Assembly: GCA_051531975.1 (NCBI GenBank) | Contig: JAOPTT010000007.1 | Coordinates: 152,985 to 216,984, forward strand | From: Spirochaetaceae bacterium | GTDB taxonomy: Bacteria > Spirochaetota > Spirochaetia > DSM-2461 | Direction of reading: 5' to 3' | Length of the DNA stretch: 64,000 bases | Shown: positions 1 through 64,000 of the stretch, in pieces | How the letters are laid out: every line of letters begins with the position of its first letter | How positions within the stretch are numbered: position 1 is the first letter of the stretch | Notes under the pieces: generated by a model | The model's database searches: none | What the model was told of the DNA's origin: nothing | What the model saw: the letters and a program-made list of their open reading frames with translations, nothing else | Program-made: the position numbers and the translations under genes

Positions 1-1075
1 CTATATCTTCATGCCACATTAAACCTAAGTGATTATATCCACCTGTAATATCATAAGCTTCTAAACATACCCAACTCATTTCGTTTGTTGCATCTTTACT
101 GTTTATATCTCGTCCACCAAATGACCAATAGTTTCCACCATATTTAAGGTAAAGTTCAGCAATAAGTGAGACCGCATCGTCTCTATCTAGAATTCCAGAT
201 TTTATATCTTTTGTATAATACTCTATTAATAATTGATCTAGTCGACCATAACCATTTCCATGTCCATTTATTCTCTCTACTGTTGTATATAGCTGAATCC
301 ACTGTACAGCTTCTGTAAATGTTTTTGGAGCATCATTAATAATTGCTCTACAGTTTTTCTCAATAAAATTATAATTATCTATGTTTTGCTCATCACTTTC
401 ATTCGTGGATAGTTCATTCGCTACATCTGCGTGTTTTTCTACATATCTAATTATTGCTTTTAGTACTATTTCTGAAGCATCTAAATATTCAGCTGATTGT
501 ATATTTCCAAATTTTATAAATTTTTCTTTATTGGCTTTAACTTTAGCTAATAGACCACCCCAACCAAGTTTTAAACCTATACTTAAATCAGGACATGTAT
601 GGGTAAAGCTTATTCCACCAGCGCCAAGATCTCTTGCATCTCTTCCTAGTTTTCGTTGACTCTCTGGATATTGAAAGAATCTTGCTTCTTCTAACATCCA
701 ATGGAACTCTCCAACAAGACGTTCGTTTGCTAATACTTCTGCAGGGCTATGATCTAAAAAGAATGCATAATCTTCTGCCCAGTTTCCACAGGAATATTCA
801 AAGCCAATTACTTTAGATGGCATCTCTTTTGCATATGGGAAAGGACCACCAACATCAACCCTTGCATTATGATCTCCGATGTTGATTCTTTTATCATCAG
901 CTGCTGAAAGTTCTCCTGTATTTGGACTAAAAGCTGCAGCTTCACCGGACCAGTGGTATACTAGAAATTCTGCATTATCTACGTATACATTTCTTTTATT
1001 CTCAACAGCCAATGTATGGCTTCTTTCATTTAATGCTTCGATTCTACTATTTGCCTTTTTAGGATTCCCTTTCAT
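1..1075 (-). CDS. Glycyl-radical enzyme, pyruvate formate-lyase-like family (5' part; runs off window start; absent from ORF track)
   Basis: Hand translation from ATG 1075 (SD GGAG at 1082-1085) stays open to base 1: MKGNPKKANSRIEALNERSH...HTCPDLSIGLKLGWGGLL...APKTFTEAVQWIQL...GYGRLDQLLIEYYTKD...GGRDINSKDATNEMS, motifs typical of the PFL-like domain. The Cys and Gly loops lie outside the window. Confidence 0.85.
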   Translation of the reverse strand, partial: MKGNPKKANSRIEALNERSHTLAVENKRNVYVDNAEFLVYHWSGEAAAFSPNTGELSAADDKRINIGDHNARVDVGGPFPYAKEMPSKVIGFEYSCGNWAEDYAFFLDHSPAEVLANERLVGEFHWMLEEARFFQYPESQRKLGRDARDLGAGGISFTHTCPDLSIGLKLGWGGLLAKVKANKEKFIKFGNIQSAEYLDASEIVLKAIIRYVEKHADVANELSTNESDEQNIDNYNFIEKNCRAIINDAPKTFTEAVQWIQLYTTVERINGHGNGYGRLDQLLIEYYTKDIKSGILDRDDAVSLIAELYLKYGGNYWSFGGRDINSKDATNEMSWVCLEAYDITGGYNHLGLMWHEDI

Positions 1076-1130
1076 GCATAACTCCTTAAACTCTCTAATT
1101 TAAGGTTATCATCTACTGCTATATTAACAA

Positions 1131-1168
1131 GTTCACAAATTTAGAATAGTTGTTCATAAATTTAGAAT
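1131..1168 (-). promoter_or_regulatory. Tandem 17-bp direct repeat (putative activator site) upstream of the glycyl-radical enzyme gene
   Basis: GTTCACAAATTTAGAAT (1131-1147) and GTTCATAAATTTAGAAT (1152-1168): 16/17 identical, 4-bp gap, 21-bp period, abutting a TTGTTA -35-like hexamer on the minus strand. Confidence 0.7.
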
Positions 1169-1171
1169 GAC

Positions 1172-1954
1172 TCATAAGTTGAAAGAATCATCATTGCACA
1201 ATTTATATTCAACATCATTGGTATTAAGGAAATTTATCCACTCAGATGAAAGTTGTTGATCTGTAACTATCATATGTATACTTTTAAATTCTGTAATTGA
1301 GACAAAAGAAGTTTTGTTTATCTTTGACTTATCTGAAATAAGTATTCTGGTTGTGGATTGATTAAGCATAGCTCTTTTTATATTTGCATCCTGCTCATTG
1401 GCATCAGTTATTCCAGTAATCATATCAACTGCATCACAACCGATAAATGCCTTGTCAGCATAATATTGACCTATAGATGTAATAGCGGAGTGCCCTACAA
1501 AACTTCTGGACATTGGCCTCATTGTTCCACCAATACCTATAACTTTTATTCCAGGATTATCGGCTATCAGCATTGTTATTTCACAAGAATTTGTAATAAC
1601 AATAAGGTTATTAATATTACCTAAGTTCCCGGCTATTTCCAAAGCTGTAGAGCTTGCATCTAGAAAAATTGTATCCCCTTCGTTTATCATCAATGAGCAA
1701 CTATATGCAATTTTTTGTTTCCCACTACTATTAATTACTTTTCTTGTCGAAGAGGGAAGTACCCGGTGCATATTTCTCTTTATAGTAGCTCCTCCATAAA
1801 TCTTATCAATTAGATCTTCTGAAGCCATCTTGTTTAAGTCTCTTCTAATTGTTTCTTCTCCAACTTTGCTTAACTGGCTTAGTTCGGAAACTGTGATACT
1901 TCCACGCTGCTTTATAATGTTGAATATATATTGTCTTCTTTCAATACTTAGCAC
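1172..1954 (-). CDS. DeoR/GlpR-family transcriptional regulator (FucR-like by context)
   Basis: N-terminal HTH 'VGEETIRRDLNKM', 'IFLDASSTA', 'VITNS', 'SDKSK'; GTG start with SD AGGAG. Confidence 0.92.
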   Translation of the reverse strand: MLSIERRQYIFNIIKQRGSITVSELSQLSKVGEETIRRDLNKMASEDLIDKIYGGATIKRNMHRVLPSSTRKVINSSGKQKIAYSCSLMINEGDTIFLDASSTALEIAGNLGNINNLIVITNSCEITMLIADNPGIKVIGIGGTMRPMSRSFVGHSAITSIGQYYADKAFIGCDAVDMITGITDANEQDANIKRAMLNQSTTRILISDKSKINKTSFVSITEFKSIHMIVTDQQLSSEWINFLNTNDVEYKLCNDDSFNL

Positions 1955-2079
1955 TTCTTCTCCTAACCTTCATCTTTTAATAAATAAATGTTGATTTTTG
2001 TTGTAATTATACATTGTTTGTGTGGTTTTGCAATGAGTTTATGTTGACGATTAGATATTTATCAATATATAGTACTGTT

Positions 2080-2709
2080 ATGAACTATAAAGAAGAGAAA
2101 ATAGAAACAGCCCAAATTATGGAAAGATTATACAATAACCACCTAACAACATGTTCAGGTGGGAATATCAGCCTTAGAGTTAATGAAGATACTATATTGA
2201 TTACACCCTCGGCACTTGATAAAGGCAATCTTAAAAGTGAGACTATTGCAGTTGTTAAACTTAGTGGGGAAAATCTAACACCCCACTTAAAAACAAGTAT
2301 AGAAACTGAAATGCATTTGGATATTTATAGAGCTAGACCCGATGTTAAAGCCATCGTACATGCCCATCCAATCCATGCAAGTCTATTTACAGCGACAGAT
2401 AAAAAAATAAGAACCGATCTGCTTGCTGAATCTAGGTTTATGCTTGGAGAGCCGGAGTTTGCTGCTTATTCACTTATGGGCACAAAAGAACTGGCCCTAA
2501 ATGTCAGTAGAGCATTCTCAGATATAAAAACAAGGGTAGTCCTCATGGAGAACCATGGTGTTATTACTATAGGAGAAAGTCTGTTTCAAGCTTATGATCG
2601 AATAGAAGTCCTAGAAGCATCAGCAAGAATGACCTATATGGGAGAGTTGTTAGGGGGAGTTAAAGGAATCTCTAAAGAAAGATTGATTGCCATTGATGAG
2701 ATGTTATAA
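2080..2709 (+). CDS. fucA: Class II aldolase (L-fuculose-1-phosphate aldolase-like)
   Basis: 'GGNIS', 'LITPS', 'SIETEMHLDIY', 'IVHAHP', 'ENHGV' Zn-aldolase motifs; near fucI and a kinase. Start moved to ATG 2080. Confidence 0.78.
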   Translation: MNYKEEKIETAQIMERLYNNHLTTCSGGNISLRVNEDTILITPSALDKGNLKSETIAVVKLSGENLTPHLKTSIETEMHLDIYRARPDVKAIVHAHPIHASLFTATDKKIRTDLLAESRFMLGEPEFAAYSLMGTKELALNVSRAFSDIKTRVVLMENHGVITIGESLFQAYDRIEVLEASARMTYMGELLGGVKGISKERLIAIDEML

Positions 2710-2734
2710 TTTTATATTTATGATTTTGTAGATA

Positions 2735-3328
2735 TTAATATTGAAGTAATTTTATCGCTGTATATAAAAGTAACAGTGCTAATACAATATTTAGTGATAT
2801 TCTAAGTTTGTCATTTTTAAATATATGTTTTATTACAGTTCCAAATAGAGTCCAAGTCGAAACTGCAAAAAAAGTTACAAAACCTATATATAAAATTGTC
2901 ATTGGCATAAAAATTGATTTTATTGGAACTTCTTTAAAAAATGTTGAATAGACTGACAGCCCATAAACCACCGCTTTAGGATTTATTAGTTGTAAAATAA
3001 CACCTCGACCGTAATTTAGAGGTTGGGTATTTGTTAGGTTAAATCCATAACTAATTTTTAATGTTTTATAAGCTAAATAAGTTATATATAACGCTCCTAG
3101 TACCGTCATTACTGTTTTGAACATTGGAAATATTAAAACTATTGTAGAGGATAGGACTGCACATAAAAACATCACTACCATAGTTCCGGTAAATATCCCC
3201 ATAATATATTTAAAAGAGGGTTTGTATCCAAAGTTTAGCCCCATAGAGGCACATGTAATATTATTTGGTCCTGGTGAAAATGCAGTAATAATTGAAAATG
3301 GGATTAGTGTTAATAGATCTATATTCAT
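2735..3328 (-). CDS. LysE/RhtB-family amino-acid exporter
   Basis: 'FSPGPNN', 'LQLINPKA', about 6 hydrophobic helices, 197 aa. Confidence 0.9.
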   Translation of the reverse strand: MNIDLLTLIPFSIITAFSPGPNNITCASMGLNFGYKPSFKYIMGIFTGTMVVMFLCAVLSSTIVLIFPMFKTVMTVLGALYITYLAYKTLKISYGFNLTNTQPLNYGRGVILQLINPKAVVYGLSVYSTFFKEVPIKSIFMPMTILYIGFVTFFAVSTWTLFGTVIKHIFKNDKLRISLNIVLALLLLYTAIKLLQY

Positions 3329-3363
3329 AAATATCCTCTTTATTTAAAAGTACTACATAGGGA

Positions 3364-3379
3364 CTTTAAAGATCAAGAG
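3364..3379. repeat. Isolated copy of the arm of the hairpin at 6076-6112
   Basis: CTTTAAAGATCAAGAG is the exact reverse complement of 6077-6092, and 3365-3379 equals 6097-6111. Confidence 0.75.
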
Positions 3380-3490
3380 GGTAGAACGATTGTTTTAGTG
3401 TATTAGCACAGTTTATTGATAGTTCCTATTATTTTGTTGTAGTATTTAATAAATAATAATATCGGTGAATAAATATGATATTATTTATAT

Positions 3491-4327
3491 ATGAATTATT
3501 ACACTAAAAATAGATATGACAATCTTCCACAATTTATTTCTGCAGATCATGAAATAATAAATTCTCCTCTGTATATTAGGCATGAAAAAGGTAAAACGAA
3601 GAGTGAGTTATATGTAATTAAATTTACCCTCTCAGGTAGTGGTATTATTATAAAAGATGGTAGAGAGTTTAAAATTAATAAAGGCCAGGGTTTTATATGG
3701 GAAATTGGGGACGAGTCTATTTCATATAAATTCCCTAAAGATGCAGAAACTCCATGGGAGTTTTTCTGGTTTCATTTCAGATCAAAGATGGGGAAAAGTT
3801 TAGTTGAGGAGATTATACACCAGAAAGGTGCACATTTTGAACTGCCCTTAGACGATAAGGCTTTAGTTAAAATTATTAATTTCATAGATAAGTCTATTAA
3901 AACCCAAGATATTGATATAGAAGCAACTTATGGTTCAAATATAATAAATTCTTTTTTAGAGTCAATAATTTATAGGCATAATAGTGTAGTAGAAAATAAA
4001 AATGATCTTACTATTAGCGATAAAGCAAAAAAGTATATTAAAGATAATATTAAAAAGGACATAACTGTTATAGATATTGCAAATTATTTACAAATATCCA
4101 GAGAACATTTAACTAGGGTTTTCTCCTACGCTCTTGGAGTAACACCCTCATTTTTTATTAAACAAGAGAAGCTTGAACTTGGGAAATACCTACTTTTAAC
4201 TACGGATCAAACTGTAAAAGAGATCTGTTTTAATATTGGTATATATAATACAGACAGATTTAGAAATATATTTAAACAGGAATTTGGTTTTACTCCAACA
4301 AGTTATAGGGAGATAAAAAAACATTAA
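3491..4327 (+). CDS. AraC-family transcriptional regulator
   Basis: Cupin-like N-terminus ('PWEFFWFHF') and C-terminal double HTH ('ISREHLTRVF...FKQEFGFTPTSYRE'). Confidence 0.92.
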   Translation: MNYYTKNRYDNLPQFISADHEIINSPLYIRHEKGKTKSELYVIKFTLSGSGIIIKDGREFKINKGQGFIWEIGDESISYKFPKDAETPWEFFWFHFRSKMGKSLVEEIIHQKGAHFELPLDDKALVKIINFIDKSIKTQDIDIEATYGSNIINSFLESIIYRHNSVVENKNDLTISDKAKKYIKDNIKKDITVIDIANYLQISREHLTRVFSYALGVTPSFFIKQEKLELGKYLLLTTDQTVKEICFNIGIYNTDRFRNIFKQEFGFTPTSYREIKKH

Positions 4328-4329
4328 AA

Positions 4330-4357
4330 TGTGATATCGACATTTGATTTGTGACAT
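4330..4357 (+). promoter_or_regulatory. Putative AraC half-site pair upstream of the GH123-like gene
   Basis: TGTGATAT (4330) and TGTGACAT (4350), 20-bp period, directly downstream of the araC gene. Confidence 0.35.
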
Positions 4358-4431
4358 GTATAACTTTGTTAATATGCAATAGTAAATTAAGCTCCTATAC
4401 TACAATAAACATAACTATCTTAGGAGTTTAA

Positions 4432-6072
4432 ATGGAAAATAGGTTAGAATTTAGAATTATTAGTTCACTTGAAAAGGTATTACCAAAGGATAAATTAGAT
4501 TGTTTATCGATTTCTGAAGCTACTGTACTAAAAGGTGAGGTTTTTAGTTTTCAGATTGCATATAGAGATACCTCCGGGTTAAAAAACTATAATATAAAGG
4601 TAATAGATCAACCTGAACTATCTAACAACATTAAAATTAGAACAGTAGGTTTGGTCCCGTCTGAGTTCCCGTGTTACTCAGATCATGATGATAATATTAT
4701 AAGTAGTAGTTCTGGACTCTATCCAGATGTTCTTTATCCTTTAAACGATGGAGACTTCTTAAGAACTTATCCAAACCAGTGGCGAAGTATTTGGATAACT
4801 GTAGATATTCCTAAAAATATTAATAGTGGAGTAAAGGAAATTATCTTTAAAATAGAAGATGAAGACCATAAAATAGAGGAAAATTTAACTTTTAATCTAA
4901 ATATATTAAATAACTTACTTCCAAAACAGAAATTGATAAATACTCAATGGTTTCATGGGGATTGTGTAGCTACATATTATAAAGATGAGATCTTCAGTGA
5001 AAATCATTGGAATAGATTAAACGAGCAGTTCTTAAACTGTACTTCCCACGGAATGAACATGTTATTAACTCCGATATTTACACCTCCTCTTGATACAAAG
5101 ATAGGTGGAGAGCGACCAACCATACAGCTTATTAATGTTGTAAAAACAGGGGGTAATTATAAATTTGATTTTACTAAATTAAATAGATGGATAGATATGG
5201 CACTAAATGCTGGATTTGAATTTATAGAAGTATCCCACCTTGCAACACAGTGGGGAGCTGAGTTTTGTCCAAAGATTATTGCAACTGAAGATGGAATCGA
5301 TATACAGATCTTTGGATGGGAAACAAAATCTCTTAGTCCTGAATATATTAATTTTTTAGGTCAGTTATTACCAGAATTAGATAAGTTTTTTATTGATAAA
5401 GGTATTAAGAAAAATGTATATTTTCATGTTTCAGATGAACCAAGCTTAGAACATTTGGAACAATTCCAGAAGATATCGTCAGTATTCAGAAAGTATCTTA
5501 AGGATTATAATTTTATAGATGCACTGTCTGATTTTGACTTTTATAAAACTGGGGCAATTCCAACACCAATACCAGCTATTGATCACATTGAACCATTCCT
5601 TGAAGAGGGACTTGATAATTTATGGGCATATTATTGCTGTGTACAATATAAGGATGTATCAAATAGATTTTTTAACATGCCATCTGCTAGAAACAGAATT
5701 ATTGGTCTGTTATTATATAAGTTTAAGATAAAAGGGTTTCTACACTGGGGCTATAATTTTTATTTTACTCAATTTTCAATTAAAGAGATTAATCCATTCC
5801 TTGAAACAGATGCAGGAGGAGGTTTTCCATCAGGGGACTCATATATGGTATATCCAGGGGAAGATGGTCCACTAGATTCAATACGGCATGAAGTATTTTA
5901 TGAAGGTTTACAGGATCTAAGAGCTCTAGAGTTATTAGAGAGTATTAAAGGCCGAGATTTTGTTATGAATCTATTAGAGGGTGATCTTAAAGATAAGTTA
6001 ACATTTAAGGTTTATCCTAGATCTGCAGAGTGGTTATTGGATAAAAGATCCCAAATTAATAACTATCTATAA
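4432..6072 (+). CDS. DUF4091 / GH123-like glycoside hydrolase (possible beta-N-acetylgalactosaminidase), no signal peptide
   Basis: Adjacent Asp-Glu pair 'FHVSDEPS', 'WAYYCC', 'GFLHWGYNFY', and C-terminal 'FPSGDSYMVYPG...SIRHEVFYEGLQDLRAL' (DUF4091-like). Confidence 0.75.
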   Translation: MENRLEFRIISSLEKVLPKDKLDCLSISEATVLKGEVFSFQIAYRDTSGLKNYNIKVIDQPELSNNIKIRTVGLVPSEFPCYSDHDDNIISSSSGLYPDVLYPLNDGDFLRTYPNQWRSIWITVDIPKNINSGVKEIIFKIEDEDHKIEENLTFNLNILNNLLPKQKLINTQWFHGDCVATYYKDEIFSENHWNRLNEQFLNCTSHGMNMLLTPIFTPPLDTKIGGERPTIQLINVVKTGGNYKFDFTKLNRWIDMALNAGFEFIEVSHLATQWGAEFCPKIIATEDGIDIQIFGWETKSLSPEYINFLGQLLPELDKFFIDKGIKKNVYFHVSDEPSLEHLEQFQKISSVFRKYLKDYNFIDALSDFDFYKTGAIPTPIPAIDHIEPFLEEGLDNLWAYYCCVQYKDVSNRFFNMPSARNRIIGLLLYKFKIKGFLHWGYNFYFTQFSIKEINPFLETDAGGGFPSGDSYMVYPGEDGPLDSIRHEVFYEGLQDLRALELLESIKGRDFVMNLLEGDLKDKLTFKVYPRSAEWLLDKRSQINNYL

Positions 6073-6075
6073 AAT

Positions 6076-6112
6076 TCTCTTGATCTTTAAAGATGTTTTA
6101 AAGATCAAGAGA
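6076..6112. terminator. Long hairpin between convergent genes (probable bidirectional terminator)
   Basis: TCTCTTGATCTTTAAA-gatgt-TTTAAAGATCAAGAGA, a perfect 16-bp stem. Confidence 0.75.
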
Positions 6113-6138
6113 GAGGAATTCTTATATGAAAATTTTAA

Positions 6139-7917
6139 TTAATAAAGTGCTCCATAATTTTTACATGCTCTAAAATCAGCACCTTCTAAGTCTTTAGTTC
6201 CGTGGGCAGCCCATGCTTTAGGTCTAAATACTCTATCATCTTCAACATTGTGCATAGATACTGGAATTCTTAACATTGCTGCTAATGTAATTAGTTTATC
6301 CCCAATATGACCATAGGATATTCCACCATGGTTAGCACCCCAGTTATTCATTACAGAATAAACATCTTTAAAAGCACCTTCTCCGGTAGTTTTTGGAACA
6401 AACCAAGTTGTTGGCCAGGTTTCATTAGTTCTTTTATCTAAAACATCATGAATTTCATCCTCAACATCAACAGCATAACCCTCTGCGATTTGTAATACAG
6501 GACCTATTCCTTTTACAATATTAACTCTAGACATTGTTACAGGAATTTCACCCTTTGTTTTAAATAGAGATGAATAACCACCACCTCTAAAATACTCAGC
6601 TGATGCAGCACACCAGGATGTATTATCAAGACATTTTTGTTTCTCTTCTTCTGATATATCCCAGAATGGTTTTAGAACTCGATCTTTCCCATTCATCATT
6701 TCTCCTGTTCCATCTAATGTTGTTGAACCAGAGTTTATAAGGTGAATCATTCCTGAGTCTGCTGCTCTACCAGTTAATTTTTTACCAGTTACACGTTCAA
6801 CAGCTTCTGGAGTCCAGAATGTTCTAACGTCTGAGAAAATTTGTGCTGTATCTGTTAAAAGGTGACCAAATAACATTGCAACACCATTTAAGGAGTCATT
6901 TTCTGTAGCCATAACAAAGGCTTCTCTAATACCATTCCAATCAAAAGATGAGTTAAGAATAGCTTCTGAGAAGTCACCATTTGGCATATGATCAGTCCAA
7001 TGTCTCTGACCCTGGAAACCAGCAGCAATTGCATTATGCCCCTCTGCTTCTTCAGCAAACCCTAACTCAGCAAGTCTTGGGTTACCAATCATAAGGTCCT
7101 TCATTATCATAGTCATTTTAACAACTACTTCCCAATCTTCTTCTTTATCTTTAGAACTTCGTTGCATCTCTTTTGGGTTAGTATCTTTTCCAACTTTACA
7201 ATTCTCTTTTGTCCATTTTAAAGCTTTCTTGAATTCAACATCATCATATATATTTTCGTCTAATCGTCTTCTGATTTCCACCATATCAACAAATTCAGTT
7301 CTCATTCCAAGGTAGTCTTTAAAGAATCCCATATCTACATAAGAACCGATAATTCCCATTGATACACTACCTATTCCAAGGTAAGACTTACCCTTCATTG
7401 TAGCTACACTTAAACCAGATTTTACAAAGTTTAATAATTTTGTCTGTACATCACCTGGAATCTCTTCATCTCCAGCGTCTTGAACATCTCGGCCATAAAT
7501 AGAGAATACTGGATCGCCTAACTGATCGTGACCTGCAACAGCGGCTGCAAGGAATACAGCCCCTGGTCTCTCAGTACCATTAAATCCCCAAATTGCTTTT
7601 GGAATTCCAGGAGTCTGATCAATAGTTTCAGAACCATAACACCAACATGGTGTAACTGTTAAAGATACTCCAACATTTTCATCTTTGAACTTTTGTTCAC
7701 ACATAGCAGCTTCAGAAACCCCACCAATTGTTGTATCAGCTATAACAATTTCTAGTTTCTCTCCACTTGAGTGTCTTATATTATCAGTAAGAAATTTTGC
7801 TACATTTTCTGCCAGCTTCATTGTCTGATCTTCTAAAGATTCCCGAACACCCATTCTTCTACCATCAATTGTTGGTCTAATTCCTACTTTTGGTAATTTC
7901 CCTCTAAGTCTATTCAC
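6139..7917 (-). CDS. fucI: L-fucose isomerase (also acts as D-arabinose isomerase)
   Basis: '[13 protein letters not shown]', '[10 protein letters not shown]', '[11 protein letters not shown]', 'ATENDSLNG', 'NWGANHG'. Start moved to GTG 7917 (SD GGAG, just after the kinase stop). Confidence 0.96.
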
Positions 7918-7918
7918 T

Positions 7919-9322
7919 TTAATACTCCTTAATTTCAAAAGATCTTTTAACTATCTCTCTTCCTTCGTCTATATTTTTAATATGTCCAGTAGAAATCATC
8001 TGACAGATGATATTTCCATAAACAGAGGCTTCAATAGGCCCCGCATTAACTTTTATTTGTAACTTTTCTGCTGTTAACCGGCATAGGTAATCATCTTGAA
8101 TACCTCCACCAATCATTGAGATTACTGAATATGTTTTTCCAGTAAGTTCTGATATATCTTTAAGACCTGTTATATAAATATCTGTAATTCCGTTATATAC
8201 AGCCTTTGCAATATCTCCATAAGTTTTAGGTTCACTTTGGCCGTTGGTTTTACAATAATCTTTAACCTCAGATTCCATATCTATAGAGTAGTTAAATCTC
8301 TCATCAGCAGGATTTATTGAACAGGTTGTAGTTGACTGTTCTGCTAATTTAATAATATCTGGAAAGTCTAACTGCTCTCCTTTAAGATTCCACTGTTTTT
8401 TTAGTTCCTGTATTATCCATAAACCAGTAATTAGTTTTAGGCACCTTGTACATTTATACCCTAGTTCGTTGGTAAACCCATTGGTTTTAGCCTCTGGACT
8501 ATTAAAAGCTTTTGGTGCCTCTAATCCTAAAAGAGACCATGTCCCACTTATCAAAAATAGGCCATCTTTCTCTATTGGAGCTCCAATTATTGCAGAAGCA
8601 CTATCGTGGCCAGCAATTGAGAATACAGGAACCTGTCCAAGTCCTGTTTCATCTTGAATCTCTTTAGTTAATAATCCATTTAAAGTTCCAGGATCTACTA
8701 AATCCCCTACAATAGATCCAGGTATTTTAAGATCTTCGAATATGGAGCTGCTCCAATCCTTTGTTTCACTATCAATTATAGCTCCAGTTGATGATATTGT
8801 TCTCTCCCAGGTTCTATTCCCAGTTAAAAAATATGCAAATAAATTAGGCATAAATAGAAGCTGATCAGCTCCATGTTCAAGAACTTTTTTTACATGAACA
8901 TCATAATAAATTTGATATATAGAGTTAAAAGGAAAGTGCTGAATCCCACTTCTCGCATATATTTCATCTTCAGAAATTATATTATGTACTTCTGGGATAA
9001 CTTTAGATGTTCTATCATCTCTGTAGTGGTAGGGTATATATAGTAAGTCTCCATTTTTATCTAACCAACCATAATCTACACCCCATGTATCTATACCAAT
9101 ACCCATAACTTCTGTGTCTGGGATTTTTGAGATCTTTTTTAAGCCAATCTTAATCTCTTGTAATATGTATAGAAAATTAACATGTAATGACTTACGTAGA
9201 TGAATAGGTCCATTTTTAAACCTATGTATCTCTTCTAAAATTATTTTATCTGAACTAGGTCTACCCAGGATTACTCTACCACTAGATGCCCCAAGATCAA
9301 TTGCAATAAATGCCTTTCCCAT
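7919..9322 (-). CDS. Rhamnulokinase/fuculokinase-type FGGY kinase
   Basis: '[10 protein letters not shown]', 'GIDTWGVDY', 'GHDSASA', 'ISGTWSLLG'; co-transcribed with fucI. Confidence 0.9.
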
Positions 9323-9409
9323 ATATGTTTTATCCCCTTGATATGTTTATACACCCGATTTTACCATAAATGTATGGATAATAATGAGTATTTTATGTAT
9401 ATTTACCGC

Positions 9410-10189
9410 ATGGAGAGAGAAAACCCCTTTTTAGCACCTCTTATTGAGTATTTAGGACTTGTAACTATTAATAGATGGTGGGAATCAGAAGAACATATAA
9501 GACCAGTCTGGAAACTCTATTGGAATAGTAAAATAGGTGCAAAACTAAATTTTAACAATAAAAATATCGATTTAAAACCTGAGAAGATATATCTAATAGC
9601 CCCTATGACTCAATACACTCCATATTGTAGGTCTGAAGTAGAACACTTTTATATTCATTTTAGCCTTCCTAGGGAGTATAGTAGTATGTCTCAAGGTATC
9701 TGGGAGATAGATCCAAGACATTTCAGATATTCAGAAATAAGAGATATCAGTAAAGACATATTAAACTCCTATTCTAGAAGACTATTATTTATGGAGATTA
9801 TTAACTTCTCTCTTAGGCAGTTACCTTCAAGCTTTTTTGAACAGAGGCACCATAATCCATTAGGTGAAATTTTTTTATGGTTAGATAAAAATCTTCATAA
9901 AAATTGTGATAATAAAGTATTAGCGGAATTCTCTGGATTCTCAGAAGATACTCTAAATAGGTACTTTTTAAAGGAGACAGGAATTACTCCACAAAAATAT
10001 GTTAGGAATTTACGTATTAGTCGTGGGGCAAATCTATTAAAATTAACAGAAAATAGTGTTGAACAAATTGCAGAACTGTGCGGTTTTTATGATAGGCCTC
10101 ACTTTCATAGACTGTTTAAGAAAGGAACAGGATTTACTCCTGTTGAGTTCCGTTATATGTCACAAAACTCCATAATCCATAGGGTTTAG
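9410..10189 (+). CDS. AraC-family regulator divergent from the kinase-fucI operon
   Basis: C-terminal HTH 'IAELCGFYDRPHFHRLFKKGTGFTPVEFR'. Start probably ATG 9410 (ORF track gives 9338). Confidence 0.9.
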   Translation: MERENPFLAPLIEYLGLVTINRWWESEEHIRPVWKLYWNSKIGAKLNFNNKNIDLKPEKIYLIAPMTQYTPYCRSEVEHFYIHFSLPREYSSMSQGIWEIDPRHFRYSEIRDISKDILNSYSRRLLFMEIINFSLRQLPSSFFEQRHHNPLGEIFLWLDKNLHKNCDNKVLAEFSGFSEDTLNRYFLKETGITPQKYVRNLRISRGANLLKLTENSVEQIAELCGFYDRPHFHRLFKKGTGFTPVEFRYMSQNSIIHRV

Positions 10190-10284
10190 TTGAATATTGT
10201 CCGGTAAATGTAGAAAATTCTCCATTTGAAGGTCAAACTGTAAATAATGTTTTACGATATGAAAATCATGAGTAATAATAAACT

Positions 10285-11850
10285 ATGTTTAACTTAATCT
10301 TTGTTGACGATGAATTTATAATTCGGAATGGTATAAAAAAATGTGTTCCGTGGAAAGAAAATGGATTTGATCTTGTTGGTTTATTTGAAAATGGTCAATT
10401 AGCCTACGACTATATTAAAAATAACCCGGTAGATGTTGTAATAACAGATATAAATATGCCTCATATGGATGGACTAGTTTTAAGTAGTGTTTTAGCCGAG
10501 GAATATCCTAAGATTATGGTTTTATTACTCTCTGGATATGACGATTTTGAATATGCACAGAAAGCCGTTAAAAACCATGTAAGAGAGTTTCTTCTTAAAC
10601 CAATAACCGCAGATGAGTTATCTGTCGCTTTAGAGGTTGTGAAAAAAGAACTGCTCTTATCTCGAAATCAGGAACTGTTACAAGAAGAGATGAAAGAGAA
10701 ACTTAAAATTAGTTTCCCACTGTTAAAAGAACGCTTTTTTAATAGGTTGATTTCTGGAAGATTAACCCAGGATAATTATAATAGAAGACGGGAATATTTT
10801 AAATGGGCTGATTTAGAACAGTTTTATCAGGTCTCTGTAATAGGAGTCCCTGAATCATGGAATGAACTTGAAAGAATTACTTTAAGAGAATATCTAAGAG
10901 GAAGCATAGAAACCCATGATGAGATCTTTTTTAATACAGACGAAAATCTTGTACTGTTAGTGCAGTCTGATGAAAAAAAGAAATTAGCAGAAATAACAAG
11001 AAAATATTTAGAGGATACATTTCGTTTTGTTGGAAGCCAGGATAAAGAACAGATTTCCACAGGTTGTGGTGAGATAGTATCAAATAGTAAAGAGATCTCC
11101 GGATCCTATTTTGGTGCTAAAAATGCCTTTGATTATACTAAGGTATTAGGACTGTCTCAGATTCTTTCTATAAAAGATGTTCGAAGCTCAAAAAAAATAC
11201 GGCCAGAAACATTTTGTGTTTATTTAGCAGATATAATTGAGCAGTTAAAAGAGGGTAGCAAAGACCAGACTATAACAAAAATAGATGACCTTTTTACGTA
11301 TATGGAGCAGCACTATATATCCCACGATGAAGCATTTTCTTATTATTCTAGGATAAATCACGCATTAGATGTATTTATTCAGGAGATGGGGCTGTATTCA
11401 GAAAATGATGTGATATTCTCAACACATACATTACGGTATAGAACTTTAGAACAGGCAAAAAAAGCTTTCAAAAATTATGTAGCTGATATTGAAAAGAAAA
11501 TTGATAACAGAAGAAACGACATTATTGTTTCTAGAATAGATAATGCAAAAGCTATAATATCTAAAAGGTTTTCTGAATCTAACTTTTCTCTTCAGTGTAT
11601 ATGCGATGAATTATACCTTTCTACGAGTCAGTTTAGTTATCTTTTTAAAGAGGGAACAGGTCAAACTTTTGTAGAGTATTTAACATCCTATAGAGTAGAA
11701 GAAGCAAAAAAAATGCTAAAATTAACTGATCATAAGGTATATGAAATTGCTGAGAATATTGGATATCAAGACCCTAGGTATTTCTCCCTAATTTTCAAGA
11801 AACAGACCGGTGTTACCGCCCTAGAATATAGAAAAAGGTTAGAGCATTGA
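10285..11850 (+). CDS. YesN-type response regulator (receiver + AraC HTH)
   Basis: 'FVDDE', 'ITDINMPHMDGL', 'FLLKP'; C-terminal 'IAENIGYQDPRYFSLIFKK'. Confidence 0.95.
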   Translation: MFNLIFVDDEFIIRNGIKKCVPWKENGFDLVGLFENGQLAYDYIKNNPVDVVITDINMPHMDGLVLSSVLAEEYPKIMVLLLSGYDDFEYAQKAVKNHVREFLLKPITADELSVALEVVKKELLLSRNQELLQEEMKEKLKISFPLLKERFFNRLISGRLTQDNYNRRREYFKWADLEQFYQVSVIGVPESWNELERITLREYLRGSIETHDEIFFNTDENLVLLVQSDEKKKLAEITRKYLEDTFRFVGSQDKEQISTGCGEIVSNSKEISGSYFGAKNAFDYTKVLGLSQILSIKDVRSSKKIRPETFCVYLADIIEQLKEGSKDQTITKIDDLFTYMEQHYISHDEAFSYYSRINHALDVFIQEMGLYSENDVIFSTHTLRYRTLEQAKKAFKNYVADIEKKIDNRRNDIIVSRIDNAKAIISKRFSESNFSLQCICDELYLSTSQFSYLFKEGTGQTFVEYLTSYRVEEAKKMLKLTDHKVYEIAENIGYQDPRYFSLIFKKQTGVTALEYRKRLEH

Positions 11851-13625
11851 AGAAGACACTAGGGTTCAAGACCTTAGAATCTAGGATTTATCTAATAATA
11901 ACTCTTATGTTATTCACTGCAATTTTTATAATGCAATTAGTATTTTTTAGATTTGTTACAACAACTGTTACATCTTCAACCTTGGATAATAACAGAACAC
12001 TGTTAAAACAACTTGTCGCTCAAATTGATTCATATCTTTATGATATTGAGAAAGTTTCCGGGGTTATTGTAGATGATAATAATATTCAGTTTTATCTTGA
12101 AAACATAGATTCTACGGATTTACAAGATGACATAGAGCAGCAGTTATATAATTATAAACAAGCAAGAACGGATATTTCTAATATTTTGATTTATGCTAAT
12201 GATGGAACAATTATTTTAAGCGATCCAGATGTTAAAGTTAATCCTTGGACTCCAATAAAGGATAATTTATGGTTTAAAAATGCAATTAATAAGCGAGGTC
12301 GAATAGCTGTCTCTGAATCTTATGTTCAGAATATAATAGTGGGACAATATACATGGGTTGTCTCTCTTAGTCGAGAAATTTTTTCAAAAATAAGTGGGAA
12401 ATCATTAGGTGTTTTATTAGTTGATCTTAAGTTTAATAGAATAGATGAACTGTGCAGGTCCTTTATTATTGGAGAAAAAGGCTATGATTTTATACTAGAT
12501 AATAGTGGGAATTATATTTTTCATCCAACTCAGCAATTAATTAATAGTAATCTAAGATCAGAACCAATAAAGCAGTTAATTTCAAAATACAATTTAAGAA
12601 ATAAAAAATATATTTACAATAATGAAAAATATTACATGACTGAAAGATCTGGATTAACAAATTGGAATATTGTTAGTGTAACCCACAAAAGTGATATTGT
12701 TACTGACTGGCAGAATGTTCAGGTTATATATACATTAGTTGGTTTTATACTTTTTCTTGTTGTTGGACCAATAACTAAAAGAGTTTCATCTGGGATTTCT
12801 GGGCCAGTAAAGAAGTTACAAAGTATTATGAAAACCGTAGAATATGGTGAATTTAATATGATAGGTAAGATTGATGCTACTGAGGAAATTCAGAACTTAG
12901 CATATGATTATAATATTATGGTTGGACGTATAAGAGAACTAGTTGAAACTAATAATAGGGATCAGGAACTTAAAAGAAAAAGTGATTTAGTAGCTCTGCA
13001 GGCACAGATAAATCCACATTTTTTATATAATACATTAGATTCAATTATATGGATGGGAGAGATGGGGCAAAACAAAGAAGTTGTACAAATGACTTCGGCA
13101 CTATCAAAATTATTTAGAATAAGCATAAGTAAAGGTCATGAAATAATAACAATTCGAGATGAAATTGCTCATGTTCAATCATATCTTACAATTCAGGGCA
13201 TGAGATACCAAGATAAGTTTACATATTTAATAGATATTGATCCGGATTTATATGTTTACCCAATTATAAAGATTACATTACAGCCTTTAATCGAAAATGC
13301 AATTTATCATGGAATAAAAGAGAAACATGGTAAAGGTTTTATTAAAATAACTGGAAGACAGGTCGAAGATGTTATATTTATTGATGTAGAAGATAATGGT
13401 CTAGGTATGACAGAAGAAGTTTTAGAAGAGTTAAGACATAATGTGAATATAAAGCAGAAGGATTTTATTGAAGAATCTAAACATGGTATGGGTTTAAGGA
13501 ATGTACACCAAAGAATTAGGCTATATTTTGGTGAGGAGTATGGTCTAACTTTTAGCTCTGTATTAGGTCAGAGTTCTACACTAACAATAGTCCTGCCTGC
13601 AAAAATGATGGAGAAAAAATCGTGA
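11847..13625 (+). CDS. YesM/LytS-type sensor histidine kinase (Cache-HAMP-kinase)
   Basis: Two TM segments, 'LQAQINPHFLYNTL', 'LQPLIENAIYHG', 'EDNGLG', 'GMGLRNV'. Confidence 0.95.
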   Translation: MKKTLGFKTLESRIYLIITLMLFTAIFIMQLVFFRFVTTTVTSSTLDNNRTLLKQLVAQIDSYLYDIEKVSGVIVDDNNIQFYLENIDSTDLQDDIEQQLYNYKQARTDISNILIYANDGTIILSDPDVKVNPWTPIKDNLWFKNAINKRGRIAVSESYVQNIIVGQYTWVVSLSREIFSKISGKSLGVLLVDLKFNRIDELCRSFIIGEKGYDFILDNSGNYIFHPTQQLINSNLRSEPIKQLISKYNLRNKKYIYNNEKYYMTERSGLTNWNIVSVTHKSDIVTDWQNVQVIYTLVGFILFLVVGPITKRVSSGISGPVKKLQSIMKTVEYGEFNMIGKIDATEEIQNLAYDYNIMVGRIRELVETNNRDQELKRKSDLVALQAQINPHFLYNTLDSIIWMGEMGQNKEVVQMTSALSKLFRISISKGHEIITIRDEIAHVQSYLTIQGMRYQDKFTYLIDIDPDLYVYPIIKITLQPLIENAIYHGIKEKHGKGFIKITGRQVEDVIFIDVEDNGLGMTEEVLEELRHNVNIKQKDFIEESKHGMGLRNVHQRIRLYFGEEYGLTFSSVLGQSSTLTIVLPAKMMEKKS

Positions 13626-14602
13626 GAAATTTATATTTTCTTCTACTTAGCTTAATGGCTACATTTGTTCTATTTATGATCTTTTCCTTTGTTTATGGTA
13701 GTGATTCTTTCAAAAAAGTTAATCTAGAGAAACCTATAGAAGTTGTTTTAAAATCTGTTAAAGGCGAAACAATGGACTTTTGGAATGTTGTTAATTTAGG
13801 AATTGATGAGGCTGCAAAAGAGTTTGGAGTCCAAGTTAATGTTTCTGGTCCTAATTTTGAAAAAGAGATAAATAAACAGATAACTATTTTAAATAAAATA
13901 ATTGAAGATAATCCCCCTATTATTATATTAGCAGCATCGGATTATAAAAGATTAACTGCTTCTATAGATAGAGCTGACTATCTAGAAATCCCAGTTATTA
14001 CCCTTGATTCTGGGGTAGATTCAAACTACCCAGAGTCATTTGTAGGTACAAATAATATTATTGCCGGGGAAAAAGCGGGTAGAGAGCTAAAAAGATTATT
14101 AGAGGATAGTAATAAAAAAGAAATAGCCATAGTCGCTCATTTAAAAGAGACTAATACTGCAATAGATAGAGAGCAAGGTGTTAGGAATGCACTGGATGAA
14201 GAGAATATTATAGGTACATGGTTTTGTGATGTTGAGGAAGACAAAGCCTATTATATAACATTAGGTTTATTAAAAAATAGTAACCTTGGCGGCATAGTTG
14301 CATTAAACGAAGTTGCAGCCCTAGGAGTTGCTAGAGCAATACAAGAGACAAATAGTCAGGATATTATTAAGGTTGTTGGTTTTGATAATTCTGCTAGAGA
14401 GCTAACATTTCTTGAAGCTGGAGTCTTAGACGCAACGGTGGTACAGCGGCCATATAATATGGGTTATCTTGCTGTTAAAACAGCTGTTGAACATCTAAGC
14501 GGGGATAAGGTTGAAGCTAATATTGATACTGGGTCTGTTTTAATTACCAAAGTAAATATGTTTAAAAGAGAGTATCAGGATATTCTTTTTCCATTTCAGT
14601 AA
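13622..14602 (+). CDS. RbsB-like sugar-binding protein, probable accessory sensor of the two-component system
   Basis: Type I periplasmic binding-protein motifs ('DFWNVVNLG', 'VVGFDNS', 'VVQRPYNMGY'); overlaps the kinase stop codon; N-terminal hydrophobic anchor. Confidence 0.88.
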   Translation: MRNLYFLLLSLMATFVLFMIFSFVYGSDSFKKVNLEKPIEVVLKSVKGETMDFWNVVNLGIDEAAKEFGVQVNVSGPNFEKEINKQITILNKIIEDNPPIIILAASDYKRLTASIDRADYLEIPVITLDSGVDSNYPESFVGTNNIIAGEKAGRELKRLLEDSNKKEIAIVAHLKETNTAIDREQGVRNALDEENIIGTWFCDVEEDKAYYITLGLLKNSNLGGIVALNEVAALGVARAIQETNSQDIIKVVGFDNSARELTFLEAGVLDATVVQRPYNMGYLAVKTAVEHLSGDKVEANIDTGSVLITKVNMFKREYQDILFPFQ

Positions 14603-14619
14603 TTAAATTATTTAGGAAC

Positions 14620-14683
14620 CGTAAAAAAATATACCTTTTCCGTAAAATTCTTGATTATAGTAGATAACAAGTCGTGTAATAAT
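14620..14683 (+). promoter_or_regulatory. Activator-dependent promoter of the ribulokinase gene (21-bp direct repeat + extended -10)
   Basis: CGTAAAA at 14620 and 14641; TGtAATAAT with the hexamer at 14678; same geometry as 18393-18456. Confidence 0.55.
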
Positions 14684-14710
14684 AGAAACTGTTATAACTA
14701 GGAGATTGAA

Positions 14711-16381
14711 ATGGGTAAAAATAGTTATGTTATAGGTGTAGATTTTGGTTCTGATTCTGTTAGGGCAATAATTGTTGATACTAAAGATGGCAAAGAGTTA
14801 AGCGAATCTGTTTTTAACTATCCAAGATGGAAAGAAGGGCTCTATTGTAACCCCCTGATAAATCAATTCAGACAACACCCATTAGACTATATTGAAGGTC
14901 TTACATATACAATTAAAGATGTCATATCAAAAGCAGGTGACGGTATCTCTAAATTTATAAAAGCCATCGCTTTTGATACCACAGGTTCTACTCCATGTGC
15001 TGTGGATAAAAACGGAACACCATTAGCTTTATTACCTAAATATGAGACTAATCCTAATGCTATGTTTATATTATGGAAGGATCATACAGCAATAGAAGAA
15101 GCAAAAGAGATTAATTTGTTATCCCATAGTGGTAAATATGTAGATTATACAAAATTTCTAGGTGGAAGTTACTCTTCTGAGTGGTTTTGGGCAAAAATTC
15201 TACGTACATTAAGAGTGGACAAAGAGGTCAGAGAAGATGCCTTTTCTTGGGTTGAACACTCAGACTGGATGGTTTCACTTTTAACAGGAAATAGAGACCC
15301 ATTAACAATGAATAGATCTAGGTGTAGTTCAGGGCATAAAGCTATGTGGCATAAAAGTTTTGATGGTATCCCAGCAGAGGATTTTTTAGAGGATTTAGAT
15401 CCACTACTAAAAGGTCTGCGTAATAATATTAATGGACAAACTGTTACTGCAGAAGTTTCAAATGGTAATCTATCTGAAGAGTGGGCAAAAAAACTTGGAT
15501 TATCTGAAGATGTAATAATTGGTGGATCTGCAATTGATGCCCATATAGGAGCAGTTGGAGCTGGAATAAAAGCATACGATATGGTTAAAGTTATTGGGAC
15601 AAGTACTTGTGATATTGTTGTTGTCCCAACTATAGATTTTGCTGATAGTTTTGTTAATGGAATATGTGGGCAAGTTGATGGCTCTGTTATTCCAGGAATG
15701 GTAGGTTTAGAAGCTGGTCAGGCTGCATTTGGCGACTATTATGCATGGTTTAAAAAAACTCTATTAGGTCCCTCTATAAAAATTATAAACAGTAGTAAAA
15801 CTATATCCCCGGTCGCTAAAATTGAACTTTTAAAAGAACTTGATAATAATCTTCTTAAAACCCTTGAAGAGGGGTGTGAGAAGTCTCCAAAATTAGACGA
15901 TATAATTGCTTTGGATTGGATAAATGGTCGAAGAACCCCTGATGCTAATCAGGAACTAGAAGCTGGATTTATAGGATTAAATATCTCAACATCAGCGTAT
16001 AAAATGTATAAATCAATAATTGATGCAACAGCTTTTGGAGCTAGAAAGATTCAAGATAGATTTACTCAAGAAGGAATAAATATCAAACGGGTAATTGCCA
16101 CAGGTGGAATCTCTAGAAAGTCAAAACTTGTTATGCAAACTTTAGCAGATGTTCTGAATAGGGAAATTATTGTAAGTTCATCAGAACAGACTTGTGCTCT
16201 AGGATCGAGTATGTTCGCAGCAGTTTCAGCTGGTATATACAGTGATATTAGAGACGCACAAGAACATATGGGCTGTGGGTATGATTATACTTATACACCA
16301 ATACCAAAAAATGTTGAAATCTATGAGAACTTATATCACCGTTATTTAAGTTTTGCAAACTATGTAGAAGTGACAAAATAG
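14711..16381 (+). CDS. araB: Ribulokinase (AraB-type FGGY kinase)
   Basis: 'GVDFGSDSVRA', 'FRQHPLDYIE', 'LWKDHTA', 'YSSEWFWAKI', 'GICGQVDGSV', 'DWINGRRTP'. Confidence 0.9.
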   Translation: MGKNSYVIGVDFGSDSVRAIIVDTKDGKELSESVFNYPRWKEGLYCNPLINQFRQHPLDYIEGLTYTIKDVISKAGDGISKFIKAIAFDTTGSTPCAVDKNGTPLALLPKYETNPNAMFILWKDHTAIEEAKEINLLSHSGKYVDYTKFLGGSYSSEWFWAKILRTLRVDKEVREDAFSWVEHSDWMVSLLTGNRDPLTMNRSRCSSGHKAMWHKSFDGIPAEDFLEDLDPLLKGLRNNINGQTVTAEVSNGNLSEEWAKKLGLSEDVIIGGSAIDAHIGAVGAGIKAYDMVKVIGTSTCDIVVVPTIDFADSFVNGICGQVDGSVIPGMVGLEAGQAAFGDYYAWFKKTLLGPSIKIINSSKTISPVAKIELLKELDNNLLKTLEEGCEKSPKLDDIIALDWINGRRTPDANQELEAGFIGLNISTSAYKMYKSIIDATAFGARKIQDRFTQEGINIKRVIATGGISRKSKLVMQTLADVLNREIIVSSSEQTCALGSSMFAAVSAGIYSDIRDAQEHMGCGYDYTYTPIPKNVEIYENLYHRYLSFANYVEVTK

Positions 16382-16422
16382 AGAAAAACGTAATATTTTC
16401 TACATATACTGGATAAATTTAG

Positions 16423-18303
16423 ATGGCGGAATTGAAAAATCCATACGATACTTTTAATATGAATATTAGAAATAAACTTTTTGGTTCAATAGTTATTATT
16501 TTATTTTTTATTGTATTAAGCTTTGTACTCTACTTTGTTATGACCCAGCCTATAAATAAGATGAGAGAGGAAGAAAAATCTTTTACATCTCTAAAAATAG
16601 CCCTGATATCAGAACTTAGGGTTTTAGGACATTTAGTTCCGGGGACAATTAATAAAGTCTATATAAAGTTTAAAGAACAACAGTCTGTAACTGATGATGG
16701 TTTTGCTCAAATACATAATTTAAAAACCCTACCAACAATTAATCAAAGAATAAAAGATGCTATTGAAGTAATAACCAATATGGAAGTTATTATTAAAAAA
16801 CATAGAGTAGCATTAGACTCTGCATATAATATTTTTATAAAAAATTCACAAGATGTTTATCAGCTAAAAACCGATGTTAAGGTTCTAAGCTATGCTATGT
16901 CAGACCAACTAATAAACCATGAAAAGCTCGATGAATATAGTGATAATTTAGATAACCTTGTTTCTAGAATAGTATATTTATATAAAGGAATCGAAGTTAA
17001 TATCGATGTTATAGATACTCAATACGAAATTATAAACCAAGAGATCAGTAAAATAAAAGCAAAAAGTCAAATTACTTCTATAATATTAGGAATAATTATG
17101 TCAGGTATTGGAGTTATACTCTCATTTTTAATTTCTAGTAGAATAAGTAAAAGTTTAAAACACATCGATGATAATATTCATCATCTTAATCAAATGATTT
17201 TAACAAAAAGATTTGATATAAAGTCTAGTGACGAACTTGGTAGACTCTCTACTACCCTTAATGAGTTTTTAGATACACTAAATAGTTCTATTAATAAGAC
17301 GAAGGTCAACTCATCTGAAAATATCGAAACTAGGAACCTGATGATATCATCCTTAGAAGATTCATCAAATTCAATAACTGGCATCGATCTGAATATTGCA
17401 GATATTGAAAATTTATCATCTAATCTTGGATTAAGTGTTGCTGAGTCTGAAGACGCAATAGGCTCAATTGTAAAACTTATTGAGAACCAGAATTTAATGA
17501 TAGAATCTGAAGGGAATATGATTGAAGATTCTACATCTTCTGTTAATCAGATAATAGCCTCGGTTAACTCTATTGGTTCAATTGTAAAAAATAACCAAAG
17601 GTCATCAGAAGAACTAATTGGTATAGCAAAAGTTGGTCAAGAGAAATTATCTAAAACAACATCTATAATTAACGACATAAGTAGTAGTGCCACAGAGATA
17701 AAAGATATTACTAAGATTATAGAAGATATCGCGTCTAGGACAAACTTACTGGCAATGAATGCAGCTATAGAAGCGGCTAATGCTGGGGAAGCAGGTCGAG
17801 GTTTTTCTGTTGTTGCAAACGAGATAAGAAAACTATCAGAAGCATCATCAAAAAACTCAAAAGAAATCTCCTATAACTTAAATAGAATACTTGGAAATAT
17901 TGAAGAAGCGGGAGTCTCGGTCGCAGATACAACTAATACTTTTAAACTTACAGGTCTAGAAATAAATAAGATATCAGAAAGAATATCAGATATTATGATT
18001 AGTTTAGATGAGCTAGGTTCTGGAGGTAGTTTAATCCAAGACTCAATGACTGTATTACACGATTTATCTATGAAAATAAGGTCTGAATCTGATAATATGA
18101 CCCTATCTACAGTAACGGTTAAAAACTCAATTGAAAAAGTTACAAATATATCCACTGAGCTTCAGAGGGGAACCCATGAGATAACATCAGGTATTAAAGT
18201 TATTAAGACTTCAATCTCCGATGTTTCATCCTTAGGGGATCAGATGATGACTAAAAGTGAACAGCTCAATAATGAAGTTCTTAAATTTGAAACATCAATA
18301 TAA
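16423..18303 (+). CDS. Methyl-accepting chemotaxis protein (2 TM, HAMP)
   Basis: '[33 protein letters not shown]'; start may be ATG 16459. Confidence 0.93.
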   Translation: MAELKNPYDTFNMNIRNKLFGSIVIILFFIVLSFVLYFVMTQPINKMREEEKSFTSLKIALISELRVLGHLVPGTINKVYIKFKEQQSVTDDGFAQIHNLKTLPTINQRIKDAIEVITNMEVIIKKHRVALDSAYNIFIKNSQDVYQLKTDVKVLSYAMSDQLINHEKLDEYSDNLDNLVSRIVYLYKGIEVNIDVIDTQYEIINQEISKIKAKSQITSIILGIIMSGIGVILSFLISSRISKSLKHIDDNIHHLNQMILTKRFDIKSSDELGRLSTTLNEFLDTLNSSINKTKVNSSENIETRNLMISSLEDSSNSITGIDLNIADIENLSSNLGLSVAESEDAIGSIVKLIENQNLMIESEGNMIEDSTSSVNQIIASVNSIGSIVKNNQRSSEELIGIAKVGQEKLSKTTSIINDISSSATEIKDITKIIEDIASRTNLLAMNAAIEAANAGEAGRGFSVVANEIRKLSEASSKNSKEISYNLNRILGNIEEAGVSVADTTNTFKLTGLEINKISERISDIMISLDELGSGGSLIQDSMTVLHDLSMKIRSESDNMTLSTVTVKNSIEKVTNISTELQRGTHEITSGIKVIKTSISDVSSLGDQMMTKSEQLNNEVLKFETSI

Positions 18304-18326
18304 TATAAATAAATAACTCCTTTTTC

Positions 18327-18368
18327 CTCCTAACTATTTACATCGTAGATAGTTAGGAGTTTTATTTT
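18327..18368 (+). terminator. Intrinsic terminator after the MCP gene
   Basis: CTCCTAACTAT...ATAGTTAGGAG stem followed by TTTTATTTT. Confidence 0.8.
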
Positions 18369-18392
18369 ATAAGTATAAAATAATCCAACAAT

Positions 18393-18456
18393 CGTAGAAT
18401 ATTCGACATTGTCCGTAAGATACTAGATTTCGGGATATAAAAACCCATGCAATAAT
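18393..18456 (+). promoter_or_regulatory. Activator-dependent promoter of the ABC operon
   Basis: CGTAGAA at 18393 and CGTAAGA at 18414 (21-bp period); TGcAATAAT with the hexamer at 18451. Confidence 0.55.
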
Positions 18457-18499
18457 ATTTATAGTTAGATATAGAAATCTTAACTTAGGAGTTTAAGTT

Positions 18500-19999
18500 T
18501 TGAAAGAACACGTACTATCAATGGTTAATATTGATAAGAGATTTACAGGTGTACATGCATTAAAAGGTGTTAACTTTGACCTATATCCAGGTGAAGTTCA
18601 CGCTCTAGTTGGTGAGAATGGTGCAGGTAAATCAACTATGATGAAAACACTTACTGGAATAACACCAAAAGATTCAGGTGAAATCTATTTTCAGGGTGAA
18701 TTATTTGATCCAAAAAGTCCTAAAGAAGCGTTAAGTAAGGGTATCGGTATTATCCATCAGGAATTGAATATGATGGAACATTTAACAGTTGCTCAGAATA
18801 TTTTTATAGGTCGGGAGTCAACAACTGAATCCGGTCTGTTACTTGATGAGAAAGCTCAAAATAGAAGAGCCCATGAACTTTTTAGCAGATTAAATATGGA
18901 TATTGATGCAACTGAGATATTAGGAAACTTAACAGTTGGTAAGCAGCAGATGGTAGAGATTGCGAAAGCTGTTTCCCATGATTTAAAAGTTCTAATTTTA
19001 GATGAACCAACAGCAGCATTAACTGAGACAGAGATTAACGACCTTTTTATAATAATGAGAGACTTATCCTGTAGAGATGTTGCCATGATCTATATATCCC
19101 ATCGGATGGATGAGATTAATAGGATTACAGATCGAGTAACTGTATTACGAGATGGTGAATACGTTGGTACTAAAAATACTGATGAAGTAACAAAAGATGA
19201 AATAATAAACATGATGGTTGGACGGGTTATATACGAAGATCCTAAAACCCATAGTAATGTTGAAGCAGATGCAGAGACTGTTTTAAAAGTTGAAAACTTA
19301 AATGCAGGGCGAATGGTTCAAGATGTAAATTTTGAGCTCAAAAAAGGTGAAATTTTAGGTTTTGCAGGTTTAATGGGAGCAGGAAGAACAGAGACTGCAA
19401 GAGCAGTGTTTGGTGCAGATGTAAGAGATAGTGGAACCATTTCAATAAATGGTGAAGTTGTAAATATTCAATCTCCTATGGATGCAGTTGGTCATGGTAT
19501 TGGTTACCTATCTGAAGATAGAAAAAGATATGGTGTCGCTGTTAATTTAAGTGTAATTGATAACTCTCTTATGGCATCCTACGATGACTATGAATCAGGT
19601 CTTTTTGTTCATACAAAAAAAATTGCAAAAATCACCCGTGAGTTTGTAGATAGATTAAAAGTTAAAACACCAACACTTGAGCAACTGCTTAGAAATTTAT
19701 CTGGTGGTAATCAGCAAAAAGTTGTTATTGCTAAATGGTTAATTAAAGATAGTGATATTCTTATTTTTGATGAACCAACTAGAGGTATCGATGTTGGTGC
19801 TAAAAGTGAAATTTATACACTAATGAACGAGCTTGTTAAACAGGGAAAATCAATAATTATGATTTCATCTGAACTAACAGAGATTTTAAGAATGAGTGAC
19901 AGAATTATTGTAATGTGCGAAGGGAAAATTACTGGAGAGCTTGATATTAAAGATGCTAACCAGGAAGAAATTATGAAATATGCCACAAAAAGAGATTAG
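18500..19999 (+). CDS. Monosaccharide ABC transporter ATPase (RbsA/MglA type)
   Basis: 'GENGAGKST', 'LILDEPT', 'LSGGNQQK', 'DEPTRGIDVGAK'; TTG start with SD AGGAG. Confidence 0.96.
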   Translation: MKEHVLSMVNIDKRFTGVHALKGVNFDLYPGEVHALVGENGAGKSTMMKTLTGITPKDSGEIYFQGELFDPKSPKEALSKGIGIIHQELNMMEHLTVAQNIFIGRESTTESGLLLDEKAQNRRAHELFSRLNMDIDATEILGNLTVGKQQMVEIAKAVSHDLKVLILDEPTAALTETEINDLFIIMRDLSCRDVAMIYISHRMDEINRITDRVTVLRDGEYVGTKNTDEVTKDEIINMMVGRVIYEDPKTHSNVEADAETVLKVENLNAGRMVQDVNFELKKGEILGFAGLMGAGRTETARAVFGADVRDSGTISINGEVVNIQSPMDAVGHGIGYLSEDRKRYGVAVNLSVIDNSLMASYDDYESGLFVHTKKIAKITREFVDRLKVKTPTLEQLLRNLSGGNQQKVVIAKWLIKDSDILIFDEPTRGIDVGAKSEIYTLMNELVKQGKSIIMISSELTEILRMSDRIIVMCEGKITGELDIKDANQEEIMKYATKRD

Positions 20000-20011
20000 G
20001 AGTTAGACAAG

Positions 20012-21031
20012 ATGGATGACATAAACAATAAGAGTTTAATGGATAAAATTAACGGTATCGGGTTACAGAAATTTTTAGCTCCTGCTGCACTAGTAATTTT
20101 ATATATATTTTTTGGTTTGTTTGGGAGAAATTTTTTCTCTTATTCAACATTAGTAAACATACTTGATTCATCATATTACATAGGTTTTATTGCAATAGGA
20201 GTAACTTTTGTAATTATTACCGGTGGAATTGATCTATCTGTTGGAACAGTTATGATGTGTGCTGCAATAATTGGTGGTACCGCATATAAAACATGGGGTT
20301 GGCCAATGTGGGTGTCTTTAGTTCTGATTTTGATAGTTGCAACAGCATTTGGTTTCTTTAATGGTATTTTAATCTCTAGGTTAAAACTACCTCCATTTAT
20401 TGCAACCCTTGGAACAATGATGATCTCCATGGGAGTTGGTTCTATTGTTGCCAATGTTAGAAGTGCAACATTCCCTACAAGATCATCAGAAGGTGGTTGG
20501 TTTAAAAATATCTTTAAGTTCATTAACGAAGATGGAGATTCACTTCCTACTGGGGCAATTGTTCTTTTAGTTGTTGCTTTAATAGCATTCCTTATCTTAA
20601 CAAAAACTAAGATGGGTAGATATATATTTGCGATAGGTTCAAACAAAGAAGCTGCAAGACTATCTGGAGTTAATGTTAAAAAATGGGAAATGATGGCCTA
20701 TGTTGTTAGTGGGTTTTGTGCAGGTATTGGTGGTATAGCGTTTGCTGCTGTATATACAACTGTAATGCCAGCCCAGGGACAAGGATTTGAGTTATACGCA
20801 ATTGCAGGTGCTGTAATAGGTGGTACTTCTTTATCCGGTGGTATTGGTTCTGTTTGGGGAACACTAATAGGTGTTTATATAATGAGTGTATTAAGAGCTG
20901 GTCTTCCATCTATGGATTTGCAGGCTCACTACCAAACTTTCTTTACAGGAATTGTTGTTATAGGTGCTGTTCTGCTTGATATCTATAGAAACCAAAAAGC
21001 TTCAAAAGTTAAAAAGCAGAAACTTCAATAA
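20012..21031 (+). CDS. Monosaccharide ABC permease (RbsC type)
   Basis: 'GGIDLSVG', 'PPFIATLG', 'GSNKEAARLSGV', 'VIGGTSLSGG'. Confidence 0.95.
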   Translation: MDDINNKSLMDKINGIGLQKFLAPAALVILYIFFGLFGRNFFSYSTLVNILDSSYYIGFIAIGVTFVIITGGIDLSVGTVMMCAAIIGGTAYKTWGWPMWVSLVLILIVATAFGFFNGILISRLKLPPFIATLGTMMISMGVGSIVANVRSATFPTRSSEGGWFKNIFKFINEDGDSLPTGAIVLLVVALIAFLILTKTKMGRYIFAIGSNKEAARLSGVNVKKWEMMAYVVSGFCAGIGGIAFAAVYTTVMPAQGQGFELYAIAGAVIGGTSLSGGIGSVWGTLIGVYIMSVLRAGLPSMDLQAHYQTFFTGIVVIGAVLLDIYRNQKASKVKKQKLQ

Positions 21032-21098
21032 GAATATTTTTAAATATGTTCACACTCTAAAACGTATGTTTTGGATTATATATTAGGAGGATTTTATA

Positions 21099-22214
21099 AT
21101 GAAATCAAAATTAAATGTATTAATTTTAGTATTAGTAATGTTAGCTTTTGCAATGCCTACATTTGCAAGTGGTAATAATGAGGCTGGAGCTGAACCTAAA
21201 GCTAAAGGTAAACCTTACATTGCTGTTGTATCTAAGGGAGAGCAACATGACTTCTGGCAACAGGTAAAAAAAGGAGCTATAGCAGCTGCAGAAGAATACG
21301 GCGTTGATATGACTTTTGAGGGACCTGCATCAGAGAGTGATGTTCAGGATCAAGTTGAAATGTTAAATAACGCAATAGCTAAAAAACCTGTTGCAATAGC
21401 ATTAGCCGCTTTAAATACAACTTCTGTTATGGACCAACTAGCTCAAACTAAACGAGATGGTATTCCTGTAATTGGTTTTGACTCAGGTGTTCCTAATGCT
21501 CCAGCAGGATCTATATATGCAAACGCATCTACTGATAACTATGCAGCTGCAGGAATGGCTGCAACTAAAATGTTTGAAGTGATTAAAGCTGATATCGAAG
21601 CTGCTACTTCTGAAAATCCAGTAAAAATTATTGTTATGAATCAAGATGCTGCAGGTGAATCTTTATTAAGCCGTGGTAAAGGTTTCAGAGATACAATGAT
21701 TATGTTAATAGCTGATAAAACTTCTTTATCAGAAAGTGATATTGCAGTTATCGGTAACACAGCTTATATAGATAGTAAAAACCCAACTAGTGGTGATAAA
21801 GTTCTGATCGAAATGATTGTTCCTGCTTCAGCTGCTGCAACAGATACTGCATCTGCAGCAACTGCAGTATTAAACAAAGTTGAAGGTGATACTATTCTAG
21901 GTATTTTCTGTTCTAACGCAGCCACTGTTAAAGGTATCTTAGCTGCAACTAACGATGGAACAGATCTTCCTAACAAATATCCAGGTTTAGTTGTTGTTGG
22001 ATTTGATGCTGGTAAAGCTCAAAAAGATGCAGTTAGAGCTAAATTCTTCTTAGGTTCTATTACTCAGGACCCATACTCAATTGGTTACAAAGCTGTTGAG
22101 TTAGCATATAAAGCTTACATGGGTGAGACAGTATCTGATGTAGATACTGGAGCTAAGTTCTATGACTATTCTAACATGGACGATGCTGACATTGAAGGTC
22201 TTATTTACGACTGA
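21099..22214 (+). CDS. Monosaccharide ABC substrate-binding protein
   Basis: Signal 'AMPTFASG', 'HDFWQQVKKGA', 'VVGFDAG', 'ITQDPYSIGY'. Confidence 0.93.
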   Translation: MKSKLNVLILVLVMLAFAMPTFASGNNEAGAEPKAKGKPYIAVVSKGEQHDFWQQVKKGAIAAAEEYGVDMTFEGPASESDVQDQVEMLNNAIAKKPVAIALAALNTTSVMDQLAQTKRDGIPVIGFDSGVPNAPAGSIYANASTDNYAAAGMAATKMFEVIKADIEAATSENPVKIIVMNQDAAGESLLSRGKGFRDTMIMLIADKTSLSESDIAVIGNTAYIDSKNPTSGDKVLIEMIVPASAAATDTASAATAVLNKVEGDTILGIFCSNAATVKGILAATNDGTDLPNKYPGLVVVGFDAGKAQKDAVRAKFFLGSITQDPYSIGYKAVELAYKAYMGETVSDVDTGAKFYDYSNMDDADIEGLIYD

Positions 22215-22238
22215 TATGTAAGTTTCGCATAAGTGTTT

Positions 22239-22269
22239 AGCCACAGGGTATTAACCTTGTGGCTTTTTT
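22239..22269 (+). terminator. Intrinsic terminator of the ABC operon
   Basis: AGCCACAGGG-tattaa-CCTTGTGGCT followed by TTTTT. Confidence 0.85.
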
Positions 22270-22283
22270 GTTATAATAAATTC

Positions 22284-22877
22284 ATGAGTAAAAAAGATGC
22301 TATTTTAGATAGGGCTTCAGAAGTTTTTTTTAAGTTTGGTTTAACTAAAATCTCCATGGATGAACTTGCAGACCAAATTGGTATATCAAAAAAAACAATT
22401 TATAATAACTATGGCTCTAAGGAAAATTTATTAGAAGCTATTATATTTTCTAGTATGGAGAAAGTTTTAGAAGACATTACAAATCTTTTTGCTAGTACCG
22501 ATAAAACAATAGTTGAAAAGATCTTTTTAGCTATAAAACACGTCTATACCCAATATTCAAACTTTGAGGTTCCCACAAGGTCAGATCCCAATGCTGCTAG
22601 AATAATTTACTCTCCTGAATGTCTATTTTTAACAGACCAAATTCAAGATAATATTCGTAGATTAGCTATTGAAGGTCAACAAAAAGGTGTAATAAAGAAA
22701 CATATAAATATCGATATGGTTCCATTTATTTTCTTAAATAGTATTAGAGGTCTAGCTACATGGCAAAAACCTGAAAGTCTACCGTTTTCCAAATTAGAGT
22801 TAATGAGAAATTCAATCGAAATAATCTTAGATGGAATCTTAACACCTACTGCAATGAATGAGTATTTAAACTCATAA
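22284..22877 (+). CDS. TetR-family regulator
   Basis: 'ISMDELADQIGISKKTIYNNYGSKENL'. Start moved to ATG 22284; the ORF-track start lies just upstream of the terminator, so its extension runs through it. Confidence 0.93.
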   Translation: MSKKDAILDRASEVFFKFGLTKISMDELADQIGISKKTIYNNYGSKENLLEAIIFSSMEKVLEDITNLFASTDKTIVEKIFLAIKHVYTQYSNFEVPTRSDPNAARIIYSPECLFLTDQIQDNIRRLAIEGQQKGVIKKHINIDMVPFIFLNSIRGLATWQKPESLPFSKLELMRNSIEIILDGILTPTAMNEYLNS

Positions 22878-22883
22878 CATCTA

Positions 22884-22952
22884 TTGACTTCTAATTTTTA
22901 CCGTATTATTATTAAACTATAAATTACACTAATTACACTGCAAGAGTGTAAT
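22884..22952 (+). promoter_or_regulatory. Sigma70-type promoter and palindromic operator upstream of MMPL operon 1
   Basis: TTGACT(22884)-17-TATTAT(22907); palindrome ATTACACT-gcaag-AGTGTAAT at 22932-22952, with an extra AATTACACT half-site at 22922. Confidence 0.7.
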
Positions 22953-22968
22953 ATTAGAGGAATATAAT

Positions 22969-25605
22969 ATGGAAAAAATATGTAAGTATCCCAAAATAAC
23001 AGTAATAATTATAAGTATAATAACTCTGTTTTTTGCTTACAATTTAAAGAATGTCACTATAGATAATGACACAATGAAGTTTTTATCAGAAGATAACCCT
23101 GAGAGAATAGCAATTGATAAAGCAGATGATATCTTTGGCCCATCAATGGCAATGAGTGTTGGCCTTGAAATGAAAAAAGGAACAATCTTTACAGTCGAAG
23201 CCTTAGATGTTATTGATAAACTGACTAAAGAGTTTGAAGATTTAGATGGCGTTGATAGTATTCAATCGTTAACTAATAGTGATTTTATAGATGGAATAGA
23301 TGGCTCATTGGTTGTCTCTCCACTGGTTGAAGATTTTACAGGAAGCCCTGAGGATGTAACAACTTTAAAAGAGAAAATATTATCTTGGGATTTATACCAG
23401 GATCTTCTTGTTTCTAACGATTATAGTGCTTCTCAGATAATGGTTACTTTAAAAGAGGGTTTAGGTCCAGATGGACAAGAGAAGCTCTACCATGATCTAA
23501 AAAGAATTACTGAAAAATACGAAAATAGAAACATAAAGTTCTACTTAGCCGGTCTGCCATCTATGGTTGTTTTATTATCAACAAATATGATGTCTGACTT
23601 AATGGTCCTAATACCAATAGTTGTTATTGTTTTATTAATAGCTCTTTTCATATCGTTTAAAAGATTAAGTGGGATATTAATTCCTATGGTTACAGTTACA
23701 ATAAGTACTATTTGGACAATAGGTCTAATGGGTGTTTTAGGTGTACCATTATCTATTTTAGGTATTATTATACCAGTTTTAATGATGGCTGTAGGAAGTG
23801 CATATGGTATACATGTTATAAGCCATTATTATGATGATATTAAAGCTTATAAAGGTGAACTAACAGAAGAAAGCCATACTAATATTATATTAAAATCTCT
23901 TAGTTATGTAAAAAAACCAATATTTTTAGCTGGTTTAACAACTGTGGCAGGTTTTGCATCCCTATCTATTAGTTCAATAATCCCAATGAGGAATTTTGGT
24001 ATTTTTACCTCCGTTGGAATTATTTTTGCTCTGATAGTTGCCCTGACTTTAATACCATCACTTTTAGTTTTTAACTACAAAAGTACTAAAAAACATCGAT
24101 CCCAGATTGAGCATTCAAATAGTGGTTCAATGGAGAGGGCCTTAAGTACATATTATGAATCTTTTGGAAAAAGAAAGTATCTAATACTTTTCATGTCTTT
24201 AATAATAGTAATATTATCTGCTGTTGGAGCAAATAATTTAATTATTGATAACTCAATTGTTGAGTATTTCAAAAAAGATACTCATATAAGAACCTCTGAT
24301 CGGTTTTTAAGGGAGAAGTTTACAGGAACAACAACCTTTAATGTTATAATTAGTGGCGAAGGTGCCGGTGTCGATACCGAACTTCTAAATGCAATGGAAG
24401 GTCTTAGTATATTTTTAACCTCAAATTATGAACCTGTTAAAAAAGTTCTATCTTTTACGGATACAGTTAAACGGATGAATCAGGTTATGCATGTTGATGC
24501 AGAAGGGTCTGATGGTCTAGACGATTTTGATGATTATTCAGGTGAGTACGATTCCGATTTTGATGAGGATTCAGATAGCTTTTTTGAAGAATCTGATAGT
24601 TTCTACGATGAATCAGATAGTTTCTTCACTGACGATTCAGAAGATGAATATATGTTTACCGATGAAGAAACAGATGATGCCAATGTAATATTAACTACAG
24701 ATGGATTTATGGATATTATGTCCAAAGCTTATGCCATGGCAGATAACCCTAATATTTCAGCAAATGAGCTAATGACACTTCTAAAAAAAGAGACAAACTA
24801 CAAAGGTTTTGGATTTTTTGAAATACCAACTGATCCTGCTAAATATGGACATGATGAGTTAGAAGATCTATCCAATTTACTGAGTCAGTACTACGCTATG
24901 ACAGGTAAATTAGAAGGTTTTATAGGGCAAAATGATGATCCTCTTTCTCCTGAAAATATTAAGATGACAATAATGATGAATAACACAGGAAATATGTTTA
25001 CTAGAGAGATTATACCTGTTGTACAAAGTTATATTGATGACTATTTTCCTGAAGGTTACGACGTTTACCTTGCAGGTACAGCACTTGCTCAAGATTCTAC
25101 TACAAAGTTAATAACAAGTTCTGCAATGAATAGTATCTTTTTATCCCTACTTATGGTGTTTATCATACTATCTGTAGCTTACAAATCAGCATTTGCAGGT
25201 CTCTTTGGAATGATTCCATTAGCTTTTACTGTTCTGTTTAACTACGGACTTATGGGGCTTTTAGGCATAAAGTTAGACATGAGTACAGCAATGGTTGGAA
25301 GTATTGCCATAGGAATTGGTATTGATTATACAATCCACTTTATGGCCTCTTATCACAAATTTAGCCAAACAGAAACTTGTGAAGATACTGTTACTAAAAA
25401 GTCCCTAATGTCATCTGGGAAAGCCATAATTTTTAATGCACTATCGGTAGCTGCTGGTTTTACAGTTCTACTAAAATCAAACTTTAATCCACTAATGTAT
25501 TTAGGGTTTTTAATTGCAATTACAATGTTAGTAGCATCTATTGCATCAATGACAATAATGCCAGGATTATTAAATATATTTAAACCAAAGTTTATAAGAA
25601 AATAA
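22969..25605 (+). CDS. MMPL/RND-superfamily transporter (copy 1) with an acidic repeat insertion
   Basis: Two repeats of 1 TM + periplasmic domain + 5 TM; 'AVGSAYGIH' and 'GIGIDYTIHF'. Confidence 0.92.
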   Translation: MEKICKYPKITVIIISIITLFFAYNLKNVTIDNDTMKFLSEDNPERIAIDKADDIFGPSMAMSVGLEMKKGTIFTVEALDVIDKLTKEFEDLDGVDSIQSLTNSDFIDGIDGSLVVSPLVEDFTGSPEDVTTLKEKILSWDLYQDLLVSNDYSASQIMVTLKEGLGPDGQEKLYHDLKRITEKYENRNIKFYLAGLPSMVVLLSTNMMSDLMVLIPIVVIVLLIALFISFKRLSGILIPMVTVTISTIWTIGLMGVLGVPLSILGIIIPVLMMAVGSAYGIHVISHYYDDIKAYKGELTEESHTNIILKSLSYVKKPIFLAGLTTVAGFASLSISSIIPMRNFGIFTSVGIIFALIVALTLIPSLLVFNYKSTKKHRSQIEHSNSGSMERALSTYYESFGKRKYLILFMSLIIVILSAVGANNLIIDNSIVEYFKKDTHIRTSDRFLREKFTGTTTFNVIISGEGAGVDTELLNAMEGLSIFLTSNYEPVKKVLSFTDTVKRMNQVMHVDAEGSDGLDDFDDYSGEYDSDFDEDSDSFFEESDSFYDESDSFFTDDSEDEYMFTDEETDDANVILTTDGFMDIMSKAYAMADNPNISANELMTLLKKETNYKGFGFFEIPTDPAKYGHDELEDLSNLLSQYYAMTGKLEGFIGQNDDPLSPENIKMTIMMNNTGNMFTREIIPVVQSYIDDYFPEGYDVYLAGTALAQDSTTKLITSSAMNSIFLSLLMVFIILSVAYKSAFAGLFGMIPLAFTVLFNYGLMGLLGIKLDMSTAMVGSIAIGIGIDYTIHFMASYHKFSQTETCEDTVTKKSLMSSGKAIIFNALSVAAGFTVLLKSNFNPLMYLGFLIAITMLVASIASMTIMPGLLNIFKPKFIRK
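24571..24633 (+). repeat. In-frame 21-bp degenerate tandem repeat (SDSFFEE SDSFYDE SDSFFTD)
   Basis: tcagatagcttttttgaagaa / tctgatagtttctacgatgaa / tcagatagtttcttcactgac, inside a D/E-rich tract of about 60 aa. Confidence 0.85.
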
Positions 25606-25614
25606 GGAGATATA

Positions 25615-26388
25615 ATGAAAAAGATAATTTTAACAATATGTTTTATGTTAATAGCAGTTGCAGGTTTCTCTATTACAGGTAGAGATGTTATGGATAAAAT
25701 GGAAGCAAAAGAATCCCCTAAATCAAGCCATGCTTTAGTGGAACTATTAATAACAGAGTCTAATGGTTCAGTTAAAGATAGGGTTGTAGAGATGTGGAGC
25801 CTTACTGGTTCTAACGATTTAAATAGACAGATGATGGTTTTTAGAGCTCCAGCTTCAGTTAAAAACACTCGATTCCTAGTTAAAGAAAATGAAACTGGAG
25901 ATGATAAGTGGATATATATGCCTGCTCTTGGAAAAGTGAGAAGAATTGCAGCATCAGACGGTGACTCTGCTTTTATGGGCACAGAGTTTACCTACGACGA
26001 TATGTCTGGTGGAGATATTGATGACGATAAACACACTCTATTAAGAGAAGAAAAATTAGATGGATATAACTGTTACGTTGTAGAATCTATTCCTAAAGAT
26101 ATGTCAGATACCCAGTATAGCAGACGAGTCCAGTGGATAGTTAAAGATGATGATATATTAATGCCAATCAAAGTTGAGTTATACAATAAAAAGAACACTC
26201 TAAATAAGATCTTAACAATTAGCAAACTAGAAAATATTAATGGATTTTGGATACCAAGTAGTACTAAAATGGAAAACTTAATTAGTAAAAGATCTTCTGA
26301 AATTAATAACAAAAAAATAGAGCTAAATAAAAGAACAAATCCGGCATATTTTGAGAAAAGATTCTTAACTACTGGAAAGGTAAAATAG
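25615..26388 (+). CDS. LolA-like 'outer membrane lipoprotein-sorting' periplasmic protein (copy 1)
   Basis: Signal peptide; 'FRAPASVKNTRFL', 'WIYMPALGKVRRI', 'FMGTEFTYDD'. Confidence 0.88.
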   Translation: MKKIILTICFMLIAVAGFSITGRDVMDKMEAKESPKSSHALVELLITESNGSVKDRVVEMWSLTGSNDLNRQMMVFRAPASVKNTRFLVKENETGDDKWIYMPALGKVRRIAASDGDSAFMGTEFTYDDMSGGDIDDDKHTLLREEKLDGYNCYVVESIPKDMSDTQYSRRVQWIVKDDDILMPIKVELYNKKNTLNKILTISKLENINGFWIPSSTKMENLISKRSSEINNKKIELNKRTNPAYFEKRFLTTGKVK

Positions 26389-26390
26389 TA

Positions 26391-27821
26391 ATGTATATGA
26401 AAAAGAGTATTATTTATTTAATAGTTTTCCTACTTTTGGGTTTTGTTAATATCTCTGCTGACGATGAAGAAACTGAAAGTTTCTACACTGACGATAGCTT
26501 CTTCGAAGAGGATAGTTTTTTTGAAGAGGATGATTTTTTTGATGAAGGGAATGATCGTTTCTTCTCCACATCAATAGGAGGCGGATTTGGTCTAAATACA
26601 ACTTATATAGACGAAAATCCAAGTTTAAACTCTTTTGTGGATTTAGATATACTATTCGAAGCGGAATCATTTGATATTTCATTAAATATTGATGTGGATT
26701 TAAAAGGCCTAGATGATTTCAAAAACTTCCCTCTACAAGGTGGTGAATACGATACATCAACTTTTATAGATACATTTTTTATACGTTATTATCACTCTCT
26801 ATTTGACTTAGAAGTAGGACTTTTAAAACCAATATGGGGAAATGCCGATGGGATCCATGCTGTAGATGTCCTAAACCCTTTAGATTATTCAGATCCATTT
26901 GGTACAAGTTATTTAGATAGTAAAATATCACAGCAGATGATAAAAGTTAATGTCCCTGTTGGTGAAAATTCACTTTTAGAAATAGCATATTTACCTAAAT
27001 TTTATGGTGATAACATACCTATGGATGGAATCTGGACACCATACTATATCGCTAATATGGAGGATACAATCTATTTAATGGCTTTAGGGCAAGGAATGGA
27101 TTCAGCTACAGCTAGTGCTACTGCTACTGCCATTAAAGATACTTTAACATTTGAAGAACTTGATTATTTTGAATCTAGCCAAGCAGCTATAAGATTTACA
27201 ACATCAATAGATTCTGTAGATTTAGGTATAACTTATTTTAACGGTTATTTAAAACAACCTACTATAGATCCAGCTGACGTTATGTCCTCCGGAATTTTAA
27301 CTTTAGTATACAATGATGTGCAAACTATAGGTGTCGATATAGCAGCTGCAGTTGGTTCTTTTAATCTTAAAGGTGAAGTTGCGTATAATCTAACAGAAGA
27401 TACGGTCGGAGATGATGCAGGTATAAATAATAATTTTATTAAAGCTATTTTAGGTTTTGATGTTAATTTACCAATAAGCAATGTTAACTTTTTAATTCAG
27501 GGTGTCTCAACAATTATATTAGGTTCAGATAATATTACTTTGACTGACCCACAATACAGTTCAGATGATCAATATTATAGCCTAAATTTAATAGGTCGAC
27601 TTTCTGATAACTACTTAAACGAAACTCTTTATGTTGAAGTTGCAGCCGCTTATAATATTTTTGATGAAGACTATATGATTAAACCAAAAGTTACATATAA
27701 AGTATCAGATAATACAGATATATATTTAGAGTACCTGATGTTAGAAGGTGAAGAGACTACAGATCTTGGCCAATATAGTGATAACGATACTATTAAACTT
27801 GCATTTGAGTATAAGTTTTAA
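26391..27821 (+). CDS. Probable outer-membrane beta-barrel (DUF1302-like) with acidic N-terminal repeats
   Basis: Signal peptide; 'FDLEVGLLKPIWGNADGIHAVDVLNP'; amphipathic strands; C-terminal 'LAFEYKF' beta-signal. Confidence 0.75.
   Translation: MYMKKSIIYLIVFLLLGFVNISADDEETESFYTDDSFFEEDSFFEEDDFFDEGNDRFFSTSIGGGFGLNTTYIDENPSLNSFVDLDILFEAESFDISLNIDVDLKGLDDFKNFPLQGGEYDTSTFIDTFFIRYYHSLFDLEVGLLKPIWGNADGIHAVDVLNPLDYSDPFGTSYLDSKISQQMIKVNVPVGENSLLEIAYLPKFYGDNIPMDGIWTPYYIANMEDTIYLMALGQGMDSATASATATAIKDTLTFEELDYFESSQAAIRFTTSIDSVDLGITYFNGYLKQPTIDPADVMSSGILTLVYNDVQTIGVDIAAAVGSFNLKGEVAYNLTEDTVGDDAGINNNFIKAILGFDVNLPISNVNFLIQGVSTIILGSDNITLTDPQYSSDDQYYSLNLIGRLSDNYLNETLYVEVAAAYNIFDEDYMIKPKVTYKVSDNTDIYLEYLMLEGEETTDLGQYSDNDTIKLAFEYKF
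26493..26546 (+). repeat. In-frame 18-bp tandem repeat (DSFFEE DSFFEE DDFFDE)
   Basis: gatagcttcttcgaagag / gatagtttttttgaagag / gatgatttttttgatgaa. Confidence 0.85.
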
Positions 27822-27914
27822 CCTGTGTGTTCCTTAATAATGTAATTAATATAGGTTTCGATATGATCAGCAATTGGATGAAAATCTAATTATCCAATTA
27901 CTGAGAAACTTTAT

Positions 27915-27943
27915 TTGACCTTTCCTAATTCAGCACCTATTAT
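27915..27943 (+). promoter_or_regulatory. Sigma70-type promoter of the MCP gene
   Basis: TTGACC-17-TATTAT. The ORF-track TTG start is this -35 box. Confidence 0.6.
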
Positions 27944-27962
27944 TGATGTATTAGGAGAATCT

Positions 27963-29573
27963 ATGAAAATTATAAATAAAGTTAAAAAAGTATATGAAGA
28001 TAAAGGTAGAGTTGTTCAAGAGAAAGCAACAACCTTATTTAAAATAAATGCAGTTTTATCAATAGCTTTTATATTGTTTGCGGGTGTTAGATTTGCTGGG
28101 GCTGATATTGTTGTTGCTAGTGTAGAGTTATTAGTTTCAGCTATTCTTGGGATTAATGCCTATATTATTACTAAGGGTAAATATATGGCCAGTAGTCGTA
28201 TTAGTACTGTTTTTTTTACATTAACTGCGTTTGCTGTATATCTAATTCAGGATAAAACAGAAGTTAACGATCTATATATTTATTCTACGTACATTTTAAC
28301 AGTTATATTAATGGCACCTTTTTTATGTTATAGTAAAACACAAATACGTGGGATGATAATAGCTGCATTAGCTGGTTCTGTAGCTGCTTATATCATGTTA
28401 CTACCAATATTAAAAGCTGGAGGGAAACCTGCAGGTCTAGTCCCATTTATTATTTCTACTCTATTTTTAGGCTTAGGTTGTCTGTTTTCATATCTTATTT
28501 TTAAAATGCAACAGTCTAATGTAGCAATTATAGAGAGACAAAACGCTAAAAGTGAAGCTAACCTCAAGACTATAACAGAACTTTTTGACTCCACAAAAGA
28601 TGCATTTAGTATGGGTGAAATCCTACTACAAGCAGCGGATCATTCTTCTAATAATAGTACGGATATGGCTAAAGATATTGCACTATTAGAAGATGTAATA
28701 CAAATTTTAAAAAGTCATACAGAAGATGGCCAAGATTCTAATATGCAGATTAATAATTCTAAACAGATTGTAATGGAAAAAATTGAGACTCAGACTAAGG
28801 CTATTGAAGCATCATTTAGTGCTACTAAAGAGATCACAGCTCAAATCGATGTAATGACTCGGGATGCACAATTAAAGGGAGAAGTTTTAACTAAACTATC
28901 TGATTCCTCTAGTATGGGTACTAAAAAATTAGGTGAAACTTTAACTTCTTTAAAAGCGCTATCTCAATCCACTGAAGAGATATTATCTGTAGTAAATGTT
29001 ATACAGGGTATATCTAGTAGAACTAACTTATTAGCAATGAATGCAGCTATTGAAGCCGCACATGCCGGTGAAGCAGGAAAAGGCTTTGCAGTTGTTGCTG
29101 ACGAAATTAGAAAACTTGCAGAGGAAACGAGTAAGAATTCTAAATTTATTAAAGAGAGTATGAAAGAGAATACTCATCAGTTTAAGGCATCAAATGATAC
29201 AGCAGTAGAGCTTCAGAAAGTTTTTAATATTATAACTCAACAGATAGATGTTGTTTATAACTCCTTTATAGAGATTATTTCTGGAATGGGTACAATGTCA
29301 CAGGAGACAAATAGAATATTTGCAACAGTTGATAATGTTCAAAGTGGAAACTCCCATGTAAGAAATGCACTAGACGATATGGGCATAGAGATAGAGAAGA
29401 TTGTCACTGTTATCCAGGGAATATCTGGGTCTGCGGATGAAGCTGGAAATAGTGTTGTACATTTAAAAACTCTAGGGGCTGAAATTGTTGACGGTTCTGT
29501 TAAAATCAAGAGTATAGGTAAAGAAAATCTTAATAATTTCCATATCTTAGAAAAAGGATTTCAAAACATCTAG
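27963..29573 (+). CDS. Methyl-accepting chemotaxis protein with a multi-TM (about 6 helices) sensing region
   Basis: '[35 protein letters not shown]'; ATG 27963 follows SD AGGAG. Confidence 0.93.
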
Positions 29574-29593
29574 GAATAAAATATAATTATGGT

Positions 29594-30415
29594 ATGAAGT
29601 ATCTAATTCTCTTTGTATTTCTATTTATAAGTATATCTCTTTATTCTGAAGTTTCGATGATTTCAGGTTTTTTGAATGATAACTATACAGGTTCTACTGA
29701 AAATGGCATCAATGGAGACTATATTGGTGCCGACGACTTTTTAACGTTTTCACTCTTTGCGAATACTAAAAAGGATAATTTTGGCATATCCCAATACTTT
29801 CATGTAATAACATCAAGAAAATTTAATTATAGGTACGACCTTCTACTTACATCAGTTTATTATGATTTAGATGTCCGACCATTTAATGTTACTCCTACAT
29901 TTTCTCTGCTATACAAAGGTGAGTTTGGTGGTGAGGATATACAAAACGGTATTCATGATTTTAGAGGGATCCCAGCATTAGAGCAGGAATATGAAGATGA
30001 AGAACTAAGTCCTGTATTTGGATTTGATGCATTTTATGAATACAGCATTTTTAGAGGTCGACTAAATGTAGATGCTCCACTTTCTATTAAACCAATTTCA
30101 ACTAGATTAACTTTAGAATATATTCTGGACTTAAAGTACGTCTCTTTTGATTTTGCCAGTGGTTATAAACATTATTTTACTGATGTTGATGGATATTCAG
30201 ATTTTGTTAGATCTGGAATGATTTTTGGTGGGCAATCAATTTTTCAAATATATAAAGGTTTTACTTTAAATGCTGGGTGCTTTTTCTTTCCTGTAAAAAA
30301 TCTTGATAGTGACCCAGTATATCTTGATCGTGATTTTTTATATTCCCCACAATTTTGGGTTACAATTGGTTTAAATGGAGACATCTTTAGAATTATGGAT
30401 ATTGTGAGGTTTTAG
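29594..30415 (+). CDS. Outer-membrane barrel, LpxR (lipid A deacylase, DUF2219)-like
   Basis: Signal peptide; 'LNDNY' near the mature N-terminus; 'DDFLT'; 'GGEDIQNGIH' (QxxxH); terminal Phe. Confidence 0.55.
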   Translation: MKYLILFVFLFISISLYSEVSMISGFLNDNYTGSTENGINGDYIGADDFLTFSLFANTKKDNFGISQYFHVITSRKFNYRYDLLLTSVYYDLDVRPFNVTPTFSLLYKGEFGGEDIQNGIHDFRGIPALEQEYEDEELSPVFGFDAFYEYSIFRGRLNVDAPLSIKPISTRLTLEYILDLKYVSFDFASGYKHYFTDVDGYSDFVRSGMIFGGQSIFQIYKGFTLNAGCFFFPVKNLDSDPVYLDRDFLYSPQFWVTIGLNGDIFRIMDIVRF

Positions 30416-31473
30416 TGAAAAGTTATTATGTTGTAGGTTGTTACACCCATTTTGTTCCCCATGCAGCTTTGGCTAATGGAAGTGGAATATCTGTTATTCA
30501 ACTTGATGAGGATCTAGGCGCTATAAAAATTATTAGTTGTGTTCAGGATGTTAAAAACCCATCTTATTTATGTTATAGAAGTGATATAAATACAGTGTTA
30601 TCTGTGTCCGAAGACGAAGAAAACGGTGGTGGTGAAGTATTAAGCTTTTCTCTAGATAAGAACTACTCTTTAGATCTATTAAGTAGATCTACCAATGGTG
30701 ACAATTCTAGTTGTCATTTAATTAGTTATAAAGATAGAGTATTTACAGCATCCTATGTAAACGGATCTATTGCAGATTATAAATTAGAAAATAAAAAAGC
30801 TAGGCTTATCTCAAATTATAAATACAGTGGAACAGGACCTAATTTATCCAGGCAAGAGGCACCTCATGCACATCAAGTTGTTCTTACTCCAGATAAAAAC
30901 CTATATGTTGTCGATCTAGGAACTGATTCTATATGGAAACATCATATACAAGATGGTCTGAATTCTTGCACTTTAGCTTTAAAAGTACCGACTGGTTATG
31001 GTCCCAGGCATATGGCATTAGACAAAGATAATAAACATCTATATATTTTATGCGAATTAATACCAAGAATCTTAGTAGTGAAAATTGAAGATGATGGTCA
31101 GCTTACTATAATTCAAGATATTCCATCAATTGAACCAGATAAAGAGACTATTTCTGCTCCTGCAGCAATAAAAATACACCCATCTGGGAATTCTTTAGCA
31201 GCATCAAATAGATTTGATGATACTATTGGTGTTTTTTCTATAACTAGAAATGACCAGGATGTTACAATAACATTGAACTCCATAATTAGTTCTGGAGGTA
31301 AGACACCAAGAGATATAGAATTTTCTTCGTCTGGAAAGTGGTTATTAATTGCAAATCAAGATTCATCAAATATCCAACTTAAAGAATTTGATAAAGAGAG
31401 AGGATTACCACTAGCTAAAAGTATCAGTGGAATAGCAATTGGTACTCCAGTCTGTATTGTAAATTTAAATTAG
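30415..31473 (+). CDS. Lactonase, 6-phosphogluconolactonase (YbhE) beta-propeller family
   Basis: 'NPSYL', 'RQEAPHAHQV', 'DLGTD', 'GPRHM', 'GKTPRD', 'ANQDS'. Confidence 0.92.
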   Translation: MKSYYVVGCYTHFVPHAALANGSGISVIQLDEDLGAIKIISCVQDVKNPSYLCYRSDINTVLSVSEDEENGGGEVLSFSLDKNYSLDLLSRSTNGDNSSCHLISYKDRVFTASYVNGSIADYKLENKKARLISNYKYSGTGPNLSRQEAPHAHQVVLTPDKNLYVVDLGTDSIWKHHIQDGLNSCTLALKVPTGYGPRHMALDKDNKHLYILCELIPRILVVKIEDDGQLTIIQDIPSIEPDKETISAPAAIKIHPSGNSLAASNRFDDTIGVFSITRNDQDVTITLNSIISSGGKTPRDIEFSSSGKWLLIANQDSSNIQLKEFDKERGLPLAKSISGIAIGTPVCIVNLN

Positions 31474-31502
31474 CAATACCTATTATGGAATAGACAACAT
31501 AT

Positions 31503-32669
31503 TTAATTTCTCTTAAGCTCTTTTAATTTATTGAAGAATTCAATTCCAGATTGGTAATAATCGTTTTTATCTTCCCAAAACCTAGGAGGTGAAAACAGCT
31601 TCTCTAAAAAATAACATGCCGCTCCATGGGCCACTGCATCATCCCCATTTTCTGAAAAAGAAATTTGACAATCCACTTGGCTATTATAGTTCCAATTCCT
31701 CTGAATTTCATCTCGTAATATAGGTTTTAACATAAACTCGGCCTCAACAATATCACCTTCGAAGTAGATATGGCTTATGTTTAATGTATTCACTAATAAG
31801 GATAGGTTTCTTGAAAGCTCTCTAAGAACTTTACTTAATACTTTTTCATCCTCTTTTACTCTACTAACTTCTTTTTCCGTAAGGTTAAACTGTGAGGTAT
31901 TAGGGGCATCTTTATTTATACTCTGAAATTCTCCTGCAGAAAAGTTTTCTCCGTGTAAAATGCTATCTTTAATGACTAAACCAATTCCTATAGCTATTCC
32001 ACCATGTTCTTTAGAATCAACATTTGGTTTTCTAAACTCTCCTAATACTGTAATAAAGTTTCTTTTTCGCTCTGATGCACTTTTTACCAGTTGGCTAGAA
32101 CAGCAGCAGTTTGCATCATTTTCTATTAAAATAGGGAAGGGGTAAGTTTTTAACTTCTCATAAATTCTAACAGGACTATCTATGTTTAATGGGTTAGACC
32201 TGTAAATTATTCCTTCGTAGGGGTTAATAATCCCCGATACACCTAAAGTTACACCTAAAACAGATATCCCTCGTTTTTTACACTTAGAGATAGAGTATTC
32301 TAATACAAAATCTATCAATTCTTGAAAACTAAGTTTATCTTTATTATGTTTAAACTTTTCATGAAGTATTATATTGCCTTTTAGGTCTGTAACGCAAAAA
32401 ACAGAAAAAGATGTATTTACTTCTATACCAATAACAGATCCAAACTTCTCATTAACTGTTAGAACTTCAGCTTTTCTTCCACCCTGATGACCACTTGCTT
32501 GTTTATCTATAGCTAGTATTATTCCATCGTCTATCATTGGGCTTAATAGTTTTGTGATAGTAGACTTATTCAGACCTAACTGGTTGGCAATTTCTGTTCT
32601 ACTAATAGATTCTTGTTGCCATACAGCCTGTAGTACTCTAGAAGAGTTGTATAAATTCTGATTTTGCAT
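31503..32669 (-). CDS. ROK-family transcriptional repressor
   Basis: N-terminal HTH 'ISRTEIANQLGLNKSTIT', 'GGRK', 'IENDANC', 'AGEF'. Confidence 0.92.
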   Translation of the reverse strand: MQNQNLYNSSRVLQAVWQQESISRTEIANQLGLNKSTITKLLSPMIDDGIILAIDKQASGHQGGRKAEVLTVNEKFGSVIGIEVNTSFSVFCVTDLKGNIILHEKFKHNKDKLSFQELIDFVLEYSISKCKKRGISVLGVTLGVSGIINPYEGIIYRSNPLNIDSPVRIYEKLKTYPFPILIENDANCCCSSQLVKSASERKRNFITVLGEFRKPNVDSKEHGGIAIGIGLVIKDSILHGENFSAGEFQSINKDAPNTSQFNLTEKEVSRVKEDEKVLSKVLRELSRNLSLLVNTLNISHIYFEGDIVEAEFMLKPILRDEIQRNWNYNSQVDCQISFSENGDDAVAHGAACYFLEKLFSPPRFWEDKNDYYQSGIEFFNKLKELKRN

Positions 32670-32705
32670 GGGTTAATGGTATAGTAGAGGTTTAAAATCG
32701 TCAAC

Positions 32706-32730
32706 AGTTAATTTCCTAAGGAAACAAACT
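32706..32730. promoter_or_regulatory. XylR/ROK-type 25-bp operator
   Basis: AGTTAATTTCCTAAGGAAACAAACT is a near-palindrome next to the -35 (TTGACG, minus strand) of the ROK gene. Confidence 0.7.
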
Positions 32731-32818
32731 GTACTTTTCTGTCGCAGTTAGTTACTATATATAATATATTATTTTATCATAAATTAAACAATTTCAATTA
32801 TTTCTTTGCCTTTAAAGC

Positions 32819-32871
32819 TTGACGTATGTAAATTGGGAATATATTATGTTCGAGTAATATGGAAACTAACT
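32819..32871 (+). promoter_or_regulatory. Promoter of the GH17 pair with a degenerate second ROK site
   Basis: TTGACG(32819)-17-TATTAT(32842), then ...GGAAACTAACT ending at 32871, resembling the right half of the 32706 site. Confidence 0.6.
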
Positions 32872-33003
32872 ATAAATATTTATATTGCAATATAGATAAT
32901 GAGCGGAATTATTTATACCGTTCATTGAACTAAAATAATTATTAATAGGTGAAGATGTAATATAACTCTTTACTTATTTCTTATATAAATATAGGGGATA
33001 AAT

Positions 33004-33888
33004 ATGTCTAGTAAAGGCCATAGAGTTATGACACTGGCAGGGGTTAATTATAATAACCATGATACTAAAGATTTAACATCACAGTTTTCAGAGCTATTAA
33101 ATAGTTGTGTTCATGGAATGTGCTTTAGTCCATATACCCAGGATCAAAAACCTGGAGATATTATTACAGAGGAACAAATCAGAGCTAAAATTGAAATTAT
33201 TAAACCATATACAAATTGGATTAGAATATTTTCTACTACAGATGGAAATGAAAATATACCTAGAATTGCCCATGAATATGGTTTAAAAACTATGGTTGGT
33301 GCCTGGATAGGTAAAGATTTAGAGGTTAATGAGAAAGAGATAAGCAATGTAATAGAGATAGCTAAAAGTGGTTATGCTGATATTGTAGCTGTTGGAAACG
33401 AAGTTATGCTACGAGAAGACATAACAGAAGAGAAATTAATTGAATACATTAGTAAAGTAAAAAAAGAGATAATAGATATACCTGTCGGTTATGTAGATGC
33501 TTATTATATATTTGAAGAGAGACCAAAGATCACAGAAGTTTGCGATGTTATACTTGCTAACTGCTACCCATTTTGGGAAGGTTGTAGTTTAGAGCACTCT
33601 GTTTTATACATGAAGGATATGTATAGAAGAGCAACTATAGCAGCTAAAAGTAAAAAAGTTATTATAAGCGAAACAGGTTGGCCAAATATTGGTACTAAGT
33701 TTTTTGGTGCTATACCTTCTAAAGAGAATGCAATTAAGTATTTTATTAACACTTATAATTGGGCAAAAGAAGAAGATTTAGAAATCTTTTATTTCTCTAC
33801 ATTTGATGAAGCATGGAAAGTTGAAGATGAAGGTGATGTAGGTGCATATTGGGGTATCTGGGATAAAAACGGTAAATTAAAATATTAA
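33004..33888 (+). CDS. Glycoside hydrolase family 17 (beta-1,3-glucanase type), no signal peptide
   Basis: 'VAVGNEV', 'IISETGWP', 'FSTFDEAWK', 'AYWGIWD'. Confidence 0.9.
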   Translation: MSSKGHRVMTLAGVNYNNHDTKDLTSQFSELLNSCVHGMCFSPYTQDQKPGDIITEEQIRAKIEIIKPYTNWIRIFSTTDGNENIPRIAHEYGLKTMVGAWIGKDLEVNEKEISNVIEIAKSGYADIVAVGNEVMLREDITEEKLIEYISKVKKEIIDIPVGYVDAYYIFEERPKITEVCDVILANCYPFWEGCSLEHSVLYMKDMYRRATIAAKSKKVIISETGWPNIGTKFFGAIPSKENAIKYFINTYNWAKEEDLEIFYFSTFDEAWKVEDEGDVGAYWGIWDKNGKLKY

Positions 33889-33897
33889 GGATTACAT

Positions 33898-34821
33898 ATG
33901 AAGCTTGAACAAAAAATTGAAATAGAACATAAAAATGCAATCTGTTACTCTGGTTACAGAACAGGTCAAAAGCCAGGTGGTCAGAGCCCTACATATCAAG
34001 AGGTAAAAGAGGATCTTCTGATATTAAAAGATGATTGGGGATATTTAAGACTTTATGACTGTACTGCCCATGCTTTTACTGTTATGGATGTTATAGAAAA
34101 GGAAAACTTAGATTTTAAGGTTATGATTGGAGCTTATATTTTAGCCGAAGTTAATAACCCTGATTGCCCCTGGGGAGCTATTTATACTGATGAAATTTTA
34201 GAGTTCAATAAAAAAGAGAACATAAGATTAGTAGAAGAAGTTATATCCCTTGCTAACAAGTACCCTAAAATAGTTTTCTCTATATCTGTAGGGAACGAAG
34301 CCACAGTAGACTGGACAGACCACTTAGTACCAGTTGAAAGTGTAATAGACTATGTTAGGATGGTTAAAAAAAGTGCAAAACAGCCAGTAACATTTTGTGA
34401 AAATTATGTACCTTGGACAAACAAACTTGAAAAACTGGCATTAGAAGTAGATTTTATATCGGTTCATACATATCCTGTTTGGGAGTATAAAAGTATTGAA
34501 CAGGCCATGGATTATACAAAAGAAAATTATTATAGTGTGGCAAATAAATATCCGGATATTCCTGTTGTTATAACAGAAGCTGGGTGGACAACTAATACAA
34601 ATGGTCGGGGTATAGATCCTAGTAATGCAAACCAAGAGTTGCAATTAAAGTATTGCACACAGTTATTAGAATGGTCTAATAAAAATAGAATATTAACATT
34701 TTTATTCGAAGCATTTGACGAAGATTGGAAAGGGTCTGATGATGAAATGGAACCAGAAAAACATTGGGGATTATACAACATAGATAGAAAACCAAAGTTA
34801 ATAGTAAAAAGAGATATATAA
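33898..34821 (+). CDS. Glycoside hydrolase family 17, second divergent copy
   Basis: 'ISVGNEA', 'VITEAGW', 'FEAFDEDWK', 'EKHWGLY'. Confidence 0.88.
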   Translation: MKLEQKIEIEHKNAICYSGYRTGQKPGGQSPTYQEVKEDLLILKDDWGYLRLYDCTAHAFTVMDVIEKENLDFKVMIGAYILAEVNNPDCPWGAIYTDEILEFNKKENIRLVEEVISLANKYPKIVFSISVGNEATVDWTDHLVPVESVIDYVRMVKKSAKQPVTFCENYVPWTNKLEKLALEVDFISVHTYPVWEYKSIEQAMDYTKENYYSVANKYPDIPVVITEAGWTTNTNGRGIDPSNANQELQLKYCTQLLEWSNKNRILTFLFEAFDEDWKGSDDEMEPEKHWGLYNIDRKPKLIVKRDI

Positions 34822-34844
34822 TCTCCCATTTACATTAAATTAAC

Positions 34845-34888
34845 TTGCTTTCTAGTGAGACTCACGTTAATATGTTTGCGTAAACATA
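34845..34888 (+). promoter_or_regulatory. Promoter with overlapping LacI-type operator upstream of the GH149-like gene
   Basis: TTGCTT(34845)-17-TAATAT(34868); operator TGTTTGCGTAAACA at 34873-34886. Confidence 0.8.
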
Positions 34889-34924
34889 AAAATAAATAAA
34901 ATAAACATACATTTAGGGGTAATT

Positions 34925-37900
34925 ATGAAATCTAACATTTACTTAGGGGATCAACTAATAAAAAAAGAATCTCCAGAAATTAAGGAGCAATTTATTGAAG
35001 TTGATAATGATCTGTTTTATCAGATAGAGAATTATACTCAGATGCCACCCTTTTTTATGACTTTAACAAGTAATTCAAATCACTGGATGTTTATTTCTAG
35101 TACAGGTGGATTAACAGCAGGTAGAGTAAATTCAGAATCATCTCTATTTCCATATTATACAGATGATAGAATTACTGAGAATGCAGATAATACTGGACCT
35201 ACTACGGTTATATTAGCAACTAAAAGCAACAAAACATATTTATGGAAACCTTTTACAACTGAAAGTAGGGATATTTATATTATCAAAAATATACTTTCTA
35301 AAAATGTTGCCGGTAATATATTAAAATTTCAAGAGATAAATGAAACACTAGGACTGTCCTACTCATATTACTGGATGAATAGTAAGAAGTATGGGTTAGT
35401 TAAAAAATCTGTCTTAGATAATTTAGATAATTCAGATATAGATATAGATATTGTTGACGGATTACAAAACGTTCTACCATCAGGTGTAGAATCCCAGGTT
35501 CAAAAAGAGTTTAGTAACTTATTAAATGGGTATAAAAGAACTCAGTTAGATGAAAGTGGTTTAGTACTATTTACATTAAGTGCAGCTTTAACTGACTTAG
35601 CAGAACCAAGTGAATCTTTAAAAGCTAATACAATATGGCAGTCAGGTTTAGACGTAGAGAACTACATATTAAAAGCAGATCAATTAGAATCATTTTCCCG
35701 TGGAGGTTCTCTCGAAACAGAGATTGATCAGAAAGGAGATAGAGGTTGTTTCTTAGTTCATTCTGAATTTAAATTACAAGGTAACTCTGATAAAGAGTGG
35801 TTAATAGTTGCAGATTTAGATAAAGATTTAACAGCTGTAAATAACCTAAAAGATTTTATTAAGACTGAACAAAATAAATTTTCTGTAGTAATTGAAGATG
35901 TAGAAAAAGGAAGTAGAGAACTTAAAACAATACTTAACCAAAACGATGGATTACAAGCAACCCAGAGCCAAATGAACTGTGTACACCACCAAGCAAATGT
36001 TCTATTTAATATTATGAGAGGTGGTTTTTTCTATAACTCATATTTGATTGGAATTACAGACTTCATTGAGTTTATAGGTAGCACAAATAAAAATGTACTT
36101 AAAAGACATTCTGTCGAGTTAACAAAACTACCAAAAGAGTTAAATTACGACCAGGTTTTAGAGTTTGTTTTAGATCAGAAAGATTCAGATTTAGAGAGAA
36201 TATGGTATGCTTATCTTCCTTTGACATTTAGTCGAAGACATGGAGACCCAAGTAGACCATGGAATGCATTCTCTATCCAAACTGAGAAAGTTGATGGATC
36301 AGCAAAATTAGACTATGAAGGTAACTGGAGAGACATCTTTCAGAACTGGGAAGCTTTATGTTACTCCTACCCAGAGTATATTCAGCATACAATCGCGACA
36401 TTTTTAAACGCATCTACTAAAGATGGATATAACCCATATCATGTATCAAAAAATGGAATTAATTGGGAGTGTCCAGAACCTGGAAACCCTTGGGCTAATA
36501 TTGGTTACTGGTCTGATCACCAGATCATCTATCTTCTAAAATTATTAGAGATGTACCAAGATCACAAACCAGAGAACTTACAAAAAGAACTTAATCACAG
36601 AACTTATACATCTGCAAATGTTCCATACGAAATTAAGTCATTTAAGGACATTGTGAATGACCCATACGAGACAATAGATTTTAATGAAGATAAAGATAAA
36701 AAAATTAGAGTTTTAGCAGAAGAAATTGGTGCTGAAGGAAAGATGTTACACGATAAGAGTGGTAAATTAGTACTAAACTCAATGTCTGAGAAATTATTAG
36801 TTCACTTATTAACAAAACTTGGTAACTATATCCCAGAAGGTGGAATCTGGATGAATACACAGAGACCTGAGTGGAACGATGCTAATAATGCTTTAGTTGG
36901 GAAAGGTATATCTGTTGTAACTTTGGCTTATATAAGAAGATACATCTCTTTTATGAAGAATATATATTCAGGTTCAGATCTAGATACATTAACAATGAGT
37001 AATGACATTGTTATATGGTTTGATCAAATAGCTAAGATTTTTGCTAATTATGAAAAAACCTTATCTGCAAACTTATCAGATTCTGCTCGGTACCAAATTG
37101 TAGAGCTTTTAGGTGTGGCTTCTGAAAATTACAGGGTCGGTTATTATAAAGAGTTAGACTTTAAAGATGATAATATAACTATCAAATCACTTTTAACATT
37201 TTTGGAATCAGTATTAATATGTGTAGACGATACACTATATAAAAATAGAAGAGAGGATAACCTTTACCACTCGTATAATACTTTAGAAATAAGAGATGGA
37301 AAGATGAAGATTCACTATCTATACGAGATGTTAGAAGGGCAGGTTGCAATTTTAACATCTGGATTATTAACCCCAACACAGGCCAATGGTACATTAACAG
37401 CCTTAAAAGGTAGTGCAATGTTCCGTGAAGATCAACATAGTTATATGTTATATCCTAATAGAGAACTTCCAGGTTTTACACAAAAGAATATAATACCAAC
37501 CGACGTTGTTAATGGTAACAAAATATTAAAAGAGTTAGTAGAAAGTGGAAACAAAGATCTAATTACAATAGATAACAGTGGTGAGTACCATTTTAATGGT
37601 AACTTCCATAACTCTAAACAGGTTATATCCACATTAGAAGAGTTAAAAATTTCTGATCCAGAGAACCAAGTAGCTCTAATATTTGAAACTATTTTTAATC
37701 ACCAATCTTTTACTGGTCGTTCAGGAACATTTTTTGCTTTCGAGGGTCTAGGTAGTATCTACTGGCACATGGTTAGTAAACTTCTATTAGCTGCCCAGGA
37801 AAACATATCTTGGGCAATAGATAAAGGTGCTTCAGAAGATCAAATTTCATCTTTAAAAGACCACTACTACGATATTAGAAAAGGTATTGGATATAACAAA

Positions 37901-38344
37901 ACCGCTAAGGTATATGGAGCATTCCCTTTTGACCCATACTCCCATACTCCATGGGATAAAGGTGCAAAACAACCAGGGATGACAGGACAGGTAAAAGAAG
38001 AAGTTCTTACAAGACTTTCTGAAATGGGAATTCGAATCCATAAAGGTCAGATACTGTTTGATAAGGTTTTAGTTGATGATAAAGAATTCTTGACTACAGC
38101 TACAAAATGGTCCGTTATTGGAAACTCTGGAGATTTAATAGAGTTAGATATTCCAAAAGGTTCTTTTGCGGGTACACATTGTCAGACTCCATATATAGTA
38201 ACAAAAGGTGAACAAGCTAGTATCACAGTCAATTTCAGAGACGGATCTACCCAGGTTTTTAAAGGTAATATTTTACCTGCTGATATAAGTAAACTAATAT
38301 TCAAACGTGATACTGCAGTTAAAAATATGGAGATTATATTATGA
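34925..38344 (+). CDS. Probable GH149 beta-1,3-glucan phosphorylase
   Basis: 1139 aa; 'FSRRHGDPSRPWNAF', 'YEGNWRDIFQNWEAL', 'RPEWNDANNALVG', 'EGLGSIYWHMVSKLLL', 'AKQPGMTGQVKEE' recalled as GH149 motifs; GH17/GH16 context agrees. Confidence 0.8.
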   Translation: MKSNIYLGDQLIKKESPEIKEQFIEVDNDLFYQIENYTQMPPFFMTLTSNSNHWMFISSTGGLTAGRVNSESSLFPYYTDDRITENADNTGPTTVILATKSNKTYLWKPFTTESRDIYIIKNILSKNVAGNILKFQEINETLGLSYSYYWMNSKKYGLVKKSVLDNLDNSDIDIDIVDGLQNVLPSGVESQVQKEFSNLLNGYKRTQLDESGLVLFTLSAALTDLAEPSESLKANTIWQSGLDVENYILKADQLESFSRGGSLETEIDQKGDRGCFLVHSEFKLQGNSDKEWLIVADLDKDLTAVNNLKDFIKTEQNKFSVVIEDVEKGSRELKTILNQNDGLQATQSQMNCVHHQANVLFNIMRGGFFYNSYLIGITDFIEFIGSTNKNVLKRHSVELTKLPKELNYDQVLEFVLDQKDSDLERIWYAYLPLTFSRRHGDPSRPWNAFSIQTEKVDGSAKLDYEGNWRDIFQNWEALCYSYPEYIQHTIATFLNASTKDGYNPYHVSKNGINWECPEPGNPWANIGYWSDHQIIYLLKLLEMYQDHKPENLQKELNHRTYTSANVPYEIKSFKDIVNDPYETIDFNEDKDKKIRVLAEEIGAEGKMLHDKSGKLVLNSMSEKLLVHLLTKLGNYIPEGGIWMNTQRPEWNDANNALVGKGISVVTLAYIRRYISFMKNIYSGSDLDTLTMSNDIVIWFDQIAKIFANYEKTLSANLSDSARYQIVELLGVASENYRVGYYKELDFKDDNITIKSLLTFLESVLICVDDTLYKNRREDNLYHSYNTLEIRDGKMKIHYLYEMLEGQVAILTSGLLTPTQANGTLTALKGSAMFREDQHSYMLYPNRELPGFTQKNIIPTDVVNGNKILKELVESGNKDLITIDNSGEYHFNGNFHNSKQVISTLEELKISDPENQVALIFETIFNHQSFTGRSGTFFAFEGLGSIYWHMVSKLLLAAQENISWAIDKGASEDQISSLKDHYYDIRKGIGYNKTAKVYGAFPFDPYSHTPWDKGAKQPGMTGQVKEEVLTRLSEMGIRIHKGQILFDKVLVDDKEFLTTATKWSVIGNSGDLIELDIPKGSFAGTHCQTPYIVTKGEQASITVNFRDGSTQVFKGNILPADISKLIFKRDTAVKNMEIIL

Positions 38345-40560
38345 TAAAAAAGTTACCTTTAATAGGACTTTTATTCCTAACCATTTTAGGTTGTAAAACA
38401 GAAGTTCCCCAGGAGACAGACTTCTCTAAAAGTGAATTAGATTGGCAGTTAGTCTGGAGTGATGAGTTTGATGCCGATACCATCGATGAATCAAAGTGGA
38501 ATTTTATAAATGGTGCTGGTGGTTATGGAAACAATGAACTTCAGTACTATTCAGGAAGAGAAAAAAATGCCCGTATTAAAAAAGGTAACCTGATAATTGA
38601 GGCACACAAAGAGGATTTTAAGGGAAGTCCTTATACCTCTGCAAAATTAACGACCCAAGGGAAAGGTGACTGGACCTATGGACGTTATGAAATTAGAGCA
38701 AAACTTCCTAAAGGACAGGGGATTTGGCCCGCTTTTTGGATGATGCCAACAGATTACGACATATATGGAGCTTGGCCCCAGTGTGGTGAGATCGATATTA
38801 TGGAGATGATAGGTCACGAACCTAATACAACCCATGGAACACTACATTATGGTAATCCATATAAATACACTGGTGAATCTTATACTTTAGAAGAGGGTAC
38901 TTTTTATGATAACTATCATACTTTTGCAATTGACTGGTTGCCTGGGGAGATTAAATGGTATGTAGATGGACATCTTTTTCAGGTTCAAAATGACTGGTAT
39001 AGTAATAACCAGGGAACAACAGAAAATTTAACATTTCCAGCACCCTACGATAGGGATTTTTATATGCAATTCAACTTAGCAATAGGTGGGAATTGGCCAG
39101 GAAATCCCGATTCTACAACGGTCTTCCCTCAAAAACTAATAATTGATTGGATTCGTGTATATCAAGCACCTAAATATCCAAGGATAAAACCTAAAAAAAA
39201 TGTAAAAGAGAAAGCTCCTGAACCAGGAAGAGAACCCCAGGTCGATGGAAATTATGTATATAATCAATCTTTTACCCAAGGAACAGATTATTGGGACTTT
39301 GGAAACCATGAGGGTGGATCCGGTAAAATAACTTTAGAAGACGAAGTTCTACATGTTGAAATTAGTAAAAGTGGTGGTCAAATCTGGGCTAATCAACTTA
39401 CACAATCAGATATGAATATTCAGCTAGGTGTAGAATACCGAGTAACTTTTAAAGCTAAAGCAGCTACAGATAGAAACTTAATGATAAAAATTGGTGGATT
39501 ACAAGATCGTGGATGGGCAGCATACTCCGGAGAGAAATACATAGATATAACAACTTCAATGGAAGAGTATAGTTTTGACTTTACCATGAAAGAAAAAAGT
39601 GATCCTAAAGCAAGATACGAAGTTAATATGGGTCTTAATGAATCTGATATCTGGTTAGATGATTTAACCCTTACACAGATAGGTGGAGAAGCCATAGTAT
39701 TTGGTTCTGAAAGTTCTGTCTCAGCAAGAACTGCATTAGTAGATGGTAATCTAATATACAATGGTACATTTGACCATGGTAAAGGTAGATTAGCTTATTG
39801 GAATCTAGAGACAGATGACGATAGCGATGTTATGTTAAATGTTCAAGCAGAACTATATAAAAGAGAAGGGAACATCGTAATTATAGATAGCAGTCAAAAA
39901 CCTAATGGAATAGTTTTATTCCAAGATAATATCGATATTATTTCAAATGAAACATATCAGGTTAGTTTTGATGCTTATTCAACCGGGGATAGAACTTTTA
40001 TGGTAGCTATTCAAAACACCCAAGGTGATAATTTATATGGTCCTTATACAGTAGATTTAACTGATGTAAAACAAGCTTATAAAATAGATATTCCAGTAAT
40101 TTCAGACAGTAAAAATATTAGGGTATCTTTTTTAGCAGCTATAAGTGGAAACAATAAAACTCAGAAAATAACATTGGATAATGTATCTTTTGTTAAGCTT
40201 AAAAAACCTATAATAATTGATGGTATTACAAAGATCGAAGCTGAAGATTATTTTGATAAGACAGCTACACCAAAGACACAGGACTGTTCCGAAGGTGGTT
40301 TGAATGTAGGTTGGTTAAGTAGTGGTGATTGGCTTAAATATTCTCTGGATGTTAAAAAAGCAGGGACTTACATTATCCGTTACCGAGTTGCATCAGAGAA
40401 AATAGAATCCAAGGTGAACAAGGTAAAGTTTGAAGGATCTGGGGGATGGCAAAACTGGGAAACCATAGAGTCAGAGATTATACTTCCAGCTGGTGAAACA
40501 TTTTTAGAATTAACTGCTGTTGATCTTAATATAAACTGGATTGAACTAGAGTTGAAATAG
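38341..40560 (+). CDS. GH16 laminarinase lipoprotein with two CBM4-like and one CBM6-like modules
   Basis: Lipobox 'LTILGC'; 'WSDEFD'; catalytic 'GEIDIME'; C-terminal 'IEAEDY...GGWQNW'. Confidence 0.92.
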   Translation: MIKKLPLIGLLFLTILGCKTEVPQETDFSKSELDWQLVWSDEFDADTIDESKWNFINGAGGYGNNELQYYSGREKNARIKKGNLIIEAHKEDFKGSPYTSAKLTTQGKGDWTYGRYEIRAKLPKGQGIWPAFWMMPTDYDIYGAWPQCGEIDIMEMIGHEPNTTHGTLHYGNPYKYTGESYTLEEGTFYDNYHTFAIDWLPGEIKWYVDGHLFQVQNDWYSNNQGTTENLTFPAPYDRDFYMQFNLAIGGNWPGNPDSTTVFPQKLIIDWIRVYQAPKYPRIKPKKNVKEKAPEPGREPQVDGNYVYNQSFTQGTDYWDFGNHEGGSGKITLEDEVLHVEISKSGGQIWANQLTQSDMNIQLGVEYRVTFKAKAATDRNLMIKIGGLQDRGWAAYSGEKYIDITTSMEEYSFDFTMKEKSDPKARYEVNMGLNESDIWLDDLTLTQIGGEAIVFGSESSVSARTALVDGNLIYNGTFDHGKGRLAYWNLETDDDSDVMLNVQAELYKREGNIVIIDSSQKPNGIVLFQDNIDIISNETYQVSFDAYSTGDRTFMVAIQNTQGDNLYGPYTVDLTDVKQAYKIDIPVISDSKNIRVSFLAAISGNNKTQKITLDNVSFVKLKKPIIIDGITKIEAEDYFDKTATPKTQDCSEGGLNVGWLSSGDWLKYSLDVKKAGTYIIRYRVASEKIESKVNKVKFEGSGGWQNWETIESEIILPAGETFLELTAVDLNINWIELELK

Positions 40561-40563
40561 GAG

Positions 40564-41580
40564 CTAGTTTAACTTTTTAACACTGCTTCCTTGTTGGTAT
40601 TCAACAGGGAAGATTAGGTGTTGTGTATTAATATTTCTATCCTCTATCTGATCAATTAGAATCCTTGCAGCTTCAGCTCCCATATCTTCTAGGGGTTGTC
40701 GCATAGTTGATAGAGGTGGACTCATATAGTTACAAAGTTCGTGACCATCAAAACCAATAATAGATATATCATCTGGAACAACTAAACCTTGGGTTTTAAA
40801 CTCCTCGTAGATTCCTATAGCCATTAAGTCGGTAGAACTTACAACTGCAGTAGGTCTATTTTTTAGGTTTAACAGTGTTTTTATAGCTCTTCCTCCAGAC
40901 TCTTTAGTATAATCTCCAGGGAATAACCACTCTTTATCCATTGATAAATTATTCTCTTCCATAGCTTTACAATAACCTTTGTATCTATCTATAGAGTTTT
41001 GTGTATCTACATTTCCAGTAATAAATGCAATTTTAGAGTGACCATTTTCTATTAATAATTTTGTGGCATCATACATACCTTCAAAGTTTTTTGTATCTAC
41101 ATAGTTTACCTTAGATGTTGGGTCTCTATCCCCTATAACGACACAAGGGATATTATCTTTATCGATCCTAATAAATTGTTCTCCTGTAGGTTTTGCACCT
41201 AAAATGATAACACCGTCAGCTTTTCTACTATAATATGGTTTTAAACAATCAAAATCCTCCATACGACCTCTACTGGATGAGAGAAGAATATCGTAATGAC
41301 TTTTAATACAAAAGCTCTCTATACCCGCTAATAATCGTGTATAATAGGATGTTGCTTCAACTGATTGATCCACAGGTAGTGGGGTCTCAATGGCAAGAGT
41401 ATGTACTCTGTTTTTATTTAAACCTTGGGCAATACTATTAGGGTAATAGTTTAACTCTTTTATGGCTTCTTTTACTTTTTCTCTTGTTTCTGGTTTAACA
41501 TTACCCATATTATTGATTACTCGAGATACTGTAATAAACGAAACATTAGCTAACTTAGCTACATCTTTTTGAGTTGCCAT
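40564..41580 (-). CDS. LacI-family repressor (paralog B)
   Basis: 'MATQKDVAKLANVSFITVSRVIN', 'YYPNSIAQGL', 'DISIIGFDG'. Confidence 0.95.
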   Translation of the reverse strand: MATQKDVAKLANVSFITVSRVINNMGNVKPETREKVKEAIKELNYYPNSIAQGLNKNRVHTLAIETPLPVDQSVEATSYYTRLLAGIESFCIKSHYDILLSSSRGRMEDFDCLKPYYSRKADGVIILGAKPTGEQFIRIDKDNIPCVVIGDRDPTSKVNYVDTKNFEGMYDATKLLIENGHSKIAFITGNVDTQNSIDRYKGYCKAMEENNLSMDKEWLFPGDYTKESGGRAIKTLLNLKNRPTAVVSSTDLMAIGIYEEFKTQGLVVPDDISIIGFDGHELCNYMSPPLSTMRQPLEDMGAEAARILIDQIEDRNINTQHLIFPVEYQQGSSVKKLN

Positions 41581-41635
41581 ATAATAAACTCCTAATACTA
41601 TTTAAGATAGAATAACTTGTGTAAAGGGTAGATGT

Positions 41636-42655
41636 CTAGGTGTTTAAATCCAATATACTACCTCCTGGTAATAATTTTACAGGAATTAATAAGTGTTTTG
41701 ATTCTTTTGTGTTATTCTCGATTTTATCTATAAGGATTTTTGCAGCTTTTGATCCCATTAGTTCGAGGGGCTGATACATTGTTGCAATTGGTGGGTTTGT
41801 ATAAGAGCAGATTTCGTTGCCATCAAAACCTATAAGTGAAATGTCTAAGGGTATATTAACTTTTAGCTTAATTGATTCTTCATAAAAACCTAATGCCATA
41901 AGATCCGTACTCGCTATTATTGCTGTAGGTCGATCATCTAGAGTTATAAAATATCTAAGAGCTAATCCTCCGGATTCTTTAGTAAAGTTTCCTTCAAATA
42001 ACCAATTTGGGTCTATATTTAAATAGTTTTCCTTCATTGCCATATTGAAGCCTTGCAGCCTATCGGTAGCATTCTGACTTTCTGCATTTCCACAAATATA
42101 TCCGATTTTTTTGTGTCCCTTAGAAATTAAATAGTTAGTAGCATCAGTCATACCTTTTAGATTCTCTGTATCGATGTAATTTATGGCAATACTTTCTTGA
42201 CGCTCGCCAATAATAACACATGGTATATTGTCAGTTTCTATATTATCTAATTGTTTGTTATTTGGTTTCGAAGTAATAATAATTATACCATCTGCTTTTC
42301 GCTCATAGTAAGGTTTTAGAAAATCAATGTCTTCTAAAGATCCACGTTGAGATGTTATAAGAATATTATATTTTTTTTTAATACAGTATCGCTCTATACC
42401 AACTAATATCCTCCGGTAGTATGATGTTTCTTCGGTAGATGTGTGAATTTGAAAGGCTGATTGTACTACAAGGGTTTTGAGCTTATTGCTATTTAAACCT
42501 TGGGCAATACTATTAGGATAATAATTTAACTCTTTTACTGCAGCTTCAACCTTAACACGTGTCTCTTCTTTAACATTTCCCATGTTATTAATAACCCTAG
42601 AAACTGTAATAAATGAAACATTTGCAAGTTTGGCAACATCTTTCTGAGTAGCCAT
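41636..42655 (-). CDS. LacI-family repressor (paralog A)
   Basis: Same HTH as the neighbouring gene; 'DISLIGFDG'. Confidence 0.95.
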   Translation of the reverse strand: MATQKDVAKLANVSFITVSRVINNMGNVKEETRVKVEAAVKELNYYPNSIAQGLNSNKLKTLVVQSAFQIHTSTEETSYYRRILVGIERYCIKKKYNILITSQRGSLEDIDFLKPYYERKADGIIIITSKPNNKQLDNIETDNIPCVIIGERQESIAINYIDTENLKGMTDATNYLISKGHKKIGYICGNAESQNATDRLQGFNMAMKENYLNIDPNWLFEGNFTKESGGLALRYFITLDDRPTAIIASTDLMALGFYEESIKLKVNIPLDISLIGFDGNEICSYTNPPIATMYQPLELMGSKAAKILIDKIENNTKESKHLLIPVKLLPGGSILDLNT

Positions 42656-42669
42656 TATTCTCCTCTCTT

Positions 42670-42695
42670 AAAAAAAGGGGGCAGAATTGCCCCCT
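42670..42695 (-). terminator. Intrinsic terminator after the SBP gene, directly before the lacI RBS
   Basis: Minus strand AGGGGGCA-attc-TGCCCCCT followed by TTTTTT. Confidence 0.85.
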
Positions 42696-42716
42696 AAATA
42701 TATTAATGAAACAATA

Positions 42717-44348
42717 TTATTTTACTGAAACACCTAACTTACGACAGTTTTCTTCGTACATAACTTGTTGATAGTCAAGCATAGACTGAAGATTAATATC
42801 AGTCTTTTTTTGTTGCCATTCAGCCCATAACTCTTCAAACATCTCATCAGAATCAGCAGTCATTAGAAGAGGTATATATTTACCTTCCATATTTGCCTGT
42901 TTTGTAGCAATAAGTGCCTCAGGTTCATGTCCAGGAATTTGTAGGTTATCAAACTGTGCATAACTTTTTGTATATGGTTTTGTCCATTCCTGTAACTCTT
43001 TTTGTGGAGTAACAACTTTTGGAACCCAACCATTACCTTCAAACAGTGGATTATCCATTAACATCCAGAATGTCTGCTGACCACCATACTCACCATCGTA
43101 AGCTGATCTATCGTCAACTAATAATTTGTTTGCTTCCGCAGTTAACTGGTCTTGACCATCAACTGTTTCCCACTGACCAGGAGCACCTAAAGTAAAGTCA
43201 TGTTGACCCTCTTCTGACATCCAGTAGCTTAAGAACCTAATAGCTCTTGCAGGATCTTTACAGTTCTTAGAAATAAGAGTTACAGTCCAACCAGCAATAC
43301 CACCACCACTTAACTTAGGATCGTCCATTTTTGCGTTAGCAGGGCCATCTACGGCGATAAAAATTGAATCAGGATTATTCTGGTATAAAGACATCTGCTG
43401 ATTAACCATATCTGTATTCTGGTATATCATTGAAAAATATCTACCTTGTTCTTGTTTCTCTTCAATTTGTGGTCTTTGGTCTATAAAAATATCAGGAGTT
43501 AATAAACCTAATTCGTGAGCATTTCTAAACATTTTTAACCATTTTTTATATTCAGGATCTGAAGATCTGTCATATACTTTTCCATTAATCTGTCTAGGAA
43601 CAGCTAAGAAGTCTTGTAAAATTCTTTCAAATGAGTCGTTACCTTGCTCGTTAAATCCCATTCCTGCAAACGGTATTAAAGGGCTACCATTTACTTCTGG
43701 ATACATCTCTTTTGCTTTAACTAATGTGTTTAAGAAACCTTCTGGAGTTCTCATCGAAGGGCTACCAAGAGCTTCGTACATATCTTTTCTAACTAAAAAT
43801 GAAGAAGCTGAAGGGATATCAAATATATCGTAGTGCTCAGGAGCATATGATGCATTTGGGTAACCATATACATGACCATCATCTTTTGTATACCAACCTA
43901 ATCTAGCAGGTGATGCAACTTTAAAAAAGTAAGGGTCATACTTCTCAGCAAGTTCCTCTAATGGGTATAACATCTCACCATCAATCATATCTGTAATCTG
44001 GCCTTCCCACCAACCTAATGTAATAATATCTGGTAATTGATCTCCAGCTATCAGTGTATTTAATTTTTCAGCCTCTGACCCAGCTGGTACTATAAAGTTA
44101 ATATCAACACCAGTTTTTTCTGTAATATATCTAGATGTTGGATCATCACCCCATGCTCTTGGGAACCATGAAAAGTGTAGGTACCAATCAAACTCAATTG
44201 GACTAGTGTCTACTTGCCAACCTGGTTGGTCCGCTGTTAAGTTAGTTGCAGCGACCGACTTAGCTTCGTCATTACCACCTGCAAAAACTGTTGCGCTTAA
44301 CATTAAAAACATTAATGTTACACTGATTCTTACTAAAATTTGTTTCAT
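42717..44348 (-). CDS. Oligosaccharide ABC substrate-binding protein (LplA-like)
   Basis: Signal 'ATVFAGG'; 'EKLNTLIAGDQLPDI'; 'DGHVYGYP'; 543 aa. Confidence 0.9.
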   Translation of the reverse strand: MKQILVRISVTLMFLMLSATVFAGGNDEAKSVAATNLTADQPGWQVDTSPIEFDWYLHFSWFPRAWGDDPTSRYITEKTGVDINFIVPAGSEAEKLNTLIAGDQLPDIITLGWWEGQITDMIDGEMLYPLEELAEKYDPYFFKVASPARLGWYTKDDGHVYGYPNASYAPEHYDIFDIPSASSFLVRKDMYEALGSPSMRTPEGFLNTLVKAKEMYPEVNGSPLIPFAGMGFNEQGNDSFERILQDFLAVPRQINGKVYDRSSDPEYKKWLKMFRNAHELGLLTPDIFIDQRPQIEEKQEQGRYFSMIYQNTDMVNQQMSLYQNNPDSIFIAVDGPANAKMDDPKLSGGGIAGWTVTLISKNCKDPARAIRFLSYWMSEEGQHDFTLGAPGQWETVDGQDQLTAEANKLLVDDRSAYDGEYGGQQTFWMLMDNPLFEGNGWVPKVVTPQKELQEWTKPYTKSYAQFDNLQIPGHEPEALIATKQANMEGKYIPLLMTADSDEMFEELWAEWQQKKTDINLQSMLDYQQVMYEENCRKLGVSVK

Positions 44349-44421
44349 AAAAAATTCTCCTATTTATATATATAAAACCCTGTCGGAAAATAACATCCCA
44401 CTGGGCATTTATTAAAATTAA

Positions 44422-45303
44422 TTAACCCTTTACAGATCCAACAGTCATACCCTGAACAAAATATTTTTGTAAAAATGGATATACACAAACAATTGGAAAT
44501 GTCACTACAATCATTGTTGCTAAACGTAGAGATGTACTATTTACAGCATTAGATCTTACAGCTACTGGTGTTGCACTCATTTGGGTATTAACACTACCAC
44601 TTGTTATTATTCTATATAGATATGTCTGGATTGGTTCCAACTCTCTATCACTAACAAAAACAACTCCCATAAAAAAGTCATTCCAATGCCAAACACCTTG
44701 GAATAGAGCAATTGTAGCTAAAACAGGTCCAGAAAGAGGTAAAATTATTCTAGTAAAAACAATACCTTCGTGGGCTCCATCTATAATTGCGGACTCTTCT
44801 AAACTTTCAGGAATTGACCTGAAAAAAGATGTGAATATAATTAAGTGAAAGAAGTTAAACATTGTTGGAATTATATAGACCCAAAATGTATTAATTAGAT
44901 GTAAGTTTTTTAAGTTAATAAAACCAGGTATTAAACCTCCACCAAAAAACATTGTGAATGTTCCTAATGCAAGATAAAAATTTCGACCTAGCAGGTGTTT
45001 TTTTGACCATGCGAATGCAGTCATTGCAGTAAACAGTAGGTGTGTTACAGTTCCAATAGTTGTTCTTAGGACAGATATTATAAAGGCTTGAATTATAACA
45101 TCGTCTTCAAAAACCTTTTGAAAGCTTTCTAAACTAAACTGTCTAGGTATCCAGTAAATTCCACCAAGTGCAGCATCGGAAGCATCGTTAAAAGCTAATA
45201 TTACGGTATACCAAATTGGGTATATACATACAAAAGCTAATAAGGCCATAAGTAAAGTATTTATTACAGAAAATGTATCTGTCTTTTTTCTAAATTTAAT
45301 CAT
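44422..45303 (-). CDS. Carbohydrate ABC permease (LplC/MalG type)
   Basis: EAA loop 'SLEESAIIDGA'; 'FFGGGLIP'; 'YPFLQKYFVQG'. Confidence 0.95.
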   Translation of the reverse strand: MIKFRKKTDTFSVINTLLMALLAFVCIYPIWYTVILAFNDASDAALGGIYWIPRQFSLESFQKVFEDDVIIQAFIISVLRTTIGTVTHLLFTAMTAFAWSKKHLLGRNFYLALGTFTMFFGGGLIPGFINLKNLHLINTFWVYIIPTMFNFFHLIIFTSFFRSIPESLEESAIIDGAHEGIVFTRIILPLSGPVLATIALFQGVWHWNDFFMGVVFVSDRELEPIQTYLYRIITSGSVNTQMSATPVAVRSNAVNSTSLRLATMIVVTFPIVCVYPFLQKYFVQGMTVGSVKG

Positions 45304-45315
45304 AATAAGCTCCTG

Positions 45316-46233
45316 TTAAAATAGTGCGTGACCACTTATTTTTTTAGTGATTTTGTTTGCGCTACCAAGTAAAATAAGTGCAACAACAGATTTGAATAGA
45401 CCTACAGCCTGAGCATATGAGTATCTACCACCAATAATACCAGTTCTATATACAAAAACATCTATAACGTCACTGGCTGATTGGTTTAAAGAGTTTCTTA
45501 AAACTAGGATCTGATCGAAGTTGGTATTTAACATTCCACTTATAGCTAAAATAAGGAATATTGAAATTGTTGGTGCTATAGATGGTAGTGTAATGTGGAG
45601 CATTTTCTGGAACCTATTAGCACCATCCACTGTTGCAGCTTCGTATAGTGCTGGGTTTATTCCTGCAATAGCAGCAAGATAGATAATTGCACCCCAACCT
45701 AACTCTTTCCAAATATCCGAGATTACAGCTATTCCCCAGAACATATCTGGTTCCGCTAAATAGAATATTGGCTCGGCAATAACACCTAAAAGAAGTAATA
45801 GTTCGTTAATAAAACCAACATCTGATAGCCAATTAACCATAATTCCACCTAAAACTGTCCATGATAGAAAGTGGGGAAGGTATGAAATTGTTTGTACAAA
45901 TTTTTTGAACGGAGCATTCTTTATTTCATTTAAAAATATTGCAAAGATTATTGGTAATGGAAAACCAACAAAAAGTCTAATGAGACTTATACCCAGAGTA
46001 TTTTTCATAACAATTCCAAAATCACCACTTGTGAATAGTTCTATAAAGTGCTCAAACCCTATAAAAGGTTGTCCAATTATTGGTTTTATAATCCTATAGT
46101 TTTGAAATGCAATAATAATTCCATACATAGGAATGTAGTTAAATATTATCATCCAGACTAATGCTGGTAGTGCCATCATTAATAGGTAACGTTGCTTAAA
46201 AACAGTTTGACCTAATGTCAACGTATTTTTCAT
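45316..46233 (-). CDS. Carbohydrate ABC permease (LplB/MalF type)
   Basis: 'SYLPHFLSW', 'LYEAATVDGANRFQ'. Start moved to ATG 46233 (SD AGGAG); the ORF-track extension covers the operators. Confidence 0.95.
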   Translation of the reverse strand: MKNTLTLGQTVFKQRYLLMMALPALVWMIIFNYIPMYGIIIAFQNYRIIKPIIGQPFIGFEHFIELFTSGDFGIVMKNTLGISLIRLFVGFPLPIIFAIFLNEIKNAPFKKFVQTISYLPHFLSWTVLGGIMVNWLSDVGFINELLLLLGVIAEPIFYLAEPDMFWGIAVISDIWKELGWGAIIYLAAIAGINPALYEAATVDGANRFQKMLHITLPSIAPTISIFLILAISGMLNTNFDQILVLRNSLNQSASDVIDVFVYRTGIIGGRYSYAQAVGLFKSVVALILLGSANKITKKISGHALF

Positions 46234-46255
46234 CGGTACTCCTTGATATCTCATT

Positions 46256-46301
46256 TGTTTGCGTAAACATAATGTAACATGAGTTTCTGTTTGCGTAAAC
46301 A
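46256..46301 (-). promoter_or_regulatory. Two LacI-type operators bracketing the ABC operon promoter
   Basis: TGTTTGCGTAAACA at 46256-46269 and 46288-46301 (32-bp period); minus-strand TTTACG-17-TACATT promoter overlaps them. Confidence 0.85.
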
Positions 46302-46390
46302 TTTATTTTGAGTTTTTTACAATTAATTAAAATATACTTTCTAAAAAGAGAATTTCTTGACATATGAATTCTAGTTATGTATCCTAAATC

Positions 46391-48466
46391 ATGGACATAA
46401 ATAGTCTTAAAATTAAAAATGAGATAATAAAACTAAATAACTCAAGCAGAGAAATATTCTCTACTGATATTAAGACTTCAGAGAAACTTGCACTTAAAGC
46501 TGTAATGCTTTCTAGGAAAGAAGCCATGAATAGAGAATTAGCAGATAGCCTAGTTAATCTATCTAATATTAGATCTGAAGTTGGAGACTATCTAAATGCA
46601 ACAGATTATATTTTTGAAGCTATTTCAATATTAAAAAGGGATGTTAAGTCAGAAGTAATTGTTAAAGCATACAGAGTTTTAGGAATTAACTATCTTAGAA
46701 CAGGGGATTTAGACAAAGCTCTTTCCACACTTAACCTTTCAAAAGTTTTATCTAACGAATTGGGAGATACAATTGAGTTACCAAGCATTTTATTAGGTAT
46801 AGGTAATGTTTTATCATTTAAAAATGCCAATGAAGATTCCTTAATATATTATGAACAATCATTTAGGGCAGCAGAAAAAACTAAAAATATAGAGGTTCAA
46901 TTAAAAGCTCTTAATAACTTAGGTTGTAGTTATAATAGTTTAGATAGGTTAGATGAAGCAGAGGATTGTATTAATAGATGTATCTCTATATCAAAAGACC
47001 ATGGATTCATGGATATAGTTATTTGGGCTTTAGATGAACTTGGTCTTATCTATATAAAAAGAGGTGATCATACTAGAGCAATAGAGTCTTGGCTGGAATG
47101 TCTTCGAATAGACAAAGATAGAGGAGAGACTATAAATACAATTGCTCCAAATCTTAATATTGCAAAATACTACCTTAAAACAGAATCTTGGGAATTAGCA
47201 CAGCAGTATTTAAACGATGCCTCTAGAGTCGCAAAAAGTAGTAACTCCCGGTTAGAATTAGTTAAAGTATATAAATTAGAATCTCAGATGTATGAAAAAA
47301 AAGGGGATTTTAAAATAGCTTTAGATCTTTTTAAAAAACAATATCTTCTTGAACAGCAGGTAACTAAACAGGAATCTGTTAGAGAACTTAAAGAGATCGA
47401 GTTAGAAGCCTTAACTATTGCTAAGGAAAGAATTATTTCAATAAGCAAAATAGGTCGAACAATTACTGAAAGTTTAGATCTAGAGACTACATTAAAAAGA
47501 ATTTATACATATGTAAAAGAAATTAGCGATTCCACTATATTTGGTATAGCCAGATATAATAAAAAGAGTTCCAAGATCTCCTACGATATATTTATGGAGG
47601 ATGGTATAAAATTACCTCACTTTGAAACAGGAGTGGAGGATAAAAATAGCCTCGCTGCTTGGTGTGTAAGAAATAAAAAAAGAATTGTTATTAATAATTT
47701 AGAAAATGATTATGTAAAATATGTAGAGTCAGTATGGGCGGTATTTGGTGGTGTTAAACATCCTAAGTCAATAATATATCTACCTCTGTTAGTTGGAGAT
47801 GAATTCATTGGACTTATTACAGTTCAAAGTTACAAAGAGAATGCATATTCTGTAGTTGATGTAGACTCTTTTGATATCTTGTCTTCCTATGCCGCTATAG
47901 CACTAAATAATGCAAGGCAATCAGAGATGATAAGAAAACAAAATAAAGAGTTAGTTGTCTTAGCTACTTTAGATAGTTTAACAGGAATTAAAAATAGAAG
48001 AGCTTTCTTTGAGGACGTAAGAAAATGTAGGGCATGGGCGAGAAGATTAAAAGTACCACACTCATTCATACTTCTAGATTTAGATCATTTCAAAAAAATA
48101 AATGATAAATATGGGCATCCTGCAGGAGATTTTTGTCTTATTGAAGTTGCCAAGATTCTTAATGAAGTAATTAAAAGAGATAATGATGAAGTTGGGCGGT
48201 TTGGTGGAGAGGAATTTTGTATATCCTTAGGTGATGCAGATATTAATGGAGCTAAGCTTGTAGCAGAAAAAATAAGAAGTAAGATTGAAGGATTCACTTT
48301 TATATATGATGGAATTAACATAAATATTACAGCAAGTTTTGGTATAAGTACTGCAGAACCACATTTAGAACATAAAAAGAGTATTGGAAATCTTTTATCC
48401 GAAGCTGATAAAGCTATGTACAAAGCTAAAAAGTCAGGGCGAAACTGTGTTAAAATATATAGGTGA
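46391..48466 (+). CDS. Diguanylate cyclase with TPR and GAF domains
   Basis: TPR-like helices, GAF ('GLITVQSYKENAY'), 'DLDHFKKINDKYGH', RxxD I-site and 'GGEEF'. Confidence 0.92.
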   Translation: MDINSLKIKNEIIKLNNSSREIFSTDIKTSEKLALKAVMLSRKEAMNRELADSLVNLSNIRSEVGDYLNATDYIFEAISILKRDVKSEVIVKAYRVLGINYLRTGDLDKALSTLNLSKVLSNELGDTIELPSILLGIGNVLSFKNANEDSLIYYEQSFRAAEKTKNIEVQLKALNNLGCSYNSLDRLDEAEDCINRCISISKDHGFMDIVIWALDELGLIYIKRGDHTRAIESWLECLRIDKDRGETINTIAPNLNIAKYYLKTESWELAQQYLNDASRVAKSSNSRLELVKVYKLESQMYEKKGDFKIALDLFKKQYLLEQQVTKQESVRELKEIELEALTIAKERIISISKIGRTITESLDLETTLKRIYTYVKEISDSTIFGIARYNKKSSKISYDIFMEDGIKLPHFETGVEDKNSLAAWCVRNKKRIVINNLENDYVKYVESVWAVFGGVKHPKSIIYLPLLVGDEFIGLITVQSYKENAYSVVDVDSFDILSSYAAIALNNARQSEMIRKQNKELVVLATLDSLTGIKNRRAFFEDVRKCRAWARRLKVPHSFILLDLDHFKKINDKYGHPAGDFCLIEVAKILNEVIKRDNDEVGRFGGEEFCISLGDADINGAKLVAEKIRSKIEGFTFIYDGININITASFGISTAEPHLEHKKSIGNLLSEADKAMYKAKKSGRNCVKIYR

Positions 48467-48486
48467 TAGATAAGCACTATCACCTA
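48460..48486. terminator. Hairpin between convergent genes
   Basis: TAGGTGATAG-ataagca-CTATCACCTA. Confidence 0.65.
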
Positions 48487-48491
48487 CTAAA

Positions 48492-48665
48492 TTATGCAAA
48501 AAGAATTACTGGTACAAATTCTTCTTTCTGAGTTACTATTGAAATTGTGTAACTTCTTCTTTTAGGTCTAAGAACTCTTCTAGGAGCTCTACCTCTAGGT
48601 GATAATAGTGACATACATGATGTAGTCAAAAGTAGTACTAATACTGTAATTAAAATTTTTTTCAT
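48492..48665 (-). CDS. 57-aa Arg/Pro-rich putative lipoprotein (not in ORF track)
   Basis: SD AGGAGA, then MKKILITVLVLLLTTSCMSLLSPRGRAPRRVLRPKRRSYTISIVTQKEEFVPVILFA*; stop lies just before the hairpin. Confidence 0.7.
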   Translation of the reverse strand: MKKILITVLVLLLTTSCMSLLSPRGRAPRRVLRPKRRSYTISIVTQKEEFVPVILFA

Positions 48666-48723
48666 TTTAAATCTCCTTTTTTTATTGTAGAATAAAATTA
48701 ATGTTTTTATAAGGAGTTTTTTT

Positions 48724-49365
48724 TTGGTAATTAATTATAAACAAAAAACAGTAATATTTCTAAGTTTGGTATTAATTTTTGAGTTATGTTTCATCTTCCT
48801 TCCTCAATTTCCTGCAAGGACAATAATTAAGTTAGCACCAAGTTTTGTATTGCTTTGGTTTTTATTAGAATTAAAAGGTGTGGATAAGTTTTTTATGTTA
48901 TTAGCACTCTTTTTTTGTATGGCAGGAGACTCTTTTTTAGATATAAATAGAGATCGACTTTTTATGGGTGGATTAATTAGTTTCACATTAGCTCATGTTG
49001 TCTATTTAGTATATTTTTTAAGGAACATAAAGAAACCAGACAACAGAACAACTATAGTAGTTACAGCACTGTTTTTATATGGTTTTATATTAGCTTGGTT
49101 TTTACGTGAAGCTCCTTCTGATTTACTTATACCAGTCTGGGTTTATTTAGGAATAATAATATTTATGGCAATGGCAGCATTTTTAACAAAAGGTGTTAAT
49201 ACATTTCTTAAAATAGGAGTCTTAGTATTTGTCTTTTCAGACTCAATATTAGCTTTAAATAAGTTTATTATTCCATTTAGCTTTGCAACACCTCTTAATA
49301 TATTTCTATATTTTATGGCTCAGCTTTTTATAGTTCGAGGGATTGTTTCTAGAAAATCATTTTGA
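48724..49365 (+). CDS. YhhN/TMEM86-family lysoplasmalogenase-like membrane protein
   Basis: 'IIKLAP', 'AGDSFL', 'FTLAHVVY', 'FVFSDSILA', 'YFMAQ'. Confidence 0.85.
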   Translation: MVINYKQKTVIFLSLVLIFELCFIFLPQFPARTIIKLAPSFVLLWFLLELKGVDKFFMLLALFFCMAGDSFLDINRDRLFMGGLISFTLAHVVYLVYFLRNIKKPDNRTTIVVTALFLYGFILAWFLREAPSDLLIPVWVYLGIIIFMAMAAFLTKGVNTFLKIGVLVFVFSDSILALNKFIIPFSFATPLNIFLYFMAQLFIVRGIVSRKSF

Positions 49366-50544
49366 TATATCCCTTTTTCTTGCAATGTTTACCATTATGG
49401 GGAGTAATATAGTTGAGCAAACCGCTATTATGATAAAAGCAGTTGTTAATCCATATAAGTCCCCTAATTTACCAATAATTGGAAAAAGTATAATCATAAA
49501 TAAGCTAAAGACCATACTTTGTAAAGAGAGTATAGTTGCTCTCTGTGCACTTGGTATTAGCTTATTTATATAGTCATTAATTGTAATATATAATACACCT
49601 TCAATCATAGATAAAATGATAAAGGATATTTTTTGTACCCCTGGAAATGTCATCCCCCAAAATCCAAAAATTGCTAAAAGTGGTAATATAGTTACTAAAG
49701 TTTTTAATGATATTTTCTTCTCAATTTTGTACGTTTGTGTTGCAATAGCAGCTGTAGCTAAAGACGCTATAGATAAAATTATTCCAATTACAAATTCGGT
49801 ATTCCCTGCATTTTTTAACATATTTTGTAGATAAAAGAATTCAGTAACATAGAAAGTTGAAAACAGTTCTAATAAAATAATAATTTCAGCAATCCTTTTA
49901 TCCTTTTTTACTACTAGAATACTGTCTAATAACTGTTTTTTAAATGTAGCAAAAAAATTATGACTTCTTTCTACTTTACCAATAGTTGGTTCTGTAAATG
50001 TTAAGGCTTGTACAAATGCAAAACATGCTAAGATAAAAGCTCCCTTATATACATTTGCATAGGATATTGTCGCAATATAACCACCTAAAAGGAGAGCTAG
50101 TGTTTGTGTACTCTGGTATATTAACTCATTTCGACCTTTTATTTTTGTATATTCATTTTCTCTACCAATCTCTTTAATACTATCGTATATTAGTGCATCT
50201 CCAGCCCCAGATTCTAAATTATTACTTAAAGCTGTAAAGAAGAAACTTAAGGCAAAAAATATTACTGAGTTTGAATATATCATTATTAATGTTGATATTA
50301 TTAAGCAGACAGTACTTAGAATTCGGCTAATTTTACGACCATAAATATCCGCTATAGCTCCAGTTGGAATCTCCATTGTAAAGGATGATACATGATATAC
50401 AGTCTCCATTATTCCTATCTGGAAGAGTGAAAGTCCTTTACTTGCAAGGTATAACATCCAAACACCATGGGTCAGATTAAATCTACTAATGAAAGTAAAA
50501 AGATAATCTTTATATATATTTTTCTCTAATTTAACTCTATTCAT
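49357..50544 (-). CDS. MFS transporter
   Basis: 'EIPTGAIADIYGRK', 'SGAGDALIYDS', about 12 TM. Confidence 0.92.
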   Translation of the reverse strand: MNRVKLEKNIYKDYLFTFISRFNLTHGVWMLYLASKGLSLFQIGIMETVYHVSSFTMEIPTGAIADIYGRKISRILSTVCLIISTLIMIYSNSVIFFALSFFFTALSNNLESGAGDALIYDSIKEIGRENEYTKIKGRNELIYQSTQTLALLLGGYIATISYANVYKGAFILACFAFVQALTFTEPTIGKVERSHNFFATFKKQLLDSILVVKKDKRIAEIIILLELFSTFYVTEFFYLQNMLKNAGNTEFVIGIILSIASLATAAIATQTYKIEKKISLKTLVTILPLLAIFGFWGMTFPGVQKISFIILSMIEGVLYITINDYINKLIPSAQRATILSLQSMVFSLFMIILFPIIGKLGDLYGLTTAFIIIAVCSTILLPIMVNIARKRDISK

Positions 50545-50643
50545 AAGTTCAGATTCATATTTATTAACTATTTATTCAATACTACTTTAGTAGAATTAAA
50601 TATTTTTCTTGTCCAATACTTATCAATCATCTAGAATGACTTA

Positions 50644-52359
50644 ATGCTATTTAAAAAAATGTTAATAATGTTAATAACTTTAGCCTCCCTAAATTCTTGT
50701 AATAAAATTGATAACAGGATAATTCCTACAGCAGATAATGGTGTTATAGACTTAACTGGTATTGAAATTAGTGGTACTAATAATATTAAGCTGGATGGTG
50801 AGTGGGAGTTTTATTGGAAAGAATTTTTATTTTCAAATGTTAAAGGTGATAGGTTAATTATTCCTGACTATATAAAAACACCAGGTAGTTGGGCTGATAA
50901 TACTCTATATGAAGCCCATGGGTTTGCTACTCTAAGGTTATTAGTTCATGGTCTAACTCCCGATTCTATGTACTCTTTATATATTCCAGATATATCCTCA
51001 AGTTATAAGCTATGGGCCGATGGAAAACTAATCTCTTGGAATGGGGTAATAGGTAAAAATAGAGAACAAAGTCGCCCTGAATTTCTCCCTAAGACTGTTA
51101 GTTTCCATACAGTCGATTCATCAGTAGAAATCATTATACATGTGAGTAATTATCATTACAGGAAGGCTGGGACTTGGAGAAGTATAATAATAGGATCTGT
51201 TGAATCTTTAACATCTCAAAGTATTAAAAAAGTAATAATGGATATCTTTATGGCAGGGCTATTATATGCTATATCGGTTGTTCATATAAGGGTGTATCTT
51301 TATAGGAAAGAGGAAAAAATTGAACTGTATTTTGGTCTAATATGTATATCTTTATTAATCAGGATAATAACTACAGGGGAACAACTTTTAACTTACTTAA
51401 TTCCAAGTATCCCTTGGGAAGTTGTTAGACGGTTAGAATTAATACCATTCTATTTTACAGCACCAATGATTCTTATATTTCTCACAATACTTTTCCCAAA
51501 AGAATCAAACAAGTACTTGCATAGAGCATATATATTTTTAAGTATGATATTGGGAGTAATCTTTATATTTTTACCAATAAGAATTAGTAATCATTTTATT
51601 CCCTATGCCCAAGCCATAGTCATTCTTGGAATAGTCTATCTATTTATTATTCTATTTAAAGCAATTAAAAGTGGTCGATCAAATGCAATTACAATAACCC
51701 TTGCGTATGCTGTTTTCTCTTTAGCTACAATCAGTGATATTTTATTTGCTAACGATATTATTCAATTTATGTACATCTCTCCTTATGGGTTTATTATTTT
51801 AATTTTTACTCAGTCAGATATGTTAACTGAAAGGTTTACAAGATCCTTTTCACAGAGAGATATACTTGTCAAAAGTCGAGATAAGTTCAGGTATGCAAGT
51901 ATTACAGATGGATTAACAGGACTTTATAATGCTAGGTATCTACATAAAATATTAGAGGAAGAGATAACAAAAAACAGTACAGAGAGTGTTGATTTAGCAG
52001 TTATTATGTTAGATGTTGATAATTTTAAAAACTACAACGATACTTATGGGCATAAACAGGGAGATCTTGTACTAAAAAGCTTAGCCGATGTTATTAAACG
52101 TTCTGCAAGAGAAATAGATATCTCTTGTCGGTATGGAGGAGAAGAGTTTACAGTTATTCTTCCTAGGACAACACTTTCCGCTGCAGAAGATGTTGCTGAA
52201 AGAATTAGGACTAATTTTGAGAAACTAAAGTTTACAACAGTCTCTATAGGTGTATCTGAGTTTATTCATGGGGAGAATGTTGATCAGATTATAGAGAGAG
52301 CTGATATGGCCCTGTACAAAGCTAAAAAAGGTGGAAAAAACAGGGTCGAATTAGCCTAA
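50644..52359 (+). CDS. 7TM-DISM-type membrane diguanylate cyclase
   Basis: Extracytoplasmic 'LDGEWEFYW...GFATLRL' beta-sandwich, 7 TM, RxxD + 'GGEEF'; possible lipobox 'SLNSC'. Confidence 0.9.
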   Translation: MLFKKMLIMLITLASLNSCNKIDNRIIPTADNGVIDLTGIEISGTNNIKLDGEWEFYWKEFLFSNVKGDRLIIPDYIKTPGSWADNTLYEAHGFATLRLLVHGLTPDSMYSLYIPDISSSYKLWADGKLISWNGVIGKNREQSRPEFLPKTVSFHTVDSSVEIIIHVSNYHYRKAGTWRSIIIGSVESLTSQSIKKVIMDIFMAGLLYAISVVHIRVYLYRKEEKIELYFGLICISLLIRIITTGEQLLTYLIPSIPWEVVRRLELIPFYFTAPMILIFLTILFPKESNKYLHRAYIFLSMILGVIFIFLPIRISNHFIPYAQAIVILGIVYLFIILFKAIKSGRSNAITITLAYAVFSLATISDILFANDIIQFMYISPYGFIILIFTQSDMLTERFTRSFSQRDILVKSRDKFRYASITDGLTGLYNARYLHKILEEEITKNSTESVDLAVIMLDVDNFKNYNDTYGHKQGDLVLKSLADVIKRSAREIDISCRYGGEEFTVILPRTTLSAAEDVAERIRTNFEKLKFTTVSIGVSEFIHGENVDQIIERADMALYKAKKGGKNRVELA

Positions 52360-52797
52360 AGTCTTAATTACAAAAAAAACAACTAGAGCTATAATAAAAA
52401 CAACTAGAAATACACTTATCATGTTTCTTAAAGTTTTAGAGTACCCTTTAGGTGTTATTTGTCCTTCATTATCCAACTTTCTCATAATAGGGTATAAGCG
52501 CCAATAAAAAGTTGAAATAGTAATAATTAGTGCAATAACACTATGCATTCGCATCGTATCGTTCCCAGAAATTAATACAAATATAAGCAATACTATAAAT
52601 ATTAACTTTGTCCCAGCTACCCAATTTATAAGGTACTTAACAAGAGCATGAACCTCTGGGTTCTCTTTAGATTTTTCATATGCATTAAATACACCTAGAC
52701 CATTACCTTTTGATGTTCCAGGTGTAAAATAAAGCATAAAAACGTTTAGTGTCTCTAAAACTAGAAACATAATGATTACAATTGATAATATATCCAT
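52351..52797 (-). CDS. Hypothetical 4-TM membrane protein
   Basis: 148-aa ORF with four hydrophobic segments; 3' end overlaps the convergent GGDEF gene. Confidence 0.7.
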   Translation of the reverse strand: MDILSIVIIMFLVLETLNVFMLYFTPGTSKGNGLGVFNAYEKSKENPEVHALVKYLINWVAGTKLIFIVLLIFVLISGNDTMRMHSVIALIITISTFYWRLYPIMRKLDNEGQITPKGYSKTLRNMISVFLVVFIIALVVFFVIKTLG

Positions 52798-52821
52798 AAA
52801 ATGATCATATCATGAAATTAA

Positions 52822-54231
52822 CTATTTCTCTAAATTATTTGCCGTTGCTGGGTCATAGTGTTTATCTACATCTTTTGGGGCATCTTCTAAATAAACTAAC
52901 GGTTTAGCCGAAAGTTCAGATTTAAGACAGTTAACCCAAGGTTTATGAGCTTCTAATAACTCTATTGTCATAGATCTAATCTCATCTAGAGTACAACTTA
53001 AGGCTGTTAATGGATCAAGTGCCATAGCCTGAAAAACATATTCTGGATCCCCTGTTTGTACAGCTCTAACAGCTAGTTCTTGAACATTAAGTTGACACTT
53101 ATTTAGTCCTGCTAAAAATGGTGGTAGAGGTGCTACCTTTACCGGGTGAATCCCATTTCCATCTATTAAACATGGTACTTCAACTAATGCTTCCTCTGGT
53201 AAGTTCGTTATGTAACCTCTGTTTTGAACATTACCATATATAACTGCAGGAACTCCTGTTTCTAACGCATTAATAATAATGGAACCATATTCATGACTTC
53301 GTTTAAGGTCTATAGGGTCTTCCCAACTAGCCATTTTCTCCATCTGTTCTCTCCAATCTGGTCGCTCATATAGTTCTTTTATAAATCCAGAACCACCATT
53401 CCACTCAGAGAATTCTGTAGGGCAATATTTAGCTATAGTCTCTTTGTTCTTTCTAAACCACCAGTTATATTCTGATACATGACCACTAGATTCTGTTACC
53501 GGGTATCCAAAATGTTTAACATACTCCATTCTAGTTGAATCTCCATACCAAATCTTAGGATCTACAGCTAGCTGCCTAATAGTTGGTAACATATCTTTTC
53601 CTTTGTGTTCAAACTTAGTAAACCAGGCTTGGTGATTTATTCCTGAACATAAAAAATCTACTTCATCTAATGGTATCTGTAATCTATTTGCCCACTCTTC
53701 AGCAGTTCCTTGTACTGAGTGGCAAAGTCCAACGTAGGATAGTTCTGGATATTGGTCTTGAATCCCCCAGGATAACATTCCCATTGGATTTGTATAGTTT
53801 AGAACATGGGCTTTTGGACAGATATTTGTAATGTCTTTCATAACATCTATTAACACAGGTAACGTTCGTAAACATCGCATTATTCCACCAGGTGTTAAAG
53901 TATCACCTATACACTGATCAATCCCATATTTTGTCGGTATATCAATCTCTTTTTGAATAGCCTCGAATCCACCAACTAATATACTGATTATTACATAATC
54001 TGCACCTTTTAAAGCTTCTGCTCTATTATTTGTGGCACTTACAGATGCTTTTGGGTAGTTACCCTCTTTAAAAATCCTCTGAACAATTTGTTCTGCATAA
54101 TTTAACCGTTCTTCATCGATATCTACTAATGTAAAGTGACTATCTTCTAGTGCAGCATAAGTTAATATATCTGCTGTTAGCCGGCTTGAAAATACTAAAC
54201 TTCCAGCCCCAATAATTACTATGTTTGCCAT
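52822..54231 (-). CDS. GH4 NAD-dependent alpha-galactosidase/alpha-glucosidase (MelA-like)
   Basis: 'IIGAGSLVF', 'GDTLTPGG', 'LNYTNPM', 'GLCHSVQ', 'GINHQAW'. Confidence 0.92.
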   Translation of the reverse strand: MANIVIIGAGSLVFSSRLTADILTYAALEDSHFTLVDIDEERLNYAEQIVQRIFKEGNYPKASVSATNNRAEALKGADYVIISILVGGFEAIQKEIDIPTKYGIDQCIGDTLTPGGIMRCLRTLPVLIDVMKDITNICPKAHVLNYTNPMGMLSWGIQDQYPELSYVGLCHSVQGTAEEWANRLQIPLDEVDFLCSGINHQAWFTKFEHKGKDMLPTIRQLAVDPKIWYGDSTRMEYVKHFGYPVTESSGHVSEYNWWFRKNKETIAKYCPTEFSEWNGGSGFIKELYERPDWREQMEKMASWEDPIDLKRSHEYGSIIINALETGVPAVIYGNVQNRGYITNLPEEALVEVPCLIDGNGIHPVKVAPLPPFLAGLNKCQLNVQELAVRAVQTGDPEYVFQAMALDPLTALSCTLDEIRSMTIELLEAHKPWVNCLKSELSAKPLVYLEDAPKDVDKHYDPATANNLEK

Positions 54232-54312
54232 AATTTACCTCTTTATATCTATTCTATAAGTTATATTATCCCCATAATTCTATTGTTAAAATTATCATAA
54301 TGTTGTTTTACG

Positions 54313-54350
54313 GTGTATTTTTAGTGCTTTTTAGTGTTATTATAGTGCTT
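54313..54350 (-). promoter_or_regulatory. 21-bp-period direct repeat between the GH4 and AraC genes
   Basis: TAGTGCTT at 54322 and 54343, each preceded by GTGT; overlaps the araC -10 region. Confidence 0.55.
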
Positions 54351-55136
54351 ATGATATTTTCTACTGAATTATTGAACTGTGGTGAAGAAAAATGTGTCTC
54401 CGGGCATGAGTTTGGAGGTAAACGGGAATACTTCCTTCTTCATATTATATTAGAAGGTAAGGGTGAGTACTTTTCTGAAGGTCGAAGTTGGTCTCTTGAT
54501 AAGGGTGATGCCTTTTTAATCTTTCCCCAGCAGATGCACTTATATAGAGCTGACTTTAAAGAACCTTGGAAATATTTTTGGTTTGGATTTAATGGAGAGT
54601 TTAATAAACTATTTAACCCACTACAGATTGATCAAAAACACCCTGTTATCCGGGCTAATAATACTTTAAACCTATATGATCAGTTTAAAGGAATAGACAT
54701 GACCAGGATTTTTCAACACCCGGCTGATATTTTAAAAAATCTAGGGATTCTAAATATGATTCTAGGTGAATTATGTAGAGGTAAAGTTTCAAAAAACTAT
54801 CATTCTACTAAAACAGAACCTGGTATTTCCCATCATGTTGATTCCATGAGAGGCTTTATTGATAAAAATTTTGATACACCAATAAAGGTTCAGGATGTAA
54901 TTGATTTTGTCTATTTAGAACGTTCTTATGCATCAAGGATATTTAAGGATGAGCTAGGATTCTCTTTAGGCTCTTATATTAGAGAACATAGAATGAATAG
55001 AGCTATAGAGTATATAAAAGAGGGTTGGTCTGGTAAACAAACAGCATATAGTTGTGGATATAATGATTACCATAACTTTCTGAAAGCATTTAAAAAATAT
55101 ACAGGGAAAACACCAAAGACATACAGGATGAACTAA
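54351..55136 (+). CDS. AraC-family regulator (MsmR-like) divergent from GH4
   Basis: 'CGEEKC', 'FLLHIILEGKG', 'PWKYFWFGF', C-terminal HTH. Start moved to ATG 54351. Confidence 0.92.
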   Translation: MIFSTELLNCGEEKCVSGHEFGGKREYFLLHIILEGKGEYFSEGRSWSLDKGDAFLIFPQQMHLYRADFKEPWKYFWFGFNGEFNKLFNPLQIDQKHPVIRANNTLNLYDQFKGIDMTRIFQHPADILKNLGILNMILGELCRGKVSKNYHSTKTEPGISHHVDSMRGFIDKNFDTPIKVQDVIDFVYLERSYASRIFKDELGFSLGSYIREHRMNRAIEYIKEGWSGKQTAYSCGYNDYHNFLKAFKKYTGKTPKTYRMN

Positions 55137-55573
55137 TGGATGAAATAAAAGTTGTTAAATATAAAAGTAAGGAATACTTAGAAGCAATTAGAGTTCGGTA
55201 TTTAGAACTAAGAAAGCCTATAGGTATGAAATACACTAAAAAAATATTGTCAGGGGATAAGGATGATACACACATTGTATTTATTTTAGAAGAGAGAGTG
55301 GTAGCGACTTTAATTTTAACTCATTTAAATAAAAATGAAGTTCAACTAAGGCAATTTGCTGTTTTAAAAGAGTATCAATTCAGAGGTATTGGTGCCAAAT
55401 TATACGATTTTACAGAATCTTATATTAAACAAAATTCATATAATAAACTTGTATTAAATGCCAGATCAAATGTGACTGATTTTTATCAAAAAAAAGGTCT
55501 TATTATCGATGGTGATGAGTATATGAGTACTAGAACTTTTATTCCCCATTATAAAATGTTTAAAAAACTTTAG
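55136..55573 (+). CDS. GNAT acetyltransferase
   Basis: 'QLRQFAVLKEYQFRGIG', 'LNAR...FYQKKG'. Confidence 0.9.
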   Translation: MDEIKVVKYKSKEYLEAIRVRYLELRKPIGMKYTKKILSGDKDDTHIVFILEERVVATLILTHLNKNEVQLRQFAVLKEYQFRGIGAKLYDFTESYIKQNSYNKLVLNARSNVTDFYQKKGLIIDGDEYMSTRTFIPHYKMFKKL

Positions 55574-55722
55574 AATATGCAACACACTTTTTCGTAAAAA
55601 TAGTTGGCTTTTATTTTTATTACAAACTATTCTTTATAATAAGGCTTAATAAACCATATATATCCGTGAATAATTTGGTATTTGATTAAGTAATAAATAT
55701 ATGAATAAAAATGGAGATTTAA

Positions 55723-57999
55723 ATGAAAGAAAAAGGGCTTGGTTTATTAAATTCTTTAGGTAGTAAAATATCAATAATTTATACTGGTATTGCGATTATC
55801 TTTTTTACAGCAATTATTGGTTTTTTTCTAATGACTGCAAGACAAGGCTTATTAGATGATGCAAAAGAAAACATTAAGACTAACGTATCCCATCTTACTG
55901 CAATAATTGAAAGTGCTAACCTTGAAACTATTACTGTAGCCAAAACAATGGCTATAACACAGCAGAATGGGCTATTTGGTAATCGAACAAATTCAAACGC
56001 TTTTGCAAAAGAGATCTTAAGAACCAATAAAAGATTCACAGGTGCCTATATAGGATATGAGAAAAATGCAGATCAAGATGATCTTGAGTATTTAAATGAT
56101 CATGCATCAGAATCAGCATCGATGGATGCTAATGGACGTTATCTGCCTTATTTTCATATTTCTGAGAATAAAATAGATCTTATTCCATTAGAAGCAATGG
56201 AAGGACTTTATTATCAAGGAGTTAAAGACAAATACAATTCTAATTCAATAGAAAAATACATGATTACAGAGCCGTATATATATGATGGTAAAATGATTGT
56301 AGAGCAGACCTATCCAATCATAATAAATAATAAGTTTGTTGGTATGGCAGGTGTAGATAGAGCTTTAAATGATTTACAGGACTTTTTATCAACCTTTAAA
56401 CCTTATGAATCTACGCAAATTATATTAATAAGCCGTTTAGGTCACATTATTTCATCAAATATGGATCTATTATCTTCTGATAATTATCAGAAAGCATTTA
56501 AAGAAGCAAAAAGTAAGGATAGTAGCTTAGATGAAACTCTATTTACCCCACAGATGTTAACTTCAAAATATGAGGATACGGATTATAAAGAATTATTAGG
56601 TACTATGTACAATATGGATTCTGACTATCTTCAAATATTAGAAGCTGATCCTTTAAGTGGTGAAATATACTTTATTGCAGGTCATAAAATATTAACAGGT
56701 GAATGGACTGTTGTCATGAGAGTTGCAGAGGATGAAATCTTTAGCCCTATTACTGCAATGGTTACAACTGCAATATTAGCCTCTATACTTCTTCTTGTGT
56801 TATTAATAGTTGCTGGTTTATGGTTGAATAAAACCATATCTAATCCACTACGTTCTTTAACAGATGTTACAGAGAAGTTAGCTACAGGAGAGGGGGATTT
56901 GACTCAAAAAATAGCTCTTGTTCGTACTGACGAGATTGGTCATTTAAGTAGAGGGTTTGATACCTTTGTTGATAAACTTAAAAATATTATTATTCAGGTA
57001 AAAAAATCATCTGAGAATATTGATTTTACAATGGTTTCCATGGGCGCTAATACAGAAGAAACTGCCTCTGCTGTTGTAGAAATTAATCGGAATGTTGAAA
57101 CTATAAAAACTCAGATGGGGACACTTGACGATAACATTCAGAAATCAACTTCGGCAGTAAATGGAATTACCGATGGTATTAACAAACTAAATACTTTTGT
57201 TGATGAAGAAGCTCACGCTGTAGATGATTCTTCAGCTAGTGTAAATCAGATGGTTGCATCATTAAAAAATGTTGCACAAATAACAAAATCTAAAATGGTA
57301 GCTACAGAGAAACTAGTTGGTATGGCTAGAAATGGTAGCGAAAAGATGGAACTAACAAAATCTGCTGTTATGGAAATCAATAGTAGTATTGGCAGTATTT
57401 CGGAACTTGTTGTTTTAATTAATAATATTGCTTCTCAGACAAATTTGTTAGCTATGAATGCAGCTATTGAGGCTGCTCATGCTGGGGATGCAGGAAAAGG
57501 TTTCTCTGTAGTCGCAGACGAGATACGTAAACTTGCTGAAACATCCAGCGAAAATTCACAAAAGATAGATCATGTCTTGAAGGGTATTGTAGCTAAGATT
57601 CTAATGGCAACTGATACTAGCCAAGAGACCAGTATAGCTTTTAATGAGATAAATGATGAGGTTTTAGAAGTCTCCAAAGCTCTAAATGAAATCTCAGCCT
57701 CTACTAGTGAACTATCAGAGGGAGGGCAGCATATAATAGAAGCCATGAGTCTACTTAACAATATTTCTGTAAGGGTAAAAGAAAGTTCTGAGAGTATGGC
57801 TGCAGATTCTGGTACAGTTTTAGAAACTGTAGAGGTTGTAAGAAGGATCTCTTCTGAAATCTTTAGCGGGATGTCAGAGATTGCTAGTGGAACAACTGAA
57901 GTCCAAAAGTCAATGCAGGATATTTCCCATATATCCCATGAACTTGATAAGTCATCTAGTGTTCTAAAAGAGGAAGTTAGCAAATTTCGTACTGAATAG
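55723..57999 (+). CDS. Methyl-accepting chemotaxis protein (dCache-HAMP)
   Basis: 'ITEPYIY', 'GMAGVD', HAMP 'DEIGHL', '[23 protein letters not shown]'. Confidence 0.95.
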
Positions 58000-58022
58000 G
58001 AAAATATAGGAAGACACTATTA

Positions 58023-58051
58023 ATAAGTAGCTCATTCTAGGAGCTACTTAT
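58023..58051. terminator. Bidirectional terminator hairpin
   Basis: ATAAGTAGCTC-attctag-GAGCTACTTAT between convergent genes. Confidence 0.75.
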
Positions 58052-58060
58052 ATTTTAAAG

Positions 58061-58966
58061 CTAACGTTTTATAACTGGTATGACGATATCCATACAAGAT
58101 TTTCCACCATTATCCCATGAGTGTACACGTTCATCTTCATACTCGTAATCGTAACGGGTTTCATCAATTTCATAATCTGATTTTGGAAACCATTCATCTA
58201 GAATATATCTCCATGTTATACGTGTTGTCTCTATGCTATTTTCCTCTTTAGTCCATGGAGTTGTAAACAGTACATAGTCACCATCAGGAATAGTAACAAC
58301 CTTTAATTTCTCTGTTAATTTTGTATCATCATCAACTCTAATTCCAACAAAATATGAGTAAGACTCACTCTTATTATCAGATTTAATAGCTAAACAAAAT
58401 TCTCCATGAATTTTTGGGGTTAATGTTTTATAAGCATAATTTAGATTTGACTCTATATCCTCCATAGAAGCACACTTTTCATAAAATACTGGAACATCCC
58501 GTGTAAATGATTTTCCAATATCCTCTTTCAATATATTTCCAGCAATAACTATATTTTCTCTATAAACTATTTTAGGTTCCATAACTACTGCTTTGTAGTT
58601 TTCATAAAAATAAGATACATCCAGTCTTTTGGGGACTTTTACTAATGAACGTTTTCTATAAAAACTTGGGGAATATCCAAATACACGTTTAAAAGCTCTT
58701 GAAAATCCTGCATGGGATTCAAAACCATAATGAAATGCAATATCTGTAATTTTTTTACCCATAGATATGTCGTATAAAGCGAACTGAAATCGCCTAATTG
58801 TTATATACCGACTAACAGATAGACCCATAATCTCTGAAAACACTCTCTGAAAATGAAACTTAGAAATATTAGATTCACTTGCTACTTTATCTACATTAAG
58901 ATCCTCTGTTAAATTTAAGTCTATGTAATCAATAACCCTCTGTATTGCTTCTATGTGTAAAATCAA
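58061..58966 (-). CDS. AraC/Rob-type regulator with C-terminal GyrI-like domain
   Basis: N-terminal 'SKFHFQRVF...GFESHAGFSRAFK'; C-terminal 'IPDGDYVLF', 'WFPKSDYE', 'DIVIPV'. Confidence 0.92.
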   Translation of the reverse strand: MILHIEAIQRVIDYIDLNLTEDLNVDKVASESNISKFHFQRVFSEIMGLSVSRYITIRRFQFALYDISMGKKITDIAFHYGFESHAGFSRAFKRVFGYSPSFYRKRSLVKVPKRLDVSYFYENYKAVVMEPKIVYRENIVIAGNILKEDIGKSFTRDVPVFYEKCASMEDIESNLNYAYKTLTPKIHGEFCLAIKSDNKSESYSYFVGIRVDDDTKLTEKLKVVTIPDGDYVLFTTPWTKEENSIETTRITWRYILDEWFPKSDYEIDETRYDYEYEDERVHSWDNGGKSCMDIVIPVIKR

Positions 58967-59143
58967 ATAACACTCCTTTGTTATACAACTTTTAAATGTA
59001 TACCTAGAGAACAGATAAAGCTTTGCTGAAAATGCTTTAATACTGGTAATTAGAAATTTAGTATATCAGATAAATAAAAGTATTAGACTTATGGTTGGCA
59101 TAAATGTTAAATTATATTTCCTTTTAATATCATCTATTCCTCA

Positions 59144-59206
59144 TTGACAAATAGATAATAGTGGCTTAATTTTAACTTATGTTAAAACTTTTAACGGAGG
59201 TTAAAA
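59144..59206 (+). promoter_or_regulatory. Promoter plus two tandem TTTTAAC-N4-GTTAAAA palindromes (putative TetR operators)
   Basis: TTGACA(59144)-17-TAATTT(59167); palindromes at 59170-59187 and 59189-59206; the second has the SD GGAG as its spacer. Confidence 0.75.
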
Positions 59207-59207
59207 A

Positions 59208-59798
59208 TTGGCTGCAAAACGTTACGATGGTAAACAAAAACAGATAGAAAATGCTGCATTAGAAGTTTATATGGAGTTAGGGCTAGAAAATTTAACTTTA
59301 GAATCTGTTGCAGAAAAACTCGGATATACTAAACAAGCAATCTACTATTACTTTCGTAATAAAGAAAAACTTATAAGCTCGTTTTGTTTCAACATACTTA
59401 AAAATGCTCGGGATGAGTTTGTTGAAATATATTCCCAGGATTTAAACCCTGTGGAGAAAATGGAAGCAATCATTTTCTATTATGTTAATGGAACCTGTCT
59501 TAAAAAGGGCTTTTTTGCTCTGCAACATGATTTTAAAAGAATAATACCTCTTATGGATAATTTAAAAGAAATTATAAAAATGAAATCTCAGATATCTAAA
59601 GGATTTGAAGATGTTATCACAGAAGGAATCGAAAAAGGTCTATTTAGAGAAGAGGATACTGAGGCACTTGCTGGAACAGTATTTATGTTGTTAGGTGGAG
59701 CTATATCAATGACTGAGATTCCTGGTCTAAAGGACTTACCAACCAACAGAAAAGTGGAATTAATAACAGATATAATAATTAAAGGAATACAAGCATGA
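59208..59798 (+). CDS. TetR-family regulator
   Basis: 'LTLESVAEKLGYTKQAIYYYFRNKEKL'; TTG start. Confidence 0.93.
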   Translation: MAAKRYDGKQKQIENAALEVYMELGLENLTLESVAEKLGYTKQAIYYYFRNKEKLISSFCFNILKNARDEFVEIYSQDLNPVEKMEAIIFYYVNGTCLKKGFFALQHDFKRIIPLMDNLKEIIKMKSQISKGFEDVITEGIEKGLFREEDTEALAGTVFMLLGGAISMTEIPGLKDLPTNRKVELITDIIIKGIQA

Positions 59799-62674
59799 AT
59801 AAAGTTTTTAAATCAGTGGCAAATTTTATAGTAAATTTCCCAGTTCTTATTATTGGTGTAACACTAATAGCATTGGTAACCCTTGGATTTGGGGCGTCTC
59901 GTCTGAAAATGGATTCGGATATGACAGACGATATCCCATCAACTATTCCTGAGAAAGCATTTTATGATGAGGTTGGGAAGATCTTTCCAGCAGACGATGC
60001 TCTAATAATCGCATTAACAGATGAAGATGGAGCTTTTTCTCCCGGTTCTCTAAGGCAAGTTTATGAGTGGTCAAATAAGATTAAAGATGTAGAAGATGTA
60101 AAAAGTATTTTATCTCTAAGTACTGCTAGCCTTATTACTGGTAATGAGTATGGAATAGTTATTGAAAATACCATGGAGTTTTTACCAGTTACACCAACAG
60201 AAATTGCTAGTTTTAAAAAACGTATGGACAGTAATGAGATGGGTGGTGCTTTAGTTGGAAGAGATGGAAAAGCATCAGCAATGATGATCGGTATTTCCAC
60301 CGAAGCTGATATTAAAAATAGACCTCGATATATTATTAACCTACCAAAATTAACTACTGATGTTGAAATGAATACTATAAAAGAAGATATTATGAATTTA
60401 ACGGATTCGGAAGGTCTTGCTGTTATTCGTAGGATATATTCTAGTGGTAATGGTTCAGATGAGTTTGATGCTTTAGGAAGTTACAATCAGAAAATAGGCT
60501 TAACAGAAAAAAATATTGTATTATTAGTTGTACCTGAAGAATCAGTTATTACTCCCCTTCTTTTAATAGATATTACATCATTAGTTGAACAGAAAGGAGG
60601 TTCGGTTAATTTTTCAGATTCCCAAGTTGCAATGTATGACAGAATGAGTTCTATAGTAGAAACCCTTCCAAAATATAGCAAAGGTAAAGTATATATATCA
60701 GGTTCTAAAGCTGTATCCAGTGTAGTTGGAAAACTAATGATGAAGGATTTAAGTGTACTCTTTCCTATTGTAATCCTAATTATTATAGTTGTCCTATTTT
60801 TAAGTTTTAGAACATTCCGAGGTGTATTATTACCATTAACAAATGTATTAATGGCTACAGTAATGGCAATGGGTTTTATGGGTTGGGCTAATCAACCAAT
60901 ATCAATGGCCACAATGATTTTGCCAATTATATTAATTGCTGTTGGAACCGCCTATGCCATTCATGTTCTAAATAGATATTATGAGGAACTAACCACTGAG
61001 GATGATAAGAAAAAAGCAATTGTTTTAGCACTTGAACATGTAGCAGTTCCTACACTTTTAGCTGCAATTACAACTATGATAGGTTTTGCATCCTTAGCAA
61101 TATCATCAATTACAGCCCTAAGAATTTACGGACTGTTAGCAGCACTAGGTATACTGTTTGCACTTATATTAGCTGTATCTTTTACACCTGCTGTATTGGT
61201 TTTATTAAAAAAAACATCCATCAAAAATGTAAAAAGCCACGAAAACAATATGTTATCAAAAATTCTAGAGAAGATAGGTAAGTTTGTATCTACCAAACCA
61301 AAACTTACACTTTCTTTGTGTCTTGTTGTAATAATTATTGCAGCAACAGGAATACCTAAAATACTGTTTGAAACCAACTCTGTAGAGTCCTTTAAAAAGA
61401 GTACGGAGATTAGACAGTCCTCTGAATATCTAAATGATAATTTTACAGGGATCACAATTCTTAATGTAATAGTTCAGGCAGAAGAAGAAGGAGCAATTTT
61501 AGATCCAGAAATCTTAAAGGCAATAGACGATCTACAAAGAGACTTTGAGAAACTACGTTTTGAAGGTAAAACAATGTTACTGCCTGGGGATAAAGGATAC
61601 GATACTGCTGAGGACTTAATTGGTGGTACCCAATCTATAGCAACGTTTATTCGAGGTATAAATAAGGCTATGCATGCCGATGATCCAGCATGGGATAAAG
61701 TTCCTGATTTCGAAACAGAAGTCGCAGTAACAACAGAAAAATATGTTTATAACGATGGTGTTCTACAAGAGATCGATTCAGACTACTTAGATGTTCTTGA
61801 GACATTTATAGAGGGTGATGATTTTATTATAGAAGACGGTTTTATAACAATGGAAAGATATGGAATGCAAAGACGGATTTCTCTTCCTGAAGGAACATCT
61901 GTGGATCTGATTCCGGGACGTGTATATGCTGGACAACTTGTATTTCAGTATGAGAACTCTGGAGATCCTGAGAATATTGAAGCATTTATAGATAACCCAA
62001 GAAAAACTGCTCAGATAAATATTTTTATTAGAACAGGTAGTTCCACAGTATCAAACCAGATTGAGAAGTATACTAGGGAGTATATAAAAAATAACTTCCC
62101 GGATTCTGCTAAGGCTGATATAACAGGGCTTTCTGCACTTAATTTAACAATAATGAGGCTTTTAACTAATACTCAAATATCTTCTGTAATTGCATCATTA
62201 GTAATAATACTGTTTATGATTTCTCTAATTAACAGAAGTGTAGTAGAAGGGTTATTCTCAATTATACCTTTAACAGCATCCTTAATTATTAATTTTGGGA
62301 TTATGGGGCTATTTGCAATCCCTGTAGATATTTCCACAGCTACAATAGCATCAATTGCCATAGGTATTGGTATAGATTATACCCTTCATTTCCTGGAGAG
62401 GTTTAAAATAATGGCAAAGACAATGGAGCATGGAATTGCACTTCAGACAACACTAAAAACTACTGGAAGAGGTATTATATATAATGCTATAGCAGTAGCA
62501 GGGGGATTTTTAGCCCTAATGTTTAGCCAGATAAAAGGTAATTTCTACATGGGACTTTTAATGGCTATTATCATGGTCGTTGCATCAACTTTTGCAATAA
62601 TATTGTTACCAGCGGTAATTATGATTGTTAAACCTAAATTTATTACAAATATATCAAATAAGGAGAAAATATAA
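59795..62674 (+). CDS. MMPL/RND-superfamily transporter (copy 2)
   Basis: 'AVGTAYAIHV', 'GIGIDYTLHF'; same topology as copy 1 with different periplasmic insertions. Confidence 0.92.
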   Translation: MNKVFKSVANFIVNFPVLIIGVTLIALVTLGFGASRLKMDSDMTDDIPSTIPEKAFYDEVGKIFPADDALIIALTDEDGAFSPGSLRQVYEWSNKIKDVEDVKSILSLSTASLITGNEYGIVIENTMEFLPVTPTEIASFKKRMDSNEMGGALVGRDGKASAMMIGISTEADIKNRPRYIINLPKLTTDVEMNTIKEDIMNLTDSEGLAVIRRIYSSGNGSDEFDALGSYNQKIGLTEKNIVLLVVPEESVITPLLLIDITSLVEQKGGSVNFSDSQVAMYDRMSSIVETLPKYSKGKVYISGSKAVSSVVGKLMMKDLSVLFPIVILIIIVVLFLSFRTFRGVLLPLTNVLMATVMAMGFMGWANQPISMATMILPIILIAVGTAYAIHVLNRYYEELTTEDDKKKAIVLALEHVAVPTLLAAITTMIGFASLAISSITALRIYGLLAALGILFALILAVSFTPAVLVLLKKTSIKNVKSHENNMLSKILEKIGKFVSTKPKLTLSLCLVVIIIAATGIPKILFETNSVESFKKSTEIRQSSEYLNDNFTGITILNVIVQAEEEGAILDPEILKAIDDLQRDFEKLRFEGKTMLLPGDKGYDTAEDLIGGTQSIATFIRGINKAMHADDPAWDKVPDFETEVAVTTEKYVYNDGVLQEIDSDYLDVLETFIEGDDFIIEDGFITMERYGMQRRISLPEGTSVDLIPGRVYAGQLVFQYENSGDPENIEAFIDNPRKTAQINIFIRTGSSTVSNQIEKYTREYIKNNFPDSAKADITGLSALNLTIMRLLTNTQISSVIASLVIILFMISLINRSVVEGLFSIIPLTASLIINFGIMGLFAIPVDISTATIASIAIGIGIDYTLHFLERFKIMAKTMEHGIALQTTLKTTGRGIIYNAIAVAGGFLALMFSQIKGNFYMGLLMAIIMVVASTFAIILLPAVIMIVKPKFITNISNKEKI

Positions 62675-63465
62675 TGAATAAATTATTACTATTTATCATG
62701 GTTCTATTTACATGCCTTAGTATTCAGGCAGTGGATCTTGATATGATTTTATCAAAAAATGAAAATATGGCTATGCCTCCAGCATCTACAGCGGAAATGC
62801 GTATGGTCATAACAAACAAAGCAGGGCAGTCTAGAACTAGGGAGATTAAGGCTTTTACCCAGTCTATAGAGGGTGAAGTTAATAAACAGATGTTAATATT
62901 TACAGCTCCTGCGGATGTACGAAATACACGGTTTTTAACAATAGATTACGATGATTCTAAAATTGCAGATGAACAAGCTATTTATATGCCAGCTCTTCGT
63001 AAAATTAGAACAATTGGATCCTCTGGTGGAGATTCTAAAACTGGGGCATTTCTTGGTTCCGATTTTTCATATGCTGATATTGGTTCCCTAGATTTAGAAC
63101 TTTTTAGCACAAAACTTTTAGGGCAGGAGAGCTTTGAAGGAGAGGAGTGTTACAAGGTTGAATATACCGCAAAAGGCTCTAAAGCAATTGACGATTATGG
63201 GTATAGTAAAGTTGTTAAATGGATCTCAACAAAAAGCTTCTCTGGTAGAAAGTCGGAATTTTATAATAAAAATGGAAAACTTGTAAAGAGAATGATTATA
63301 AGTGGAATCGAGTTGATTGATGGAAAGTATTGGCAGTTTAAAAAGATGCAGATGTTTAACCTAGAATCAGGTGGTAATACTCTTTGGGAGTTCACTAAAT
63401 CTAAAAATATGAAATCTATAAAAGACTCGTACTTTACAAAACGATACCTAGAGAGGGGAAGATGA
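62674..63465 (+). CDS. LolA-like periplasmic protein (copy 2)
   Basis: Signal peptide; 'FTAPADVRNTRFL', 'IYMPALRKIRTI', 'FLGSDFSYAD'. Confidence 0.88.
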   Translation: MNKLLLFIMVLFTCLSIQAVDLDMILSKNENMAMPPASTAEMRMVITNKAGQSRTREIKAFTQSIEGEVNKQMLIFTAPADVRNTRFLTIDYDDSKIADEQAIYMPALRKIRTIGSSGGDSKTGAFLGSDFSYADIGSLDLELFSTKLLGQESFEGEECYKVEYTAKGSKAIDDYGYSKVVKWISTKSFSGRKSEFYNKNGKLVKRMIISGIELIDGKYWQFKKMQMFNLESGGNTLWEFTKSKNMKSIKDSYFTKRYLERGR

Positions 63466-64000
63466 AATTAAATATTAAAATAGTATCGTTATTCCTACTG
63501 TTTATAAGTTCAATTACTGTATTAACAGCCCAGGTTGAACTTTATCCATCTGGTTATATAACACATGCTGACTATGTTACCTGGGGTGCAGATGATCCAT
63601 TGGATGCCGCAGTTATTATGGGATCAGTTAATTTAGATGGTACCATTTTAGATGCCCAGTTTAGACTCTCTTTAGAGCTCTATTCTAATATTGCTGGAAT
63701 TATGGATGATACTGATTATTCTGATTATTGGTATTATCCAGCCGCATACGAAGGTATTTTTAATGACAGAACTATGTTTTCTGCTGACTTGAAAGAGGCA
63801 TGGTTAGGTTTTGCACTTGGAGATTTTGATTTAAATATTGGGAAACAGATATTAACCTGGGGTCAGGCTGATGGTACTAATCCTACAGATAATATTAACC
63901 CTAAATACATAGGTACTAGAAGTGTTTCCGGTTCAATGGAAAAGAAGATGGGTGTTCTAATGGCAAACATTGTCTATTATATGCCAATTCTAGATGGAAA
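63462..64000 (+). CDS. Probable outer-membrane beta-barrel (copy 2), partial, absent from ORF track
   Basis: ATGA overlap with the upstream stop; MKLNIKIVSLFLLFISSITVLTAQ...LKEAWLGFALGDFDLNIGKQILTWGQADGTNPTDNINP, matching the motif in 26391-27821; open to the window end. Confidence 0.8.
   Translation, partial: MKLNIKIVSLFLLFISSITVLTAQVELYPSGYITHADYVTWGADDPLDAAVIMGSVNLDGTILDAQFRLSLELYSNIAGIMDDTDYSDYWYYPAAYEGIFNDRTMFSADLKEAWLGFALGDFDLNIGKQILTWGQADGTNPTDNINPKYIGTRSVSGSMEKKMGVLMANIVYYMPILDG

Follow-up and report, generated by a model that had tools for sequence, protein, structure and literature searches.

Matching acidic-aromatic tags on the inner-membrane pump and outer-membrane barrel of a spirochaetal operon, candidate docks for a LolA-like carrier

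Introduction

To our knowledge, how a carrier is targeted to two membranes across the wide and crowded periplasm has been worked out in just a few cases, those with structured interfaces such as the Lol and Mla systems. In LolCDE-LolA-LolB, a soluble LolA-fold carrier passes between inner- and outer-membrane partners, and docking at the inner membrane is through the hook and pad of LolC. A loop of LolB is described as a structured docking element of the same system (PMC13103446). The LolA3 proteins have a hydrophobic groove with a C-terminal helix on the convex face, and their LolB binding is given as weak or absent, suggesting a separate function (PMC13103446), and deletion of F. johnsoniae LolA3 is reported to leave gliding unaffected (PMC11885536). 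In MucA-MucB and RseA-RseB, an inner-membrane protein is bound at its periplasmic tail by a LolA-like half-barrel, which also binds lipid (PMC7400510).

The triad of pump, carrier and barrel has already been proposed as a transport system. The DUF1302/DUF1329/RND triads, namely P. putida PP_0765-0766 with PP_2018-2019, Shewanella Sama_1588-1591 and Castellaniella AmeABCD, comprise an HAE3-type pump, a LolA-like periplasmic protein and a DUF1302-type barrel. Their genes are reported to be cofit (bioRxiv 072470), deletion to lower monoterpene tolerance (PMC6394551), and the DUF1302 barrel fold to have 18 strands (PMC13499233), and the DUF1329 carrier has been modelled onto both the barrel and the RND pump (PMC10866462; PMC13499233, ipTM 0.84).

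Here we describe an operon with the same three component types in a window of 64,000 nucleotides, the whole stretch of DNA analysed, from a Spirochaetaceae bacterium. Its pump and its barrel carry matching acidic-aromatic tracts, and we propose, with a probability of about 0.6, that both could be flexible docks for a single site on the carrier.

Results

The operon consists, all on the + strand, of a TetR-family regulator (22233..22877; Pfam TetR_N), an HAE3/MMPL-type RND pump (22969..25605), a PF17131 LolA-like carrier (25615..26388) and a DUF1302-like barrel (26391..27821). Downstream of the regulator gene lies a promoter-like site, TTGACT-17-TATTAT (22884-22912, +), which is a consensus match only, such sites being found 5 times versus 5.5 expected, and farther along an 8-bp perfect inverted repeat (22932-22952, +) that was read from the sequence as a candidate TetR operator; no exact copy of this promoter/repeat pattern was found in 333 loci. 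Homologous loci were collected by an alignment scan of GTDB contigs, a single-protein scan having given none, and the carrier alignment gave matches, tract-less relatives among them, in 122 of the class's 301 genomes. A scan of 82 of the 126 listed neighbour ORFs showed TetR (18) or MarR (5) genes as the sole recurring neighbours; within the scanned set, at most 3.5 kb from the carrier, there was no fourth conserved structural gene and no linked BNR-repeat protein, and nothing conserved beyond the regulators hinted at a cargo.

The pump of 878 aa has two MMPL repeats (Pfam MMPL, 5e-49), 12 TM helices and two periplasmic porter domains, and TIGR00921 HAE3 is its top-scoring family, at 248.5 bits, below the curated cut-off of 351.9. 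The best Foldseek matches of its AF2 model (pLDDT 90, pTM 0.86) are MmpL4/MmpL5, and D786 and Y279 are invariant among 88 pumps; proton-driven transport of a hydrophobic substrate is predicted. The pump tag comprises residues 510-571 (24496..24681, +) in the second periplasmic domain, with 30 D/E, 0 K/R and 12 aromatics per 62 aa, and includes three S-D-S-F-[FY] repeats (24571-24633, +), namely SDSFFEE, SDSFYDE and SDSFFTD, which start at 24571, 24592 and 24613 with 21-bp spacing. In the model, pLDDT below 50 is confined to residues 514-572, between the helices taken to be TM7 (403-422) and TM8 (704-737), which places the tract in a disordered periplasmic loop, as the initial annotation had supposed. 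A small helical subdomain follows (aa 577-616; 24697..24816, +; three confident helices in the model), which together with the tract is one clade-specific insertion; both were lost together in the L007 clade, and the subdomain is retained with the tract relocated or lost in seven pumps (L073, L123, L149, L150, L187, L188 and L327).

The barrel of 476 aa, with a signal peptide (1-23) and a C-terminal Phe, was classified through the Atlas and its homologues. The window protein itself is without a Pfam match, PF06980/DUF1302 included, whereas 9 of 73 homologues match DUF1302, and its top Atlas matches score 0.98, with DUF1302 on 10-29% of cluster members; no solved structural relative was found. 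The barrel tag starts immediately past the signal peptide, at residues 24-55 (26460..26555, +), with 17 D/E, 0 K/R and 8 aromatics, and holds four repeats (26475-26546, +), ESFYTD, DSFFEE, DSFFEE and DDFFDE, at 26475, 26493, 26511 and 26529 with 18-bp spacing. From its position ahead of the first strand, this tail probably faces the periplasm. By eye, the two window tracts share one 18-bp stretch with 17/18 identical positions.

The repeats in both proteins had been annotated from the window sequence with the same positions and spacings, and the observation extends further than first reported. The pattern [DE][DS]F[FY][DET][DE], which was derived from the window pump and barrel, occurs in at least three copies only in these two among the 6008 ORFs of the genome, and once each in four others. 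The paralogous operon (59.2-64 kb) lacks the motif in both its pump and its barrel N-terminus, as had been noted. The tracts also share a peptide motif rather than a DNA copy, as suggested initially: tract synonymous codon identity is 104 versus 107.6 expected, of 228, without excess, which rules out DNA copying between them.

The annotation had called for a co-occurrence check across homologous operons, and both tracts were present in 83 of 95 non-redundant operons; a fixed rule gave 81 with both, 10 with neither and 4 with one, of which two were reassigned. The presence/absence pattern depends on very few evolutionary events. Tract-less triads are common, and therefore the tags are dispensable for the basic system. 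The tag occurs as SFF, SFY, FGF, DDW and PPLGF across the homologues, so that the di-Phe motif first emphasized does exist but is merely one variant among several.

These variants co-vary between the two proteins. Cognate pump and barrel tracts had a similarity of 0.55 versus 0.34, exceeding all 10,000 permutations, and 28 operons fetched later gave 0.45 versus 0.34 with a median rank of 6/28. At tree distances above 0.9, a pump tract resembled its own barrel tail (0.51-0.58) more than the tracts of other pumps (0.31-0.46). Tree-controlled contrasts gave r of 0.3-0.6 in 6/8 traits, namely adjacent aromatics (r 0.41, p 0.0014), Trp (r 0.63, p 0.006), aromatic-Gly (r 0.31, p 0.007), FxF (r 0.38, p 0.027), aromatic count (r 0.42, p 0.0012) and tract length (r 0.30, p 0.005); FxxF spacing showed no correlation and FY was not significant. 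The traits were picked after inspection of the data, and 4/8 pass a Bonferroni bound. The same motif on both membrane partners of the RND family thus co-varies beyond kinship.

Generic acidic-aromatic low-complexity tethers without a common protein partner, which would make contact with cations, membrane surfaces or cargo, could also match through common descent combined with genome-wide composition and slippage bias. Non-aromatic composition co-varies as well (66/81 contrasts), therefore a genome-wide bias affects both tracts; repeat number co-varies along with length, and the pump repeats resemble slippage products, seven perfect units occurring in L002. The sign test was positive in 48/78 contrasts (p 0.054) and in 39/65 for aromatics only (p 0.14), and sister tips were without signal (9 positive, 12 negative). 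Strict operon insulation found no support, since five pairs of tract-bearing RND operons that share a genome lacked cognate preference (1 slightly better, 1 tie, 3 worse). In a separate comparison, the margins in G001 and G002 were small. However, pump and barrel are non-homologous, and therefore descent alone cannot yield a common motif; moreover, each trait of aromatic spacing and identity co-varies with its own counterpart whatever the GC3, which alters the contrasts little, and the cross-trait matrix is diagonal. PPLGF is found in both proteins of a single operon only (L331); in L329, its nearest relative, both proteins have FGF instead. We consider such partnerless tethers unlikely.

Matched pairs of differing motif within one genome also argue against generic tethers: this genome has three (DSFF, FDFD-MF and DDLF), and each of the three transporter tracts has its own barrel as the best non-self match among 124 acidic-aromatic ORFs. 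The design recurs in an unrelated family of ABC type, whose operons combine a LolD-like ATPase and two FtsX/MacB permeases with a carrier and a barrel of the same types as here. The motif, a conserved single unit, is present in both permease and barrel in 31 of 33 of these operons; tree-controlled co-variation of variants was not significant in this family (r 0.06-0.17).

L295 and L296, with Trp-rich pump tracts and SFF barrels, are discordant and count against shared docks, as do the pump-only losses described below. Six pumps of one clade bear the tract in another loop, and L073, the one barrel linked to such pumps, matches its pump at rank 1/81; the relocated tract rules out L073 as a discordant case. 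FadL-type barrels have N-terminal hatches, and a site on the barrel (or pump) could be imagined, with the barrel tail acting as a self-plug or gate that the pump loop mimics and displaces to open the pore. Such a site would account equally well for matching and co-variation, and the barrel tag outlives the pump tag, being retained where the pump tract is lost (L320 and L327), with no barrel-only loss seen among the operons compared. Nevertheless, a 60-aa pump loop probably cannot span periplasm and peptidoglycan, by an estimate from their dimensions, the five other-loop pumps without an adjoining barrel keep a linked carrier, and barrel columns follow the tag variants no better than carrier columns do. 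We regard a gating tail as improbable, and a site on the carrier as the better reading.

The carrier of 257 aa matches PF17131 at 3.5e-59 (200 bits, gathering score 30), with a signal peptide read from the sequence. The basic ALGKVRRI patch (at 25924) and the Lys-rich C-terminal part, with 14 Lys in the last 86 aa, are present as annotated, but both are family-wide, which rules them out as a tract-specific receptor: the patch (4 K/R over 5 positions) occurs in 12/12 tract-less carriers, the last 86 aa of the genome's six other PF17131-type carriers contain 9-15 Lys, and the net charge of the window carrier is 0. As a lead that is suggestive only, H39, L41, E59, W61, V75, R86 and L88 are a candidate tag-binding surface. 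The link between carrier residues and tag variants comes from about 2 independent pairs (p 0.5), and control columns in barrel and pump give similar p values. R86 is retained in carriers of the tract-loss clade, and the ABC-type carrier has, by eye, Gly at the matching place. Co-folding of the carrier with barrel residues 1-34 scored 0.00 in two runs without controls, which weighs neither for nor against binding.

Discussion

Based on these findings, we propose that the two tracts may be one short linear docking motif displayed into the periplasm from both membranes, with long disordered acidic tethers presenting it. The binding partner is probably the carrier, and both tags would bind one surface of it, perhaps the outer face of strands 1-4, with low affinity and with avidity through the repeats. 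The tags would catch the carrier and keep it by the periplasmic domain of the pump or the mouth of the barrel, so that one carrier could alternate between two equivalent docks while a hydrophobic cargo, presumably a lipid or another hydrophobic small molecule, passes through its cavity. With a single site reading both tags, a change in one would then draw the matching change in its partner.

Alternatively, the tracts could behave like FG repeats and bind each other or the cargo in the mid-periplasm, possibly with Ca2+/Mg2+ as a bridge, so that carrier or cargo would move along a sticky path of aromatics. Many variants are FG-rich and multivalent, both tracts are disordered or of low complexity, and the correlated aromatic counts of the partners would fit. 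Set against this are the strongly acidic character of both tracts, devoid of K/R, the many barrels with one motif on a tail of 9-14 aa (L004, L039, L047, L054), insufficient for a cohesive phase, and the conserved single unit of the ABC family; such a path seems quite improbable to us.

Docking of the carrier through both tags might, at somewhat less than even odds, extend to a previously undescribed general design for crossing the periplasm. At either membrane, a single short linear motif displayed on disordered tethers would recruit LolA-like carriers; this motif would have arisen independently on ABC permeases and, in two loops, on RND pumps; and tag and carrier surface would evolve together into an address code by which each carrier family is matched to its own pump and pore. 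If true, the use of one linear motif at the two ends would give bacteria their own version of the motif-and-tether principle known from eukaryotic contact sites. The transport triads concerned are widespread, and no biochemistry is known for them. The tags allow unlinked barrels to be assigned to their pumps by sequence, natural variants exist for swaps, and docking can be tested cheaply with short peptides against one soluble protein.

Compared with the DUF1302/DUF1329/RND systems, which add a fourth, BNR-repeat or periplasmic protein that is not among the scanned neighbours here, this operon has a carrier of the shorter PF17131 type, and acidic-aromatic tethers are not mentioned in the consulted passages of the published descriptions. 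Among solved structures its carrier is closest to LolA3 of P. gingivalis (9TP6, E 1e-41), and F. johnsoniae LolA3 is also among its nearest known counterparts; 9TP6 has Gly at the position of Arg86, which is invariant in tract-clade carriers, and the Bacteroidales operons among the fetched loci have short pump loops. MucA-MucB and RseA-RseB differ in serving signalling with a single partner, with a helix inside the cavity and no matching outer-membrane tag.

The initial annotation drew an analogy to FFAT-VAP, with which the tags share paired aromatics within a disordered acidic segment that would localise lipid transfer. The analogy fails on both sequence and geometry. The FFAT core has an EFFDAxE-like consensus, and 0/232 tracts match the strict or relaxed pattern of this consensus, which rules out FFAT membership; non-FF variants are common here, unlike in FFAT, and PF00635 (MSP domain) has no match in this genome, the control genomes having given none either. 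FFAT motifs belong to the transfer protein, and their receptor VAP is anchored in the membrane (PMC8667587), whereas here the direction is inverted, the motif being on pump and barrel and absent from the carrier. Unlike in LolCDE-LolA-LolB, a barrel serves as outer partner here and the window pump is of the RND type; moreover, the Lol docks are structured and unlike at the two membranes, whereas here one disordered motif is found on both sides.

Matched acidic-aromatic tracts in pump and barrel

The operon encodes a TetR regulator, an MMPL/HAE3-type RND pump (22969-25605), a PF17131 LolA-like protein (the carrier) and an outer-membrane barrel (26391-27821), which has no Pfam match of its own and groups with DUF1302 clusters; named homologues occur mainly in Spirochaetota, and also in Halanaerobiales, Fusobacteriota and others. 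The repeats reported in the initial annotation were confirmed in position, namely three S-D-S-F-[FY] units spaced by 21 bp in the pump, inside 62 residues that include 30 acidic and 12 aromatic ones and lack Lys and Arg, and four units spaced by 18 bp directly after the barrel signal peptide. Only these two of the 6008 genome ORFs hold at least three motif copies, and the paralogous operon at 59-64 kb indeed lacks the motif in both pump and barrel. The paralogous pump (59795-62674) has its own ~65-aa insertion in the corresponding loop region; that insertion is acidic, contains several Phe and is not of low complexity, and a second insertion, ~100 aa long, lies in the pump's first periplasmic domain. 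Outside any triad, a secreted protein (C19:19706-20830 of the same genome) carries EDSFFDD once, close to the N-terminus of the mature protein, possibly by chance or as a further client.

In an AlphaFold2 model built from 88 pumps (pLDDT 90), which has an MmpL-like fold, residues 514-572, within the second periplasmic domain, are the sole unstructured part, and a small helical subdomain comes after them; the predicted structure thus agrees with the proposal that the pump tract faces the periplasm. The barrel tail lies ahead of the first strand, where the usual topology of such barrels would place it in the periplasm. The pump motifs at 23791-23814 and 25312-25338 comprise Ala-Tyr in TM4 and Asp-Tyr in TM10, and therefore the pump has one Asp only of the two-Asp MmpL3-type relay; D786 and Y279 are invariant across 88 pumps. 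Upstream lies a promoter-like site and, after it, an 8-bp perfect inverted repeat that is a candidate TetR operator (22884-22952 for the two together). The annotated start of the TetR gene overlaps with a terminator-like hairpin at 22239-22264, which suggests that a later ATG is the true start.

Co-occurrence of the two tracts

Among 190 homologous loci, 111 had a readable pump loop and barrel N-terminus, and 95 remained after removing 16 near-duplicates. By a fixed rule, both tracts were present in 81 operons, neither in 10 and one in 4 (the L073 tract being assigned by hand and the helical insert of L066 excluded). With L040 and L070 reassigned by hand (trimming, threshold), 83/95 operons have both, so the co-occurrence that the annotation had proposed to check holds across homologues; the remaining two one-tract operons have Bacteroidales barrels with an acidic tail containing one or two aromatics. 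Six paralogous operons of the same genomes with a readable loop have a short loop, and their barrels enter the first strand directly. Independent presence/absence events are few, comprising the tract clade itself, L327 and one loss clade (L007, L037, L314, L320 and L326; support 98). In this clade the whole pump insertion is gone, while the barrel tag is kept in L320, degenerate with a single Phe in L007 and L314, and missing together with the whole tail in L037 and L326; no barrel-only loss was seen among the operons compared. The carrier genes of L267 and L294 (G344:C1:4.015-4.022 Mb) are nearly identical and lie 6 kb from each other, apparently through tandem duplication of the operon.

In six Treponema-type pumps (L073, L123, L149, L150, L187 and L188), the usual loop has no tract and an FDF tract occupies a different loop of the same domain. 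L073 alone has a linked barrel, starting with DDFGFDFG (rank 1 of 81); in the other five no barrel adjoins the carrier, and therefore the motif could aid in finding their unlinked barrels. L059 and L066 have a ~60-aa helical, charged insertion in this second loop, which thus tolerates insertions. The carrier remains linked to the pump where the barrel is not, and this linkage favors the carrier over a shared site on the barrel, an unlikely alternative, as the reader of the tracts.

Co-variation of motif variants

Variants recur on both proteins, with SSFYQ in the pump and GSFYG in the barrel of Halanaerobium, DFGFG and QDFGFG in termite-gut Treponema, DDWGD and QDDWGS in L081, TSDFG and SDFGS in L039, and DSFDD and DDFDDF in L055. 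Tract similarity was 0.55 for cognate pairs versus 0.34, with a median rank of 11 of 81. On a FastTree phylogeny with the tracts left out, the mean contrast cosine between pump and barrel tracts was 0.103 (null sd 0.019), and sign tests were weak (48/78 positive; aromatic-only 39/65; sister tips 9 up, 12 down). Among eight traits, picked after the data were seen, six correlated (r 0.30-0.63, p 0.001-0.027; four within the Bonferroni bound), barely altered by GC3 and with a diagonal cross-trait matrix, and FxxF showed no pump-barrel correlation and FY no significant one. At tree distances >0.9, similarity of the pump tract was 0.51-0.58 to its own barrel tail versus 0.31-0.46 to other pumps' tracts. 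Codon identity in the matched peptides of 45 operons was at chance (104 versus 107.6 expected of 228); therefore, the match resides at the peptide level, as anticipated from a shared peptide motif rather than a recent DNA copy.

A later set of 70 loci contained 24 duplicates, and in the 28 of the 46 others with both tracts parsed (L333 being mis-parsed), cognate similarity was 0.45 versus 0.34 and the median rank 6 of 28, with kinship uncontrolled. PPLGF occurs in both proteins of L331, as two copies in the pump and one in the barrel, and the nearest relative of L331 has FGF in both. L295 and L296 are counter-cases, with a Trp-rich pump and SFF in the barrel, and five pairs of RND operons, each pair from a single genome, showed no cognate preference. 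Non-aromatic tract composition co-varies as well (66/81 contrasts). That the tracts have no specific partner is improbable; the same motif would be kept on non-homologous membrane proteins only if something reads both.

An ABC-type family with the same design

Scanning the same genome for acidic-aromatic tails revealed two further systems outside the window, each with a LolD-like ATPase, two FtsX/MacB permeases, a PF17131 carrier and a related barrel. The first (C2:355293-361115, or L211:8294-14115, minus strand) has acidic FDFD-[SD]-MF in its first permease and barrel, and the second (C6:243986-249861, or L212:2986-8861, minus strand) has DDLF in permease and barrel, the permease carrying an extra domain of ~120 aa. 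When each of the three transporter tracts was compared with the 124 ORFs that contain an acidic-aromatic window, its own barrel scored highest after the tract itself (0.78, 0.74 and 0.49 versus 0.68, 0.69 and 0.42 for the runners-up). Requiring permease, carrier and barrel, and removing near-duplicates and L234, whose neighboring gene is not a barrel, reduced 51 related loci to 33; the motif, a pattern built from the same data, was present in 32 permeases and 32 barrels, on both sides in 31/33 operons. L/M/I variants showed no significant co-variation on the tree. The remaining triads of this genome, namely those at C9 (ABC), C13 and C6:564 kb together with the window paralogue, have no such barrel tail. 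In the tract-less ABC-type triad at C9:164868-172417, carrier and barrel are flanked by two permease genes on either side, four in all.

The carrier as candidate tag reader

The basic patch initially pointed out in the carrier proved not tract-specific, since 12/12 tract-less carriers have it too. R86 is present in 90/90 tract-clade and 1/22 tract-less carriers, and is retained in 3/3 loss operons. Carriers of FF/FY operons have H39 and E59 (26/26) and W61 (25), those of FxF operons mostly R41, D59 and Y61 (20-21 of 22), and those of the second-loop clade G59 and Y61. By coupling analysis, positions 39 and 41 adjoin 59, and the C-terminal helix, which lies on the convex face according to PMC13103446, adjoins 86 and 88. 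One carrier column passed family-wise (p 0.024, among 15 tests, with control proteins at 0.022 and 0.043), and the residue-variant link is backed by only ~2 independent pairs. From sequence, these positions offer a lead to a candidate tag-reading site.

We favor, with a probability of about 0.6, that the tracts serve as two equivalent flexible docks for one candidate carrier site, because the carrier would be the one component obliged to visit both membrane proteins, it stays pump-linked, and no fourth structural gene recurs among the operon neighbors. Binding of tract to tract, or of tract to cargo, appears less probable than either of the other alternatives. By analogy, regulation by TetR/MarR proteins and the phenotypes described for related triads, namely Tween 20 use, monoterpene tolerance and envelope effects, suggest that the cargo is a lipid or another hydrophobic molecule of small size.

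Comparison with known systems

The matched tracts are real, are conserved and co-evolve, within a system of known kind and with a putative binding partner; identity with the FFAT motif was rejected. Matched acidic-aromatic tethers found no mention in the literature on these triads, as represented by main texts with thin coverage of subscription journals, nor in the accessible text of PMC13103446, PMC11885536, PMC13078400, PMC7400510, PMC8667587, PMC8407342 and PMC13749626. Therefore, as far as these sources extend, the matched tethers appear to be new, while the triad with a carrier contacting both barrel and pump is already known as a proposal (PMC10866462, PMC13499233, bioRxiv 072470, PMC6304351, PMC6394551).
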